DNA of 64,000 nucleotides, taken from positions 32,001 through 96,000 of the forward strand of contig CAVUWV010000013.1 of the NCBI GenBank assembly GCA_963745075.1. Reading direction: 5' to 3'. Both the position numbers and the translations under genes were made by a program. The DNA is from Candidatus Hydrogenedentota bacterium. Lineage in GTDB: Bacteria; Hydrogenedentota; Hydrogenedentia; Hydrogenedentales; SLHB01. Below are positions 1-64,000 of the stretch, piece by piece; the stretch's first letter is position 1, and every line of letters begins with the position of its first letter. The notes beneath the pieces are model-generated. The model saw only the letters and a list, made by a program, of their open reading frames with translations. It ran no database searches and was not told where the DNA came from.

Positions 1-22
1 GATGGCCGGTTCTGACATGATG

Positions 23-1630
23 CTACTTCGCCGTTTCCGTCGCGTTGTCTGCCGGCGCCGGGGGAGTGGTTTCGTCCGTCGCGCGGCCGCCCATGGCGCG
101 CTCGAGTTCCGCCGTGGCCATGGCGTAATCGCCGAGGTAGGTGACTTGCGATTCGCGTTGCGCGAGCAGGGTTGTCTGCGCGGTAATCAGCGCGAGAATG
201 CTCTCTTCACCGGCTTCGTACACCCGTTGCGCGGTATCCACGTTCTGTTCCGCCAGTGGAAGTGTTTCGTTGGTGGACAACTCGATAAGTTGCTGGGTGC
301 TGCGCAGGGTTTCCGCCGAAATGCGCACGTCTTCCACCACGGACGCCAGCAGTTCTTCAAAATCTTTTTGCTTCTGCTGCAACTGGAACTGGGCCTTGGC
401 GATTTGCGCTTGGTTCTGGTCCCAGATGGGCAGCGTTACTTGCAGGCTCGGGCCTAGAAGCAGATCGACGGTCTGCCGTTTTTCGAGGTCCCGGGCGCGC
501 TTCTCGTCGAGCTGTTGGAATAGCAGGTCTTTAGTGGACTTTCCCATGCTTTGCAGCGAACTGCGCTGGGTCTTTACCTGCTGGACCACGTAATCCTGGA
601 GGGTCTGGCTGGCCGTGGGGCGCGAGATGCTGCCAATGGGCGGATCCGGGGGGAGCGGCTTGAGACTGCGCGGCGCGCGACGTTCCGGCCGTTCGCCGTC
701 GATTCCGAGTGTCACGCTCGGGAAAATGGACCGTTTCTGGCGCTTGACTTCATACTCGGCCTTGTCGAGTTCCGCTGCCGCGGCCTTTACGTCCAGCCGC
801 GCGTCAAAGGCGCGCTTGACCAGGTCCGCATCTTCGCCAACGGTTTCGCCCGGCGAGGGCAGGGGATCGGTCAGTTTCAGCGACGTCAGCGGCGTGGATA
901 ATCCCAGCAGGCGGGCCAGCGCAATTGTGCTCGTTCGTTCGTCCCGGCTTGCGGCAATATGCTGGGTCTGCACGTCCAATACGTTGGTCTTCACCAGGTT
1001 GACGTCCAGAATGGTCGCCTCGCCCGCGTCAAAACGGTGTTGTGCCAATTCCAGGGAATGCTTGACGAGCTTCAGGTTCTCGTCCCGGATCTCCGCCGTC
1101 CGCCGCGCCACGACTGCCTGGTAATAGGCGTTCTTGACTTGGGCGGTAAGCTCGGTGGCTGTTTGCACCACGTGTTGAATCGTGCGATCCAACTCCGCCT
1201 GCGCGATCTTCTTCCGTACCGGAATCTTCCAGAGGTCGACAATTTCCTGGCCGAGCCCGAAACTGATGTTGGACCGGCCCCCGCCTTCCGGAAAACGGGC
1301 GGAGAGGGATAAGGTCGGGTTGGTCAGCAGTTTGGACTGCACGAGGTCCGCCCGTGACACGCCGATTTGGAGGAAGATCGATTGGAATGCGTGGTTGTTC
1401 AACAGCGCGGCGGAAATGGCCTCGTCAACCGTCAGCCCGTCCGCCAGCAGCGAATCGAGTTTGTTCTGGATCTCCGCTTCCGCCGCCGGATCGTAGACCT
1501 CCGCAGTTCCCGTCCGTTCGCCGATGAGACCCGAGGCCTGCTCGTAATCTTTACCCGGCTTCACCGACGCACATCCCGCAAGATATACGAGCAGAATAGC
1601 AGGGATGCCCCATGTCAAGTACTGTTTCAT
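23..1630 (-). CDS. TolC-family outer membrane efflux lipoprotein
   Basis: 535-aa ORF with lipobox LAGC, two OEP-like repeats (AQHRFDAGEAT..DV, AQRVYEAGEESILAL, LPIWDQNQAQI) and C-terminal ELERAMGG. Confidence 0.9.
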   Translation of the reverse strand: MKQYLTWGIPAILLVYLAGCASVKPGKDYEQASGLIGERTGTAEVYDPAAEAEIQNKLDSLLADGLTVDEAISAALLNNHAFQSIFLQIGVSRADLVQSKLLTNPTLSLSARFPEGGGRSNISFGLGQEIVDLWKIPVRKKIAQAELDRTIQHVVQTATELTAQVKNAYYQAVVARRTAEIRDENLKLVKHSLELAQHRFDAGEATILDVNLVKTNVLDVQTQHIAASRDERTSTIALARLLGLSTPLTSLKLTDPLPSPGETVGEDADLVKRAFDARLDVKAAAAELDKAEYEVKRQKRSIFPSVTLGIDGERPERRAPRSLKPLPPDPPIGSISRPTASQTLQDYVVQQVKTQRSSLQSMGKSTKDLLFQQLDEKRARDLEKRQTVDLLLGPSLQVTLPIWDQNQAQIAKAQFQLQQKQKDFEELLASVVEDVRISAETLRSTQQLIELSTNETLPLAEQNVDTAQRVYEAGEESILALITAQTTLLAQRESQVTYLGDYAMATAELERAMGGRATDETTPPAPADNATETAK

Positions 1631-1865
1631 TGCGTTTCGCTTTTTTTAATGCGTGTTTTCGGAGAACACCAGCCCATGTGCAGGCAGTATGGTATGGGAA
1701 TCAGTGTGATCGCAACGTTGCCGAAACATTACCAAATGGTTAGGTGGGGACGAATCGATGGGCCTTACAAAAACGCGGTCACACAAATACGCGCGAGCTT
1801 GGTTATCGCCGCGGCCCACTCCGGCGCAGGCGGCGTGTTTTCCGGGAGCCGCTGACAATCAAGAA

Positions 1866-1898
1866 GGGCGCTCCACACGAACACTCGCGGAGCGCCCT
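1866..1898 (-). terminator. probable intrinsic terminator of the esterase gene
   Basis: AGGGCGCTCC...GGAGCGCCCT hairpin just after the stop, followed by a T-rich run on the minus strand. Confidence 0.5.
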
Positions 1899-1915
1899 GT
1901 CCTAACAGAAACCGG

Positions 1916-3475
1916 CTACTTATTATCCACCGTCACGCCGGGCCAATCGTCCGTCCGGAAGGGGGACGCGGGGAGGCCGGCGCCGTTGTACAGGTTGCAA
2001 CGCGGGTTGTCGGCCCAGCCGTAGCGGACGGCAATGGGGTTCGCCACGTCGGGCGCCGACACGATGACGGAGTTGCCGTCAATCTTCGCGTCGGCCCAGT
2101 GGTAAATCTTGTCTTCACCGGCCACGGCGAACCCTTCGAGTTTGTCGCCATTGGCCATGAGACCGCCGTTGGCGTGGTCGAAGGTCAAACGGATGGCGTT
2201 GCCTTCCTTCTTCATCGAAGCCAGTTCGGGACCCGACCACACGGCGTCGTTCATGCCGTAGGCGACTTTCCACGCGGCCTGCGACAGACGGGCTCCGACG
2301 TCCTGCTTGTTCTTGGGATGGATGTCGTTGGCTTCGCCGATATCGATGATGACGGCTTCGCCGGTATTCTCCAGTCCCAGCGTCATGTGCTGGGCCTCAC
2401 GCAGTTCCGCCCACGCCGATCCGGCGTTGGCATCGGGATTGTACTTCATGAAGTTGGCGAGTTGGACGAACAGGAACGGGAACGGCCCCTCGCCCCAGTT
2501 GGCGCGCCAATCTTCGATCATCGCCGGGAACAGCGAGCGATACTGGTACGCGCGGCCCGCGTTCGATTCGCCCTGGTACCAGATGGCGCCGCGAATGCCA
2601 TAGGGGATCAGCGGCTGGATCATAGCGTTGTAGAGGGTCGCGGGACGATGGGGGTGGTCCGGTCCGATGGGAGGGTTCGGTTTTCCCTTAGGCTCGGGTT
2701 GGTTGTTGGCTTTGGCGTCGGCGGCCTTTTTCTGCCATTCTGCCAAGGCCTTGTCATAGTCGGCTTTCGCTTTCGGGTAGTCTTCAATAATCTTTTCCCA
2801 GCGATCCAGAATGGGTTGGAAATCGGGATTGGATTCGAGCTTCGGCATGCTCGTCCACGCCTCGGCCGGCGTACCGCCCCACGACGAATGAATCAGGCCA
2901 ATCGGAACGTCCAGCGTCTGGTAGAGGCGGCGCCCGAAGAAATACCCGACCGCCGAGAAGTCCGGAACGGTCTCCGGCGAACACGCAGACCACGAGCCCT
3001 CACATTCCGACAAGGGCACGTCTGAGGTTTTGCGCGTTACGGAGAACAACCGGATGTTGGGATAGTTCGCGTTCTTGATTTCCTCGTCCGCGTTGTTTGC
3101 GCCCCGTACGGAGAATTGCATGTTGGACTGGCCGGAACATACCCACACCTCGCCCACGAGGACGTCGCTGATGACCTTCTCGGTCTTGCCGGCCTGGATG
3201 GTGATGTCATATGGCCCGCCCGCGGTCAGCGCACCGAGGTCCACGCGCCAGTTTCCCTGTTCGTCCGAACGGGTGGTGATGCGATGGTCGCCCATGACGA
3301 CGCGCACCTTGGTATTCGGAGCGGTCTTGCCCCAGATGGGCGCAGGTCCGCCCTGTTGCAGGACCATGTGGTCGCCGATGACGGATGCCAGTGTAAGTTC
3401 GGGCTGGGCGCCGCCCATCCCGCTCGTGGCGCACCCGCATGCCACGACGCAGAGTGCGATCAGAAATCCCCTCAT
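1916..3475 (-). CDS. sialate O-acetylesterase (SASA family), exported
   Basis: GEVWVCSGQSNM, WYQGESN and DIHPKNK motifs; N-terminal signal/lipoprotein peptide. Confidence 0.92.
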   Translation of the reverse strand: MRGFLIALCVVACGCATSGMGGAQPELTLASVIGDHMVLQQGGPAPIWGKTAPNTKVRVVMGDHRITTRSDEQGNWRVDLGALTAGGPYDITIQAGKTEKVISDVLVGEVWVCSGQSNMQFSVRGANNADEEIKNANYPNIRLFSVTRKTSDVPLSECEGSWSACSPETVPDFSAVGYFFGRRLYQTLDVPIGLIHSSWGGTPAEAWTSMPKLESNPDFQPILDRWEKIIEDYPKAKADYDKALAEWQKKAADAKANNQPEPKGKPNPPIGPDHPHRPATLYNAMIQPLIPYGIRGAIWYQGESNAGRAYQYRSLFPAMIEDWRANWGEGPFPFLFVQLANFMKYNPDANAGSAWAELREAQHMTLGLENTGEAVIIDIGEANDIHPKNKQDVGARLSQAAWKVAYGMNDAVWSGPELASMKKEGNAIRLTFDHANGGLMANGDKLEGFAVAGEDKIYHWADAKIDGNSVIVSAPDVANPIAVRYGWADNPRCNLYNGAGLPASPFRTDDWPGVTVDNK

Positions 3476-3687
3476 GATGCTCCCCTTTCGCAGTTGGTGA
3501 ACGATACGTGAACCAGCATTTAGCCATGAATCGGCGGGTTGGTCAAATCGGCGCTCGCGGTGTGCTGAGACAAGTGGGGAGGGCCGGGCCTACCGAAGGG
3601 TAGATAGGCCTTGTTTTCCAGGCCAAATCGTTGAATAATTAGGGCACTGGCTGTTTTTGGGTAACGACAGGACGGAGTACGATCCAG

Positions 3688-5586
3688 ATGCATCTACCGA
3701 CCGAGGCAGAATCCCGCACGCTGGCCGAAGAATCCCGGCAAACGAAATGGGATAACCCCAGTTTCTTAAGGGAGTTATTCCTGGGGAATTTCCGCCCCGA
3801 TCTGCTTCCGCCGTATCCGAGCGGGGAGTTTCGTCCCGAATTCGCGAAGCTTTACAAAGAGTTGAAGAGTTTTCTATCCGAAACGGTGGATCCCGTTGTC
3901 ATTGACGAGACAGGAGAGTATCCCAAGCATGTCTTGAACGGTCTCGCCCAGCGCGGCGCGTTCGGGTTGCTCGTGCCAAAAGAATATGGCGGCCATGGCA
4001 TCAGCAAAATCGAGTGGTGCCAACTCATGGAGCTGGTTGGCAGCTACGAGGGCAATCTGCTCGGTCTCTTGTCGCCGCACCAATCGGTGGGCGTGCCGGA
4101 AACGATCCAACAGTTTGGTACAGCCGAACAAAAAGCGAAATACCTGCCCCGGTGCGCGGCGGGGGAAATCTCCGCATTCGCATTGACGGAACGCAACGTC
4201 GGGTCGGACCCGGCCCGCTTGGAAACCACCGTCCGGCTTTCCCCAGACAAGGACGCCTACATCCTGAATGGCGTCAAGCTCTGGTGTACTAACGGTACCT
4301 TGGCGAAGTTGTTCATCGTCATGGCGCGGCACGTCGAAACGAAGAAGATCAGCGCGTTCGTAGTGGAAGCGGATAGCGAAGGCGTGACGGTCGAACACCG
4401 GTGCCGGTTTATGGGGCTGAAGGCCCTGGCAAACGGCGTCGTGCGCTTCAAGAACGTCCGCGTACCGAAAGAGAACGTCGTCGGGGGAGAGGGCAAAGGG
4501 CTGCGTGTAGCGCTTACCGTGTTGAATGTCGGCCGGCTTTCCGTCCCCGCGGGCGCGGTGGGCGCCGCGAAAAAGTGCCTCGAAATCAGCCGGCGCTGGG
4601 GAAACGAACGGGTCCAGTGGGGCAAACCCATCGGCAAACACGAGGCGGTCGCACACAAGATCGCGGACATGGCAGCGGGCGTCTATGCGATGGAGACTAT
4701 GCTCTACTCCGTAGCCCAAATGTGTGACTCGGAGACCTTCGACATTCGCCTGGAAACGGCGGCGGTCAAGGAATGGAACACCTGCCGCAGTTGGGAGATC
4801 ATCGACGACACGTTTCAGATTCGCGGCGGTCGCGGCTACGAAACCGAGCGTTCGTTGGCGGAACGTGGTGAAGAACCCGTTCCCGTCGAGCGCATGATGC
4901 GCGACGCTCGCATCACCCGAGTCTTCGAAGGGACCAGCGAGATCCTGCATCTGCTGATGGCCCGCGAAGCTGTCGACAAGCATCTCGAAGTGGCCGGAGT
5001 TTTGCTTCGCTCCGACCGGCCGGTGCGGGTCAAGCTCCGCGCATTCCCGAGAATTGCCGGATTCTATGCCAAGTGGTACGCGGCGCAGTGGTGCGACTGG
5101 GGGTTCTGGCCCCTATACGACGATTACGGCCGTCTGGGCACCCATCTTCGATTCATCCGGCGCAGCAGCCGCCGTCTCGCGCGCCAGGTTTTTCACGGGA
5201 TGGTGCTGTATCGTGGCCGGCTCGAAAAGAAACAGGCGTTCCTGTTTCGCCTGGTAGACATTGCCATGGAGTTGTTCGCCATGGCCGCGGCGTTGTCTCG
5301 TGTGAACGTCCGGGCGGAGCAGGGCCACCCGGATGCGGAGAAATCGTTCGAGCTGGCCGATGTGTTTTGCCGGTCGTCCCGCCGGAAAGTGAAACAACAG
5401 TTCCGCGAACTCTGGCACAACGATGACGATGCGAAGTATAAAGTAGCGCTCCAGACGCTGGCCGGCGAACATACGTGGGTCGAACGCGGTATCCTCGCCC
5501 ACGACGAGGCCGCGTTTCCGCAGTCACTTGTGAAGACCGAGCAGTCCGAGACGAGTTCTGTCGCGGAAACAATCGCCACTCTCTGA
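3688..5586 (+). CDS. acyl-CoA dehydrogenase (long form, FadE10/VLCAD-like)
   Basis: AFALTE..GSD, NGVKLWCTNG, QIRGGRGY and RDARITRVFEGTSEI motifs. Confidence 0.92.
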   Translation: MHLPTEAESRTLAEESRQTKWDNPSFLRELFLGNFRPDLLPPYPSGEFRPEFAKLYKELKSFLSETVDPVVIDETGEYPKHVLNGLAQRGAFGLLVPKEYGGHGISKIEWCQLMELVGSYEGNLLGLLSPHQSVGVPETIQQFGTAEQKAKYLPRCAAGEISAFALTERNVGSDPARLETTVRLSPDKDAYILNGVKLWCTNGTLAKLFIVMARHVETKKISAFVVEADSEGVTVEHRCRFMGLKALANGVVRFKNVRVPKENVVGGEGKGLRVALTVLNVGRLSVPAGAVGAAKKCLEISRRWGNERVQWGKPIGKHEAVAHKIADMAAGVYAMETMLYSVAQMCDSETFDIRLETAAVKEWNTCRSWEIIDDTFQIRGGRGYETERSLAERGEEPVPVERMMRDARITRVFEGTSEILHLLMAREAVDKHLEVAGVLLRSDRPVRVKLRAFPRIAGFYAKWYAAQWCDWGFWPLYDDYGRLGTHLRFIRRSSRRLARQVFHGMVLYRGRLEKKQAFLFRLVDIAMELFAMAAALSRVNVRAEQGHPDAEKSFELADVFCRSSRRKVKQQFRELWHNDDDAKYKVALQTLAGEHTWVERGILAHDEAAFPQSLVKTEQSETSSVAETIATL

Positions 5587-5758
5587 CGCGCGTTCGTAGC
5601 CGTCCGTCCCACATCCGAATTCTCCACGTCGCGCGGACGTCCAGCGTGTCGGTGGTTGCTTGAATTCACCGGCGGGGTGACCGATACAATTCCTCTGCAA
5701 GGCGTGGTCCGATCTGGCCACTGTAATTGAAACGCAAACGAACCAGCGAGGCGGACGG

Positions 5759-6838
5759 ATGAAGACCTGGAGAATCGCGGGGATTAACTTCGATCACCTT
5801 CACATGGGCGACAATCTGCGGATGGCGCACGAGCACCCCTGGGTGGAGATTGTGGGGATCTGCCACGAGAATCACGAACGCATGAGGTCTGCAATTGATA
5901 ACTTTAGTATTCCGGACGGCCTTGTCTTCACAGATTATCGCGCGTGTATAACGGAAACAAAACCAGACATCACTCTACTCTGTCCGGCCACCGCTAAGCA
6001 TGGGGAGTGGACCGAAAAAGTCGCCCCCTTCGGCGTCCACATCATCATGGAAAAACCCTTTGCCGCATCACTGGCGGAGGCCGACCGGATGATCGCCGCG
6101 ATGGCGTCCACGGGAAAACAACTCGCCATCAATTGGCCGTTGGCGTGGTACCCGCCGCACCGGACGGCCAAGCGGCTGATTGACGAGGGAGCGGTCGGCG
6201 AGGTGCTGGAGGTTCACTACTACGATGGCAACCGCGGGCCCTTGTGGCATGTGGCGGACAAGGTCGAGACAACGCGCGAGGAAGTCGCGGCGGAGAAGCC
6301 CAATAGCTGGTTCTACAAGAAAGATTACGGCGGCGGGTCGTTGCTCGACTATCTAGGCTACGGCACGACCCTGGGCACGTGGTTTCAGAGGGGCCGCAAG
6401 CCCATCGAGGTGACGGCGGTGGTGGACGAACCTGTGGGGCTAGAGGTGGATGAACACAGCATCACCGTCGCGCGGTACGCGCATGGCCTGTCAAAGTTCG
6501 AAACGCGGTGGGGGACCTTTACGGATCCGTGGACCCACCAGCCGCAACCCAAGTGCGGCTTCGTCGTGAAGGGCACGGAAGGTACGATCGGCAGTTTCGA
6601 TTACGAGCAGACGATTCGTATCCAGTCCAGGGACTGTCCGGAGGGACGCGACATGCCGGTTGACGCCGTTGAACCGCCGTTCCAGAACCCGGTCCAGTAC
6701 CTGATTCATTGCATCGAGAACGACCTGCCGGTGGAAGGGCCGCTTTCGCCGGGGATTGCGCGCATCGGACAACAAATCGTCGACTCCGCTGTCCTGAGCG
6801 CGAAACAAAAGCGAACGTTGCCGTTGGTTGAGCGCTGA
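5759..6838 (+). CDS. Gfo/Idh/MocA family oxidoreductase
   Basis: IMEKPFA and GGGSLLDY motifs. Confidence 0.88.
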   Translation: MKTWRIAGINFDHLHMGDNLRMAHEHPWVEIVGICHENHERMRSAIDNFSIPDGLVFTDYRACITETKPDITLLCPATAKHGEWTEKVAPFGVHIIMEKPFAASLAEADRMIAAMASTGKQLAINWPLAWYPPHRTAKRLIDEGAVGEVLEVHYYDGNRGPLWHVADKVETTREEVAAEKPNSWFYKKDYGGGSLLDYLGYGTTLGTWFQRGRKPIEVTAVVDEPVGLEVDEHSITVARYAHGLSKFETRWGTFTDPWTHQPQPKCGFVVKGTEGTIGSFDYEQTIRIQSRDCPEGRDMPVDAVEPPFQNPVQYLIHCIENDLPVEGPLSPGIARIGQQIVDSAVLSAKQKRTLPLVER

Positions 6839-6868
6839 GGTTCGCAAAACTGACTTGGAGATTTCCCC

Positions 6869-7978
6869 ATGTCCGACAACCGGGAATGCCGATCCGAGGA
6901 GGTGCCCGTTATCGCGGCGCCGGAATTGCCGTATTTGCCCAGCGATCCTACGAGCTATCGCCCGCGAATTGGCCTGATAGGGTGCGGTGGAATCTCGCCC
7001 TATCACCTGGCCGCGTACAAGAAGGCGGGATATACCGTCGCCGCACTTTGCGATATCGATAAAAAGCGGGCCGAGGCGCGACGTGACGAGTTCTTTCCGG
7101 ACGCGCAGGTGCACCTTGACTATGAAGACGTGTTTCGCCGCGACGATATCGAGGTAGTCGACGTCGCCACCCACACGGCCGAACGGGCGCCCATGATCGA
7201 ATCGGCCATCGTGGCGAACAAACATGTGCTGAGCCAAAAGCCTTTTGTTACCGACCTGGAGCATGGCCGGATGCTGGGCGATCTTGCCGACGCGCAGGGG
7301 GTGCGGCTTGCCGTGAATCAGAACGGACGCTGGGCGCCGCATTTCAGTTACATGCGCGCGGCCATCGAACAGGGCCTCATCGGCGCCGTTGCGGCAGCCC
7401 ATCTTGCCGTGCATTGGGATCATAATTGGACGGCAGATACGCCGTTCAACAAGATGCGGCACTTGATTCTCTTCGATTTCGCCGTGCATTGGTTCGATAT
7501 CGTCACGTGTTTTATGGGCGAACAGCAGCCGACGCGCGTTTACGCGTCCATGCGGCGTTCGCCGTCTCAGAAGGCAGCCCCGGCATTGTTGGCCCAAGTA
7601 CACATCGAGTATCCGGAGGCGCAGGCGTCGCTGGTGTTCGATGCGGATACCCATTGCGGCGCGTTCGACGAAAGCTGCGTTATCGGCGACCAGGGAACAT
7701 TGCGCAGTTTCGGTCCGGACTTGAATACGCAAACGGTCACGTTCTCGACGGAGGAAGGCCGGGGCACTCCGACGCTCGAAGGGGATTGGTTTAGCAACGG
7801 TTTTCACGGCACTATGGCCGAGTTGCTGTGTGCCATTGAAGAGAATCGCGAGCCCTACAACAGCGCTCGCCACAATTTACGTTCTCTGGCGTTATGCTTT
7901 GCCGCGATTGCGTCCGCCGAAAGCGGACGGCCCGAGACTCCTGGAGAGGTTCGGCGGGTACCCGACACGGCGTTGTAG
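6869..7978 (+). CDS. Gfo/Idh/MocA family oxidoreductase
   Basis: IGLIGCGGI Rossmann motif, LSQKPF, NQNGRW, DFAVHWFD. Confidence 0.88.
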   Translation: MSDNRECRSEEVPVIAAPELPYLPSDPTSYRPRIGLIGCGGISPYHLAAYKKAGYTVAALCDIDKKRAEARRDEFFPDAQVHLDYEDVFRRDDIEVVDVATHTAERAPMIESAIVANKHVLSQKPFVTDLEHGRMLGDLADAQGVRLAVNQNGRWAPHFSYMRAAIEQGLIGAVAAAHLAVHWDHNWTADTPFNKMRHLILFDFAVHWFDIVTCFMGEQQPTRVYASMRRSPSQKAAPALLAQVHIEYPEAQASLVFDADTHCGAFDESCVIGDQGTLRSFGPDLNTQTVTFSTEEGRGTPTLEGDWFSNGFHGTMAELLCAIEENREPYNSARHNLRSLALCFAAIASAESGRPETPGEVRRVPDTAL

Positions 7979-8197
7979 AACTTCTTTCGATTGCGCCCGC
8001 GATTAAGCCCTTCGGTACAGCAACGCATGCCGACCGTTCCTTCGTTCCCATTCCCGTCGCAACCTTTTGGCCTGTGCAGGTATTCATTGGGCAAGCAACA
8101 TCTTGACGATGAATACTTTCTTCGGTATGTCGTCAAAGTTTGGTGAACCGATAAAGCCCAAGTCGATCAATTGAAGTCAGCACACGCGCTGGAAGAT

Positions 8198-8284
8198 ATG
8201 GAATCCATCAGTCTGAAACAGATGCTGTTTTTCGTTGTACTGTTGGTGTGTCTGGCGCTCTGGTACGCGGTTCTTCACAGGTGA
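8198..8284 (+). CDS. small hydrophobic peptide 1 (28 aa, MESISLKQMLFFVVLLVCLALWYAVLHR)
   Basis: Hand-translated; GGAAG upstream of ATG; one TM-like stretch; paralogous to the next small ORF. Confidence 0.55.
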   Translation: MESISLKQMLFFVVLLVCLALWYAVLHR

Positions 8285-8310
8285 ATCCAAGCGGAAAGGG
8301 AGAAAGCACG

Positions 8311-8394
8311 ATGGATTGGATCAGTCCCAAGCACCTTATCTTCTTTGCCGCGTTATTCATGTGCCTGATGGTGATGCACACCGTTACCCACTGA
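8311..8394 (+). CDS. small hydrophobic peptide 2 (27 aa, MDWISPKHLIFFAALFMCLMVMHTVTH)
   Basis: Hand-translated; AAAGGGAG RBS; ungapped similarity to peptide 1. Confidence 0.6.
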   Translation: MDWISPKHLIFFAALFMCLMVMHTVTH

Positions 8395-8629
8395 TGGCCC
8401 AACGCCAACGTGTGACTCGCCCGCACTGGCGTTGACCCGCGAGTCCAATTCCTGAAAACGTTGACAGCGCCGTCCAGTACCCCTACACTACGTGTAAACG
8501 GCGTTTTTCCTCGATTCGTGCGATCCGTCGCGCGCCATTGGTTAATCGCTAAACAAATCGGCTGTTTTCCGTGGTTTCTGTGCAATCGCGGCTGCGCAGT
8601 TCTGGACTACCTGACAAAGGAGGTGCCTT

Positions 8630-9061
8630 ATGGCAGATGCGAAAGTAGGAGATACCGTGAAGGTCCACTATACGGGCAAATTGGAAGATGGGACCGTTTT
8701 CGACACGTCGTCGGATCGCGATCCCATTCAATTCACCATTGGTGAAGGCAACATCATCCCCGGTTTCGAGAGCGCTGTCGTCGGCATGGCTCCGGGCCAG
8801 TCGAAAACCGAGACGATTCCGTGCGCGGAAGCCTATGGACCGCGGCATGACGAGATGATTCAATCCGTCGAGCGCACCGCGATTCCGGCTGATATCGAAG
8901 TGACGGAAGGGCAGCGCCTCCAGGTCTCTCAACCGGACGGGCAGGCCATGGTCGTTACGGTGACGGAAGTCAAAGAGGACAGTGTGACGTTGGACGGCAA
9001 TCATATGCTTGCCGGCAAAGATCTGGTGTTCGATATCGAGTTGGTCGAAATCGCATCCTAA
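8630..9061 (+). CDS. slyD: FKBP-type peptidyl-prolyl isomerase (SlyD-like, without His-rich tail)
   Basis: VKVHYTGKLEDGTVFDTS, IPGFE, EAYG, DGNHMLAGKDLVF; AAGGAGG RBS. Confidence 0.9.
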   Translation: MADAKVGDTVKVHYTGKLEDGTVFDTSSDRDPIQFTIGEGNIIPGFESAVVGMAPGQSKTETIPCAEAYGPRHDEMIQSVERTAIPADIEVTEGQRLQVSQPDGQAMVVTVTEVKEDSVTLDGNHMLAGKDLVFDIELVEIAS

Positions 9062-9085
9062 AGGATGGCGCAAACGTACTCCCTG

Positions 9086-9110
9086 GGGCGCGGTTCATGC
9101 CGCGCCCTTT
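9086..9110 (+). terminator. intrinsic terminator after slyD
   Basis: GGGCGCGG-TTCATG-CCGCGCCC followed by TTTGATTT. Confidence 0.6.
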
Positions 9111-9157
9111 GATTTAACAGTCCGGTATCTGAATCGTGTTGAAGAGCACATCCGTGT

Positions 9158-10294
9158 TCAAGTTGGACCTCGTGATCTTCCGGCGTTTGCGGCTTCTTGC
9201 AGGAGATCGAGATATTGGGTCGCGATCGTGTCCCAGGTATATCGGTCCAATACACGCTGCCGCGCACGTGCGCCCCACTCCGAACATTGCGCGTCCGATT
9301 CGAGCAGCGGGCCAAGGACTTCACGAAGGCCTGCCACATCGCCGGGCGTTACCGTGAACCCGGCGTCTCCGATGGTTTCCGCGCACCCAGTGTCGTTGGA
9401 CGTGACCACCGCCGCCCCCGCCAGCATGGCTTCCAGGAGCGCCACCGAAGCGTTTTCCCGTTCGGATGGGAGACAGAAGATGGCGGCACTCTCGTAAAGC
9501 TCCCGAAGTTCGCGGGAGCTATGATCGACCCAGCCATGGAACACAACGTTCATTTCCAGGCGCGCTGCGAGGGTCTCGAGTTCACCTCGGAGGGGTCCGT
9601 CTCCGGCGATGTGGACTTCAACGTCCGAGTGCACGCCTTCCAGCGCGCGCAACACGTGCTGAAAACCTTTTCGCGGGAGCAACCGGCCCGCCATGAGAAG
9701 CCGTCTCCGCTTGGGCCCAGCCACGAGATGTGCCTCGCCAATGCCATTGGGAATGTGCCGGTACGATCCGGGGCCAATGGCGTGCTCGGCCAGATCCTGG
9801 AGATAGCGCGACGGCGTCACGACCGCATGCGCGTTACGGGCGATGGCGCGTAGAAGGGGACCGGTAACGCGATGCTCCGAGGTGAACCGGTCGGGGTTGA
9901 AACCCGGTACGTCTGACCCATGGGCCGTGATGACGTACGGAATGCGAGCGACGCGCGTAGCGGCCCACGCGAGGAGCCCCGTGGGAATGATGAAATGGCA
10001 ATGGATTGCGTCGATGCCGCGATTGCGCAACCGGCTGACCGTGCGCGGAAAGGCAGAAAGCACGTAGCTCAGCATCTCCGGCGTTTCGCAGGTTTCCATG
10101 CGTTTGCGGAGGGCGGGGACGCGCGTGATCGTAACGCCGTTTTGCGTCTCCCGTCGCGGCAGGTCGCCGAATGCCATGGTAACGACCTCGACCGAATGGC
10201 CGCGCCGCGCATATTCCTCGCTGAGTTGTTGGCATACCGGGCCGGCGCCGCCGCCCAACGGGGGATACTCGTAGTTCAACACCAGGAAGTTCAC
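9158..10294 (-). CDS. glycosyltransferase family 4 (GT-B)
   Basis: Likely GTG start at 10294 (NYEYPPLGGGAG); TAHGSDV, GRLLPRKG and E-x7-E (ENASVALLEA) motifs. Confidence 0.9.
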   Translation of the reverse strand: MNFLVLNYEYPPLGGGAGPVCQQLSEEYARRGHSVEVVTMAFGDLPRRETQNGVTITRVPALRKRMETCETPEMLSYVLSAFPRTVSRLRNRGIDAIHCHFIIPTGLLAWAATRVARIPYVITAHGSDVPGFNPDRFTSEHRVTGPLLRAIARNAHAVVTPSRYLQDLAEHAIGPGSYRHIPNGIGEAHLVAGPKRRRLLMAGRLLPRKGFQHVLRALEGVHSDVEVHIAGDGPLRGELETLAARLEMNVVFHGWVDHSSRELRELYESAAIFCLPSERENASVALLEAMLAGAAVVTSNDTGCAETIGDAGFTVTPGDVAGLREVLGPLLESDAQCSEWGARARQRVLDRYTWDTIATQYLDLLQEAANAGRSRGPT

Positions 10295-10323
10295 GTTCCC
10301 CGCTCCGCATGACGCGTGGCCGG

Positions 10324-13300
10324 CTATTTGGGTCCGCTTAGCCCGTTCAGAACACGCCTGAACAACGTGTTGTTCCTTGCGCCCCCCGGCCGAACCGGAA
10401 GTCCTTCCGGAACGTGCCAATTTGCCGCCATTCCCTGCAATTCTTGAATCACACTGCGATAATCCAGCCAGCCGTACCCGCCGCAACCGAGTAAATGCCA
10501 GAAGCGGCCCAACTCGCTGTCTTCCCACTTGGGCGTCCCGCGCCGCGTAAGGGCACGGCGAATCCGTCGTTGGCTCGCGGAACCGCCCTCGGGAGCGTTC
10601 GCGGCGTATGGGGTATGGAGCACCAGGAATTGTTCGACAAGCGGCGCTACGCCCGGATCCCACGGAATCGGTGTGCGATCTTCCAGTTCCCAGTCCATCG
10701 TCCACAGCCGGACGATGCCATCCTTGCAGATCGACGCGGCAAAACGGCCGTCGAGACTTAGCCGCACGGCTTCGATGGTTTCGTTGTGTCCTTCAAACGA
10801 GTGTACCTGCTCGCCGGTCTCGATATTCCACAACCGCAACGTCATATCGCGGCTCGCAGACATGAGGTACCGGTTGTCCGCGCTGATGGAGAGTGACTGG
10901 ACGGTGTCGCCGTGGCCGTCAAAGGATCGCACGTTTTTCCCGGTGGACAGGTCCCAAAGCTTTACTTCACCCGAGCGGCCCCACATGGTGCCGCTGCCGG
11001 AACAGGCATAGAGACCGTCGAGACTGAACGCGACACAGCGGACCGGTTGTGTATGCCCTTTCATGGTCGCCAAGCATTTACCGGAGCTTAACTCCCAGAC
11101 CTGGAGGATCTTATCCTCGCCCGCAGAGAGCAGAAGGCGTTCATCCGGGCTCCATCGGACGACATTGACGTCGGCGCTGTGCCCGACGAAGGTTCCCATA
11201 CACCGCCCGGTCGCCACGTCCCAGATTCGGACGGCGCGTCCGCTTGCCGAAACGGCATATCGAATATCTGAGGTGAGATCGACCGAGTTGACCATTTCGG
11301 GTTGCCGTTCAAACGTCTGGAGGAGTTTTCCGCGGGTTGCGTCCCAGAGTTTGATATCCCATCCGCCCGTCAGCGCACGCGTGCCGTCATCGCTAAGACA
11401 GACGCTTACGACGGAACCGGCCTCGCGATCGAACGCGCATACGGTCGTTGCGCGGGAAACATCGTGAAGTGACAACGCATTTTCTTCATTCGCAACCAAC
11501 GCGTGCCGGGCGTTGGGGGTGACATAGGCAATCTTCACCGATCCGGTTTGGTGGGTCAGGCCGGTTTCTTCCCAGGCCCCTTGGAACTTCACACGCGGCA
11601 GGCGCGTATAGAGCGAACGCCACTCGTGCATAGCTTCGGGTGTGCGGCGGTGGCCCGGTTGGGACCGCGCCGTCCGCAAGTGTTTCGCCGCATCCAGAAA
11701 TTTACCGTGCGCGATCGCAGACTGCGCGTGGTGTAACGTTTCATCGAAGGCGCGGCTCGTGGATAGCGCCACCTCACTCGCGACGGCTTGGCAGATGAGC
11801 GTGGGGGCCACGATCGGCTGCGCGACTTCAGCCGTCCGCCAAAGGCGAACGGATGTATCCTCGCCGCCGGAAACGACGAATTGCCGGTCGGCGGCCATGG
11901 CGATTGCAGTGACGGCCCCCTCGTGTCCGGTGAAAGTATTCAGGCACCTTCCGGTGGTCGTTTCCCAGAAACGGACCGTTCGATCGCGGCTTCCGGAAAC
12001 GGCATATTGACCGTCGTCGCTGATGGCCGCCCCCAAAACCGGGCCCTGGTGTCCGGAACACGTGGCGAGACATTCGCCTGCGGCGGGATGCCAGAGTTTA
12101 AGCGATCCGTCCCGGCTGGCGGAGAGGGCAAAGCGTCCGTCTCGACTGAGTGTCAATGAGACGATGGCGCCGCCGTGCGCGTCGATCGCGTGGGTGCAGC
12201 GGTGTCCCGCCACGTCCCAGACGCGGATCGTGCCATCCTGATCGCCCGATATCGCGAGCAGCCCGGCGGTGTCAACGGCCAACGCAGTGACCGGTCCCCG
12301 ATGTTCCTCGAAGGTATCCACACAGGTGCCCGCTTCGATGTCCCAGACTCGGATGGTACCGTCCGAACTTGCGGACATCGCCTTTCGATCGTCGGCCACG
12401 ATGGCCGCCGCTTCAATCGAGTCGCGATGCCCTTCGAGTGTCTGAATGCATTCGCCGGTGGCAACGTCCCAGAGCCGAACGGTTCGATCCCGGCTACCGG
12501 ACAAGACGAGCGTGCCATCGGGATTGAACGCGACGCAGGTCACCGAGTTCTGGTGGCCCTCGAACGAGTTGGCGCATGCACCGGAGTTCGCGTCCCACAA
12601 TTTGAGCGTGTTATCCGCGCTCCCCGTAAGAACCCGGCTGCCGTCGCGACTGACCGCCGCCGCATTCACGGTATCTTGATGGCCTTCCAACGTTCGCATC
12701 ATGGACCGCGTTTGTGCGGAGTACTGGTTGGCGAGTGTCAGCATCGCGCCAATTTCTTTGCGCTCCTTCGCCAGGGGCTCGACGTGCTTCAACGTTTTTT
12801 GCGCCGCAGCAAAATCGCCGTGTTCCATATGAGCCAACGCCAGGGTGTAATAGGGGAGCCCATCCCCCGGGTGAAATTTCACAATCTCGTGAAGCCGCGA
12901 GAGCACTGCGTCGTCGGTCATCCGGCCCGCGCGCCAGCGTTCCATGCAGAGATTGTAGGTAGATTCCGGATGATGGGGATCGGTCGTGAGGGCCCGTTCC
13001 CAGGCGTGCTCCGCGGCAGTGATCTTGCTCAAGTCGAGCAACGATACGCCGCGGTTGTTCAGGCTGTCCGCGAGCGCCTTCGCGGGTTTGGGCCGCCGGC
13101 GGGGATAGTCCGTAGCCGAAACCTGCCGGTACGCTTCCTCCATGGTGGCTGCCACTTCGTTCATGTCTTTCGGTCGCGCTTCGGGATCGATCTGAAAACA
13201 TTGGCGTAAAAGGTTCGCGATGACCGGAGGCATGGGGAGGAGGCGCTCATTCGTCTCGATCTGCCGTAGAAAGCGTTGCAACAACTCCGGGCCTTCCGTA

Positions 13301-14193
13301 CCCCGCCGCCAGACCACCTTCACGGTAAATGCCTGAAGGACGCAAAGAGCCCAGCTCCAGATATCGGTTTTTTGGGTGAGTTTGTCCCGGTTGGCCTGTT
13401 CCGGCGAGCAGTAAATACGGGTCATGCCCAGGTTGGTGACCCGGTCGTCGGTGGAGGCTTCCCCGGCCGCGCTGGCTGCCATGACATGTGCCCGCGCGAG
13501 TCCAAAGTCCGTCACCTTGGCGGTTTCGTCTTTCGTAATGAGAACGTTGGCCGGTTTCACGTCCTGGTGGACGAGCCCCCGGTCGTGTGCGTGCTGCAGC
13601 CCCCACGCCATCTGGATTCCCATGTCGCAGATGCGTTCGAGCGCTTTCTTAGCCCCGCCTTTGTAGATGAGCCCGTCGTCAATGAATTCCCACAAAGACC
13701 CCCCGTCCACGTATTCGGCGAATACGCGGGGAATCCCGCCCAGACGGCGAACGTAGTAACAACTCACGATGTTGGGATGAAGACCGAGGCTGACCCAGGT
13801 CTCGCATTCGCGCTCGAAGTTAATCGCACCGTCGCGTTTCAACAACGTCTTTGCCTTGGGGCTTTTCACGGCCAGGGGCATGTTCCAACCGCGGTGATGC
13901 ACCTTGAACACTTTGCCCATGCCGCCCTCACCCGGAACGTCGAGAATTTCGTAGAGATTCAGGATGACGTCGCCGACTTTCCATTCCACCGGGACGCCGT
14001 CCTCGCCAACCTGTTCTTGTAGCTGAAGTTCGGCGTCCGGGGAGTGTTCGTCATCCATCGGGACGACTGTGTTGGCGTCGGCGACCACGTCGCGGCCACA
14101 CTGTGGACATTGGCCCGCTTGCCCCATGCGGGCTTCATCCACGGTGAAATGCTTCCCGCATTCGCAGGTCAGCACGAATATGCGTCGCGACAT
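10324..14193 (-). CDS. Ser/Thr protein kinase with N-terminal Zn ribbon, TPR segment and two blocks of WD40 repeats
   Basis: CECG..CPQCG; GEGGMGKV, AVKS, HQDVKPANVL, DFGLA, SPEQ; many GH...WD repeats. Confidence 0.93.
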   Translation of the reverse strand: MSRRIFVLTCECGKHFTVDEARMGQAGQCPQCGRDVVADANTVVPMDDEHSPDAELQLQEQVGEDGVPVEWKVGDVILNLYEILDVPGEGGMGKVFKVHHRGWNMPLAVKSPKAKTLLKRDGAINFERECETWVSLGLHPNIVSCYYVRRLGGIPRVFAEYVDGGSLWEFIDDGLIYKGGAKKALERICDMGIQMAWGLQHAHDRGLVHQDVKPANVLITKDETAKVTDFGLARAHVMAASAAGEASTDDRVTNLGMTRIYCSPEQANRDKLTQKTDIWSWALCVLQAFTVKVVWRRGTEGPELLQRFLRQIETNERLLPMPPVIANLLRQCFQIDPEARPKDMNEVAATMEEAYRQVSATDYPRRRPKPAKALADSLNNRGVSLLDLSKITAAEHAWERALTTDPHHPESTYNLCMERWRAGRMTDDAVLSRLHEIVKFHPGDGLPYYTLALAHMEHGDFAAAQKTLKHVEPLAKERKEIGAMLTLANQYSAQTRSMMRTLEGHQDTVNAAAVSRDGSRVLTGSADNTLKLWDANSGACANSFEGHQNSVTCVAFNPDGTLVLSGSRDRTVRLWDVATGECIQTLEGHRDSIEAAAIVADDRKAMSASSDGTIRVWDIEAGTCVDTFEEHRGPVTALAVDTAGLLAISGDQDGTIRVWDVAGHRCTHAIDAHGGAIVSLTLSRDGRFALSASRDGSLKLWHPAAGECLATCSGHQGPVLGAAISDDGQYAVSGSRDRTVRFWETTTGRCLNTFTGHEGAVTAIAMAADRQFVVSGGEDTSVRLWRTAEVAQPIVAPTLICQAVASEVALSTSRAFDETLHHAQSAIAHGKFLDAAKHLRTARSQPGHRRTPEAMHEWRSLYTRLPRVKFQGAWEETGLTHQTGSVKIAYVTPNARHALVANEENALSLHDVSRATTVCAFDREAGSVVSVCLSDDGTRALTGGWDIKLWDATRGKLLQTFERQPEMVNSVDLTSDIRYAVSASGRAVRIWDVATGRCMGTFVGHSADVNVVRWSPDERLLLSAGEDKILQVWELSSGKCLATMKGHTQPVRCVAFSLDGLYACSGSGTMWGRSGEVKLWDLSTGKNVRSFDGHGDTVQSLSISADNRYLMSASRDMTLRLWNIETGEQVHSFEGHNETIEAVRLSLDGRFAASICKDGIVRLWTMDWELEDRTPIPWDPGVAPLVEQFLVLHTPYAANAPEGGSASQRRIRRALTRRGTPKWEDSELGRFWHLLGCGGYGWLDYRSVIQELQGMAANWHVPEGLPVRPGGARNNTLFRRVLNGLSGPK

Positions 14194-14310
14194 GGGTACC
14201 TCAAAAACACGTTAACTTGCGCCCAATCCACTTGAGATTGGCCAGGTAGCCTTGCGGGAACCAGCTCAGGAGAATCCCAGAAGATGCGGCGCAATTAGTA
14301 TACCAAGAGC

Positions 14311-15039
14311 GTGTCGGATTCGGTAACTCGCCTCGGCTTGCGCTTGGTGCGCGAGCCGGCGACAATACCCCGCGTGTTTACAAGCTCGAAATCCGAGGGT
14401 CAAGAAACAATCGCGCAAACCGCCCCATTCTTCGTTGCGATTGGCGGGGCCTCATGCTCGGGAAAGACCTTGCTCGCAGGAACGGTGGCCGCGACGTTGC
14501 CCAAGGAGTCCTGTACCATCCTGTCATTGGATTGGTTCTACCGGGATCGGTCTCACCAGCCTGTTGCCGAACGAGCAACCGCCAATTTTGACGAGCCGGA
14601 CGCGCTGGAATGGCCGCTGATTCGATCCCAAATTGAATCGCTCGCACGTCGCGAATCCATTCGAGTACCCGAGTATGATTTCGCTACCCACGCACGAACG
14701 CGACGGACCCGTTTGCTCGCGCCGAAATCCGTCGTAGTGATTGAGGGGTTACTCGCGCTCTACGATCCGGAGGTTCGAGGCCTTTGCGATCTCCTCGTAT
14801 TTGTCGAAGCGCCGTCGGTTGTGATGTTGGAACGGCGCATCGCGCGGGACGTACGCGAACGGGGACGAACGCGCGAATGTGTGGCACGCCAGTACACGTC
14901 CCAGGTGCTCCCCATGGCGAAAACGTATGTATTGCCGACCCGAGCCTACGCCGGCATCATCGTGGACGGTACCGAGCCGGTTGAGAAGTCGGCCCGGCGC
15001 GTTGCGGAACGGATTCTCGCCGCAGGTCCCGCGTTGTGA
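14311..15039 (+). CDS. udk: uridine kinase
   Basis: P-loop GGASCSGKT, NFDEPDAL, YDFATH, IEGLL, RRIARDVRERGR; start position uncertain. Confidence 0.88.
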   Translation: MSDSVTRLGLRLVREPATIPRVFTSSKSEGQETIAQTAPFFVAIGGASCSGKTLLAGTVAATLPKESCTILSLDWFYRDRSHQPVAERATANFDEPDALEWPLIRSQIESLARRESIRVPEYDFATHARTRRTRLLAPKSVVVIEGLLALYDPEVRGLCDLLVFVEAPSVVMLERRIARDVRERGRTRECVARQYTSQVLPMAKTYVLPTRAYAGIIVDGTEPVEKSARRVAERILAAGPAL

Positions 15040-15061
15040 TTCGATAGGGAGACGGGAAACG

Positions 15062-15988
15062 CTACCGATTGAAGGCCTCAAGAACCGGTGTCGCGATCCA
15101 GGCTGGGGGAGGCGTCACGTTCAGCAAATAGGCGATCGTGGCAGCGGTCTGATACGTATAAACGGGATTCACAATCTCGTGGTTCTCGACGACTCCGGGC
15201 CCCGCTACCATCCAAGGGATTTCGATTTCCTCCATGGTGGCGCCGCCGTGGTGGGTTCCTTTGCCGCCATGGTCGGATGTGACGAGTAGAATGGTCGATT
15301 TGCTTGCACCGGATTCGTCGATCGCTTTCTCGATTGCTCCGACGTATCGGTCGGCTTCTTCCACCGCCCGAAGATACTCCGGCGAACCCCAGCCATGTCC
15401 GTGGCCCGCGTGATCGACGTGGTCCAGGTGAATGAACGTCAAGGCCGGTTTGTGCTCAACGATGTATTCCGCGGCCCGTTGGGTCGTCACGTTGGGTCCT
15501 TTGGTGTCCGCACTCCAATCGACCGCATCGTGCTCGAAGAGACGTCCGAACCCGCTCCAATCGTAAAACACCGCGAGATGCGACTTCGGTCGTTGCTCGC
15601 GAAGCGCACTGAAGATGGTGGGAAAGATTCCGCCCGGACCAACCGCTACCGGTGCGATATCGAACTGGTCTGGTTGCCAATCGTTGGAGGTGACGCCGTG
15701 CTGTTCCGGGCCGGCGCCCATGATCATCGAAGCCCAGTTCGGGCTGCTGCTCGTGGGCATTACGGCGCGGGCCGTCATCGTATATGCGCCCCGCGCCATC
15801 ATCGCATCGAGGTTCGGCGTCGACGCCGCGCGTATGCCTGCCGGGCTCATGCCATCAACGCCGACCACGACGACGTGTTTAACGCGAGGTGTTCCCGCGC
15901 TTGCGGCGCCGATACCGAGGGCGAGTGCGGTGATCACCAGGATTGCCACCGGAGCCGTCATCATTCGAGGGATTCGCGTACGCACCAT
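15062..15988 (-). CDS. alkaline phosphatase / nucleotide pyrophosphatase superfamily protein, exported
   Basis: GVDGM, PTSSSPNWASM, DHVDHAGH and TSDHGG metal-binding motifs; signal peptide. Confidence 0.88.
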   Translation of the reverse strand: MVRTRIPRMMTAPVAILVITALALGIGAASAGTPRVKHVVVVGVDGMSPAGIRAASTPNLDAMMARGAYTMTARAVMPTSSSPNWASMIMGAGPEQHGVTSNDWQPDQFDIAPVAVGPGGIFPTIFSALREQRPKSHLAVFYDWSGFGRLFEHDAVDWSADTKGPNVTTQRAAEYIVEHKPALTFIHLDHVDHAGHGHGWGSPEYLRAVEEADRYVGAIEKAIDESGASKSTILLVTSDHGGKGTHHGGATMEEIEIPWMVAGPGVVENHEIVNPVYTYQTAATIAYLLNVTPPPAWIATPVLEAFNR

Positions 15989-16054
15989 TCGGAGCCTCGT
16001 TTCCTTTACAGCGGACGCTGCCTTTCCGAAATCGCTGTAGGTGGTCGGCGCCGG

Positions 16055-17329
16055 CTAGTTTACAAATTTGAGCAAGTGGTAGTTTCGTTTTCCAGTGCGC
16101 GCTATGGCGATGCGTTCACCGCACAGCGATTGCTCGGTCAGTTTGACGTTGTCACTGGTGACGCGCTCGTTATTCAGATACAGGCCCCCGTTTTGAATGA
16201 GCCGCCGGGCTTCCCCTTTGCTCTTGAAGACGCCACACTCGACAAAAACGTCGACCAACAACTTTTCCTCACCTAGTACGCTCCGGTTCAACTCCGCAGT
16301 CGGGACTTCGCTAAATACGTCTTCGATCGTCGCATCGTCCAGACCAGCCAGCGAACCGCCGAACATGGCGTCGGTCGCCTTTTTCGCGTTGGCAAGGGCT
16401 TCCTCGCCATGGACCATGCGCGTGACCTCTTCCGCGAGCCGTCGTTGGGCCGCTCGTTTCTCTGGGGACTGCGCGATCTCCGCCTCCAAGCCCTCGATTT
16501 CCTCGCGCGGGAGGAAGGTAAAGGTCCGGAGCCACTTGGGCGTCTCGGCATCGGTCTGATTGATCCAGAACTGGTAAAACTTGTACGGCGACGTTCGTTT
16601 GGCATCGAGCCATACCGCCCCTGATTCGGTCTTACCGAACTTGGTCCCGTCCGCCTTCGTGACCAGAGGCCACGTCAGCCCGAAGGCCTCGTCGTTCCGG
16701 AGCCGCCGGATCAGGTCCATGCCGGAAACGATGTTGCCCCATTGATCGCTGCCGCCTACCTGCAATTTGCAGCCGTATGTATCGTACAAGTGAAGAAAGT
16801 CGTAGGCCTGAAGCAGCATGTACGAAAACTCGGTGTAGCTGATGCCGTGATCGCGGTCTTCCAGCCGCGCGCGGACAGACTCGCGCGCGACCATCGCATT
16901 CACCGAGAAGAGTTTGCCGATGTCGCGCAAGAAGTCGACGAGCGTAAGTTCGCCAAGCCAATCTGCATTATTGACCAGGACCGCCCCGCCATCCGTCGCG
17001 AAATCCAGAAACCGCGTCAATTGCAGTCGGATTCCCTCGGTGTACTGCGCGAGGGTATCCGAATTCAAGAGCTTTCGCTCTTCAGACTTGAAGCTGGGGT
17101 CACCCACCATCCCCGTCGCGCCGCCGACCAGTGCGACGGGGCGATGCCCAGCCCGTTGGAAATGCATGAGCCCCACGATGGCCATGAGATGCCCTATGTG
17201 GAGACTGTCTGCCGTGGGATCGAATCCGGCATACACGACGAACCGATCTTTTTGAAGCCGCTCGGCCAACTCGGGATGCGTGACTTGATTGACCAAGCCG
17301 CGCCAACTGAGTTCATCAAACAAATCCAT
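16055..17329 (-). CDS. tyrS: tyrosine--tRNA ligase
   Basis: GFDPTADSLHIGH, QVGGSDQWGN, KFGKT, C-terminal S4 domain; start at MDLFDELSWRG. Confidence 0.97.
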   Translation of the reverse strand: MDLFDELSWRGLVNQVTHPELAERLQKDRFVVYAGFDPTADSLHIGHLMAIVGLMHFQRAGHRPVALVGGATGMVGDPSFKSEERKLLNSDTLAQYTEGIRLQLTRFLDFATDGGAVLVNNADWLGELTLVDFLRDIGKLFSVNAMVARESVRARLEDRDHGISYTEFSYMLLQAYDFLHLYDTYGCKLQVGGSDQWGNIVSGMDLIRRLRNDEAFGLTWPLVTKADGTKFGKTESGAVWLDAKRTSPYKFYQFWINQTDAETPKWLRTFTFLPREEIEGLEAEIAQSPEKRAAQRRLAEEVTRMVHGEEALANAKKATDAMFGGSLAGLDDATIEDVFSEVPTAELNRSVLGEEKLLVDVFVECGVFKSKGEARRLIQNGGLYLNNERVTSDNVKLTEQSLCGERIAIARTGKRNYHLLKFVN

Positions 17330-17637
17330 TGCGAATCTCCAACAGAGGTGTAGTGCCTGCTGCGAACCTGCGACAACCGGTCTGCCTGGCTGGGCTCCCC
17401 ACGAGGGCCGGCGGGCACGGGAAGAGAAACCGAAGGTGAGTGTCAGAGAGCGACATAGGCGCCGCAGACGCGCGAAACGCCTACGGGGATCCCTCGCACG
17501 GTCAATGTTCGCTTCTGAATCATGGCGGAATTCTAACAAACGGATGGACGAGGGTCAACGAAACAGCGTAAAATGAAGGGCTTGGGCAGAAATCCGGAGG
17601 CCGGTGGAGACGGCTGGAAGGGACGGCTCTGAACTGC

Positions 17638-17667
17638 TTGACACCGGTCCTAAACCTTTGCTATATT
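17638..17667 (+). promoter_or_regulatory. sigma70 promoter of the tRNA-tuf operon
   Basis: TTGACA-18 bp-TATATT with a TG extension, about 50 bp upstream of the first tRNA. Confidence 0.65.
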
Positions 17668-17714
17668 TTGCAAAAGCCGCCCTTCCGGGGCGGTTGACTT
17701 TTTTCTTGGGCGCC

Positions 17715-17790
17715 GCTGGCGTAGCTCAGTTGGTAGAGCAACGGATTTGTAATCCGTGGGTCGGGGGTTCGACTCCCTTCGCCAGCTCCA
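17715..17790 (+). tRNA. tRNA-Thr(TGT)
   Basis: Cloverleaf; anticodon arm ACGGA-TT-TGT-AA-TCCGT; encoded CCA. Confidence 0.97.
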
Positions 17791-17837
17791 CTTTACCAAA
17801 CTGGATTGGCATGGCTGAACGTTAAGCTTTTGCTTGT

Positions 17838-17923
17838 GGTGGGATGCCCGAGTGGCTAAAGGGGGCGGGCTGTAAACCCGCTGGCTTGCGCCTACGTAGG
17901 TTCGAATCCTACTCCCACCACCA
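17838..17923 (+). tRNA. tRNA-Tyr(GTA)
   Basis: GCGGG-CT-GTA-AA-CCCGC, long variable arm, encoded CCA. Confidence 0.97.
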
Positions 17924-17956
17924 TTTACTATAGATAGATTTGAAGCGAATATCCGG

Positions 17957-18033
17957 GCGGGAATAGCTCAGTTGGCTAGAGCATCAGCCTTCCAAGCTGA
18001 GGGTCGCGGGTTCGAATCCCGTTTCCCGCTCCA
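17957..18033 (+). tRNA. tRNA-Gly(TCC)
   Basis: TCAGC-CT-TCC-AA-GCTGA, encoded CCA. Confidence 0.97.
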
Positions 18034-18052
18034 TATAAATTTGATATACCGG

Positions 18053-18128
18053 GCCCGCGTAGCTCAGTTGGTAGAGCACCTCCATGGTAAGGAGGGGGTC
18101 AACAGTTCGATTCTGTTCGTGGGCTCCA
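18053..18128 (+). tRNA. tRNA-Thr(GGT)
   Basis: CCTCC-AT-GGT-AA-GGAGG, encoded CCA. Confidence 0.96.
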
Positions 18129-18245
18129 CTTTTTCCATAGTTTTTATATCGAATGGCATATCCGGGAAGTGCCGCCGATTCGCGGCGGTGCGACGGCAGG
18201 TGTCGGACAGACACGGTAACTTCGTGAGGGAGGTTTGAGAGAACC

Positions 18246-19437
<1,192 letters not shown>

Positions 19438-19565
19438 CGTAACCAACCAACGGTTGGCCGTTACGAAATTGAAAAACAGCCCGTCGAAACGGTATGCTAG
19501 CACGCATTTTGTGTGCAGGGCCGTTTCGCGTTTCGAACTATCGACGGCAACAGGGTTTACACTGC

Positions 19566-19642
19566 AGGACTGTAGCTCAACTGGCTAGAGCAGCGGCCTC
19601 CAAAGCCGAAGGTTGGGGGTTCGAGTCCCTCCAGTCCTGCCA
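19566..19642 (+). tRNA. tRNA-Trp(CCA)
   Basis: GCGGC-CT-CCA-AA-GCCGA anticodon arm; standard position before secE; encoded CCA. Confidence 0.96.
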
Positions 19643-19676
19643 TTTTTTATATTAAGGGTAAGTGTGTTGAAACACC

Positions 19677-19946
19677 ATGGCCAAACAAGCGACCGCAGTA
19701 AGGAGACCCATGGCTAAGCAATCGCCCGCGGCTACAGGGGCGTCTGAACCGGGCATGATCGCCCGGATCCAGCAGTTCTTCCAGGAAGTCATGGTTGAAA
19801 TGAGCAAAGTATCATGGCCTTCGAAGGACGAGCTTAAAGCCCATACGTCGATCGTGATGGTGACGCTGCTGATTCTCGCGGCCATTATCGGTCTGTATGA
19901 CTGGGTGTTCCTGCGCGCAATTCAGTTGCTGCTGCTGTTGGGATAG
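19677..19946 (+). CDS. secE: preprotein translocase subunit SecE
   Basis: EMSKVSWPSKDEL motif plus TM helix; conserved synteny. Confidence 0.95.
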   Translation: MAKQATAVRRPMAKQSPAATGASEPGMIARIQQFFQEVMVEMSKVSWPSKDELKAHTSIVMVTLLILAAIIGLYDWVFLRAIQLLLLLG

Positions 19947-19958
19947 GGAACAACGAAC

Positions 19959-20759
19959 GTGACGACGGAAGAAACACCCGAAGAAGTGCACGAGACCCCG
20001 GAGGTAGCCGATCCGGAGGCCGAGGAAGCGCCGGAAGCAGCCGAAGCGCCGGACACGGCCGGCGTTGTGGAGGAATCCGCTACGTCTGAGCCGTCCGAGG
20101 CTGCCGAGGCGTCCGAAGCATCCGAGACCCCGGAAGCGGAGGAGCCTGTCGAATCGTCCGAATCTGCGGAGACGGACGACGAAGAATCTCCGGAGCCGGC
20201 GAAGAAGGATGACGGGATTAAGCGCCGGTGGTATGCCCTGCACGCATACTCAGGCCAGGAAGCGAACGTCAAGAAGAATATCTTGATCCACGCCGAGCAA
20301 GGCGGTCTTCAGGACGTCATTGGCGACGTGTTGGTGCCCATGGAAGAGGTTGCCGAGATCAAGTCCGGTGAGAAGAAGATTTCCAAGCGGAAATTTTTCC
20401 CGGGCTATGTGTTAATTCAGTTGCCCGCGCATCCGGAGCGCAATCCGGAACTGTGGCACCTGATCAAGGAAACGCCGGGCGTCAGCGGGTTCATTGGCTC
20501 CCGGACCGTCCCGGTTCCCCTGGAAGACGGGGAGGTTGAGGCAATTCTCGAGGAACTCCGCGGAGAACGCGAGCGGCCGAAACCGAAAGTCAAATTCGAG
20601 CACGGCGAGCGGGTCAAAATCATTGACGGGCCGTTCTCGAATTTCCTGGGTAATATTGATGAGATTAACGCCGAACGCGGCACGCTCAAGGTGATGGTGG
20701 AAATCTTCGAGCGCCTCACCAGCGTCGAAGTCGAGTTCTGGCAAGTTGAGAAAATGTAA
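19959..20759 (+). CDS. nusG: transcription factor NusG with an acidic N-terminal extension
   Basis: WYALHAYSGQE, FFPGYVLI, KOW domain IIDGPF; conserved synteny. Confidence 0.96.
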   Translation: MTTEETPEEVHETPEVADPEAEEAPEAAEAPDTAGVVEESATSEPSEAAEASEASETPEAEEPVESSESAETDDEESPEPAKKDDGIKRRWYALHAYSGQEANVKKNILIHAEQGGLQDVIGDVLVPMEEVAEIKSGEKKISKRKFFPGYVLIQLPAHPERNPELWHLIKETPGVSGFIGSRTVPVPLEDGEVEAILEELRGERERPKPKVKFEHGERVKIIDGPFSNFLGNIDEINAERGTLKVMVEIFERLTSVEVEFWQVEKM

Positions 20760-20807
20760 CGCGGCCCCACGGGCCATATCACGGTAGAGGACAAACGGAG
20801 CACTATC

Positions 20808-21254
20808 ATGGGTAAGCCAGCCAAAGGCAAGGGCCGGAACGTCATGGCACAGATTAAGTTGCAGTGCCCTGCCGGCCAGGCCAATCCGGCCCCGCCGGTC
20901 GGTCCGGCATTGGGCCAGCACGGGGTCCAAATTATGGACTTCTGCAAGCAGTTCAATGAACGCACGAAAGATCAGCAGGGCCTGATCATTCCGGTCGTTA
21001 TTACGGTCTTCGAGGATCGGTCGTTCACGTTCATCACCAAGAGCCCGCCCGCGGCGGTGTTGCTCAAGCGTGCGGCCAAGCTGGCGAAGGCGTCCGGTGA
21101 ACCAAACAAAACCAAGGTGGGTTCGGTCACCAAGGCCCAACTCAAGGAAATTGCCGAGTTGAAGCAGGCGGACCTGAACGCCGCGTCTGTCGAAGCCGCC
21201 ATGCGCATGATTGCGGGTACCGCCCGCAGCATGGGATTGACGGTCGAAGTCTGA
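20808..21254 (+). CDS. rplK: 50S ribosomal protein L11
   Basis: [26 protein letters not shown]. Confidence 0.98.
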
Positions 21255-21328
21255 TCGTATTGTTGATGCTGGCGCACCCGGCCCGGGCGCGCCGGTTGGA
21301 GGATGACCGGGATTTGTTCCGGTCTTGA

Positions 21329-21360
21329 TGTGGGAGGGCCGTAGGCCCGTCGGAACCACA
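21329..21360 (+). promoter_or_regulatory. putative L1 autoregulatory mRNA binding site
   Basis: TGTGG-GAG-GGCC-GTA-GGCC-CGTCGGAA-CCACA, a two-helix/internal-loop structure abutting the rplA SD, resembling L1 sites found between rplK and rplA in other phyla. Confidence 0.6.
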
Positions 21361-21373
21361 GGAGATTCGAATC

Positions 21374-22087
21374 ATGGGAAAGTTGAGTAAACGTACCTCC
21401 GCGCTGCAGGACAAAATCGGCGATAAACAATTCTACTCCCTGCCCGAAGTTGCTGCCAGCGTCAAAGATTGCGCCACCGCCAAATTCGATGAAACTATTG
21501 ACCTCGCCTTCTATTTGGGCGTTGATCCGCGCCATGCCGAGCAAATGGTTCGTGGAACGGTTTCTCTCCCGCATGGTACCGGTAAGCCGGTGCGCGTCAT
21601 CGTTTTTTGCAAACAGGCCGAGCAGCAGAAAGCGGCGGAAGATGCCGGCGCGGAAGAAGTCGGCGCCGAAACCCTCGTTGCCAAAGTGAAAGAGGGATGG
21701 ACCGATTTCGACGTTGCGGTTGCCGCGCCCGACATGATGGGTGAAGTGGGTAAACTGGGTAAGATTCTCGGACCCCGGGGCCTGATGCCCAGCCCGAAGG
21801 CCGGAACCGTGACGCCGAAGGTCGGTGAAGCTGTTGCGGAGATCAAGAAGGGCAAGATCGACTTCCGCGTCGACAAGAACGCGAACATGCATGTGCCGGT
21901 CGGCAAGGCATCGTTCACCGCGCAGCAGATCGAAGAGAACGCCGCGGCCGTGATTCAGTCGGTTCTGAAGGCCCGCCCCGCGGCCTGCAAAGGAACGTAC
22001 CTGAAAGCCTGCACGATGAGCAGCACGATGGGTCCGGGGTTCAAGATGGATCCGGCGGCGCTGACGTCGACCTACAAATCGAACTAG
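21374..22087 (+). CDS. rplA: 50S ribosomal protein L1
   Basis: [30 protein letters not shown]. Confidence 0.98.
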
Positions 22088-22195
22088 ACTACCCCTCTCC
22101 AATTTCGACATCGCGATGGACGCGGTGGGAGAACTGAACCACGGTGCACGTGGGGTGCACCTCACCGTCCTCGGGGCAGGAGCGCGAAACGAATT

Positions 22196-23353
22196 ATGAG
22201 CAAGTATCTCTTTACATCGGAATCCGTGACTGAAGGCCATCCCGACAAGGTTGCTGACGCGGTATCCGATGCGATTCTGGACGCCATGATCGAACAGGAT
22301 CCCGATAGCCGGGTCGCGTGCGAAACCCTGGTAAACACCGGGCTCTGCGTGGTGGCCGGCGAGATTACGTCCAAGGCGGTCGTTGATGTTCCGGCGGTCG
22401 TGCGAAAGGCGATTACGGACATCGGCTACGTTGGCGGCGATTCCGGTTTCGATGGAAATACATGTGCGGTATTGGTAAACCTCGATAAACAGTCGCCCGA
22501 TATTTCCATGGGCGTCACGGCAACCACCGACCGCGAACAGGGCGCCGGGGACCAGGGGATGATGTTCGGTTACGCCACGAACGAAACCCCCGAACTGATG
22601 CCCATGCCGATTCTGCTGGCTCACAAGCTGGGGAGCCGGCTTTCGGAACTGCGCAAGAACGGGACCTTGCCCTGGCTCCAGCCGGACGGCAAGTCGCAGG
22701 TCACGATCGAGTATGTGGACGGAAAGCCGGTTCGCATCGATACGGTGGTGATCTCGAATCAGCATTCCGATAGCGTTACGCAGGACGAAATTCGTAAGCG
22801 CATTATCGAACAGGTGATTGAACCCATCTTGCCGAAGAACCTTGTCAACGGCGAGATCAAGTATCACATCAATCCGACGGGACGTTTCGTGGTGGGCGGT
22901 CCGGTTGGCGACAGCGGCGTCACCGGCCGCAAAATCATCGTCGACACCTACGGCGGCATGGGGCACCACGGCGGCGGCGCCTTCAGCGGCAAAGACCCGT
23001 CCAAAGTCGACCGTTCTGCCGCGTACATGGCGCGGTATATCGCGAAGAACGTGGTTGCAGCGGGAATTGCCGACCGGTGCGAAGTCCAGTTGGCTTATGC
23101 CATCGGCGTTGCGAAACCGGTTTCGATCAACGTGACCACCTTCGGAACAAACAAGATTCCGGAAGAGAAAATTGAAGCGATCCTGATGGAACACTTCGAT
23201 TGCCGTCCGGCCAGCATCGTCAAGACTCTCGATCTGAAGAAACCCATATTCCGGAAAACGGTCGCCTACGGGCACTTTGGGCGCGAAGATCAGGGATTCC
23301 GTTGGGAAGAAACCGATCAGGCAGATGCCCTGCGGAAGAAGGCGGAGCTTTAG
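22196..23353 (+). CDS. metK: S-adenosylmethionine synthetase
   Basis: [28 protein letters not shown] signatures. Confidence 0.98.
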
Positions 23354-23483
23354 TTCCTCGAGTAGTATCGTCCCCGGTGCGGGGTTGCGCGCGGGACGTG
23401 AAGTAATCGACTTATCGGAGATCCAGTGATTTGCGGGAGAGGTGTACCCGAGCATGGGGTGCACCCGAAAGGAGAGAGAACCC

Positions 23484-23633
23484 ATGAGCAGTCTATTGAC
23501 GGCTCGCGACATGAACGACGACGACGGTTCCAAGGACCGCTCGTTTTGGACTGTCATCGGCAAAGGTAATAAGAAGCTGGTATTTCGTCCGGCGAAATCG
23601 CTCGCCTTGCCGTTAGTTGGCAGTCACAACTGA
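23484..23633 (+). CDS. small hypothetical protein (49 aa)
   Basis: AAAGGAG SD upstream of ATG 23484; terminator directly after the stop. Confidence 0.4.
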   Translation: MSSLLTARDMNDDDGSKDRSFWTVIGKGNKKLVFRPAKSLALPLVGSHN

Positions 23634-23653
23634 CACCGTTCCTGTGCGGAATC

Positions 23654-23696
23654 AAAGACCCCGGGTCGCTCAAGCGCCTCGGGGTCTTTTCATTTT
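23654..23696 (+). terminator. intrinsic terminator
   Basis: AAAGACCCCG...CGGGGTCTTT followed by TCATTTT. Confidence 0.75.
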
Positions 23697-23782
23697 GGGC
23701 GCCGATTGATCGATGATGATCCGGGTGCGACAATCGAACGGTATGAAATCGATCGCGAACACGGAAGAGGATTGACCCTGCC

Positions 23783-23935
23783 ATGAAAGTCCACGATTTT
23801 GCGTATCAAATCGCGATGCACACCATTCGACTCCTGGAGGAAACGCAACACTACAAGATTCCCGATGCGACCCGGAAGCAGATCGGAGAACGAATCCTGC
23901 AAGATGTGGATGCGATTCTGAAGCAATCCCAGTAA
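23783..23935 (+). CDS. small helical hypothetical protein (50 aa, MKVHDFAYQIAMHTIRLLEETQHYKIPDATRKQIGERILQDVDAILKQSQ)
   Basis: Hand-translated; GAAGAGGA SD; natural-looking amphipathic composition; followed by a GAGGCGCGGGC/GCCCGCGCCTC hairpin. Confidence 0.6.
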   Translation: MKVHDFAYQIAMHTIRLLEETQHYKIPDATRKQIGERILQDVDAILKQSQ

Positions 23936-24041
23936 TGGGGTTGATTGGAAAGATGCGGAGGCGCGGGCCGAGGCGTTCAGCCCGCGCCTCCTTCTCACTC
24001 CGTCGTCCCAAGGTTGGTGACGGCTGCTGGGGAGCCTCCTT

Positions 24042-24737
24042 CTATTCGGTCGGAGCGGGAGGAGGCGGAGGTACGTCTACTTGGGCCCGGGATCCCTGCG
24101 GCCCGCGATCGCCATCGAACTGACGAGGACCATGCGGTCCGCGGCCGTCGTCATACCCGCGAGGACTACGGGGTCCGCGCGGACCGCCCATTCCTTCGGG
24201 GCCGTCCGGCCGGGGCGGACGATGCTGGGCGTGGAACTGATCCCATTCCGGACGGGTAATCGATCCGTCGCCATCGGCGTCGATGTCTTCAAAGGGCGGC
24301 GGTCCCATGGGGCGGCCCGGACCCATGCCCTCGCGACGACCTTGCGGCCCTTGCCGTCCGGGCTGCCACTGGCCATCCTGGGCTCGTTTTCCATGGGGAC
24401 CCGTCATGTCGCACTCGCCGGGCCGATGACCGTCACGCGCGCCGTATGGTCCACGCGGTCCCTGTGGGCCTTGGAATTGACCGCGCGGGGGTGGGGGACC
24501 TTGGCGATCATCATAGCCGCGAGGCCCTTGCGGTCCGCGAAACTGATCCCGAGGCGGCGGCGTAGCTTGAAACTGGTCCGCATCCGGCGGCGGTGGCGGA
24601 GGCCCGGGATCGACCGCCTGCGAATCGTTGGGTGGCGGCTGCGGCGGTTGTGCCTGCGCCGCGACGGTCAGCAGGCACACCAAGGCCAATGCCGTTATCC
24701 CGGTGAGCAGGTGGTTCAGCATTCGTGTCGTTGTCAT
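24042..24737 (-). CDS. exported Pro/Gly-rich protein with one EF-hand
   Basis: GGAGGG SD before MTTTRML; signal peptide ending AQA; DADGDGSITRPE EF-hand loop; GPQGPRG repeats. Confidence 0.75.
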   Translation of the reverse strand: MTTTRMLNHLLTGITALALVCLLTVAAQAQPPQPPPNDSQAVDPGPPPPPPDADQFQATPPPRDQFRGPQGPRGYDDRQGPPPPRGQFQGPQGPRGPYGARDGHRPGECDMTGPHGKRAQDGQWQPGRQGPQGRREGMGPGRPMGPPPFEDIDADGDGSITRPEWDQFHAQHRPPRPDGPEGMGGPRGPRSPRGYDDGRGPHGPRQFDGDRGPQGSRAQVDVPPPPPAPTE

Positions 24738-24894
24738 AAAACTACCCTCCTGAATCCCGTTAGGGTTCGTTGACCTTTTCTCAACTCCGACCTGATTGTG
24801 CCCGGCGACATTAACGGGACCCCGGAGGATTTCATGACAAAACCTTAATCTTCCGTATTCGGAACAACGTCCACATCGAGGGTATACTTTGCCA

Positions 24895-25569
24895 ATGAAA
24901 GTGTTGGTCGTGGAAGACGAGAAGCAGATTGCGGGCTTCGTTAAAAAGGGGCTCGAGGAGCAGGGTTTCACTGTGGACGTCTGCGACAATGGGAACGACG
25001 GGTATACTTTCGCGACAACCCAATCCTACGACGCCATCGTGCTGGACATTATGCTGCCCGGCCGTGACGGGCTCAGCATCCTGAAGAATCTTCGCAAACG
25101 GAAAAACGCGGTCCCGGTCATCCTGCTCACTGCGCGGAGCGAACTGGATGAACGTCTCGAAGGGCTTAATCTGGGCGCGGATGACTACCTCACCAAGCCT
25201 TTCTTTGTGGAGGAACTGATCGCGCGCATCCGCGCGGTGGTCCGGCGCGCCTCCGGCGAACAGCTCAGCATTCTGCAGATCGAGGATCTCACGATCAACG
25301 TAATCACGCGTGAGGTTAAGCGCGGAGATCGTGGCATTTCCCTGACGGCACGCGAATTCAGCCTGTTGGAGTATTTGACGCGGTCACCCGGCCGGGTGTA
25401 CACCCGCACGCAGATTCTCGAACACGTCTGGGGGTACGACTTCGATCCGAATACCAATCTAATCGACGTGCACATCCAACGCCTGCGGAAAAAGCTCGAC
25501 GCCGGAAGCGCATCGCCCCTCATTGAAACCGTGCGTGGTGTCGGGTACCGCATCAAACGGACGGAATAA
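24895..25569 (+). CDS. OmpR-family response regulator (CusR/CopR-like)
   Basis: VEDE, LDIMLPG, DDYLTKPF, winged helix ETVRGVGY. Confidence 0.95.
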   Translation: MKVLVVEDEKQIAGFVKKGLEEQGFTVDVCDNGNDGYTFATTQSYDAIVLDIMLPGRDGLSILKNLRKRKNAVPVILLTARSELDERLEGLNLGADDYLTKPFFVEELIARIRAVVRRASGEQLSILQIEDLTINVITREVKRGDRGISLTAREFSLLEYLTRSPGRVYTRTQILEHVWGYDFDPNTNLIDVHIQRLRKKLDAGSASPLIETVRGVGYRIKRTE

Positions 25570-25573
25570 CGTC

Positions 25574-27229
25574 ATGATTCGGATTCGGTCTTTCCGGTTG
25601 CGTATCACGCTTCTGTCGGTTCTGCTTTCCGGCGTCGTGCTGATCGCTTTTGGGGCGTGGAGCTGGTCCCTGATCCGACGAATCAGCCTGGACCGGATCG
25701 ACGACGAAATCCGCGGTATCGGACACCTCCACCTTTCCGAACATCGGCCTCCGGAACACTGGAACACCGTCGGGGAGTCTCTCGCATCCATTCGGTTCGG
25801 AGACCAACAAAAGGGCGAGCCGTTTATCCTGCTCGTGAAGAATCGGCGTAACGAAACGCTTCATGTGTCCCCGGGATGGCCCGCGGACCTTCCTGCGTCT
25901 GAGTTTCCTGCACCGACAGGCGATCTGCCGCCGCCGCTGGAAGGTCCACCCGACGGGCCACCGCGCGCCGGAGCACCCCTAGAGCCCCGGCGGGGTCCTC
26001 CACCCGGCAATCGCGGGCCGGGTTTTCGACCTAACCCGATGGACGGCGAGGGACAACCCATACGCCCGCCTGGGGGTTTTCAAGGCCCTCCAGGGCCGGA
26101 AGGTCCGCCCAATGGGAGGCGACCCGAAGACCAAGGCCCGCGTCGCGGACCCGGATTTCGCGGCGGTCCGCCGCCACCGATTCCGTTGCCGGTTAATCCT
26201 CCGGTAATCGTAACGCGTATTGCGGACGGCAAGGAGTGGCGCATCGGGATCATGGGCAACCCCGAAGTGACCATGGTACTCGGGATCAATCTTGACCGGT
26301 ACAACGCGGAGATGGGCCGTGTCAGAACCGCCTTCCTCCTGGCGTTGCCGGCCGCGCTTTTACTCATTGCCGCCGGCGGCTGGTTTCTGGCGCAACGGGC
26401 GCTGCGGCCGGTGGCGCGTCTCACGCGAACCGCGGAGGGAATCACCGCGCGCGGATTGGATCAACGCATCCCACCGTCGGACGACGACGTCGAGTTCGTC
26501 CGACTGATCGGCGTGTTCAACGAAATGCTGGATCGATTGGAGAAAAGCTTTCAACAAGCGGTGCGATTCAGCGCGGATGCTGCGCACGAACTCAAAACGC
26601 CCCTGACGATTTTGCAGGGGGAATTGGAACAGGCGCTTCAGACCTGCCCACCCGGTTCACCGCAACAGCAATCCTACAATAAGCTTTTGGAAGAAGTGCA
26701 GCGGCTGAAGAGCATTATGCGTAAGCTCTTACTGCTATCGCTGGCGGATTCGGGACAACTCAAGTTGACGTTTGAACCGCTCGACCTGAGTTCGATCCTC
26801 GAATCCGTCTACGAAGACACCCAGATTCTCGCTCCCCAGCTCTCCGTACAGCGCGATATTGCCTCCGGCGTGTGGGTCAATGCCGACCGGGATTTGCTGC
26901 GTCAGGTGGTGCAGAACTTGACCGGAAACGCCATCAAATACAACCGGAAGGGCGGCACGATCCACTTCCGCCTGCGTTCAGACGGACAGGCCGTGCGCCT
27001 GTCTATCGCCAATACGGGCAAAGGAATCCCCGCGACGGAACGCGAGCGTATTTTCGATCGGTTCTATCGCGCCGACCCCTCGCGCAATCGCAAGGTGGAA
27101 GGGGTTGGCCTCGGTCTGAGTCTGGCAAGGGAAATCGCGCGAGCCCACCACGGCGATCTGCAACTGGACGACACGCGGGACGGCATCGTTGCATTCACGC
27201 TAACCCTGCCGGTATTCAACCAAACGTAG
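25574..27229 (+). CDS. sensor histidine kinase (HAMP-HisKA-HATPase) with a Pro-rich periplasmic insert
   Basis: Two TM helices, DAAHELKTPL, NAIKYN, FDRFYR, GVGLGLS. Confidence 0.95.
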   Translation: MIRIRSFRLRITLLSVLLSGVVLIAFGAWSWSLIRRISLDRIDDEIRGIGHLHLSEHRPPEHWNTVGESLASIRFGDQQKGEPFILLVKNRRNETLHVSPGWPADLPASEFPAPTGDLPPPLEGPPDGPPRAGAPLEPRRGPPPGNRGPGFRPNPMDGEGQPIRPPGGFQGPPGPEGPPNGRRPEDQGPRRGPGFRGGPPPPIPLPVNPPVIVTRIADGKEWRIGIMGNPEVTMVLGINLDRYNAEMGRVRTAFLLALPAALLLIAAGGWFLAQRALRPVARLTRTAEGITARGLDQRIPPSDDDVEFVRLIGVFNEMLDRLEKSFQQAVRFSADAAHELKTPLTILQGELEQALQTCPPGSPQQQSYNKLLEEVQRLKSIMRKLLLLSLADSGQLKLTFEPLDLSSILESVYEDTQILAPQLSVQRDIASGVWVNADRDLLRQVVQNLTGNAIKYNRKGGTIHFRLRSDGQAVRLSIANTGKGIPATERERIFDRFYRADPSRNRKVEGVGLGLSLAREIARAHHGDLQLDDTRDGIVAFTLTLPVFNQT

Positions 27230-27665
27230 TCCGCATTCCTCCCAGCGCGGCGCAGCCGCAACCAAATCCGAAATCCGAAGCACGAAATTCGAAACAAGTC
27301 CCAATGTTCCAAATGAGGAATGACCAAAACGGTTCTGCCGAGCCGAGACCCGCAAAACAACTTTGCATGGACAGGTATTCACATGCATGCGTATTCCGGC
27401 GATTCCGTCACATGCAGCCCCGGATGGGGCGACCCGAGCCTAGTCACGCCGCAGGCGTGATGGAGCGAGGTACGAGCGGAACCCTGGGTCAGACGAGCAC
27501 CCTCTCCACACAGCCCCCGAATGGGGGCGTAGGAACTCGATTGCGTACCGGGAACTATCATCTGACCATCGAACATGGCTACCAAGCATTTGCGAAGGAT
27601 CTTCACAACGTTGACGGATAGGGACATCGTCCGCATTTCTTCCAGCGCGGCGCAGCCGCAACCAA
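27229..27665. repeat. pair of 37-bp direct repeats (27229-27265 and 27629-27665) enclosing REP-like palindromes
   Basis: GTCCGCATT(C/T)CT(C/T)CCAGCGCGGCGCAGCCGCAACCAA occurs twice, 400 bp apart; internal GCCCCGGATGGGGC and GCCCCCGAATGGGGGC hairpins. Confidence 0.75.
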
Positions 27666-27900
27666 GACTTTTCTCATCCTCATCCACCGATTGCAGGAAG
27701 ATAATTTGCCCGCAGAAGGTCGCGGACGGACGGAAGAGATTTTGGTCCATAGTTATCACAGCCATCCGGAATCCGCGATCGAAAATCCCATGCGCGTCAT
27801 CGTGAGACGGGGACTACGCCGCGGGCGTGGTTGTTGGTGGCGAGAACAGTCGGGCTGAGTTGTAACGTAATTATTCTCGAAATCGGGATCGATCCCGATT

Positions 27901-27929
27901 ACGAGCACGAGCACGAGTACGAGCACGAC
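27901..27929. repeat. ACGAGC/ACGAGT hexamer tandem repeat
   Basis: ACGAGC ACGAGC ACGAGT ACGAGC ACGAC; a related array lies at 36470-36493. Confidence 0.75.
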
Positions 27930-28400
27930 AAGGGCAAAGCGCCGCTATTGGTACAAAACGACTTAGGGGAGCCTGTTCTTAGGAAAAGTTTGCAAAGGCT
28001 AGCGCGTGAAAATGCAGAATAACTTCAACGTTTTTGACGAATAGTGTCACCGCCCGAAAGGCGTTGTCGTGTGGATCACGCCATGGCGTGATGAGAAATG
28101 CTTTCGAGAAAAGTACTCGTTTTCGCACTTCGTACTCGGATTGTCGAGTAGGAAACAATGCGGTTTAGCCATCTCCTAGTGCCCTTTGGGGATAGCCTTT
28201 TGGAATTTGCACCTATCTCCGCATATTTGCGGGAGAGCACATTACTAACTCGTTGTGCAGTCGCAGGTAGACGATTCGAGAACTTGAGGTTGATCTAGTC
28301 AACCTTGCCGTAGCTTTCGGCAGAGTCTCTAGGGCCGATTCAAAACTGAGGACCGCGGAGGCGTTGTCGACCCCTGCTGGAGGAAGGCACTAAAGAAACT

Positions 28401-28523
28401 ATTTAATTGACAGATTTAATTGACAGATTGGCCTTATTCGCGTAAAAAGGAAAGCGGGGGTATAATGCGAGAACGTCATTTGATAAATGGGCTATCTCCT
28501 CTCTTGAAGCGGGGGCATATAAT
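28401..28523 (+). promoter_or_regulatory. upstream region of the Ubl operon with duplicated promoter-like motifs
   Basis: ATTTAATTGACAG x2 in perfect tandem (28401-28426); AAGCGGGGG(CA)TATAAT x2 (28452-28466 and 28507-28523). Confidence 0.45.
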
Positions 28524-28592
28524 AAATCCATTCAAACCATATTTATGTCTAAGCCGTTATGTAAATATATATATATAGGAGCTAAACCCGCA

Positions 28593-28883
28593 ATGCCCGA
28601 AGAAAACATGAACGTCGAGGTTTGGGACGCAACTGGAAATAAGAAGATTACGGCAAGTCTTCCTGCCCACGAGCCTGTCAACAGGATTATGGTCGTTCTT
28701 GTGGACAAAATGAATCTGCCTCGTCACAGTCCCGATGGCCAGTTACTGAGTTACAAGTTCAACCATAAGGCTAGTGGTCGCCAACTCCTCGATGACGAGA
28801 CCCTGTCGCATGCCGGTGTACAGCCTAATGACATTCTGCGAATCCAACCCGAAATTACTGCTGGGGGATTCTGTAAGCAATGA
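28593..28883 (+). CDS. ubiquitin-like protein (YukD/EsaB-like beta-grasp) ending ITAGG-FCKQ
   Basis: AGGAG SD before ATG 28593; ubiquitin-like LLDDETLSHAGVQPNDILRI motif; di-Gly near the C-terminus; stop overlaps the E1 start (ATGA). Confidence 0.85.
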   Translation: MPEENMNVEVWDATGNKKITASLPAHEPVNRIMVVLVDKMNLPRHSPDGQLLSYKFNHKASGRQLLDDETLSHAGVQPNDILRIQPEITAGGFCKQ

Positions 28884-30064
28884 AGCATCTAGACTTCGGG
28901 TCTGATGAGACCGGGACGGGAAGATTTAGTCGTTTCGAACTGATCAATTGGTGGGACCAGCAACACTTGGAGCAAGCTCACGTGCTTGTTGTGGGAGCCG
29001 GGGCTCTCGGTAACGAGATCATCAAGAACTTATGCTTGTTAGGAGTCGGGAATATTTTTGTGGCGGACTTCGACATAGTCGAGAATTCCAATTTGTCCCG
29101 GTCCGTGCTCTTTCGGGAGGCCGACAATGGGAAACCCAAAGCCGTCGTGGCCTGCGAGCGGGCAAAAGGTATTTACCCAAAGGTCAGAGTCCAACCATTC
29201 TCTGGCGACGTTGTGTATGACTTGGGGCTTGGCGTCTATCTTTGGGCCAACGTCATTCTGGGCGGGCTCGATAATCGGGAGGCCCGAGTATCGATGAATG
29301 GTGGTGCAGCTTTCGCCAGGAAACATTGGATTGACGGCGCAATTGAAGTATTGGACGGTGTCATGCGCGTGTTCTATCCCCAAGAAGGAGCGTGCTATGA
29401 GTGTACGATGAACGAAATCGACTGGAAAATTGTCGAGAGTAGACGTTCATGTGCTCTGCTCACTAGAGATCAAATGATGTTGGGGCACGTACCTACAACT
29501 CCGACAACGTCGAGTATCATCGCGGCTCTTCAAGTTCAGGAGGCGGTTAAGTTACTCCATGGTATTCCCGTCATGGCTGGCGAGGGTATCCGTTACACTG
29601 GAATGCAAAACGAGTTCACGCAAGTGCGGTATCCGCGCAAGCCGGAGTGCTATGGGCATGATACGTACCAGGCACTTCGCATGACGGGCCGAAGCACAAC
29701 AGATACAACCGTTCAGGATATCATTAATCTTGCAAGGTGTGAGCTCGGTGGGGACGCGGTAGTTGGATTGAGTAGAGATATCGTGTGTGCACTCGACTGT
29801 CCAATATGCCATAAACGACATAGTATCTTTACTTCGTTGGGTAAGGTTAGAGAAGAAGACGCACTGTGCGAAGAGTGCGGAGAGCTATGTGTCCCAGATA
29901 CATTGACAACCCTCGGGCTGAATGATGACTTAGATGACAAAACTCTAGCGCAGATTGGCGTGCCTCCTTTCGACGTATTAACAGCTCGCAATGACGAAAG
30001 GTCTGTTTCCTATCTATTCGACGGCGACGCGGCGCTAGTGCTGGGTGGATTGGAGGTGAACTGA
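28880..30064 (+). CDS. E1-like ubiquitin-activating enzyme (ThiF/MoeB fold plus C-terminal Zn ribbon)
   Basis: VVGAGALGNE, DFDIVENSNLSR, GKPKA, LDNREAR, CYEC...CYGH Zn site, RRSCALL putative catalytic Cys, CPIC/CEEC. Confidence 0.92.
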   Translation: MKHLDFGSDETGTGRFSRFELINWWDQQHLEQAHVLVVGAGALGNEIIKNLCLLGVGNIFVADFDIVENSNLSRSVLFREADNGKPKAVVACERAKGIYPKVRVQPFSGDVVYDLGLGVYLWANVILGGLDNREARVSMNGGAAFARKHWIDGAIEVLDGVMRVFYPQEGACYECTMNEIDWKIVESRRSCALLTRDQMMLGHVPTTPTTSSIIAALQVQEAVKLLHGIPVMAGEGIRYTGMQNEFTQVRYPRKPECYGHDTYQALRMTGRSTTDTTVQDIINLARCELGGDAVVGLSRDIVCALDCPICHKRHSIFTSLGKVREEDALCEECGELCVPDTLTTLGLNDDLDDKTLAQIGVPPFDVLTARNDERSVSYLFDGDAALVLGGLEVN

Positions 30065-31256
30065 TGTCGAAATCTGATTCTGGAGACAAACCTTCAAGCA
30101 AGCTTGACTATATGGATACGGATACCACGAGATTGCAAGAGCAACCTTTTCCTGTGTCGATTCGTACCACGTTCCGAGTCTATTTCGAGGAGAACGCGTA
30201 TAGGGCCATGATGGAGCACGCGACAACGACCACGGAAGTCGAACTCGGAGGAGTGCTTGTCGGTCGCGTACTTCGTGACGCGGTTGGCCCCTACCTGCGA
30301 ATCGTAGGGAGCATTCCAGCGGAGGGCGCACAAATCGGGATGTACCGAATCACATTCACGCACGAAGCGTGGAATCACATCAATCAAGTTCGAGATGAAA
30401 ATTTTCCAGAAGACACTCTCGTCGGTTGGTATCACACCCACCCGGGCTTCGGTATCTTTCTGTCAGAAATGGATAGTTTCATCCAGGAGAATTTCTTTAA
30501 TCAGCCATTCCAAATTGCGGTGGTTATTGACACAAAGTCTGAGGAGGAAGGCTGTTTTATCTGGGAGTACGGAAGACCAACCCCTGCAAGCTCCTATTGG
30601 GCGGGGTCCAGAGAAGTTACATTGGCTGGAGATGGCGCGGGCAGGCCTGCCGTACGCATACCACCGACTAAGTTTGAAAATGTCGCAAATGGGAGCGAGG
30701 GTAGGCGCAAGTCGAATCCTATAATCTCCATCTATATAGCTACGGTAGTACTAGTATTATTGGTGATAGCGGGCACGACATGGAGTCTCCACGCTAAACT
30801 ATTGAGCCAACAAGAAACCCTAGAATCGGTGCAAAGTCACCTGAGAGAGGAATCGAGACGGCAGCGGCAGATAACCGCGCTACCTTAGCAAAAGAAGTCT
30901 CTACTGTGAATCAGTCTCTGGAGAGTGTCGACACGACGATCGCCTCGAATTGGAACGCTACGAAAGACCGATTTCGACAACTAGAACAACACCTAAATGA
31001 AGTGAACAAAGACGTAGCAGCTAGCCGGAGCATGTTAGATGACAGGGTATCGGTGCTGAAGTCCAAAATGGACCAAGATAAGGCCGATATCCTACAACAG
31101 CAAAGTCGAATGATGGAGTCCATGGACTCTTGGTTAACCCGAGCCACCAGTTGGCAAACTGGCTGGCCGTCACCGGATTGGGAATGGCAACTGTGGCCGT
31201 TCTCGCCTCTCCTCGCTCCAATGCCTGACACGCCTCCGAGTACGGAAACCGAATGA
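30064..31256 (+). CDS. JAB/MPN (Mov34) isopeptidase plus TM helix and coiled coil, frameshifted near 30843
   Basis: EVELGGVLVG and WYHTHPGFGIFLSEMD JAMM motif; TM IISIYIATVVLVLLVIAG; the frame of the 30906 ORF is open back to 30843 (ERGIETAAADNRATLAKEV) and continues the helix. Confidence 0.85.
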
Positions 31257-31290
31257 GAGTTGACTGGGAATCAAATACGGGGGAAGCGCA

Positions 31291-32355
31291 ATGGTAGATA
31301 TCCACGTCTCATCGGATGAATTAAACAGTCCGCGTGTGGAAGAAATCATCGCCATTGAAAGTGCAGGCAAAAATCAAGACAGTGTTGCATTTCTTGAGGA
31401 CGTTGAAAGGCCGTTTCACGAAAATCCGAGCTTCTACTATAGCGTAGCGTCTGGGATCATGGCCTTTATCGCATGGATTATCGTGGAACCACTTATCAAC
31501 GAGGGACAGTATAGGAGTCCGTTCGTCGGCTTATTGTTCTTTATGGTTCCCGCAGCCTTGATCGGACTTGCTCTGGGCATGGTTTACGGGATATCCAACC
31601 GAAATCCGTCCCAAGCGGCGTACTGCGGTGGAGTAGGATTCGGCTTGGGAATTCTACTCGCTATTCCAACAAGTCTCCTCGGTGGGTTTGTTTACGCAGA
31701 TAGGTTCAGCGTTTGTGTTTTCTTTAATCGATACGCCAATCGCAAGCATTCGCGATTTTCCTTCCAGTAGCCTTCGTGATTCAGATGTGTACTCGATCTT
31801 GTGCCTGGGCAATCGTGGCAGCCGCAGCTAGCCTACCACTTGAAATCGCTTCTGAGAAGCAAGAAACTGGCGGGAGTAGGTCTCATGGGCGGCATTGTTG
31901 GAGGAGCTGCTGGAGGACTCTTATTTCGATCCGGTGTCTTTTCTTTTTATGCCAAATGCCACAGAAGCGTGGCTAAGCCGTATGGTCGGGTTAAATGCAG
32001 TCGGCCTATTGGCTGGCTTATTCATCGGCTACATCGAGAACTTGGCGCGGGTGGCGTGGCTGCGAGATTGATGCGCGGGCCTTTAGCCGGCAAACAGTTT
32101 AATCTTTACAAAAGCCCGATGATTATTGGCTCTACTCCACGAGCAGACATATATCTCTTCAAAGACCCTAGTATTTCACCCGAACACGCCTCAATTACTA
32201 TCACTGGATCCAAATTCTTGTTGACCGACATGAACAGTCAATCCGGAGTATTCGTAAATGGTAGGCGTATTACTAAATGCATTCTCCAAAAGGGAGACGT
32301 TGTGACCTTAGGTCAAACGGTGCTCAAGTACGACGATCGAGAAAAGAGGGGGTAA
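31291..32355 (+). CDS. polytopic membrane protein with C-terminal FHA domain (about 5 small indels)
   Basis: Gly-rich TM helices stitched across frames (GGLLF|DPV...AWLSRMVG...IENLARVAWL|RLMRGPLAGKQF); FHA motifs IGS, SPEHA, DMNSQSGVFVNG. Confidence 0.8.
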
Positions 32356-32362
32356 TACGGCT

Positions 32363-33099
32363 TTGCCAGCGATTAAGTTCCGGTGTCCGTCGTGTGGGAA
32401 GACGATGCGAGCACCAATCGAAAGGGCTGGTTCCAAGGGTAAGTGTCCTGACTGTCTTTCCCCTATAGTTGTTCCAAGGCCAGTGTTCCAAGCAGTAGAA
32501 CGTCCTTTTGCACAGCCGAGTTCTTCTGCCCCCGGGAACCGGTTTCTAATCGGACTCTGCCTGAGCGAATGCGTGCGAATCGTACCATCGCGGGAGAATA
32601 TGTCCTCAATGCCACACCGAGATCGAGTTTAGGGGATCCCATCGTCAATTGCAGGGACTGCGACGTTAGCTCCCACGAACATTGTTATGAACGGGTTGGT
32701 AGCTGTCCGAACGTCGAATGTCGCTCGCAATCAAATCCGCCACCTACACCCGCAAGCGGAACGCAGCAAATAGCACAAACAGCACCGGAACTTTCGGGAC
32801 CCACAATATCCTGCCCATATTGCGGTGAAGCCATAATGGCCACCGCGAAGAAATGCAAATATTGTCAGGAATGGCTCGACGAATCTCTCCGAAAAATTAA
32901 TGAGCGGATGGGTAAGAACGAGGACGACAACATGACGGCGGTTAACGTCCTGTTGTGCGTCTTCTGCTCAGGTATCGGCTGCGTTATGGGATTGATTTAC
33001 GCAATACAAGGCAAAAAGAAGGGGTGGAAGATGATGGTGTTAAGTATTGTCATTTCCTTCCTCTTCAGTCTGCTGAGAGCTATTATGGAGGAGTCGTAG
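32363..33099 (+). CDS. Zn ribbon plus prokaryotic RING-like finger, double Zn ribbon and 2 TM (about 3 indels)
   Basis: CPSC..CPDC; stitched CPQCHTEIE|GDPIVNCRDCDVSSHEHCYERVGSCPNVEC; CPYC..CKYC; hydrophobic C-terminus. Confidence 0.75.
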
Positions 33100-33102
33100 C
33101 CA

Positions 33103-33719
33103 ATGGCAGCGCCTAGTAATAAACCACACAGAGCTGGTCGGCGCGAGGCAGGACAAACCTGCCTTATCTGTCACGTACCGATCATTATTGGCGAATGGCT
33201 CACCTCATGTTCATCATGCAAGCTCCACTACCACCTCGAATGCTGGAATGAGAACGGTGGCTGCGCTCAGTACGGTTGCGACCAGGCTCCCGATGCAGAG
33301 CAATATGAAACGAATCAATTCCAGTCAAACGTGTGGGCCGAGGACAAGACGTGCCCAACTGCCATCAACGCATCAAGGCCGTGGCACTGAAATGCAGGTT
33401 TTGTGGGACGCTATTTGAAACGAGAGACTATGTCTCACAAGACGATTTCGCTAAACGTGAATATCGAGACCGAGAATATACGTTTGCACGAAATGCTCTC
33501 GTCCTTTTGTTTCTTCTCTCGATTACCGGATGTCTCAGCCCTGTCGCATTGATATTGCACCTCATCCTACGCTACGGCGGCCGTCTGGGTAGCAAGCTCG
33601 AGTTTAACCGATTTCCAGATGAACTCAAGGCCCTGAACCTGATAGGGCTCGTAATGAGTGGCGGACTTGTGGCTTTGGGCTTTCTTGCCTTATTGCTTCA
33701 AGCCTCACAGAGTATCTAA
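33103..33719 (+). CDS. prokaryotic RING finger plus Zn ribbon and TM helices (frameshift near 33355)
   Basis: CLIC-x12-CSSC-x4-HLEC-x6-CAQYGC, then CPNCHQRIKAVALKCRFCG and hydrophobic segments in the next frame. Confidence 0.8.
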
Positions 33720-33767
33720 AGCGGAGATGTTGAAGTTACATGGTGGCTTCGGAAGCAAGAGCTGAAC

Positions 33768-35014
33768 ATGAAAGGTGAGACCTGCCCAGCATGTGGTCGA
33801 TGCTTTGAGGTCGGTGAAGTTGGTTTCCACTTGCGAAGAGTGCCTCGCTGTTTATCATGTGCTGTGTTGGGAATCCGCGGGGGGGTGTGTCAACTGTTTC
33901 TCGGCCTGCTTCAAGCCCAGAGCACACTATAAAGTCCGAACCGGACCTTGTGATCTATGGATACGAAGCGCGTATGGCAAAACCACCTCCCCCTGGTATG
34001 CCCGTCCGACCAGCGGAAGAAGTCGCGGCGGAATTCGCGCCAAGGTCTTCGGTGGCGGGTAAGTGGCTGACCGGGGTAGCTGTATTCGCAGCGGTCCTGT
34101 CCGTAATGGCAATTCCAGGAGCCATTAGTGAGAACCTTCCCATGGTATTCGTGGGCGTTGTTTCGGCGGTTGTCGGAATCACGGTTGGAATCGCGGCTGC
34201 AATTCTCGCATGGACACAACATAGGTTTTGCCCTCTGTCCGTTGGTTCGGTGGTGATAAGTTGCTCAGTAATACTTGTGACAGGATTCGTGAGTGATCAT
34301 GTGTCAAGGGAAGATTCCCTATACGGTACAGGTATCACGGAACTGGAAAACTCGCAACTAACCGAAGCGCAACTTGCGAATCTTCCTGCTCCAATCGCCA
34401 ATGCCTTGCGGGCAAATGTTCTTATAGTGCATAAACGTCTCACGGAGACGACTTACGGGTCCGGAACGATTACTCGTGTCGCAGAGGGAAAAGTCTATAT
34501 ACTGACAAACAGACATGTATTGGGGGACGGCCAAGTCACAATTCACTTCTACTCTGGACAGTCTACCCGTGGTGAGATCGTATGGTTGGCACCGGGAGAC
34601 ATTGATCTTGCGTTTGTTGTATGTCACGCCGAGACAAACGTCGATTTTCCGGGCATTACAGTTCTTGATGGTCAAATGAATCCTGGCAATGGCTCCTTTG
34701 CCGTCGGCAATCCGATGCATCTGCCATGGACTTACACGAATGGCGCAATTTCTTCTGTTAGGTCTAGACAATACGGCGAACGGACGCTGTACGTGTACCA
34801 AACGCAGACTCCGATAAATCCTGGAAGCAGCGGTGGCGGGCTATATTCGGAAGACGGCGTATTGATCGGAGTCAATACCTGGACAGAAGATAAAGCTGTT
34901 TCTGAAGGTATTAACTTCAGCATTACAACAATGAGTCTTCTCGATTTGCTGCGTGAGGAGGAACTTCATCGTTTTATACGTGAAATCGCTACAATTGGCC
35001 AAGTAGAGGCATAA
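33768..35014 (+). CDS. prokaryotic RING finger plus 3 TM and trypsin-like (S1) serine protease (2-3 indels; start may be 33740)
   Basis: Stitched CPACGRCFEVGE|LVSTCEECLAVYHVLCWESAGGCVNC; catalytic triad TNRHV, DIDLA, NPGSSGG; no PDZ domain. Confidence 0.8.
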
Positions 35015-35050
35015 GGTGCTCGAACGAATAAGTGTGGAGATCTAGATCCT

Positions 35051-35934
35051 ATGAGCGTGCGTCTCAGACGGCTTACGTCAGATTATGAGAGAGTCCGAAC
35101 ACTATTTCAGGACAATCAACGGATTTGTTTAGTGGAAAAGACTGGGAAGCCGCCGGAGTACTACGTGTTTCAGTATCACGTGAGGAGTCTGCAGCAGGAC
35201 ATCGATTCAGGAACGTTACGGTGGGCCAACTCTTTTCGAGTTGAGATAAACTTACCAGGAACATACCCTCGCACATCTCCGCATTGCCGGGCGATTACAC
35301 CCGTGTTTCATCCGAATATCGCACCGCACTCCATCTGTATTGGCGACCATTGGGCCGCCGGTGAGTCCCTGGTAAACTTAATTGTTCGCATTGGCGAGAT
35401 GCTTGCCTATCAGTCGTACAACGTCAAAAGTCCTCTAAATGGAGATGCGGCACAATGGGCTGAAAAGAACAAGTCGCGTCTTCCGGTTGACCGTTTCGAC
35501 TTTTCCTCCTTACTTGCAAGAGGCGAAGTTTTGCGCGCCCACGAAGATCAGGTCAGCGGAGTATGCGCGAACTGCGGTCTCGAGGGGAGGGAGCTAAACT
35601 TCAGGTCTGCGTAAGTGGGCACACGACCTGCGAGGCTTGTCTGATACCCTGTGGACGATGTGGAAAACCAATGTGCATGGCCTGCGAGTTGATGAAATGC
35701 GATGTATGTGGTCAACCAACGTGCCCCCAATGCAGGGTGCGGTGCGCGATGTGCGGTAGCGTTGTATGCACTGATGACGCCACGCGGTGCAAAGTGTGCA
35801 AGGGGATTTATTGCCGTAATTGCTTGGTTAGGTGTTTCCGGTGCGGGTTTATCGTATGTATCAATCATATGAATAAGGTTAGGGACCCAGATGGCGAAAA
35901 GAAATTCGTTTGCAGTGTGTGCGGAAGCGATTGA
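35051..35934 (+). CDS. E2 ubiquitin-conjugating enzyme fused to Cys-rich Zn-binding repeats (frameshift near 35585)
   Basis: MSVRLRRL, YPRTSP, FHPNIAPHSICIGDHW (HPN plus catalytic Cys), SPLNGDAA; then CANC and five C-x2-C-x4-C-x2-(C/H/D) units. Confidence 0.88.
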
Positions 35935-35938
35935 CAAC

Positions 35939-36418
35939 GTGAGATTTGCCGACCCCGTACCGGGGGTGCGCAATCTGTCAAAGATTTTGCCGTTTACGTG
36001 GCAAGTCGAGCACAAAGCCTCGTCTCACTTAACTGCCATTATTCTGTTTGCATGTTTCGTTGGCTTTCCCTTCCTGTTGAATATTGAACAGCCCAACGGT
36101 ACGCAGGATAGTTGTGTGTCAATCGGTGGTCTGCAACTGCCCCGAATTTGCATGAGCCAAAGCTTGTTTGGAGTTCGGTGTCCAGGATGTGGTCTCACAC
36201 GGTCATTTGTCGCGCTAACTCACGGCGAATGGGCTGCCTCAATCCAACATCATCGACTAGGACCGGTGGTGTACCTGTACTTTGTCGCGCTGATCCTCTT
36301 TCATGCTTACGGTTTATTTGCACGTGCTCGGCCCTTGCCGCGGGGGCTGGTGTACGGTCACCAGATTGCCGCCTTAGTTCTAATTGGGGGGTTGTTCTTG
36401 ATTTGGGCGTTCCAGTAA
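35939..36418 (+). CDS. DUF2752-family membrane protein
   Basis: C..SQSLFGVRCPGCGLTRSF motif with flanking TM helices; start uncertain. Confidence 0.8.
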   Translation: MRFADPVPGVRNLSKILPFTWQVEHKASSHLTAIILFACFVGFPFLLNIEQPNGTQDSCVSIGGLQLPRICMSQSLFGVRCPGCGLTRSFVALTHGEWAASIQHHRLGPVVYLYFVALILFHAYGLFARARPLPRGLVYGHQIAALVLIGGLFLIWAFQ

Positions 36419-36545
36419 GGCGCATCAGAACACGTTGTTGGTCCGCGGTACGAAGACTCTAGGTATCGTCGAGTACGAGTACGAGACCGAGTAGGAAGTA
36501 CGATTAACAGGACCCGAAAAGAGTTAATTTGCTCTAGCGTTACGG

Positions 36546-37697
36546 CTACTCGACCACCTGCTCGAATACCGCAAAATCGCCCGGATTCCACGCTTGCGCG
36601 ATGATGTAGAGTTTCCCGTCGAGAATGATCCCCGTGGCATTGTGGACGTGCTGGAAATTCTCCAACCCGAGTTCGGCCTTCGGCATAATGGTCGAAACCA
36701 CCTTTTCGTCTTCGAGGATGTAGATCGGCGCGCCGAGGTCGCGGTTCGGGCCGTGTAGGCAACCGACGATCATGTACGGACCCACATAGTCGACGTCACA
36801 GGGGAAAGCACCGGCCGGCACGTTCACGGTATCGCGATACTGGCCGAAACGCGTGAACCGCTCCAGCTCCGCATTGGGGCGATCCGAGACCACGAGGCGT
36901 TTCCGATCCGGCGAGACGGTGATTCCATGGCCCGTGCCGAACTGGCCGGGCGCGTCGCCTTTTCCGCCGAACACCAAGTCGTACCAATGGGACGCGAAGG
37001 GTTTGGTCGAGTCGATTTGTGCGGTCAGCACGTAATCCAAGTCCGAGTAGCCCGTCGTGATGTAGTAGAGCCCATTCAACTGCTCCACGTCGGTGGGCAC
37101 GAACTTTCCGCCGCCCGCGAAGTAGCCGTCCACCGTCGGTTCGTCGAAGCTGTGGCCGGTCGGCGTATCGAGGGTGTTGACCAGCTTTCCGTCCAACGTC
37201 GTCGTAAACACCTTGCCCGCGTCGTTGGCCGGGAAGACCAGGAACGGCGTGCCGTCCGGGTCGTACCAGATGGTGGTGTTGTGCTCGTTCGTGTCGCGCA
37301 CTTCGGGCGCCGTATCCAGGAGTTCCGTCGAGGCCAGGTCGGCGCTCATCTTGATGATGCCGGCCCCGGGCAACGCGAAATAAGTTTGGCCATAGCCTTC
37401 CCGACGATCCACGGCGAACCCGCCGTGCGCTTTCACGAGCACCTCGATGGCTTGCGCGGGTAGATGGTCGCTCGTGTACAGCACGCGGAATTTCAATTTG
37501 CCCTGCCCGCTGACCGCCGGCTCTGCACCGGTCCGCACCGCCGCCAACGGGAGCAGGTGCTGTGATACGTGGGACGCGACTTGTACGGCGGCGTCGTGAT
37601 CGTGATCGCCGTGGCCGGGATGGGCGAAGGCCGGAACGGCCACACCCATCGCTAACATCACCGCGACAAGCACAGAAATGCTGAATGAACGGAACAT
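36546..37697 (-). CDS. exported NHL/beta-propeller protein (PAM lyase-like)
   Basis: Signal peptide ending AFA then HPGHGDHDH; PTDV, GQFGTGHGI, SDRPN, FQHVHN motifs. Confidence 0.65.
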   Translation of the reverse strand: MFRSFSISVLVAVMLAMGVAVPAFAHPGHGDHDHDAAVQVASHVSQHLLPLAAVRTGAEPAVSGQGKLKFRVLYTSDHLPAQAIEVLVKAHGGFAVDRREGYGQTYFALPGAGIIKMSADLASTELLDTAPEVRDTNEHNTTIWYDPDGTPFLVFPANDAGKVFTTTLDGKLVNTLDTPTGHSFDEPTVDGYFAGGGKFVPTDVEQLNGLYYITTGYSDLDYVLTAQIDSTKPFASHWYDLVFGGKGDAPGQFGTGHGITVSPDRKRLVVSDRPNAELERFTRFGQYRDTVNVPAGAFPCDVDYVGPYMIVGCLHGPNRDLGAPIYILEDEKVVSTIMPKAELGLENFQHVHNATGIILDGKLYIIAQAWNPGDFAVFEQVVE

Positions 37698-37950
37698 ACC
37701 AGGACCTCTCCCTCGGTTGGTTTGCCTTGCAAGCGCAAAGTATGGCAGGAATCGGTCGAGGCAGGCAAGTAGAAACACCGAAAGGCGGACGGTGTGCGGC
37801 TCGATTGATGACATCGCCGAGGGATATCTTGAACGCGACATGCAAAACGCAGTAGAACGTGGGACACATCCTGGCCGCCGCGGTGGATCGAATTCATTGG
37901 GCGGCTAACGATCGAGGCGAAATCGGTTGGATACTGGAAAGGGTACAGAC

Positions 37951-38898
37951 GTGACGACAGTCAATCTGGTCACTGGTGGCGCGGGATTCATTGGATCCCA
38001 CCTCTGCGAGGAGTTGTTGAAGCGTGGGGAACAGGTGTTGTGTCTCGACAATTTTTTCACGGGGCGCAAGCGGAACATCGAACACTTGATCGAGAATCCC
38101 CATTTTGAACTCATCCGCCACGATGTTACTGAACCGATACTCCTCGAAGTCGACCAGATCTATAACCTAGCGTGCCCGGCTTCGCCGATTCACTACCAGT
38201 ACAACCCCGTCAAGACCATCAAGACCAACGTCATGGGCGCGCTCAACATGCTGGGGCTGGCGAAGCGCGTCGGTGCCCGCATCCTGCAGGCATCCACGTC
38301 CGAGATATACGGCGATCCCGAGGTGCATCCCCAGCCCGAGTCCTATTGGGGCAACGTGAACACTATCGGTGTGCGCAGTTGCTACGACGAAGGCAAGCGC
38401 GTCACCGAGACGCTGTTCTTCGACTATCACCGCCAGAACAACGTGGATATCCGCGTGGTGCGCATCTTCAATACCTACGGACCGAAGATGCTGGTGAACG
38501 ACGGCCGCGTGGTGAGCAACTTCATCGTCCAGGCGTTGCGCGGCGAACCGATCACGATCTACGGCGACGGAAGCCAGACGCGGTCCTTCTGCTACGTCAG
38601 CGATCTCGTCGACGGGTTGATCCGGATGATGGACGTGGATGGATTCACCGGTCCCGTAAACCTTGGAAACCCCGGCGAGTTCACCATCCGCCAACTCGCG
38701 GACGAGGTGCTCCGCCTGACCGGCAGCACGTCCGAACTCAAGACGATGCCCTTGCCAGCCGATGACCCGACCCGGCGTCAACCCGTCATCGACTTGGCCA
38801 AGGAACGCCTCGGCTGGGAACCGACCATTCCTCTGTCCGAAGGGTTGCCCCGCACCATCGAGTATTTCGAACGCGTTGTGAAAGCGGAGAGTGGGTAG
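37951..38898 (+). CDS. UDP-glucuronic acid decarboxylase (UXS-like NAD-dependent epimerase/dehydratase)
   Basis: [39 protein letters not shown]. Confidence 0.93.
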
Positions 38899-39308
38899 GC
38901 GTCCGCCGTAAAATGGGTGATCGGGAGTGCGCCTATCCACTCGAGAGGCAATCGCATCGAGCGGAAGGTTCAACTTCGGCTTTTCGGCGGACCAGCCGCC
39001 AGCGCCGTACCCCTGGTTGCATTCCTGGGCACTACCGTCGCCCTCGTCATCGGTTGCGTGCCAACCGGGACTGATTGTTGGCGCCATGCTCGGCATCTCC
39101 GGGAATGCTGCTCGCTCCGCGGTCACTTCGTGGATTGTGCTATCGTGCCGGTTGTTCCGTGGGCGCCGGAGGTGGTTTACGCGTTCTCCCCGCTCGTGTT
39201 TCTTCCGCTAATTATTGTGGCGATATGGACGCAGTACGGCACGAAATCGGGCTAGGGCAGTTTAATGGCGTCTTTCGATACCGGTTAAGTTACACTTTGA
39301 TTCACGTG

Positions 39309-39369
39309 GCCGAGCTGTCGTGTGGCGCCTCGCCTGCATCTTCGGTTGCACATGTACTATCCCATCGCG
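39309..39369. repeat. 61-bp element; a second copy is interrupted by IS630 (42215-42238 plus 43418-43455)
   Basis: GCCGAGC.GT.GTGTGG...TGCA.CTTCGGTTGCAC.TGTACTATCC..TCGCG is shared; about 50 of 62 positions identical by hand alignment. Confidence 0.75.
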
Positions 39370-39463
39370 TTCCCCTTGTGGTCCGATCCATTGAAAAATC
39401 CGTTAAGAGAAAATTCCTTGGATTTCCTCATGTCGGACTAATAGAATTGGACCCGGTATTTTC

Positions 39464-39691
39464 CTAATTCCCCTGGGAGGGTGGGTTCTCGTTTACATTG
39501 TCGCCATTCACGACAATTGAATTCGGATCCTGATTTAACAGCTTTTGCGAACGCATTTCGGCAGCTTCGGGACTGCTGTCGATTTCGTTGGATTGCTTTT
39601 GCTCCGGACTGCTGGATCCTCCGCAGCCGATAGCTCCCATCCCGGCCGCGAGTATCAACGCGCCCGTAAGAACTCTGTGTAGTTTTGACAT
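39464..39691 (-). CDS. small lipoprotein downstream of the DUF1559 gene
   Basis: Signal peptide with lipobox-like AIGC; hydrophilic body; typical position after DUF1559. Confidence 0.7.
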   Translation of the reverse strand: MSKLHRVLTGALILAAGMGAIGCGGSSSPEQKQSNEIDSSPEAAEMRSQKLLNQDPNSIVVNGDNVNENPPSQGN

Positions 39692-39741
39692 CGGTATTGA
39701 TCCTGACTAATTCTGCCATTCGCCTAACAACTCAAGATCGA

Positions 39742-39770
39742 CCTGGATCGCCTCATAGAGGCGATCCAGG
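39742..39770. terminator. strong hairpin between DUF1559 and the lipoprotein gene
   Basis: CCTGGATCGCCTC-ATA-GAGGCGATCCAGG perfect 13-bp stem. Confidence 0.5.
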
Positions 39771-39790
39771 CCTTTGTTCTATCTCCAAGA

Positions 39791-40771
39791 CTATTGAAAC
39801 GCCGCCGCCAACGGATTCGATAACGGAGAATCGTTGTTAGAATATTTCGAGAAGGAGACGTGCCCATCAAAGTACAGAATATTAGCGCCACCTGGAACGT
39901 GATTAAATTTTGATACCGATAACGTCTCGCGGTCCCACATCAGGACGATGGAACTTTGCGATTTCGCCGAACCCGCCGGGTTGTTGATATCGGTTATCAA
40001 GAACCGTTCAATTCCTTCGCGAAGCCGATGGATGTCCGTTCCTTTCCCCTTCATTTTGTTGTCGTTGGGGTCTGGAAAGAGGCCAACTTGAATGCTGGCC
40101 ATCGAGGCGGACGCTGCGCCGCCGCCCACTGCGTTAAAGAACGCGGTGAGACCGGCTTGCCCACCGCCGAGCAAGCCGTCGTACGAATCGATCGTCGCGG
40201 AAATGGCGGAGTCGCTCAAGTCGAAATCGGGCTGCTCCGGGTGCATTGGGTCAGGGGGTGTGCCGAGCACATTCTTTTTCGCGAAATTATACACCGCTAC
40301 CAAATGACCTGGTGTACCAAGTAGATAACCGCCGCCCCATCGGTACCCCCGGGCATCAATCTGCATCGGGTCGATGACATCGGGGTTTGTGGTGCTGCAC
40401 CACCGGCCACCCGGACATTCGATATTATCGCTCGGCTGGTTTTCGGATTCGCCATTGGACGGGCAAAACAGTACATTTAAGTCGGTAAGATATTCTGGGA
40501 ACAAATCATACATGTGCGGAATTGTCGCTTGCCATTCACCGGTCCCGCTGTCGCACCCGGGGCACCATCGCGTGGGGGGGAGCTTTTCGCCTTTGCTCTC
40601 GTTGGTGAACATTTTAAACACCAATCCCATTTGCTTAAGATTGTTCTGGCAGCTTGCCCGTCTGGCAGCCTCCCGCGCCCTGGCCAATGCTGGCAGTAAG
40701 ATTGCCGCCAGGATCCCAATGATGGCAATTACAACCAGGAGTTCGATTAGCGTAAACCCTTTTCGTTCCAT
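39791..40771 (-). CDS. DUF1559 protein with prepilin-type N-terminal methylation site and H-X9-DG motif
   Basis: [59 protein letters not shown]. Confidence 0.93.
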
Positions 40772-40964
40772 GTTTTTGCCCTTTCAATCAGTAGTAGTGA
40801 AATATATGAGAACACAACAATACCGCATTAAATTATCGATGCCTATAATTCATTCTAAATCATTGTGGTCCTTCTGTCAATATTCGAATTTCAAGTTTTG
40901 TATGTGGCGTACTTTTATGGTAAATATGTAATATGTAATAGTTTACGTTTGTCTGTGTTGTATC

Positions 40965-40993
40965 TTGACAATAGTGGCGAGATCTCGTATCGT
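40965..40993 (+). promoter_or_regulatory. sigma70-like promoter of the LacI gene
   Basis: TTGACA-17 bp-TATCGT, with a CGAGATCTCG palindrome in the spacer. Confidence 0.45.
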
Positions 40994-41057
40994 TCGGCCG
41001 AAAAAGAATTATCGATAATTGTCATACAGGAACGATCAAGCTGAAGGGAAGGTACCA

Positions 41058-42143
41058 ATGGCTGGATTAGACCAAAGTCCGACTATCTATGACGTCGCCG
41101 AACGTGCGGGAGTTTCCGCCAACACGGTGAGCCGCGCCCTGAATGGCAAGAACGGGGTCTCGCGGGGGACCCGGGCCCGGATCGTCGCGCTCGCAAAGGA
41201 AATGAACTACCAGCCCCATATTGGGGCGCGTTCGTTGCGCGTAAAACGTAAAGGGTGCGTTGGCCTGACAATTCCCGCACCGGTCGATACCGTCCCGGTG
41301 AGCCGCGATTTCTTTATTTACCTCTGCGCAGAACTGAATCGAATATTCGGATCTCGGGGCGAACGTATTTGTCTCGACCTGAATCCATTTATCGAGTCGG
41401 GCAGCGCGGACTATGGGCGAAGTATTTGGCAGAAGCTGTTTAGCGCCTGCATCTTGGCGGGACCCTTGGCCACAAACGACATCACCATTCACCGGATTCA
41501 TAGCTCCGGAGTCCCGTACGTGGCTTTGGGCCGTCTCGACAGCCTACCCGAATGCAGTTGCGCTACGGTGGACTACGATCGAGGGGCGTACGAATGCGTC
41601 CGGTATCTGACGAACCGGGGGCACCGCCGAATCGGTATGTTGAAGGCCCTTTCCGATTACCAGCCCGGCGTCGAGCGCCACCGCGGGTATTTGCGGGCGT
41701 TAGAAATGGAAGGTATCGAACCGGACGAACGCTTGATTCAACCCGTTTGTTTCGTCATGCGGAACGTGGCAAATGCCACCTATCGCCTGTTGAACGATAA
41801 ATCCGTTACGGCCATGGTTGATGCGAGCGGTATAGAGGACGGTGCGGCGATTCGGGAAGGCGCTCGCCGTGCTGGACGCATTCCCGGGAAGGACTTCGAC
41901 ATCGTCTGCTGGACGTACTCCATGGACGTGCCGGTCATGGAGGAGGCCTGTGCACATCTGTGGCTCCCGGTGCGGGAATCTGCCTCGGAAGGCATCGAAC
42001 TGCTCTCGGAATGGTTTTGGGAAAAGCGGGAGGGTCCCGTGCGTGTCGTGTATGACCCGACGATTGTGAGAACCGACCTGCTTGTCGCCCGTTCGCGTGA
42101 GCAACAACCGGTGACTAATCGCCTCTTTTATGCCTCCCTGTAA
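41058..42143 (+). CDS. LacI-family transcriptional regulator
   Basis: TIYDVAERAGVSANTVSRALN HTH; GHRRIGML in the sugar-binding domain. Confidence 0.92.
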   Translation: MAGLDQSPTIYDVAERAGVSANTVSRALNGKNGVSRGTRARIVALAKEMNYQPHIGARSLRVKRKGCVGLTIPAPVDTVPVSRDFFIYLCAELNRIFGSRGERICLDLNPFIESGSADYGRSIWQKLFSACILAGPLATNDITIHRIHSSGVPYVALGRLDSLPECSCATVDYDRGAYECVRYLTNRGHRRIGMLKALSDYQPGVERHRGYLRALEMEGIEPDERLIQPVCFVMRNVANATYRLLNDKSVTAMVDASGIEDGAAIREGARRAGRIPGKDFDIVCWTYSMDVPVMEEACAHLWLPVRESASEGIELLSEWFWEKREGPVRVVYDPTIVRTDLLVARSREQQPVTNRLFYASL

Positions 42144-42236
42144 GGGGAATACGGGACACCGGCGATACCGGTCTGAGCGCGTTATTCGACGGCGAGTTTG
42201 GTCCGGCCGCGGTTGCCGAGCAGTGGTGTGGGCTAC

Positions 42237-43417
42237 TAGTGGTGTGATTTATAGTTGAGGGAATTTATCGTTTGTCGTATGCGTTCTGTATATAACTGGC
42301 TCGCAATGTGGAGAGGACCATGCGCATAGCAGCGAAGATACACCTCAATGAGGAAGAACAGCAAACACTGACGAAATGGTCGCGAGGACGCAGCACGCCG
42401 GCGCGCTTGGTGCAACGGGCTAAGATAATCCTGCTGGCAGAGCAAGGCCTGCAAAACAAAGATATCGCCAAAATGCTCGGCGTAATGGAACGAACGGTTG
42501 GGCGTTGGCGCGGGCGCTTTGCGAAAGGCGGCTTGGCGGTCATCGACAAAGACCTGCCCCGTGGCGGACGCCACGCCACAGAGCGCGAGAAACATGAGGC
42601 TTCCATCATCAAGAAGGTACAGGAAGAGAAGCCCAACAACGCCACCCACTGGACTACCCGTGAACTTGCCGAAGCTGTCGGAACCAGTCAGAACCTCGTC
42701 TTCCGCGTGCTGCGCGCCAACGGGCTCAAGCCGCACCTGGTGAAGACGTTCAAAGTCAGCAACGATCCGCGCTTCGAGGAGAAGCTGCGCGACGTGGTGG
42801 GATTGTACTTGAACCCACCCGAGCACGCGCTGGTGATTAGCGCCGATGAGAAGACATCGATTCAGGCACTTGACCGGACGCAGCCGGAACTGCCTATCAA
42901 GAAAGGCCGTTGCGGCACGATGACGCATGACTACAAGCGCAACGGAACGACCACGCTCTTTGCGGCCGTTGAGATGGCCGAGGGGCAGGTCATATCGACC
43001 TGCATGGACAAGCACCGCCATCAAGAATGGATCAAGTTCCTCAAGCTGATTGACAAGGAAACGCCGTCCGCCTTGGACGTCCATTTGATCGTGGACAACT
43101 ATGCCACGCACAAACACGAGAAGGTGAAGAATTGGCTGAAACGGCACCCCCGGTTTCATATCCATTTCACGCCGACCAGCAGCTCTTGGCTCAATGTCAT
43201 CGAAGGCTTCTTCGCCAAGCTCACCCAGAAACGTTTGCGCCGCGGCATCTTCAAGAGCGTCGCCGATCTGAAAAGGGCCATCAAAGAATTCATCGAGGCG
43301 CATAACCGGGACCCAAAACCTTTCGTATGGACAGCCACCGCAGAGAAGATCATCGAGAAAGTCGGCCGTGCGCGTATCGCAATGCATAATGATCCATCAG
43401 CTTAAATCAAACCACTA
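42237..43417 (+). mobile_element. IS630-family insertion sequence, apparently intact
   Basis: Terminal inverted repeats TAGTGGTGTGATTTATAGTTGA / TCAGCTTAAATCAAACCACTA; TA target duplication in a CTAG context. Confidence 0.93.
42320..43405 (+). CDS. IS630 transposase
   Basis: [40 protein letters not shown] motifs. Confidence 0.95.
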
Positions 43418-43697
43418 GCTTGCAACTTCGGTTGCACGTGTACTATCCGGTCGCGGCGCGGCCGCGCAGCGCATGGTGGCCAGCGCCTTATCGAGGACCA
43501 CGACGGCGTGCTACGTCTGGTCCTCTCGAACCAGAACGGTTTCTGCCGACACGCCATCCACCAGTGTCAGCGCCGAAACCGGAATGATCCTGAAGTACAC
43601 GTCGCACCTCCTCTTGGCGATGCCCTTCGAAGGTCATCGGCCGGTCGATTTGGTGGCAGAACCTGACGGATTGTTTCGCCGCAAGTATTACCAAATA

Positions 43698-43917
43698 CTA
43701 CGACGACCACCTCACCTTCAATTCCCGCCCGGTTTCTCGGCAATCCTGAAGATACAGGTTGATGAGTGTCCGATAGGGGGAATCCGGTTTCCTCCGCCTT
43801 ATTTTTGAAGTATTCGATTACCTCCGGATCCAGACGGAGGGTTATCTGATTCTTGAGCCGCCGGGCATAGGGGTTCTTGCGGGATTTCATCTTGTCAAAG
43901 TCGTACTCGGCTTTCAT
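43698..43917 (-). pseudogene. BrnA-like antitoxin with a +1 frameshift in a C5 run; no cognate toxin upstream
   Basis: MKAEYDF..RKNPYA..ITLRLDPEVIEYFK..ETG(F)P|YRTLINLYLQDC after removing one C. Confidence 0.75.
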
Positions 43918-43923
43918 GACTCG

Positions 43924-44037
43924 TCATGTAGCGCAGGCGTCCCCGCCTGCCAATCATCAGATCATAAGCCACACCTATTGTAGACGCTCCGGTATAGGCA
44001 TCGAAGGAATGCAGGCGGGGACGCTTGCGCTACATGA
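43924..44037. repeat. REP/REPIN-like inverted pair
   Basis: 27-bp inverted repeats TCATGTAGCGCAGGCGTCCCCGCCTGC / GCAGGCGGGGACGCTTGCGCTACATGA (1 mismatch), each with an internal hairpin. Confidence 0.8.
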
Positions 44038-44076
44038 GTTGTACACGCCGATCGTTTCAATAGGCGTCGTTATTCA

Positions 44077-45009
44077 TTACGCCACCAGTTCGCGCAGCAT
44101 CTCGATATACTTCGGTACCTCCGTGAACGGGTCTTCGGGTTCCTCGTATTCGAGGACGAGATAGCCGCGGTACCCCGCGTCCCGCAGAATCTTTACAATC
44201 CGTCCAAAGTCCGCGGGTTCTTTCTTTCCGTTGGGGTGAACGGATACCTTGATCTGCGCGTTCACGGCGTAGGGCGCGATCTCCGCGAGTTCGGCATAGG
44301 GATCGGCGGACCGGAAATTGCCGCTGTCGAAATTGACGCCGAACCACGGGGACGACTTGACGCCTTTCACGATGCGCATCATCTGTTCAACCTTGTTGGT
44401 GATGCCGCCGTGGTTTTCCAGCGCCAGGAAGACCCCACGTTCCGCCGCGTAGTCCAACGAGGTGTTGATGCCTTCGATGCAATTCGCCACGGCCTCGTCT
44501 TCACTGAGCCCGTCGGGCACTTTCCCGGCGGCGAATATGCGGATAACCGGCGCACCCATGGTGGCGGCGTGATCGATCCACTCCCGCGTATCGGCCAGTT
44601 GCTTGTCGCGCTCGGGACCCGGGCCCATGCCGAAGTCATTGCCGATAGCAGTTCCGGAGATATCCAGACCCAGCCGGAACGTCAACTCTTTCATGTGCAT
44701 GAGATAGTCGTGGGTGATGGTTTCCGGGAAGTAGTAGGCGGTCGGCTCGCAGCCATCGAGGTCCAAATCGGCGCAGAACCGGATAAAGTCATCGTACGGC
44801 ATCTTGGCATTCGCCATCGCTTCCTCGTTCGGACGACGCAGCAGCATCTTGTTGAACGAATACCCCGCCAGACTGAGCTTCATATACGGCTTCCCGGTCC
44901 GAACCGGCGGTTCGGCGGCCCGCGATGCATGTCCGCCCAAGGCGAGTGCGCCGGCACTGAGCGCAGCGCCTTTCAGAAACCCACGACGATCGCTGAGAGT
45001 GTGCTTCAC
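44077..45009 (-). CDS. Tat-exported sugar phosphate isomerase/epimerase (xylose isomerase-like TIM barrel)
   Basis: SDRRGFLK twin-Arg signal; LENHGG, NFDSGN, LEYE motifs. Confidence 0.88.
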   Translation of the reverse strand: MKHTLSDRRGFLKGAALSAGALALGGHASRAAEPPVRTGKPYMKLSLAGYSFNKMLLRRPNEEAMANAKMPYDDFIRFCADLDLDGCEPTAYYFPETITHDYLMHMKELTFRLGLDISGTAIGNDFGMGPGPERDKQLADTREWIDHAATMGAPVIRIFAAGKVPDGLSEDEAVANCIEGINTSLDYAAERGVFLALENHGGITNKVEQMMRIVKGVKSSPWFGVNFDSGNFRSADPYAELAEIAPYAVNAQIKVSVHPNGKKEPADFGRIVKILRDAGYRGYLVLEYEEPEDPFTEVPKYIEMLRELVA

Positions 45010-45170
45010 GACGAGAATCCTCCCTGTATTCAATGCGCTGGGCGCGTGACCGATTTCAAAAGCACAGTGTACCAGAGGCCACGCCGGTGGGGGGAATCGA
45101 CGATTTCGGCTGCATTCCAGGCCAGGTTCAGGTACCATGAAATACGCGCCAGACAGCGTGGGGCAGGGAG

Positions 45171-45449
45171 GTGGCTATGATCAACGTCGAAAAAGTCAAC
45201 GATGAAACCTATCGCGTCACGATCGAAGAACGCACCACCACCGAGCACGAGGTGACGCTCACCCAGGACTACTACCAGTCCCTGACCGGCGGGAAAATAG
45301 CGCCCGAGGCGTTGATCAAACAGTCGTTTGAATTCCTGCTCGAACGGGAAAGCAACACGAGTATCTTGCGCTCCTTCGAGTTGCCGGTCATCGGGCACTA
45401 CTTTCCCGAGTACGAACGGATCATCCGAAACCGGGTGGGTTCGAAGTGA
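45171..45449 (+). CDS. small hypothetical protein
   Basis: GGGAG SD; globular-looking 92-aa ORF (SFEFLLERE..SIL..F.L.VI..YFPEYE). Confidence 0.7.
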   Translation: MAMINVEKVNDETYRVTIEERTTTEHEVTLTQDYYQSLTGGKIAPEALIKQSFEFLLERESNTSILRSFELPVIGHYFPEYERIIRNRVGSK

Positions 45450-45513
45450 GCCAACTGTCGAACGGCAAATGGGGCACGGGCGTCTCGCCCGTGATTATCT
45501 GGGGCGACACATA

Positions 45514-47547
45514 ATGCATAGCGTATTACTGAGCGCGGTTCTGCTGATGTTGTCGGGACTACTACCCACTTCCGCTGCGGTTGCGTCTGGCATTCCATTT
45601 CCTGGTAAAGAGCCCGGCACGGCCAAGGCGGAACAGTCTGATAACAGCTTTACCCTGAGCAACGACGTCCTTTCAGCGCATTGGCGCGTGGATGGGGGCA
45701 AACTGCGGCTGACCGAATTCACGAACGCCTTGGCCTCCGCACCTGAGACCGCGACGGAAGGCGAGCCATTCGTCATCACCCTGACCACCGGCGACACGCT
45801 GAACGCATCGGACTGCGCGACAACGAGTGCTCCTCAAGTCGAACGGATCACCGGCCGTTCCAACGCCCGGCGGCTGGCCGACCGGAGTGGGGGAGCGCGC
45901 GTGTCTGTCGCGTTGGCCTCGCCCGACCAATCGCTGGACGTTACCTGGAAAGCGGAGTTGCGGGATGGCTCCAACTACGTGATCCAGCGTGTGACGCTCG
46001 TGCCCGTGAACGGAGATTTCCCGGTCGAGACGGTTCGCCTTATCGATGTGGTTGCACCGGCCGCGAAGGTGACTGGCGTGACCCAAGGCGCGCCGGTTGT
46101 GGCGGGAACGTGCTTCTTCGCGCTCGAGCATCCCATGTCGGAGAGTGTCGTCGAAGGCAGCCGTGTACGGTGCAGTTTGCACAGGGGTGAGCCGTTGGCA
46201 AAGGGCAAGCCGCTTGCGTTGTCCTCCGTCATGGGAGTGACGCCCCCGAACCAACTCCGGCGAGGGTTCCTGTACTACCTCGAGCGCGAACGGGCCCATC
46301 CCTATCGCCCGTTTCTCCACTACAACTCCTGGTACGACATCTCCTGGGGCGACCGGAAATTTAATGAGGCCCAGTCCATCGCGGCCATCGAAACCTTCGG
46401 TCGCGAACTGGTTGAGAAGCGCGGCGTGACGATGGACAGCTTCGTGTTTGACGACGGCTGGGACGACAATGCGACGTTGTGGCAGTTTCACGACGGGTTT
46501 CCGAACGGGTTCACACCATTGCGAAAGGCGGCGGAACGATACGGCTCTGCGCTGGGCGTTTGGTTATCCCCGTTCGGCGGTTACGGCGAAGCGCGGGAGC
46601 AACGCCTGAAATACGGGAGGGAGCAAGGCTTCGAGGTCAATCGCAACGGCTTTTCCCTGGCCGGTGAACGGTACTATAAGCGATTTCACGATATCTGCGC
46701 GGCGATGGTGCAAACGTACGGCGTGAACTTCTTTAAGTTCGACGGCATGGGCCCCGGAAATAACAAGGTCGGTGGCGAGGAGTTTCTGGATGATATCGAG
46801 GCGCTGATGCGATTGACGGATCAGTTGCGCGAATTGGAACCGGACCTTTTCGTCAGCGCCACGACCGGCACCTGGTGTACGCCGTACTTCCTGTGGCATG
46901 CCGACAGCACCTGGCGCAGCGCCAGCGACATGGATTTCTGCGGCAAGGGTTCCAAGCGCCAACAATGGATCAACTACCGCGACACGTATACCTACCAGAA
47001 CGTCGTGCAGCAGGGACCGCTCTATCCGCTCAATTCTCTCATGACCCAGGGGATCGTCCATTCGCAACACGGCCCTTCCGCGCTCATGGGGGGCAACCCC
47101 AAGGATTTCGCGGACGAGGTCTGGTCTTTCTTCGGAAGCGGCACGGACCTGCAAGAACTCTACATCGCGCCCCAACTGCTTACAGCACAGATGTGGGACA
47201 TCCTGGCCGCGGGCGCCAAGTGGTCACGCGAGAATGCCGATGTCTTGGTCGACACCCATTGGATTGGCGGGGACCCCGGCCAAAACGAAATCTACGGGTG
47301 GGCGTCCTGGTCGCCGCGAAAGGCGATCCTCGTACTGCGCAACCCGGACGACAAACTGGCGACTATCACGATCGATATCGGACACGCTTTTGAATTGCCG
47401 GATGGCGCAACGCGCGACTACCGCCTGCAGTCGCCCGGCCCAAGCGCACAGCAGACGGAGGTGATAGAGGTTGCCGCGGGGCAGCCCCACACCATCTCCC
47501 TGGATGCATTTCAGACGGTCGTCTACGACGCCGAGCTTACGCGCTGA
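45514..47547 (+). CDS. exported glycoside hydrolase, alpha-galactosidase (GH-D clan)-like TIM barrel
   Basis: Signal peptide; HYNSWYD, FVFDDGWD, GVWLSP, FFKFDG motifs. Confidence 0.75.
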   Translation: MHSVLLSAVLLMLSGLLPTSAAVASGIPFPGKEPGTAKAEQSDNSFTLSNDVLSAHWRVDGGKLRLTEFTNALASAPETATEGEPFVITLTTGDTLNASDCATTSAPQVERITGRSNARRLADRSGGARVSVALASPDQSLDVTWKAELRDGSNYVIQRVTLVPVNGDFPVETVRLIDVVAPAAKVTGVTQGAPVVAGTCFFALEHPMSESVVEGSRVRCSLHRGEPLAKGKPLALSSVMGVTPPNQLRRGFLYYLERERAHPYRPFLHYNSWYDISWGDRKFNEAQSIAAIETFGRELVEKRGVTMDSFVFDDGWDDNATLWQFHDGFPNGFTPLRKAAERYGSALGVWLSPFGGYGEAREQRLKYGREQGFEVNRNGFSLAGERYYKRFHDICAAMVQTYGVNFFKFDGMGPGNNKVGGEEFLDDIEALMRLTDQLRELEPDLFVSATTGTWCTPYFLWHADSTWRSASDMDFCGKGSKRQQWINYRDTYTYQNVVQQGPLYPLNSLMTQGIVHSQHGPSALMGGNPKDFADEVWSFFGSGTDLQELYIAPQLLTAQMWDILAAGAKWSRENADVLVDTHWIGGDPGQNEIYGWASWSPRKAILVLRNPDDKLATITIDIGHAFELPDGATRDYRLQSPGPSAQQTEVIEVAAGQPHTISLDAFQTVVYDAELTR

Positions 47548-47832
47548 CACGCTACGCGCTTCGACAAAGATCACCGACAGCGCGATTACCGGTTCTTATT
47601 CTCCCGGTTCCGTTGCGGGGGTATGATTCTAATCTTCTTGAGATGACGCAGACGAATGGAGGAGTTCGCGCACGTAACCCTTCCAAGGGTAAAGAATTAA
47701 GTGCCGAAACGATTCAGTTTCCACGGTGCGTGTCCGCTTCGCCTGAATAGGGGGCGGCTGCTCCCCGATCTCGTTCGAAAGAAAATCGTTCTTGGGACAT
47801 GCGGTATCCTCATCATGACCGATGGGTACTGT

Positions 47833-48822
47833 CTAATCCAAAAGAACCGGGTCAAATGATTCTGCCTGGTCGGCGGTGAGCGTATGGGCAATTCCATACG
47901 GTAAGTCGTGCTGCGCGCAGTAAGCCGGCAACATCCGAAGGATCTTCCGAATCGATTCGGGGGCGATACTCGTAAGCGGCACGTTGCATGCCCTCATGGC
48001 GTCTTTCAGGGGGCCAACGTCCTGACCCTGCAAATGCGCCATTATCAGGATCCCCGGACCTACCAGGTCTCCGTGTGGGAGCCCCTTCCCCAACAGACTT
48101 TCAGCCGCATATGCGAAATAGTGCTCACTACCCTCTTCCGGCCGGGAGTGGCCGATAAGATTGCAAAGCTGTACTTCCATGGCCAGGCATTCCAGTAGCC
48201 TGCGCAAGCCATTCGGCTCGCCCCGACCGGCCGAAGCTGCACACACCAAACACGCATCTTGGATAGACGCCGCCATCGCGTCTACGGACGCGTCGTATGA
48301 CATCATATCTGAATTCTTTCCAGCGTCGCGGGCAAACTTCCAGTCAGAACGCCCGGTGGCAATGGATAACACGTCTGTTATGCCGGCAGAACGAATTTCG
48401 ATGGGAGCTGCGGCCACCAGATCAAGGTCTACTACAATCAGGTCTGGAGACTTTGTTTCGAGGTATCGGACGCAGCCGTTTTCCCGATACCCTGACGCCC
48501 ACGTCAGGAAGGCGTCGACAGATAGCGCGGTGGGGACACACACAAGCTTCCGGCCCGTTGTGGCCGCAACGTACTTGGCGACGTTGACGGCAAGACCCCC
48601 TCCCAGGGCGTAGATGACTTCCCCTGATAAAGCAGGAATAAAGCTGTTCCAATGCTCAATGGTTGCCTCTTGTACTTCATGGATCTTCCGGGGAACGAAG
48701 CTGAGCCGCCGACCGACTGCGTCAAGAATCCCCTTGCTGACAAACAGATCCGAGGTCCGTTCTTCGACCAGTTGGTTCAAGCACGTGTACTGAATGAGCG
48801 GTAGGCCCCAGCAGCGTTTCAT
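47833..48822 (-). CDS. glycerol-1-phosphate dehydrogenase-like (EgsA/AraM; DHQS/Fe-ADH fold)
   Basis: LGGG..NVAKY, VPTALSVDA, SAGITDVLS, SRPEEGSEH, LPHGDLVG. Confidence 0.72.
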   Translation of the reverse strand: MKRCWGLPLIQYTCLNQLVEERTSDLFVSKGILDAVGRRLSFVPRKIHEVQEATIEHWNSFIPALSGEVIYALGGGLAVNVAKYVAATTGRKLVCVPTALSVDAFLTWASGYRENGCVRYLETKSPDLIVVDLDLVAAAPIEIRSAGITDVLSIATGRSDWKFARDAGKNSDMMSYDASVDAMAASIQDACLVCAASAGRGEPNGLRRLLECLAMEVQLCNLIGHSRPEEGSEHYFAYAAESLLGKGLPHGDLVGPGILIMAHLQGQDVGPLKDAMRACNVPLTSIAPESIRKILRMLPAYCAQHDLPYGIAHTLTADQAESFDPVLLD

Positions 48823-49335
48823 GACACACGGTCTCCTTTCAGTACGCCTTGATTTGGTTCACGGGGTTGCGTTTCGGAAATTCAGAGACAAGCACACGGG
48901 GTACCACCATCCAGGTAGAACAATCACCCAAAGAGGTAGGACCGCACACTGGATTTCCCTCTAGGGTGTTTCCCAATAAATCGCGGAGTATTCGCGTGCC
49001 GGATGCAGAACGTATATTCGAACCGACCGAATTCGGCGGTAGGCTGCGTCAGGCCTGCGGCCCGGCCCTGTACCATTGGAAATACTCCGAGAGGGTTTGA
49101 ACGAAACATAGACTACCCTTAGCTGTATATGGCCCTATATGCTTATATCCGCACGATTGGAATTAAACAAATTGCACCGCTGTAAGTTGCCGCTTAAAAA
49201 TGACTTGTGCGAAATACGCCTGTGTCGATCCTGTCCGGACTACACTCGGAACTCCCGGCAGCCGGTTGGGAATATTGAACGAGACTTCATGCGATTGTGC
49301 CAAGTCCAGTTCTGGTCTTGATAGCTGCTAATGTA

Positions 49336-49659
49336 TTATTGCGTATCTGGTTTGCAGACCACACATGGCTCAAGACCCATGGATACCGCTTCGCTCCGGG
49401 GGACGGAAAGTACTTGCGCCGATCCTCGCCGAAGTCGTTGGCATCCTTGCTTGTGAAACCACCCACGACCATCTTGATAAAAGACCGTCGGATCGTCCGG
49501 ATTACTGTTCGCGGCGGCTTGTTCGAGTTTCTGATCCAGCTTGTCGTATTTCTCGGCGTCCTGTTGACTATCCGCGCCGCTGCAGCCCATCACTCCCATT
49601 GCAAGCGTGACGATCACGATTACCGTTAGAGTGAGTACAAGTGAATTGCGCATAAGCAT
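49336..49659 (-). CDS. small lipoprotein with Ada metal-binding-like C-terminus
   Basis: Lipobox VMGC; FHKQGCQRL...A...GLEPCVVCKP. Confidence 0.7.
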   Translation of the reverse strand: MLMRNSLVLTLTVIVIVTLAMGVMGCSGADSQQDAEKYDKLDQKLEQAAANSNPDDPTVFYQDGRGWFHKQGCQRLRRGSAQVLSVPRSEAVSMGLEPCVVCKPDTQ

Positions 49660-50062
49660 TCCAGGATCTCCTTTTTAATTTTGTCATAGATGCGGACTTG
49701 AAGTTATGTGATGCTCTTACACATTCCCGAAAGATCTTCGATCGGCGTCTTCGGCGTCTTCCCGATAACGTAGCGGAGTATGCGCGAAGTTGCGGAGAAA
49801 TCTGAGCTACTTTCGCCAAGGACTTCGCGAGTCTAACGTGGAATTCAAAATTATGCAATACCCTTCTACTGTTCGCCGTGGCCCCGGGGGAGGATTGTTC
49901 TGCTGACGCACGAAGAGACAGACCGCATCAACGACGCGACCATTCTATCTTTGGCCGGTACAACGGAAGTCACGACAGGAAACGCGGGTAGGAGCCTGCG
50001 CAATCCGATGAAGTCCAGGATGGGCTAGACGATATGGCTGCCGTGGAAGACGCAAGAATGTA

Positions 50063-50851
50063 TCAACGTCTTTTGCGAAAGCGTGCGGGTGGATTGCCAG
50101 AAAACCGTTTGAATGCAACGGCAAAGGCGAATTCGTTGGTGTAACCTACCATATCGGATATTACGGCGATTGAATAATCATGGAGGACGAGTAACTCTTG
50201 CGCTCGTTCCATCCGCAATCGTTGCACCATCTTCATGGGCGACATGCCGGTATACTTTTTGCACAGGCGATAAAGGGATGGGGCGCTGAGATTCAAGCGG
50301 TCGGCCATCTCCCTGACTGACCAAGGATGCCGTAGGTCGTTTGCCACAATTTCCCAAAGGTCATTCAGTTCAACGCGGTGGTCGGCGACGAGTTGTTGTT
50401 CATTCACGCCAAGTTCACGTTCAATGTCCACCACTATCAATCGTGCATACAGGCTGGCCGCAATTCGAAAATCAGCTCGCGGATTTCTGCATTCCCGGAG
50501 AAACCCTCGCATTGCCGAGTTTATGGCCGTGCTATAGCTTGTGCGTCGAATGACGGGACCCTGTCCGGCCAAATAGGACCAGCGGTCCAGATCGGGCAAA
50601 TGTACCCAGGTGAAGCGCCACGGCGCGTCGAGCGGAACGTATCCGAACGGCTGATTGGCCGGAACGATCAAAACGTAGCCGGGTTGCACCGGCGCTTGGT
50701 ACGATGGGGTGAAGAAGCTACCCTTGCCACGATCGGTGTAGACCAGGAGGTGGAAGCGAGGCTTCGTCCTCCCCAATTCGTACCCTGGGTACAGTTCGCT
50801 GATCCCTGCCTCGGCAACCAAATCGCACGTATCGACGTTCCTGGGTAGCAA
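50063..50851 (-). CDS. AraC-family transcriptional regulator (true N-terminus may extend to about 50930 across an indel)
   Basis: Double HTH: WSVREMA..LSAPSLYRL, SPMK..RMERA, VGYTNEFAFAVAFKR. Confidence 0.9.
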   Translation of the reverse strand: MLPRNVDTCDLVAEAGISELYPGYELGRTKPRFHLLVYTDRGKGSFFTPSYQAPVQPGYVLIVPANQPFGYVPLDAPWRFTWVHLPDLDRWSYLAGQGPVIRRTSYSTAINSAMRGFLRECRNPRADFRIAASLYARLIVVDIERELGVNEQQLVADHRVELNDLWEIVANDLRHPWSVREMADRLNLSAPSLYRLCKKYTGMSPMKMVQRLRMERAQELLVLHDYSIAVISDMVGYTNEFAFAVAFKRFSGNPPARFRKRR

Positions 50852-51395
50852 CGTGCCACGGCGAGAAGTGTTCTATACACCGGTCTGACCAGACCATTCT
50901 ATCCGTGATGGTCCGTTTTCCGGTTAGCATATCGTCTTGCATTCGGTTGAGATGACCCTCTTCATTTCCGGACACCTTCCTTGGAACAGGTGGCAGGATT
51001 TCCCTTCGACGGCCTTATAGCGTTTCTCTCAAGGCTTATAAGAACCCAAATATGTTGCATTCAAAAAAATGTTTACGTCCCCGTTGCAAACGACGTATTT
51101 TCAGGATCTTATAGGTGCGTGGTGGCCGAAGATTGCATGTCCGCCACTCAGCTTCATGATAGTATCGCAAATAAAATCGCTAGTTTCAACCATTGTAAAG
51201 ATACCCGAATCGGGCTAACACTGGAGATATGGGCAGGGTGTGGTGAACGTCTCAAGCGCATGTTGTTGCCGGAAGCAGGTGGGCAACAAAAGGTCGATCA
51301 TGCCAGGCACTTAATGTCCCGACGAATGATGCACCCTGTATGGACGTCAAAGTGTTTCTGAAGCTGTAGCACTCTATTAACAGGAGTAATAGCAT

Positions 51396-52310
51396 ATGGA
51401 TACGGAGAAAGGGTTTACTCTCATTGAACTGCTGGTGGTAATTGCAATCATTGGAATCCTCGCGGCAATCTTGTTGCCCGCGTTGGCACGGGCCAGAGAA
51501 GCCGCACGGCGGGCAAGCTGTCAAAACAATCTGAAGCAGTGGGGCCTTGTTCTCAAAATGTTTTCCAACGAATCCGATGGGGAGCAATGGCCGGATAGCC
51601 AAGTTTGGGAAGAAACGCCCACGTACGAGGTGTGGCGTTTCGGGACCGGACCCAACGGTTGGGTGTTATATCCGGAGTATTTGACGGACTGGCAGATCGC
51701 CTTTTGTCCCTCCGACCCGGGGCGATGGCCGTGGGGACCCGATCAGAACCCGGAGAACGTCGACCCGATGGCGGACTGCATGAAACTCGAATCGGGGACG
51801 GGGTATCCCGAATTATTTTATCCCAAGGATGGTTCGGCCTGTGCGAACGGTCTGTTCCTAGATCTTGAGGGCGTCAGCTACGCCTACATGCCGAAATTGA
51901 TTCGTCCGGAGTGGACGGTAGACCCGGTTAATGTAGACGAATTGGCCACAGCGATTAACGACGCGCCGGCGAGCACATTGAATGCGGATATCGAAGTGAC
52001 GTTGACGAACTTTGGCGGCGTTACATTATCGCATCTCCGGGAAGGTATTGAACGGTATCTCATAACCGACATCAACAACCCGGCGGGGTCTGCAAAAGGG
52101 CAGAGCGAAGTTCCGGTCATGTGGGATTATGCGAGCGCATCGGATACCGGCGAAATCGACGAGACCGAATTCAACCACGTTCCCGGCGGCTCGAACATCC
52201 TGTATATGGACGGTCATGTTCAGTTCGCAAAGTACCCGACGGAAGACGGTTCGACGAAGTGGCCGCTAAGTAAGCCGATCGTTCTCGATTCCTGGTCTCC
52301 GGCCCATTAA
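51396..52310 (+). CDS. DUF1559 protein with prepilin-type N-terminus and H-X9-DG motif
   Basis: [14 protein letters not shown]...; [16 protein letters not shown]; paralog of 39791-40771. Confidence 0.93.
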
Positions 52311-52490
52311 GTTTCAGTTTCTGACCGAAACGGAACGACGACGAATTCGGTAGATCCGAGTGCATACCGGAATACGCATTGACTCGCTGCGATTTCGCAG
52401 CGAGTCAATGCGGCGGAGAGCTGCTCGATTCGGCTTACGTTGAAGTTCGTCTTACCTGAAACATGATCTGAATGCTCCATTCCGAGGTTT

Positions 52491-54821
52491 ATGAGTTTGC
52501 AAATTCCTGTTCTCGGCAACCTTGTTCGCGGGTGCCGTACGAGTCATTCGCAAAGCAGAGCGGTGCTGACAGCGCTGGTGCTACTGATAACGCTGCCTTC
52601 GTGTGATTGCGCGACAAAAGAAGCCCCACGCGCGTACCTTCAGGAATCCGATTGGCCCGCACAGTTCTTCCGGCTTGACGCCAACGCCAGTGCGGCAACC
52701 TTTCATGGGCCCCAACTCGATCGCGCTTCCTTTTCTGGAATGAAACTTGAGTTTGAACCAACGGATGCCGTCTCGTGGACGCCGGAACCCCCATCGTCAC
52801 AGTTTCGTCTGCAAGATGGAAACCTGCAATTTGAAAGCGATGGCGCTGGTGCGATTACGACAACCGGCTCGCTCCACCTACCAGCGGCAAAGATCCGCGC
52901 GATTATACTGAGAGCGCGGGTGAAGCATGCGGAGCGGCTTTCCGTAGGATGGCGAACCGAAATGGCGCCGCAATTCTTGCCGGAAAATTCAACCGAACTT
53001 CCAATGACGGAGCCCGGCAGCTGGAAAACCTACGTGATTGTCCTCAGTCAAATTCCGGCATGGGAGAAGCATGGGGTCTATCTCGAAGGTCTGCGAATTC
53101 ACGCCAAGGAGTCGTCGTATGTGGAACTGGCGTTTTTGAAACTCGTTCCCGACGACCTCGAATCGACGAAGGAGCCGTTCGGCAGCGCGCGGCGTTCAAA
53201 GCAGAATGAGGATCGGCCGTGTATTTTCCTTAGAACTCCCGGCGAACTCATATTTCCGCTCAGACTTTTTCCGGTAGCTCGATTTTCCGCCGGTCTCAGC
53301 CTCGTCGATCCGGAACCGGCTGTCACCTGCAGCGTCATTGTGGAGAGCGGAAGTCAGACAAATACCGTATTCGAGACACGCTTGGAAACGTCCACAAATT
53401 GGCAGGACGTAAATTGTGATCTGAGGTCCGCGAACGAGGGTTCAGGAACGATCGTTCTGCGCGTCAATTCTCCAAACGGCGTCAACACGGTTCTCTGGAG
53501 CAACCCGATCGTGTACCAGCCCCTGGACCCTCGAAGGACCGGCGCACGCATCGAAGAGGTTCATCACAGCGGGAAATCGCTGCGGCCCAACATCGTCTGG
53601 TACGTGATCGATGCGTTGCGTCCTGACCATTTGGAGGCGTATGGCTATGACCGGGTGACCGCTCCGACGATTGCCCGTCTGGCCTCGGAAGGGCTGCTTT
53701 TTACGCGATGTTTCGCCCCGGGAACGTGGAGCCTGCCATCGGTGACGAGCATGCTGTCCGGCGCCAGCCCGCTCACGCACGGCGTCTGTCATGCGATATC
53801 GGAGTCGGTGCCGGACGATCTGCCTCTACTTGCCGAATCGCTTCGGGACGCGGGCTATGCAACGGCCAGCATCAGCGAAAACCCTCATGCAGCACCGAAG
53901 GCCGGTTTGGGTAGGGGCCTTAGCAGCGCCGAACAGAGTTACCGCCAAGTGGCATTGCGAGGGCAACGTCGCTTCGCGAAGGCCGTCGCATTGAGCGATG
54001 CCACGTTCGACGCCTCGGCCGATTTCGTGCGTAAAAACGCCGACCGCCCTTTCTTCCTCTTTGTACATACCGTGGAACCTCATGAGCCGTACGCCAGTCC
54101 GGCGATGTATCGGCAATTCTCCAAAGCGTCTCAGAATTCGGATACGCCGCGGATTGACAGTTATGACGACTGCATACGGTGGGCCGATGCAAACCTGAAC
54201 CGGTTCATAGCGATGCTGGGTGAACTGGGCGTTGACCAAAACACGTTATTGATCGTTTGTGCGGATCACGGTGAGGGCTTCACCGAACAGGAGGGGGGAA
54301 CCGGGCACTCCGGGAAACCGTACTTTGCCCGCATTCACGTCCCGCTGATTATCCACTGGCCCGGCAACGTCAAACCCGGAAGCGTCGTGGATTCGAACGT
54401 CCAGCTAATTGACCTTCCGGCCACATTACTCGACGTGATTGGGTGTTCTCGACCGCCGTCATTCGAAGGGGTGAGCCTTAAACCGCTGTTCGCCGGAGCG
54501 GAAGCCACTTTTCTTGAATCGCGTGGGAATTTCTCTATCGGCCATGACCCCGCGCAAATGGCGTGGGTTCACGGCGACCGACTGTACCTGAAGACGCCCG
54601 ACCAGCGGACACTCTTTAACCTGTCCGCGGATCCACACGCGCCAATGGAGGAAGGGCAGGAGGTAACTGAAGCGATGCGGCGCCTGGATGCGAATCTCAG
54701 AGACTACTTGGCGCATCATGCTGCGGCTTCCGATCGGGTGAAGCAGATCGGCACCGAAGACGAAGTCGTTGTGGACGCCGTAGAGCAAGATCGACTCCGG
54801 GCGCTGGGGTATGCGGGTTGA
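52491..54821 (+). CDS. sulfatase-like hydrolase with an extended N-terminal region
   Basis: PNIVWYVIDALRPDHL, WSLPS, EPHEPY, ADHGE, HVPLII, terminal LRALGY. Confidence 0.85.
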   Translation: MSLQIPVLGNLVRGCRTSHSQSRAVLTALVLLITLPSCDCATKEAPRAYLQESDWPAQFFRLDANASAATFHGPQLDRASFSGMKLEFEPTDAVSWTPEPPSSQFRLQDGNLQFESDGAGAITTTGSLHLPAAKIRAIILRARVKHAERLSVGWRTEMAPQFLPENSTELPMTEPGSWKTYVIVLSQIPAWEKHGVYLEGLRIHAKESSYVELAFLKLVPDDLESTKEPFGSARRSKQNEDRPCIFLRTPGELIFPLRLFPVARFSAGLSLVDPEPAVTCSVIVESGSQTNTVFETRLETSTNWQDVNCDLRSANEGSGTIVLRVNSPNGVNTVLWSNPIVYQPLDPRRTGARIEEVHHSGKSLRPNIVWYVIDALRPDHLEAYGYDRVTAPTIARLASEGLLFTRCFAPGTWSLPSVTSMLSGASPLTHGVCHAISESVPDDLPLLAESLRDAGYATASISENPHAAPKAGLGRGLSSAEQSYRQVALRGQRRFAKAVALSDATFDASADFVRKNADRPFFLFVHTVEPHEPYASPAMYRQFSKASQNSDTPRIDSYDDCIRWADANLNRFIAMLGELGVDQNTLLIVCADHGEGFTEQEGGTGHSGKPYFARIHVPLIIHWPGNVKPGSVVDSNVQLIDLPATLLDVIGCSRPPSFEGVSLKPLFAGAEATFLESRGNFSIGHDPAQMAWVHGDRLYLKTPDQRTLFNLSADPHAPMEEGQEVTEAMRRLDANLRDYLAHHAAASDRVKQIGTEDEVVVDAVEQDRLRALGYAG

Positions 54822-55070
54822 ATCAACTCCTCCCCGCTCTGGCTGGACCGAATGAACCTGCCGCGGAACGGGCATATGGAATAGGAAGCGTGCATTGATA
54901 TGGATAGCCGATGTCTTTGCCAACTGGAAGTGGCGGCCCCAGGGCGTGCATTCCGGCGATGCAAACGACGTGGCCACCTGGTCTTTGGTTACTTGCGGTG
55001 ATGTGGAAATCAGGGACATTAGTGAAATGAATTTCGTGCGTTTTTCCCCGAAAGTACGAGTGGCCTCAAA

Positions 55071-56549
55071 ATGACATCGAACGAACGGCCAACATCTCCA
55101 ATGCCGTTGTGGCGTTTCGGAACGACGGTTCGAACGGTCGGCATAATCTCCGGTGTCGCGATTGCGTTGATTCTTCTATTCGGTTCCGTGCGCACTATCC
55201 CGATCTACCGTGCAGTCGACGTTGGTGAACCTGCGGGAACCCTCCTGCCGCAGCGTAAACCTTCGGCTATCGTCATTTACGTGATCGATGCGCTCCGGCC
55301 GGACCACTTGGGTGTTTACGGGTACGGGCGCGATACCGCACCGGAAATCACGAAGCTGGCTCGTGACGGAGCGGTATTTACGCATTGCTTTTCGAACACC
55401 ACGTGGACGCTGGAATCCGTCCGTGGGCTGTTTGTCGGGATGCCCGGTGCTATGTATTCTCGATCGAGGCACAGTTGTGCAACCCCAGACTTCATTGACC
55501 TCCTTCCGGAGTATTTCGAGAAGGCCGGTTGGACTACGGGATTGGTCACGGAGAACGTGCACGTCACGGAAACATACGGCCTGGCGCAGGGGTTTGACTA
55601 CGTAGGGGATTCTTCGGAATACCTCGGGACTTCAGAGAACATTGCCGACAACGTGCTGAAGATGGCCGATGCCACGGAGGGCTCGCTGCGGTCATTTGTC
55701 CGACAGAACCGCGAGCACCATTTCTTCTTGTACGTGCACACCATGGAAACCCACGGACCGCTCGTCATTCCGGAATCGATAGAAACGTTCTATCCCGCCG
55801 GTTCAACTCCGCAGGAGAATCTTGTCGATTGGTACGACACCGCCGTTCGATGGGCGGATCAGCGTCTTGGTACGTTCGTCGAGCTACTGAAGGACGAAGG
55901 CATCTTCGAAAATACGTTGTTGATAGTGACCGCCGACCACGGCGAATCATTGGTACCGGGCAAAGCCAGCGGCACCCATCGGGGCCCACCCCTTTTTGAG
56001 CGGGTGCACATTCCTCTCATCGTCTCCTGGCCGAATCGTATCGATTCCAAATCAGTCTTTTCCCAGAACGTGCAATTCATGGACATCGGACCAACGGTTC
56101 TCGAGGCTGTCGGGATACCACGCGCGAAGCAGTTTCAGGCACACAGTCTTGTGCACCTTTTAACGCAAGGTCTGGATGAGTCGCTCGCCGGTCGGCCAAT
56201 ATTTACGGTCGGGCAGTACATGAACGGATGGGGCGTCCTGCAAGACGATTCGTATTTGTATTCCGTGAAGGGATCCAGGCGTTTGATTAATGTGAACGAG
56301 AATTCGACGGTCGATGACCAGACGGGCGGGAATGAAGCGGTGGTGCGGGAACTGAGCGGAATCGCTAACGACTACTTCTCGGCGCAGCGCCGGCACTACG
56401 TGGATTTCGAGTCTTCCCGGAATCGATCGCTGCTCGGTTCACTGGGATCCGCTTTCGGATGGGGATCGACCGGCTCCGAAGCGGAGAAGGCACCGGAATT
56501 GAGTAAAGAGCAGGTCCGGGCGCTCAAAGCGCTTGGGTACCTTGACTGA
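55071..56549 (+). CDS. sulfatase-like hydrolase, membrane-anchored
   Basis: VIDALRPDHL, WTLES, TADHGE, HIPLIV, terminal LKALGY. Confidence 0.85.
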   Translation: MTSNERPTSPMPLWRFGTTVRTVGIISGVAIALILLFGSVRTIPIYRAVDVGEPAGTLLPQRKPSAIVIYVIDALRPDHLGVYGYGRDTAPEITKLARDGAVFTHCFSNTTWTLESVRGLFVGMPGAMYSRSRHSCATPDFIDLLPEYFEKAGWTTGLVTENVHVTETYGLAQGFDYVGDSSEYLGTSENIADNVLKMADATEGSLRSFVRQNREHHFFLYVHTMETHGPLVIPESIETFYPAGSTPQENLVDWYDTAVRWADQRLGTFVELLKDEGIFENTLLIVTADHGESLVPGKASGTHRGPPLFERVHIPLIVSWPNRIDSKSVFSQNVQFMDIGPTVLEAVGIPRAKQFQAHSLVHLLTQGLDESLAGRPIFTVGQYMNGWGVLQDDSYLYSVKGSRRLINVNENSTVDDQTGGNEAVVRELSGIANDYFSAQRRHYVDFESSRNRSLLGSLGSAFGWGSTGSEAEKAPELSKEQVRALKALGYLD

Positions 56550-56647
56550 ATGGGAACAAGCCATGGGCGGATGGAGTCTAAAACGAGGTTATTGGTGTGC
56601 CGTGGATACGGCTTACCTTTGCAGTAAAACGGGAGAGGGAATTGAGA

Positions 56648-58138
56648 ATGAATAAGACTTGTCTGTCGTGCGTCGCTACCGTTTGTATCACAGCTTTCCT
56701 TATGGCGCCTTCGGCCTCGCCGGAGGATCTTCCGGCGCTTACCGTTCGCGGCAAGAATATCGTGGATGCCCATGGAACTGTCGTATCCATGCGCGGCATC
56801 AATTTCGGGGGGTGGCTGATGATGGAAACCTGGATTCCAAGTATCGAAATGGAATGGCACGACCGTCTGCCGAAAATGGCGGAGGAAGCGGGTATTCTCG
56901 AGGAACTGGAAGAATCCCTCGAAGCGGTCGGCGAGTTCAACGATGACGAACAGAGCGTGCACGACTACATCAAAAACCTTCATACGGACCTCCGAGACCG
57001 CGTTTCGGGAGACCAGTACGCCAAATACATCGCACTCTTCGAAGAGGAACCCCCCGTGTACGCGGCAAATGAAATGGACGCAATACTTCGCGAACGTTTC
57101 GGTGACTTTGGGGCGGCTCGCTTTTGGAACGCATACCACGACACGTGGATTACGGAAGCAGACTTCCAGATCGCCAAAGCCGTGGGCTTCAATTTTGTAC
57201 GCATCCCATTCTGGTATCGGTGGTTTGAGAGCGACGATAATCCATACGTTTACAACGAGTATGGTTTCCACTACCTCGACAACGCTATCGCTTGGGCCAA
57301 GGACCATGGCCTCTATGTCATGCTCGACTTTCATGGAGCCGTCGGCGGGCAGAGCCCTTGGGACCATACGGGTGAATTGAGTCGCGCCGAGTTTTTCAAA
57401 AACAGTGAATTCCAGAAGCGGACGGCAGCGCTGTGGAAAGCCATTGCCGCGCGCTATGCCCACGAATCCACGGTTTGGGCCTACGATGCCCTGAACGAGC
57501 CGTTCAGCGCGAAAGGCCTCAAAGACTGGTCTGAAGCACACGACCGAATCTACGACGCGATTCGGGAAGTAGATTCCGACACGATTATCGTCATGGAAGA
57601 TGGCTACAAACTCGAATTCGAAGCGTGGATGCACACCGGCTTCTTCCCCAAACCCGAGGATATGGGGTGGAAGAATGTCGTCTACTCGTTCCACTTCTAT
57701 TCCGGCGCGGACCCGCTATTTGCCGACGAGGAAGGTCTTGCCGATCATGCGAAGCGGGCTGAAGAGGTCAAGCGAGTTGGGACCATGGAACAAGAGCGGT
57801 GCGGCGTTCCGATCTACATCGGTGAATTCAGCACGATGGGTGACACCCCCAACGATATTGAAGGCATGCAGTTGTTTTTGACCATGTTCAATAAGTTGGG
57901 GTGGCACTGGTCTCCGTGGACTTGGAAATACGTGGACGACGACAACGAAGGAACCATCTGGGGCCTATATCAGTACGCCCACCCCTGGCCTCGGACGCCC
58001 AACATTCATCGGGATTCATTGGAATCACTCCTTGAAGTCGTGGACCGCTACAAGTTAGAGGACTTTAAGATTATGGAGCCGTACGGCGTGGTCCTACGCG
58101 AGTGCCTGAACCAACCGGTTGCAGACGCCGGCAATTGA
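56648..58138 (+). CDS. glycoside hydrolase family 5
   Basis: GINFGGWLMME, NFVRIP, LDFHG, LNEP (acid/base), FHFY, IGEFS (nucleophile), WTWK. Confidence 0.92.
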   Translation: MNKTCLSCVATVCITAFLMAPSASPEDLPALTVRGKNIVDAHGTVVSMRGINFGGWLMMETWIPSIEMEWHDRLPKMAEEAGILEELEESLEAVGEFNDDEQSVHDYIKNLHTDLRDRVSGDQYAKYIALFEEEPPVYAANEMDAILRERFGDFGAARFWNAYHDTWITEADFQIAKAVGFNFVRIPFWYRWFESDDNPYVYNEYGFHYLDNAIAWAKDHGLYVMLDFHGAVGGQSPWDHTGELSRAEFFKNSEFQKRTAALWKAIAARYAHESTVWAYDALNEPFSAKGLKDWSEAHDRIYDAIREVDSDTIIVMEDGYKLEFEAWMHTGFFPKPEDMGWKNVVYSFHFYSGADPLFADEEGLADHAKRAEEVKRVGTMEQERCGVPIYIGEFSTMGDTPNDIEGMQLFLTMFNKLGWHWSPWTWKYVDDDNEGTIWGLYQYAHPWPRTPNIHRDSLESLLEVVDRYKLEDFKIMEPYGVVLRECLNQPVADAGN

Positions 58139-58659
58139 TTCAGGGTCGGCAAGGGTACCCGGAGTCTGACGACTGCGTAGTAAATGGGGCAGGCTTCACT
58201 ACCGTCACGATCGGGGTTGGAATCATGATCGTGGTGGAAGCGTTCCGGGGCCGAACGAGCCGCTCGATAAAACTCAGCATGTCGTGAAAGGTTGGTCGCA
58301 AAAATCCCCCACGTTGCCGAAACTTCAGTCGGCCTATCCCTCCATGGCGAGATTTCGGCAACCCGGGTCGCCCTGGGTCCTGGCAAGAAAGCAGCGCAAA
58401 TACGTTCACTCAGGCTGGTACATAAACTGGGGGCAGGTCAGGTGAGCGCGATGAGGTATGCGAAAGAGGGGGGGCGACCTCGACACGAAGTCCCAACCTG
58501 CTGCAATTCTCTATCGAAGAGGTATCGGCGCCTGCATTTTGACCACCATTACGTGAACGGTTCAAACCGGATTTCGATGCTTCTTGGAGCCGGCTTGATA
58601 CCGGACGGAGTATTCGAGGTGGGACTTGATGCTGCCTTGAATTCGAAAGGTAAGAAAAT

Positions 58660-58694
58660 AGGCCAAGAGCCCGAAAAATGTGTGCTCTTGGCCT
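58660..58694 (-). terminator. intrinsic terminator after tRNA-Asp
   Basis: AGGCCAAGAGC...GCTCTTGGCCT stem followed by ATTTTCTT on the minus strand. Confidence 0.7.
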
Positions 58695-58707
58695 TTAATC
58701 ATTTACA

Positions 58708-58784
58708 TGGCGGGGACGACGAGACTCGAACTCGCGACCTCTGCCGTGACAGGGCAGCGTTCTAACCAACTGAACTACGCCCCC
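58708..58784 (-). tRNA. tRNA-Asp(GTC)
   Basis: Reverse complement reads GGGGGCGTAGTTCAG...CTGCC-CT-GTC-AC-GGCAG...CCA. Confidence 0.97.
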
Positions 58785-58835
58785 GCGTATCTTGGCGTTG
58801 CCGGAGACCAAATCCGGGTCCAGCAACGAGGCGAA

Positions 58836-58865
58836 ACTATAGCATTCGCAGATCGGCCTTGTCAA
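58836..58865 (-). promoter_or_regulatory. sigma70 promoter of tRNA-Asp
   Basis: TTGACA-18 bp-TATAGT with a TG extension on the minus strand. Confidence 0.7.
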
Positions 58866-59325
58866 TTTGTGGGTGTTGTCTTTCACGGGTGTGAGGTGAC
58901 ACCGGGCCGTAAATCCAAAGCATTCGTTCGCGGTTCCCAAAAACGATGCGTACCGTGACGTGCCGCAGGGCCGTTTGCGCTTGAACCGGAAGTCGTAGGC
59001 CGGGGACCACCGTGCAAACGGCCACACCTACGGTGCGATCGCGCGTGGGCCTCGCGCCCGGAACTTGTCACGCGGAGTTGGGTCGCCGTGCTTGATTTTG
59101 GATCCAGCGATGGCGCGTATTTCGACGGTGGGACGAGGAATTCCACTCCAGTTTGTCCAACTGTTTCCGGGAGATCGAATGATCGAAATTTTGTTCTAAA
59201 AGACGATTGTATGTAGTCATACCGTGTACGTCTTGGCATCTTTACCGGATATCATATCACGGCTTAATCGAATTCTTGTTTCCGTAATTAACGTAGGTAT
59301 AACTCGTATTATTTAGTTATAGCGC

Positions 59326-59366
59326 AATAACATGTTATTTTATAACATGTTACAGCCATGTAACAT
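59326..59366. promoter_or_regulatory. cluster of palindromic operator-like sites
   Basis: TAACATGTTA x2 (59328 and 59343) plus overlapping TGTTACA-GCCA-TGTAACA in an AT-rich tract. Confidence 0.5.
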
Positions 59367-59445
59367 CTACTCGGCCTCGTTGTAGTATTTCCCGGGACCC
59401 AAGCGGCAAGGCTGGAATCTGTTCCGGTCAAGAAAAGGAGGATGT

Positions 59446-59568
59446 ATGGATATCACTGCCCTGTTGGAACAAATCTTCGCGTTCATCTTGCAGCTTCTCG
59501 AACTCGTCTTTAATTTTGCCGGTGGTTCAAGCGGCAATGAAAACGAGGATGAGAGCAGCGACAGTTAG
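59446..59568 (+). CDS. 40-aa amphipathic peptide with acidic tail (MDITALLEQIFAFILQLLELVFNFAGGSSGNENEDESSDS)
   Basis: Perfect AAGGAGG SD; own upstream operator-like region and downstream hairpin. Confidence 0.65.
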   Translation: MDITALLEQIFAFILQLLELVFNFAGGSSGNENEDESSDS

Positions 59569-59600
59569 TGCTCCGTTTGGCAGTAGCCGGTTTCGAATTT

Positions 59601-59635
59601 GAGGGAGCCTTTTCCATGCTGGAAAAGGCTCCCTC
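59601..59635 (+). terminator. terminator-like hairpin after the small peptide gene
   Basis: GAGGGAGCCTTTTCCA-TGC-TGGAAAAGGCTCCCTC perfect 16-bp stem. Confidence 0.65.
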
Positions 59636-59727
59636 TATTCTCGTTGGCCGTATCGCGCCCGGAATTTGCGCCTGCCTTCGCTCCTCGGCTATGGTTTCGC
59701 CGGTGACTGGGTCAGGAAGCACGAAAA

Positions 59728-60684
59728 ATGCAGTACACGACCGACACGAATTATGGGTACTTCAAGCGGCGCGGTGTCGTCTACGCCCACGCGGACGGGC
59801 GACCCATGAAGATGACGCTCTACATTCCGGAAGACGGCGAGCGCCGGCAACGGCCTGGAATGGTTCTGATTCACGGGGGAGCGTGGATTCTGGGAACGCG
59901 GTACCAGCAGGCTTGGTACTGTCGGCAGTTCGCCCGCGCTGGATTTGTCGTCATGACCATCGACTACCGTCTGATGCCGCGCTTCGCTTTTCCCAAGTGT
60001 TTATACGACAGCAAGGCGGCCGTGCGGTGGCTGCGATTGAACGCGGAGGAGCTTCGCATCGATCCCGACCGCATCGTGACGTTCGGCGCTTCGGCAGGGG
60101 GGCATTTGGCCGCATTGTTGGCTACGACCGCGCCTGAGGACGGTTTGGAAGGGTCCGAGAATGCGGGGCCATCGTCATCCGTTCGCGCGGCCATAAGCCT
60201 TTATGGCGCCGTCGATCTCACCTGCTACCGCGACCACCCGTTGCACGGGCCCCTCAGCGGGATAGCGCGCAAGCTGATGTTGGATTTTATCGGACGCGAG
60301 AACGTGGCGCCTGCCGGTACGACCTGGGAAGCCGCTTCTCCCATAACCTACGCGCGACCGGATACCGCGCCGATCATGTTCGTCCACGGAAAGACGGACA
60401 AGTTGGTCCATTTTGAACAATCCCGCCGGTTTTACGAGCGATTGCGTGAAATGGGAGTCCCCACACGCCTAATAGCGCTTCCCCGTCGTGGCCACGGATT
60501 TGACTACGTTCACGTCCGCCAGCGTCGGGCAATCTTCGATGACATGCTCGTATTTCTTCGCGAGCATATGGAACATTCGAGCGCGGACGCGGGGACACCG
60601 CGCGACGACCAGGCATTGGCGGCAGTACCCCGTGACGGTCGTGATCCGCAGGAGTCGCAAGGAGGGGAGCGTGGCGCCGTTTGA
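59728..60684 (+). CDS. alpha/beta hydrolase (HSL-type esterase)
   Basis: IHGGAW, DYRL, GASAGG nucleophile, HGKTD, GHGF. Confidence 0.92.
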   Translation: MQYTTDTNYGYFKRRGVVYAHADGRPMKMTLYIPEDGERRQRPGMVLIHGGAWILGTRYQQAWYCRQFARAGFVVMTIDYRLMPRFAFPKCLYDSKAAVRWLRLNAEELRIDPDRIVTFGASAGGHLAALLATTAPEDGLEGSENAGPSSSVRAAISLYGAVDLTCYRDHPLHGPLSGIARKLMLDFIGRENVAPAGTTWEAASPITYARPDTAPIMFVHGKTDKLVHFEQSRRFYERLREMGVPTRLIALPRRGHGFDYVHVRQRRAIFDDMLVFLREHMEHSSADAGTPRDDQALAAVPRDGRDPQESQGGERGAV

Positions 60685-61456
60685 TTTGTGGGTGGATTAC
60701 TACGACGTTTTGCAGAAAGGTATTGAGGGGGACGTAGAATTCTACGTGGCCCAGGCGCTACGGGCGGACGGGCGGACGCTCGAACTTGGCTGCGGCACGG
60801 GACGCATCTGCATTCCCATGGCCATGTCGGGTGTGGACGTTGTAGGGTTGGACCATTCCCCGGCCATGCTCCAACGATGCCGAGAAAAGTACGATGCGGC
60901 GGGTCCCACGACCGGACACTTGGAATTGGTTGAAGCGGATATGGGCGACTTCTCGCTCGATCGGAAATTCGCTTTCATCGCGATGCCGTACCGCACCTTC
61001 ATGCACTTGTTGGAACCTGTCGAGCAACAGGAATGTCTTCGCGCCGTCCGCCGCCACCTGGCTCCCGGCGGACTATTCGTCCTCAATACCTGGGCGGCCC
61101 GGCCTTCCACTATCGCACCGCACCTTGGTCCCCAAAAAGGCATGTTGCGGCTCGTGGACAAGTACCGGGACCCGGCAGAGGGGAACGGATTGTTGCACTA
61201 TTGCGCATCGACCTACGACGAATGGAGCCAGTTGTTTCGCGAAGACCACATCTTTCACGAAATGGACCCGATGGGGGCCATACTTCGGATGACTTCGCTC
61301 GAAATGGTGCGTGCCTGGACCACACCCCGCGAGATGGAATTCCTCGTTCAGCTTTGCGGCTTTGAAGTCGACGCCGTATTCGGAGACTTCTCGTGCGCAC
61401 CTTTCACCCGCGGCAGCACGGAAATGATCTGGGCGCTACGTGCATCCGAAGGATAA
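60671..61456 (+). CDS. class I SAM-dependent methyltransferase
   Basis: LELGCGTGR, GLDHSPAML, ADM, HLAPGG; GTG start after GGAGGGGAG. Confidence 0.9.
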   Translation: MAPFDLWVDYYDVLQKGIEGDVEFYVAQALRADGRTLELGCGTGRICIPMAMSGVDVVGLDHSPAMLQRCREKYDAAGPTTGHLELVEADMGDFSLDRKFAFIAMPYRTFMHLLEPVEQQECLRAVRRHLAPGGLFVLNTWAARPSTIAPHLGPQKGMLRLVDKYRDPAEGNGLLHYCASTYDEWSQLFREDHIFHEMDPMGAILRMTSLEMVRAWTTPREMEFLVQLCGFEVDAVFGDFSCAPFTRGSTEMIWALRASEG

Positions 61457-61478
61457 CCGGCGTAGGCACGACCCGGCG

Positions 61479-61748
61479 TTACCAAATCTCGAAGTCGTGG
61501 TAACCGGCCCCTTCTTCGAGCCATTCCTCGACCACGCCATCCACTCTGGCGAAGGCCGGTCCTTCGTTGCACCACGCCAGCATGGCTTCGAGTGAAGTGC
61601 GCGGACCCTCGAACTCCGCCTCGACCGAACCGTCCACCCGGTTCCGAACCCAGCCGGTCAACTCCAACGACTGGGCCTGCCGGTAGGTGGCGAAGCGAAA
61701 CCCCACGCCCTGCACGCGCCCGCCGATCTGAACGCGGAGCCGCGGCAT
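61479..61748 (-). CDS. acyP: acylphosphatase
   Basis: GRVQGVGFR and GWVRN..DGSVE signatures. Confidence 0.93.
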   Translation of the reverse strand: MPRLRVQIGGRVQGVGFRFATYRQAQSLELTGWVRNRVDGSVEAEFEGPRTSLEAMLAWCNEGPAFARVDGVVEEWLEEGAGYHDFEIW

Positions 61749-63103
61749 CAGTGCCGATAGATTTTGGCCAACCTGCCGCGGTAATCCGGATGGGCGAGCG
61801 ACACGGCGGCCTGACACGCGGCCAGCGCTACCGACGTATCGGTGCTCTCGATGACCGGCTGACAAACCGGCAGCAGGGCGCGCAGATCTAGTTGGGCAAT
61901 CAGGCTGAGCACGAGATAGTTAATCTGGGGCATGCCGATGCGTAGCAGCTCCTGAAACACGCTGATGTTGGTCCGGTCGCCCGCTTCGATTAGGGCCGCA
62001 GTAGCTTGGGCTCGGTGCGTCAGAACCTCCTGATACGGATCGTATCGTTGCGCCAACCGATCCCGCAGGATCTGCATGGCCTTGGGATCGCCTTCGCGCG
62101 CCAGGATGATCGCTGAATCAAACTCCAGAGACGGTATATTCAACATTTCATCGCGCATCAACTTCGTGCCCAAGGGATCCCCGAGCGCATGGAGAACGCG
62201 AACGATACGAAACCGCGCGCGACCCTCCGCATTCTTCAATTCCGCCTTCAACGGGTCGATGACATCCTGCCCACCCAGCGTGATGAGTGCGTTCGCTGCG
62301 GCATTGGCCTTGTCCTCATTCCGTTCGGTGATTAATTGCAGCAGCGTCGGGATGATCTCGCGATCCCCCAGCCACGCCAGCGCATCCATGGCGGGCACCG
62401 AAATATCCGATGCCCGGTCCTGCAACATCTGATGAAGTTGGGCTTTGCCCGTGGGGTCCTGTGTCAAACCGGCCAACCGCGCCGCGCTCGCCCGAACCAA
62501 CCGGTCGCCGCTGTCGAGTCCTCGCGACACCAACTCCCCGGTCGGCGGAGGAGACCCCGCCAGGACGAGGTGGTGCGCCGCCTCCAGGGCGGTGCGAAGG
62601 TCGTTGCCCGTTGCGAGCGTATCCAGATACTCCAAAGCCATCTGTTTCTGCTCGTCATTACCGCCCACCGCGATGACTTCCGCGGCCATCATGCGAAGCG
62701 GTTGGTTTCCCGCTGTGGCGTCGAAAATCTCGCTCGCGCGCTCCACCGCCCGTTGGACCACCTGCTGCTGTTCGGGCGTGAGCCCCCGGTCCACCAACGG
62801 ATCGAGCCGTTTGACCGTGATGACGCTACCCTGAACCTGAATCTCCTTCACGTCGGAAATCAGGTAATGGTTCAGTTGACCGGATTCCGACTCGACCGAA
62901 AGAATATTGTTGTCAACGCTTTGAATCCTCAGATTTGGATCCTTCGCTCCGGAATCTTTCAAGACTACAGTTACCAGCGTGTCGGTGCCTGCGATGTCCT
63001 TCAGACGCGCACCCTTTCCGCCGACGATCGGAACCTGAGCGCTCGCGACCGTGGCCACGGCCGCAATCACAACGGTTGCCAGCAATTTCCTCGTCACTAT
63101 CAT
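61748..63103 (-). CDS. exported HEAT/PBS-lyase repeat protein
   Basis: Signal peptide; repeated helical units (VRASAARLAG, AMDALAWLGD, AANALITLG). Confidence 0.75.
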   Translation of the reverse strand: MIVTRKLLATVVIAAVATVASAQVPIVGGKGARLKDIAGTDTLVTVVLKDSGAKDPNLRIQSVDNNILSVESESGQLNHYLISDVKEIQVQGSVITVKRLDPLVDRGLTPEQQQVVQRAVERASEIFDATAGNQPLRMMAAEVIAVGGNDEQKQMALEYLDTLATGNDLRTALEAAHHLVLAGSPPPTGELVSRGLDSGDRLVRASAARLAGLTQDPTGKAQLHQMLQDRASDISVPAMDALAWLGDREIIPTLLQLITERNEDKANAAANALITLGGQDVIDPLKAELKNAEGRARFRIVRVLHALGDPLGTKLMRDEMLNIPSLEFDSAIILAREGDPKAMQILRDRLAQRYDPYQEVLTHRAQATAALIEAGDRTNISVFQELLRIGMPQINYLVLSLIAQLDLRALLPVCQPVIESTDTSVALAACQAAVSLAHPDYRGRLAKIYRH

Positions 63104-63131
63104 GGATTCCTCCCGGATTGCGTGTGTTTCG

Positions 63132-64000
63132 CTAGTGCAGTTCCAGATGTTCCTCTCGGATCACGCGGTCCAAAAACTTTCTCGCCGCATCCAGAGAGGG
63201 CACCAGCGGGTTTATCGTTAGCGCTTGAAGTGCGCATTCGTACGACTTGTGCCGAATGGATTCGATGGTAAGGCGGTCGCTTTCCTTGACCGACTGAAAG
63301 AGGCCTTTCAAGAATCGGGGGCAATTCCCGACCTTGCGCGGTTTGATCCCTTTCTTGGAAATCTGCACCGGAATCTCGACGCTGCAGTCATCGCCCAAAT
63401 CCCGGATCGCCCCATTGTTCCGCACGCAGAGGATGGTGTTGGTTTCCTTTTTTCCTTCCAGGGCAACGATCAGCGGAACGATCGTCTCTTCATACCAAAC
63501 CGCATTGCGCGCGCGGGTGAGTTCGGGAACTTCCGAAAGCGATTCGTCCTGGTACAGCTTGAGAATCTGCTGTTCGGCGTGATGCAGCACTTCTGCGCGG
63601 AACCGCGCACACGCTTGTTGCCGTTTGAGGATCTCATCTTGATGGAAATAGAGACTGGTCGTTCTGGTCGGGATCATGCGGAACAACTCGATCAGCGCGT
63701 TGTCGAACCCGTCGTCCTTTTCCGATTCAAGACGCTCCAGGATTCGCGCCATACAACTGCGGCCTTCGGCCTTGACGTCCTGAATCCACCCCATGTGATT
63801 GAGGCCGATGTAGTCGATCGTCAGTTCCGCTATGTCCTGCCGGAGCAGTTCCGCCATCTTCTTCATATAAGCGCCCGGGAGATCGCATACACCCAGGACG
63901 TTCAACTTCGAGTATTTGATCAGGGCCTCGACGCAGACGCCCATGGGATTCGTAAGGTTGATAAACGTCGTATCCGGATTGATCGCTTCGATTCGGGTTG
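63132..64000 (-). CDS. glycoside hydrolase family 4 (6-phospho-beta-glucosidase-like), 5' end outside the window
   Basis: INLTNPMG, GVCDLP, GLNHMGW, NNGAI, ALTINPLV motifs. Confidence 0.88.
   Translation of the reverse strand, partial: TRIEAINPDTTFINLTNPMGVCVEALIKYSKLNVLGVCDLPGAYMKKMAELLRQDIAELTIDYIGLNHMGWIQDVKAEGRSCMARILERLESEKDDGFDNALIELFRMIPTRTTSLYFHQDEILKRQQACARFRAEVLHHAEQQILKLYQDESLSEVPELTRARNAVWYEETIVPLIVALEGKKETNTILCVRNNGAIRDLGDDCSVEIPVQISKKGIKPRKVGNCPRFLKGLFQSVKESDRLTIESIRHKSYECALQALTINPLVPSLDAARKFLDRVIREEHLELH

Follow-up and report, generated by a model that had tools for sequence, protein, structure and literature searches.

A predicted membrane-associated ubiquitin-like conjugation operon with C4HC3 finger proteins in a Hydrogenedentota bacterium

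The window analyzed in this study, a stretch of 64,000 nucleotides from a Hydrogenedentota genome, carries nine genes in one orientation at positions 28593 to 36418, as identified by ORF reading and a Pfam search. On balance, we favor the reading that they encode a horizontally acquired, reversible conjugation cascade for a ubiquitin-like protein (Ubl), which would operate on the inner membrane, at its cytoplasmic face, and be coupled to a periplasmic input. The operon belongs to the RING/E1/E2/JAB class predicted in 2011 by Burroughs, Iyer, and Aravind (Prok-RING_1, PF14446), as it shares with that tri-ligase class the Ubl/E1/E2/JAB neighborhood, a Prok-RING_1 match above the cut-off, and a sporadic distribution that includes Planctomycetes. 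Its nine-gene layout, the ubiquitin-fold domain (UFD) of the E1, the single-Gly end of the Ubl, and the degenerate FHA domain may already be described in that prediction.

The gene order is Ubl, E1, JAB with a transmembrane (TM) helix, a multi-TM protein with an FHA domain (TM-FHA), three membrane proteins with a C4HC3 finger, one of which is fused to an HtrA-like protease, E2, and DUF2752, all on the + strand. The tight packing reported in a preliminary description of this DNA is evident from the ATGA overlap of the Ubl and E1 genes (28880 to 28883) and the TGATG overlap of the E1 and JAB genes (30062 to 30066), and the AT-richer block that it noted has a GC content of approximately 0.50 versus 0.59 in the surroundings. 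Hydrophobic helices are found in six components, as it had also counted, namely JAB, TM-FHA, the three finger proteins, and DUF2752, and the motifs that it listed (GAGALG, SNLSR, and RRSC in E1, HPN-x6-C in E2, and the JAMM signature HTH-x10-D) are all present in the sequence. The HMM searches that it proposed gave matches to YukD, ThiF, JAB, FHA, UQ_con, Trypsin_2, and DUF2752, while Prok-RING_1 passed the cut-off in one of the three finger fragments. Only the Ubl, E1, and DUF2752 genes are complete in the window; the other six are interrupted by frameshifts. A sigma-70 scan upstream of the operon gave no + strand site.

Modifier, activating enzyme, conjugating enzyme, and peptidase

The first gene (28593 to 28883) encodes a YukD-like Ubl precursor (27.8 bits; cut-off, 27) with a five-residue tail after PEITAG. 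The Gly-Gly pair, from which a Gly-Gly Ubl had been claimed, is followed by four residues in the window and is not conserved: the motif xEI[TV]AG occurs in all 145 Ubls compared, and only the first Gly of the pair is invariant. Thirty of these proteins stop at a single Gly, 89 continue from Gly into a non-Gly tail, 25 have Gly-Gly plus a tail, and 1 terminates in Gly-Gly, so that the conserved C-terminal Gly-Gly of ubiquitin-type modifiers is lacking. Judged from these sequences, maturation most likely takes place at the single conserved Gly of xEITAG and not at Gly-Gly. Such an end would cause diGly proteomics, which had been proposed, to miss the conjugates; the eight-residue stretch [LI]QPEITAG, the expected tryptic remnant, is present in 120 of the Ubls and could be searched for instead.

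The E1 gene (28880 to 30064) is intact and encodes 394 amino acids with one ThiF adenylation domain (166 bits). Cys172, Cys175, Cys257, and His260 form the zinc site, Cys191 is the predicted catalytic cysteine, and the key residues, including Cys191, are invariant across 45 homologues; the cysteine motif is found in 154 of 162 ORFs. The two predicted structures have pLDDT values of 87 and 95, the latter (94.6) being that of the C-terminal domain. The top seven structural matches of this domain are all E1 UFDs (Z-score = 9.7 to 7.5; next unrelated match, 5.8), the best of which is the UFD of the SUMO E1 (Z-score = 9.7, RMSD = 3.0, number of aligned residues = 83). The top two Foldseek matches are also the UBA2 UFD, but with an E-value of only 0.03. 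According to these models, the E1 ends in a UFD like the SUMO and NEDD8 E1s, a eukaryote-like trait that is absent from the preliminary description, and this domain carries an inserted C4 zinc ribbon. The closest solved relatives in the profile search are UBA7, UBA1, and UBA3, and the C-terminal UFD of UBA2/UBA3-like E1s is present, but the partner or fused inactive adenylation domain of these enzymes is not. The genome that contains the window has one match to the operon E1 at an E-value of 1e-30 or lower.

The top structural match of the adenylation domain is MoeB (Z-score = 29.2), which would suit a ThiS/MoaD-like sulfur carrier served by a ThiF/MoeB-type adenylase for cofactor or amino acid synthesis. 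We regard that role of the Ubl as very improbable, given the UFD on the E1, the canonical E2 with its invariant cysteine, and the ThiF/MoeB equivalog scores, which are all far below the cut-off; moreover, the Pfam search gave no rhodanese domain, and the flanking clusters contain no conserved biosynthetic neighbor.

The E2 gene (35051 to 35934; UQ_con, 43 bits) encodes an enzyme of the canonical HPN-Cys type with a Cys-rich multi-zinc-finger tail. His87, Pro88, Asn89, and Cys96 are invariant in 74 sequences, HPN-x6-C is present in 74 of 85 ORFs, and the best solved relatives are Rad6/Ubc13-type E2s. The YP and W loop motifs are also conserved, and these surfaces of E2 are named for RING binding in the available text of PMC5654768. 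The extensions of the E2 vary among loci, being either zinc finger or TPR. The third gene (30064 to 31256; JAB, 35 bits) encodes a JAB/JAMM peptidase followed by one TM helix and a C-terminal coiled-coil-like region. HxH-x7-S-x2-D is found in 141 of 146 homologues, and a single TM helix follows the domain in 133 of them.

Membrane-bound finger proteins, protease fusion, and FHA protein

The first finger protein (32363 to 33099) consists of a zinc ribbon, a C4HC3 finger, a second zinc ribbon, and a TM module; the second (33103 to 33719) consists of a finger, a zinc ribbon, and two TM helices. In the third (33760 to 35014), the finger and a TM segment precede an HtrA/DegS-like serine protease (Trypsin_2, 67 bits). 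The three window fragments score 24.7, 31.9, and 23.3 bits with Prok-RING_1 (cut-off, 29.1), the value above the cut-off belonging to the second finger protein. In the homologous locus L005, which carries an intact copy with the identical nine genes in the identical order, two of the three finger proteins exceed the cut-off (33.1 and 35.8 bits). Bacterial Prok-RING_1 fingers are reported in the Pfam entry to carry TM helices.

The ligand spacing, C-x2-C-x12-C-x2-C-x4-H-x2-C-x6-C-x4-C, is PHD-like, and the finger profile matches RING-H2 (E = 5.9e-5) and the PHD finger (E = 6.4e-5) equally. This raises the alternative that these fingers serve as structural zinc modules or PHD-like domains and not as E3s. 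The E2, which has a Cys-rich tail of its own, would then select substrates directly in the manner of Bil, and the membrane proteins would be substrates or scaffolds. The variable zinc finger or TPR extensions of the E2 fit that reading, as does the replacement of the first finger protein by zinc ribbons alone in many Planctomycetota. We nevertheless consider it improbable: at least one finger is retained in 55 of 58 long loci, the eight ligands and one Trp of the second finger are invariant in 74 sequences alongside the conserved loop motifs of the E2, and the Pfam assignment is Prok-RING_1. A complex prediction for the E2 and the second finger scored 0.12 against a mark of 0.32 and favors neither reading. 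Of the full membrane-bound E1-E2-E3-DUB cascade of the preliminary description, the Ubl/E1/E2/JAB/finger set, the membrane tethering, and the conserved cysteines are supported, and the E3 activity that we ascribe to these PHD-spaced fingers is putative.

In the ESM Atlas, the zinc ribbon-TM module matches zinc ribbon families only. The TM modules show weak matches to DUF4190 in some homologues; CD225/dispanin-like modules were also considered, and no such match was obtained among 25 segments at E-values up to 0.5.

The best NCBIfam matches of the finger-protease in L005 are DegP and DegS, all below the cut-off, and the triad motifs are present for His in 63, Asp in 57, and Ser in 62 of 66 proteins. 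Crude TM counts are mixed (two helices in 37 proteins and three in 15), so the topology rests on the charge bias of the last helix, with an excess of Lys and Arg before relative to after it in 46 of 52 proteins. The protease domain is accordingly predicted to be periplasmic. The last gene (35891 to 36418) is intact and encodes an accessory DUF2752 membrane protein (62 bits) with conserved cysteines. The protease is present in 42 and the DUF2752 gene in 34 of the 58 long loci; both are dispensable, and a periplasmic input is not universal.

TM-FHA (31291 to 32355; FHA, 64 bits) is a Gly-rich membrane protein with five to six TM helices and a C-terminal FHA domain, and L005 encodes an intact homologue of 365 amino acids. 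Among 103 TM-FHA domains, 92 fit the pattern, and of the conserved residues of a phosphothreonine pocket, at the positions taken to be those of the pocket, they have Arg in 1, Ser in 3, and Asn in 1 of 73. By sequence, the FHA domain is degenerate, and phospho-signaling through it is not supported. The TM region matches only unnamed clusters in the ESM Atlas (best score, 0.81).

Relation to known systems and proposed function

In the available literature text, the RING/E1/E2/JAB operon class is treated as already predicted (PMC4197634), and Ubl, E1, E2, JAB, and Prok-RING_1 are placed in one operon that occurs sporadically and is found in Planctomycetes (PMC3417536, PMC4197634). The same text presents the characterized bacterial conjugation systems as working without a RING E3 and RING-bearing operons as predicted and uncharacterized (PMC11601596, 10.1101/2023.09.26.559546, PMC4197634). 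No bacterial experiment on such operons was found in the text available from the literature searched, and the accessible portions of PMC8665760 and PMC8195603 contain nothing on an operon of this kind.

As far as PMC5654768 is available, the Ub/E1-like/E2-like/small RING/Rpn11 operon of Caldiarchaeum subterraneum has been reconstituted, and it resembles the window operon in four respects: an E1 that stands alone and ends in a ubiquitin-like domain, an E2 of the HPN type, a zinc finger with a conserved Trp, and a JAMM peptidase. However, its finger is a small RING-H2 (C3H2C3), whereas those in the window are C4HC3 and membrane bound, and the window operon has a YukD-like single-Gly modifier and, in addition, TM-FHA, the protease fusion, and DUF2752. 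BilABCD, as described in the available text of 10.1101/2023.09.26.559546, likewise has separate Ubl, E1, E2, and JAB proteins, a DUB that preprocesses the Ubl, and a Cys thioester relay. On the other hand, BilD is arranged as IAD-AAD-CYS without a UFD and Bil has no E3, while the window operon has one adenylation domain plus the UFD, finger proteins, and six membrane proteins. The operon does not belong to BilABCD, as the BilD model matches only 63 residues at E = 3e-7, and PADLOC returned nothing at 1e-4 for the E2 and Ubl of the operon.

CBASS Cap2/Cap3 and Bub have the E1, E2, and JAB folds in common with the operon, but according to the accessible parts of PMC11601596 they use E1-E2, Ubl-E2, or JAB-E1 fusions, Bub relies on Tyr/Ser oxyesters and DUF6527, and in CBASS the conjugated protein is a CD-NTase. 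The window operon shares none of these traits: its E1 and E2 are encoded separately, the nine genes include neither a nucleotidyltransferase nor DUF6527, and Cys191 and Cys96 are invariant.

In the cascade that we favor, the membrane-anchored JAB would trim the Ubl precursor after xEITAG, as suggested by the invariance of this motif and the lack of conservation in the tails behind it. The E1 would then, probably as a homodimer, adenylate the Ubl and form a thioester on Cys191, a chemistry assumed from the family, and its UFD, a modeled fold, may recruit the E2 so that the Ubl passes to Cys96. The membrane C4HC3 fingers, as putative RING-type E3s, would direct the Ubl to nearby inner membrane proteins, among which the TM-FHA scaffold and the zinc ribbon-TM proteins of the operon itself are plausible targets, and JAB could take it off again. 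An extracytoplasmic signal might enter through the HtrA-like protease, whose periplasmic position is predicted, and the C-terminal region of JAB.

As biological output, we infer that signaling or membrane complex remodeling in response to envelope stress or attack is more likely than proteasomal degradation. Pup ligase was absent from the five hosts searched, which argues against the ERAD-like degradation suggested earlier; the window genome has one HslV-sized gene with the proteasome fold. Eukaryotic MARCH/RING-CH membrane E3 ligases place a cytoplasmic C4HC3 finger before TM helices and provide a functional analogy for the tagging of membrane proteins, although their ligand spacing differs from that of the window fingers; no MARCH-named entry is among the 60 finger profile matches listed. 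By this analogy, we tentatively entertain an E3-dependent MARCH/ERAD-like membrane system in which the periplasmic HtrA-like protease would be coupled across the membrane with a RING in the cytoplasm. Upon envelope damage or invasion, inner membrane proteins would be tagged with the single-Gly modifier by way of the E1 and its eukaryote-type UFD. If true, it would be the first cascade of E1, E2, and E3 in bacteria with a demonstrated need for a RING E3 of its own, and it would serve as a living model for ubiquitin signaling at membranes before eukaryotes; whether a bacterium has an E3-dependent Ubl cascade, and has it at the membrane, is a testable question.

Distribution, insertion site, and frameshifts

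A genome scan with a single E1 query returned nothing, and an alignment query gave the homologous loci. The preliminary description had made its reading depend on the genes occurring together elsewhere, and Ubl, JAB, FHA, finger, and E2 genes do stand beside the E1 in 52 of 58 long loci, the majority of them from Planctomycetota, in counts that are not independent because the loci are best E1 matches and mutually related. Every long locus with an E2 has a finger gene (53 of 53). Of the 40 host relatives searched, a single one has the E1 system, as do 29 of the 301 genomes from Planctomycetota (a count that takes in the center genome and one already known), so that approximately one-tenth of the latter carry it, common enough for study.

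Congeners lack the inserted block (27230 to 36545): in G001, G002, G003, and G005, the two genes that flank it, a histidine kinase gene and the downstream gene, directly adjoin each other, and G004 has them on separate contigs. The operon therefore occupies a site that is empty in four of five congeners. No unique target site duplication was found at the block ends, and repeats near both ends resemble multicopy intergenic elements. In a quick tree, the window E1 groups with a Sumerlaeota sequence and not with the copy from the same-family genome G008.

This patchy, mobile spread, the empty insertion site, and the tree would also suit the same chemistry put to anti-phage or anti-invader use, in which the entry or insertion of foreign protein triggers tagging, as Bil tags virion proteins; the available text of 10.1101/2023.09.26.559546 describes CBASS and Bil as defensive and predicts the same for RING-bearing operons. 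We judge this purpose unlikely. A defense gene neighborhood is not seen: at 1e-10, PADLOC matched 5 of the 148 nearest flanking ORFs (a raw count in which some ORFs may be miscalled), all with generic kinase, ABC, HEAT-repeat, or candidate models. The flanking clusters contain no conserved effector or toxin gene, and no operon component has a strong PADLOC match or an NCBIfam match above the cut-off. In 39 of 47 long loci, the GC content of the operon differs from that of its surroundings by no more than 0.03, which suggests long residence.

Twelve frameshifts, and no in-frame stop, interrupt six window genes. They lie near 30850 in JAB; 31730, 31854, 31924, and 32067 in TM-FHA; 32538, 32595, and 32630 in the first finger gene; 33359 in the second; 33810 and 33890 in the finger-protease; and 35585 in E2. 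We hold that they are rather probably assembly errors. The competing explanation, a real pseudo-operon that was acquired and then inactivated in six genes, concerns this one copy and not the family, and it appears to us the less likely. It draws on the foreign GC content, the intact state of the four nearest flanking genes checked, and a frameshift density of approximately 1.5 per kb (12 in 7.8 kb), about five times the assembly background of 0.27 per kb (37 in 135 kb), which is approximate because some ORFs are miscalled (40 stops seen). Four test genes, in addition, have seven frameshifts in the window versus 10 calls for the same genes at 30 other loci. However, twelve lesions without any in-frame stop are at odds with decay, several of them lie within or beside homopolymer runs, and the assembly is frameshift prone, with 27 of 116 other genes affected. 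Deviations at conserved columns (15 of 279 versus 18 of 279 in intact L005) reveal no excess loss. Contigs from one read run, a small share of the reads, agree with the operon over five short stretches, at zero or one difference, and none of the 8 pieces considered out of 11 spans a frameshift. An intact homologue, and not the window copy, is suited to experiments, and named strains in culture, Lacipirellula limnantheis I41 (L051) among them, carry copies.

Operon content and relation to known systems

The nine same-strand genes of the operon (28593-36418), i.e., those of Ubl, E1, JAB-TM, TM-FHA, two membrane zinc-finger proteins, a finger-protease, E2, and DUF2752, are present with the overlaps and motifs claimed in the preliminary description, and the block is AT-richer as claimed, with a GC content of about 0.50, compared with roughly 0.59 in its surroundings. 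The HMM searches proposed there back every gene assignment by Pfam (YukD, ThiF, JAB, FHA, Prok-RING_1, Trypsin_2, UQ_con, and DUF2752); Prok-RING_1 is matched by three window fragments, one of which exceeds the cut-off. The identical gene set in the same order, with all genes intact, is found in a Candidatus Sumerlaeota locus (L005). In a compact variant (L056, L082, L113, L122, L130, L138, and L151), FHA and finger-TM form one protein, in most cases with an additional Zn ribbon; the variant also has a Zn-ribbon-E2 and gave no protease or DUF2752 matches.

Passages of PMC4197634 mention related sporadic, uncharacterised operons in Actinobacteria, Planctomycetes, and Acidobacteria, and such systems are presented as predictions in sections of PMC3417536 and PMC7159879. 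The supplements of the 2011 prediction of the operon class may already describe this layout. Assignment to Bil, Bub, or CBASS was rejected by comparison (for Bub, with an excerpt of PMC11601596; otherwise with PADLOC and NCBIfam). Searches of open-access literature, where subscription papers are largely absent, yielded no experimental work on bacterial operons of this type, and neither did portions of PMC11354881 and 10.1101/2024.11.21.623966. The window operon is a real further member of this predicted, experimentally uncharacterised class.

Predicted conjugation enzymes and membrane components

Across 45 homologues, the E1 shows no variation at its Zn ligands, at C191, or at its N-terminal Arg residues. 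The best solved relatives of the E1 profile are UBA7, UBA1, and UBA3, and the top structural matches of the E1 model are MoeB (Z 29.2) and UBA3 (Z 28.0). The C-terminal 134 residues, modelled alone with a pLDDT of 94.6, match the ubiquitin-fold domains (UFDs) of SUMO and NEDD8 E1s in the top seven structural rows, with Z falling from 9.7 to 7.5, against 5.8 for the unrelated row that follows; Foldseek agrees weakly (E 0.03). This differs from BilD, which lacks a UFD according to part of 10.1101/2023.09.26.559546, whereas an E1-like model from Caldiarchaeum also has a ubiquitin-like domain, according to an excerpt of PMC5654768. In the E2, which resembles Rad6/Ubc13-type enzymes, HPN and C96 are invariant. 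N-terminal to HPN lies a second cysteine, C79 (35285-35287), with conservation of 90% or more across 74 E2s.

The Ubl had been described as a Gly-Gly protein; however, only the first Gly is universal, and the second occurs in just 26 of 145 Ubls. All 145 share an xEI[TV]AG motif, 30 end at its Gly, and the remainder carry unconserved tails, so JAB most likely exposes a lone Gly as the mature terminus. The predicted tryptic remnant is 8 residues rather than the diGly on which the proposed proteomics would depend. The JAB motif HxH-x7-S-x2-D is retained in 141/146 sequences, and in Bil, experiments reported in part of 10.1101/2023.09.26.559546 showed that JAB pre-processes its Ubl. In-frame fusions of Ubl with E1 or a Zn-ribbon protein (L050:9698-11152, L100:302-1795, L048:9164-9874, and L035:9510-9977) would fit release by JAB.

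The finger proteins are C4HC3 with an invariant Trp, and their matches divide equally between RING-H2 and PHD structures, so we infer their E3 activity from context. At the positions that we take to be those of the canonical FHA pThr pocket, the residues are lost (Arg present in 1/92, Ser in 3/92, and Asn in 1/73), and the FHA probably functions as a simple interaction domain. The protease retains its triad motifs, and charge bias places it in the periplasm in the predicted topology of 46 of 52 finger-protease fusions. No match to a Pup ligase was obtained in any of five hosts searched; the window genome (90% complete) has one proteasome-fold gene, HslV-sized and presumably HslV.

The analysis documents the parts of the operon with their motifs, folds, and co-occurrence; the operon most likely encodes a reversible Ubl conjugation cascade. 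In the proposed chemistry, JAB would mature the Ubl precursor, E1 would activate it and pass it to E2 via the UFD, the membrane fingers would steer it onto inner-membrane proteins as putative substrates, and JAB would take it off again, with input coming from the periplasmic domains.

Frameshifts in the window copy

Frameshift-aware alignment with four intact homologues located 12 frameshifts in six window genes (JAB 1, TM-FHA 4, first finger 3, second finger 1, finger-protease 2, and E2 1) and no in-frame stops in these genes; Ubl, E1, and DUF2752 are unbroken. Against L005, JAB shows two extra, mutually compensating events in a weakly conserved linker. The density is about five times the assembly background, which a congener comparison puts at about 37 events over 135 kb, affecting 27 of 116 genes; this estimate is approximate and counts some miscalled ORFs too. 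Split genes elsewhere in the assembly thus need caution. One of six other window genes checked is frameshifted, and four test genes have 7 frameshifts in the window versus 10 calls in total across 30 other loci. Conserved columns deviate at 15/279 positions in the window and 18/279 in the intact L005 (median of 93 loci, 2%). Among the matching pieces listed from the single read run at hand, none crosses a frameshift site. Assembly error is the probable cause, because 12 indels arising by neutral decay should also have brought some stops. The window copy is a poor experimental template, and the family is a good target.

Flanking regions, spread, and possible purpose

In four congeners (G001, G002, G003, and G005), the block's two flanking genes, one for a histidine kinase and the other downstream, adjoin directly with no operon between them, which implies that about 9.3 kb was gained in the window genome or lost in the congeners; in G004 the two genes lie on different contigs. 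The E1 was found in one of 40 relatives, the same-family genome G008, whose shorter, reordered seven-gene locus (L003:7748-14276; GC 0.57 versus 0.63 in the flanks) runs protease, Ubl, E1, JAB, TM-FHA, one finger protein of DUF4190 type, and an E2 fused to TPR. A quick tree groups the window E1 with that of L005 (SH-aLRT 99) and leaves the same-family copy apart on a long branch, which hints that the two copies may have been acquired separately.

The left part of the inserted block (27230-28450) contains intergenic repeats and lacks a long ORF of its own; the piece at 27251-27350 has about 50 genome-wide matches, and a direct repeat of 42 nt is present at 27224 and 27624. Close to both block ends (27890-27933 and 36470-36495) there are related low-complexity CGAGTACGAG-type repeats, the left one with about 10 further matches in the genome. 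In a region kept in congeners (24042-27229), a Pro/Gly-rich protein gene sits next to those of a Pro-rich sensor kinase and a response regulator.

The E1 belongs to a large family, with E <= 1e-40 for 7880 of the 8000 candidates scored, and occurs in 29 of 301 Planctomycetota genomes sampled evenly over the phylum. Named loci among those fetched (the best 80 of 554 confirmed genome loci and the best 80 of 573 metagenome loci) are mostly Planctomycetota. Neighbourhood conservation, suggested earlier as a check, was borne out in the 58 of 161 non-window loci with at least 8 kb downstream and at least 1 kb upstream: Ubl, JAB, and FHA each occur in 57, finger in 55, E2 in 53, protease in 42, and DUF2752 in 34, and the first five occur together in 52. 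Since the fetched loci are related to each other, these counts reflect conservation, not independent events.

The patchy distribution and mobility of the operon would suit a role in defence, but among the 148 flanking ORFs closest to the operon (drawn from 304 candidates; 73 loci), PADLOC matches only 5, through generic domains, and operon GC lies within 0.03 of flank GC in 39 of 47 long loci. On these neighbourhoods and GC values, we favour envelope signalling or remodelling over defence. No conserved flanking-gene cluster spans more than 10 loci. A cluster covering 8 loci consists of Ser/Thr-kinase-like genes in the operon's vicinity (e.g., L014:7265-8842, L018:7245-8822, and L050:1-3159), and those of L014 and L018 match a kinase-type PADLOC model, although the operon FHA looks phospho-independent.
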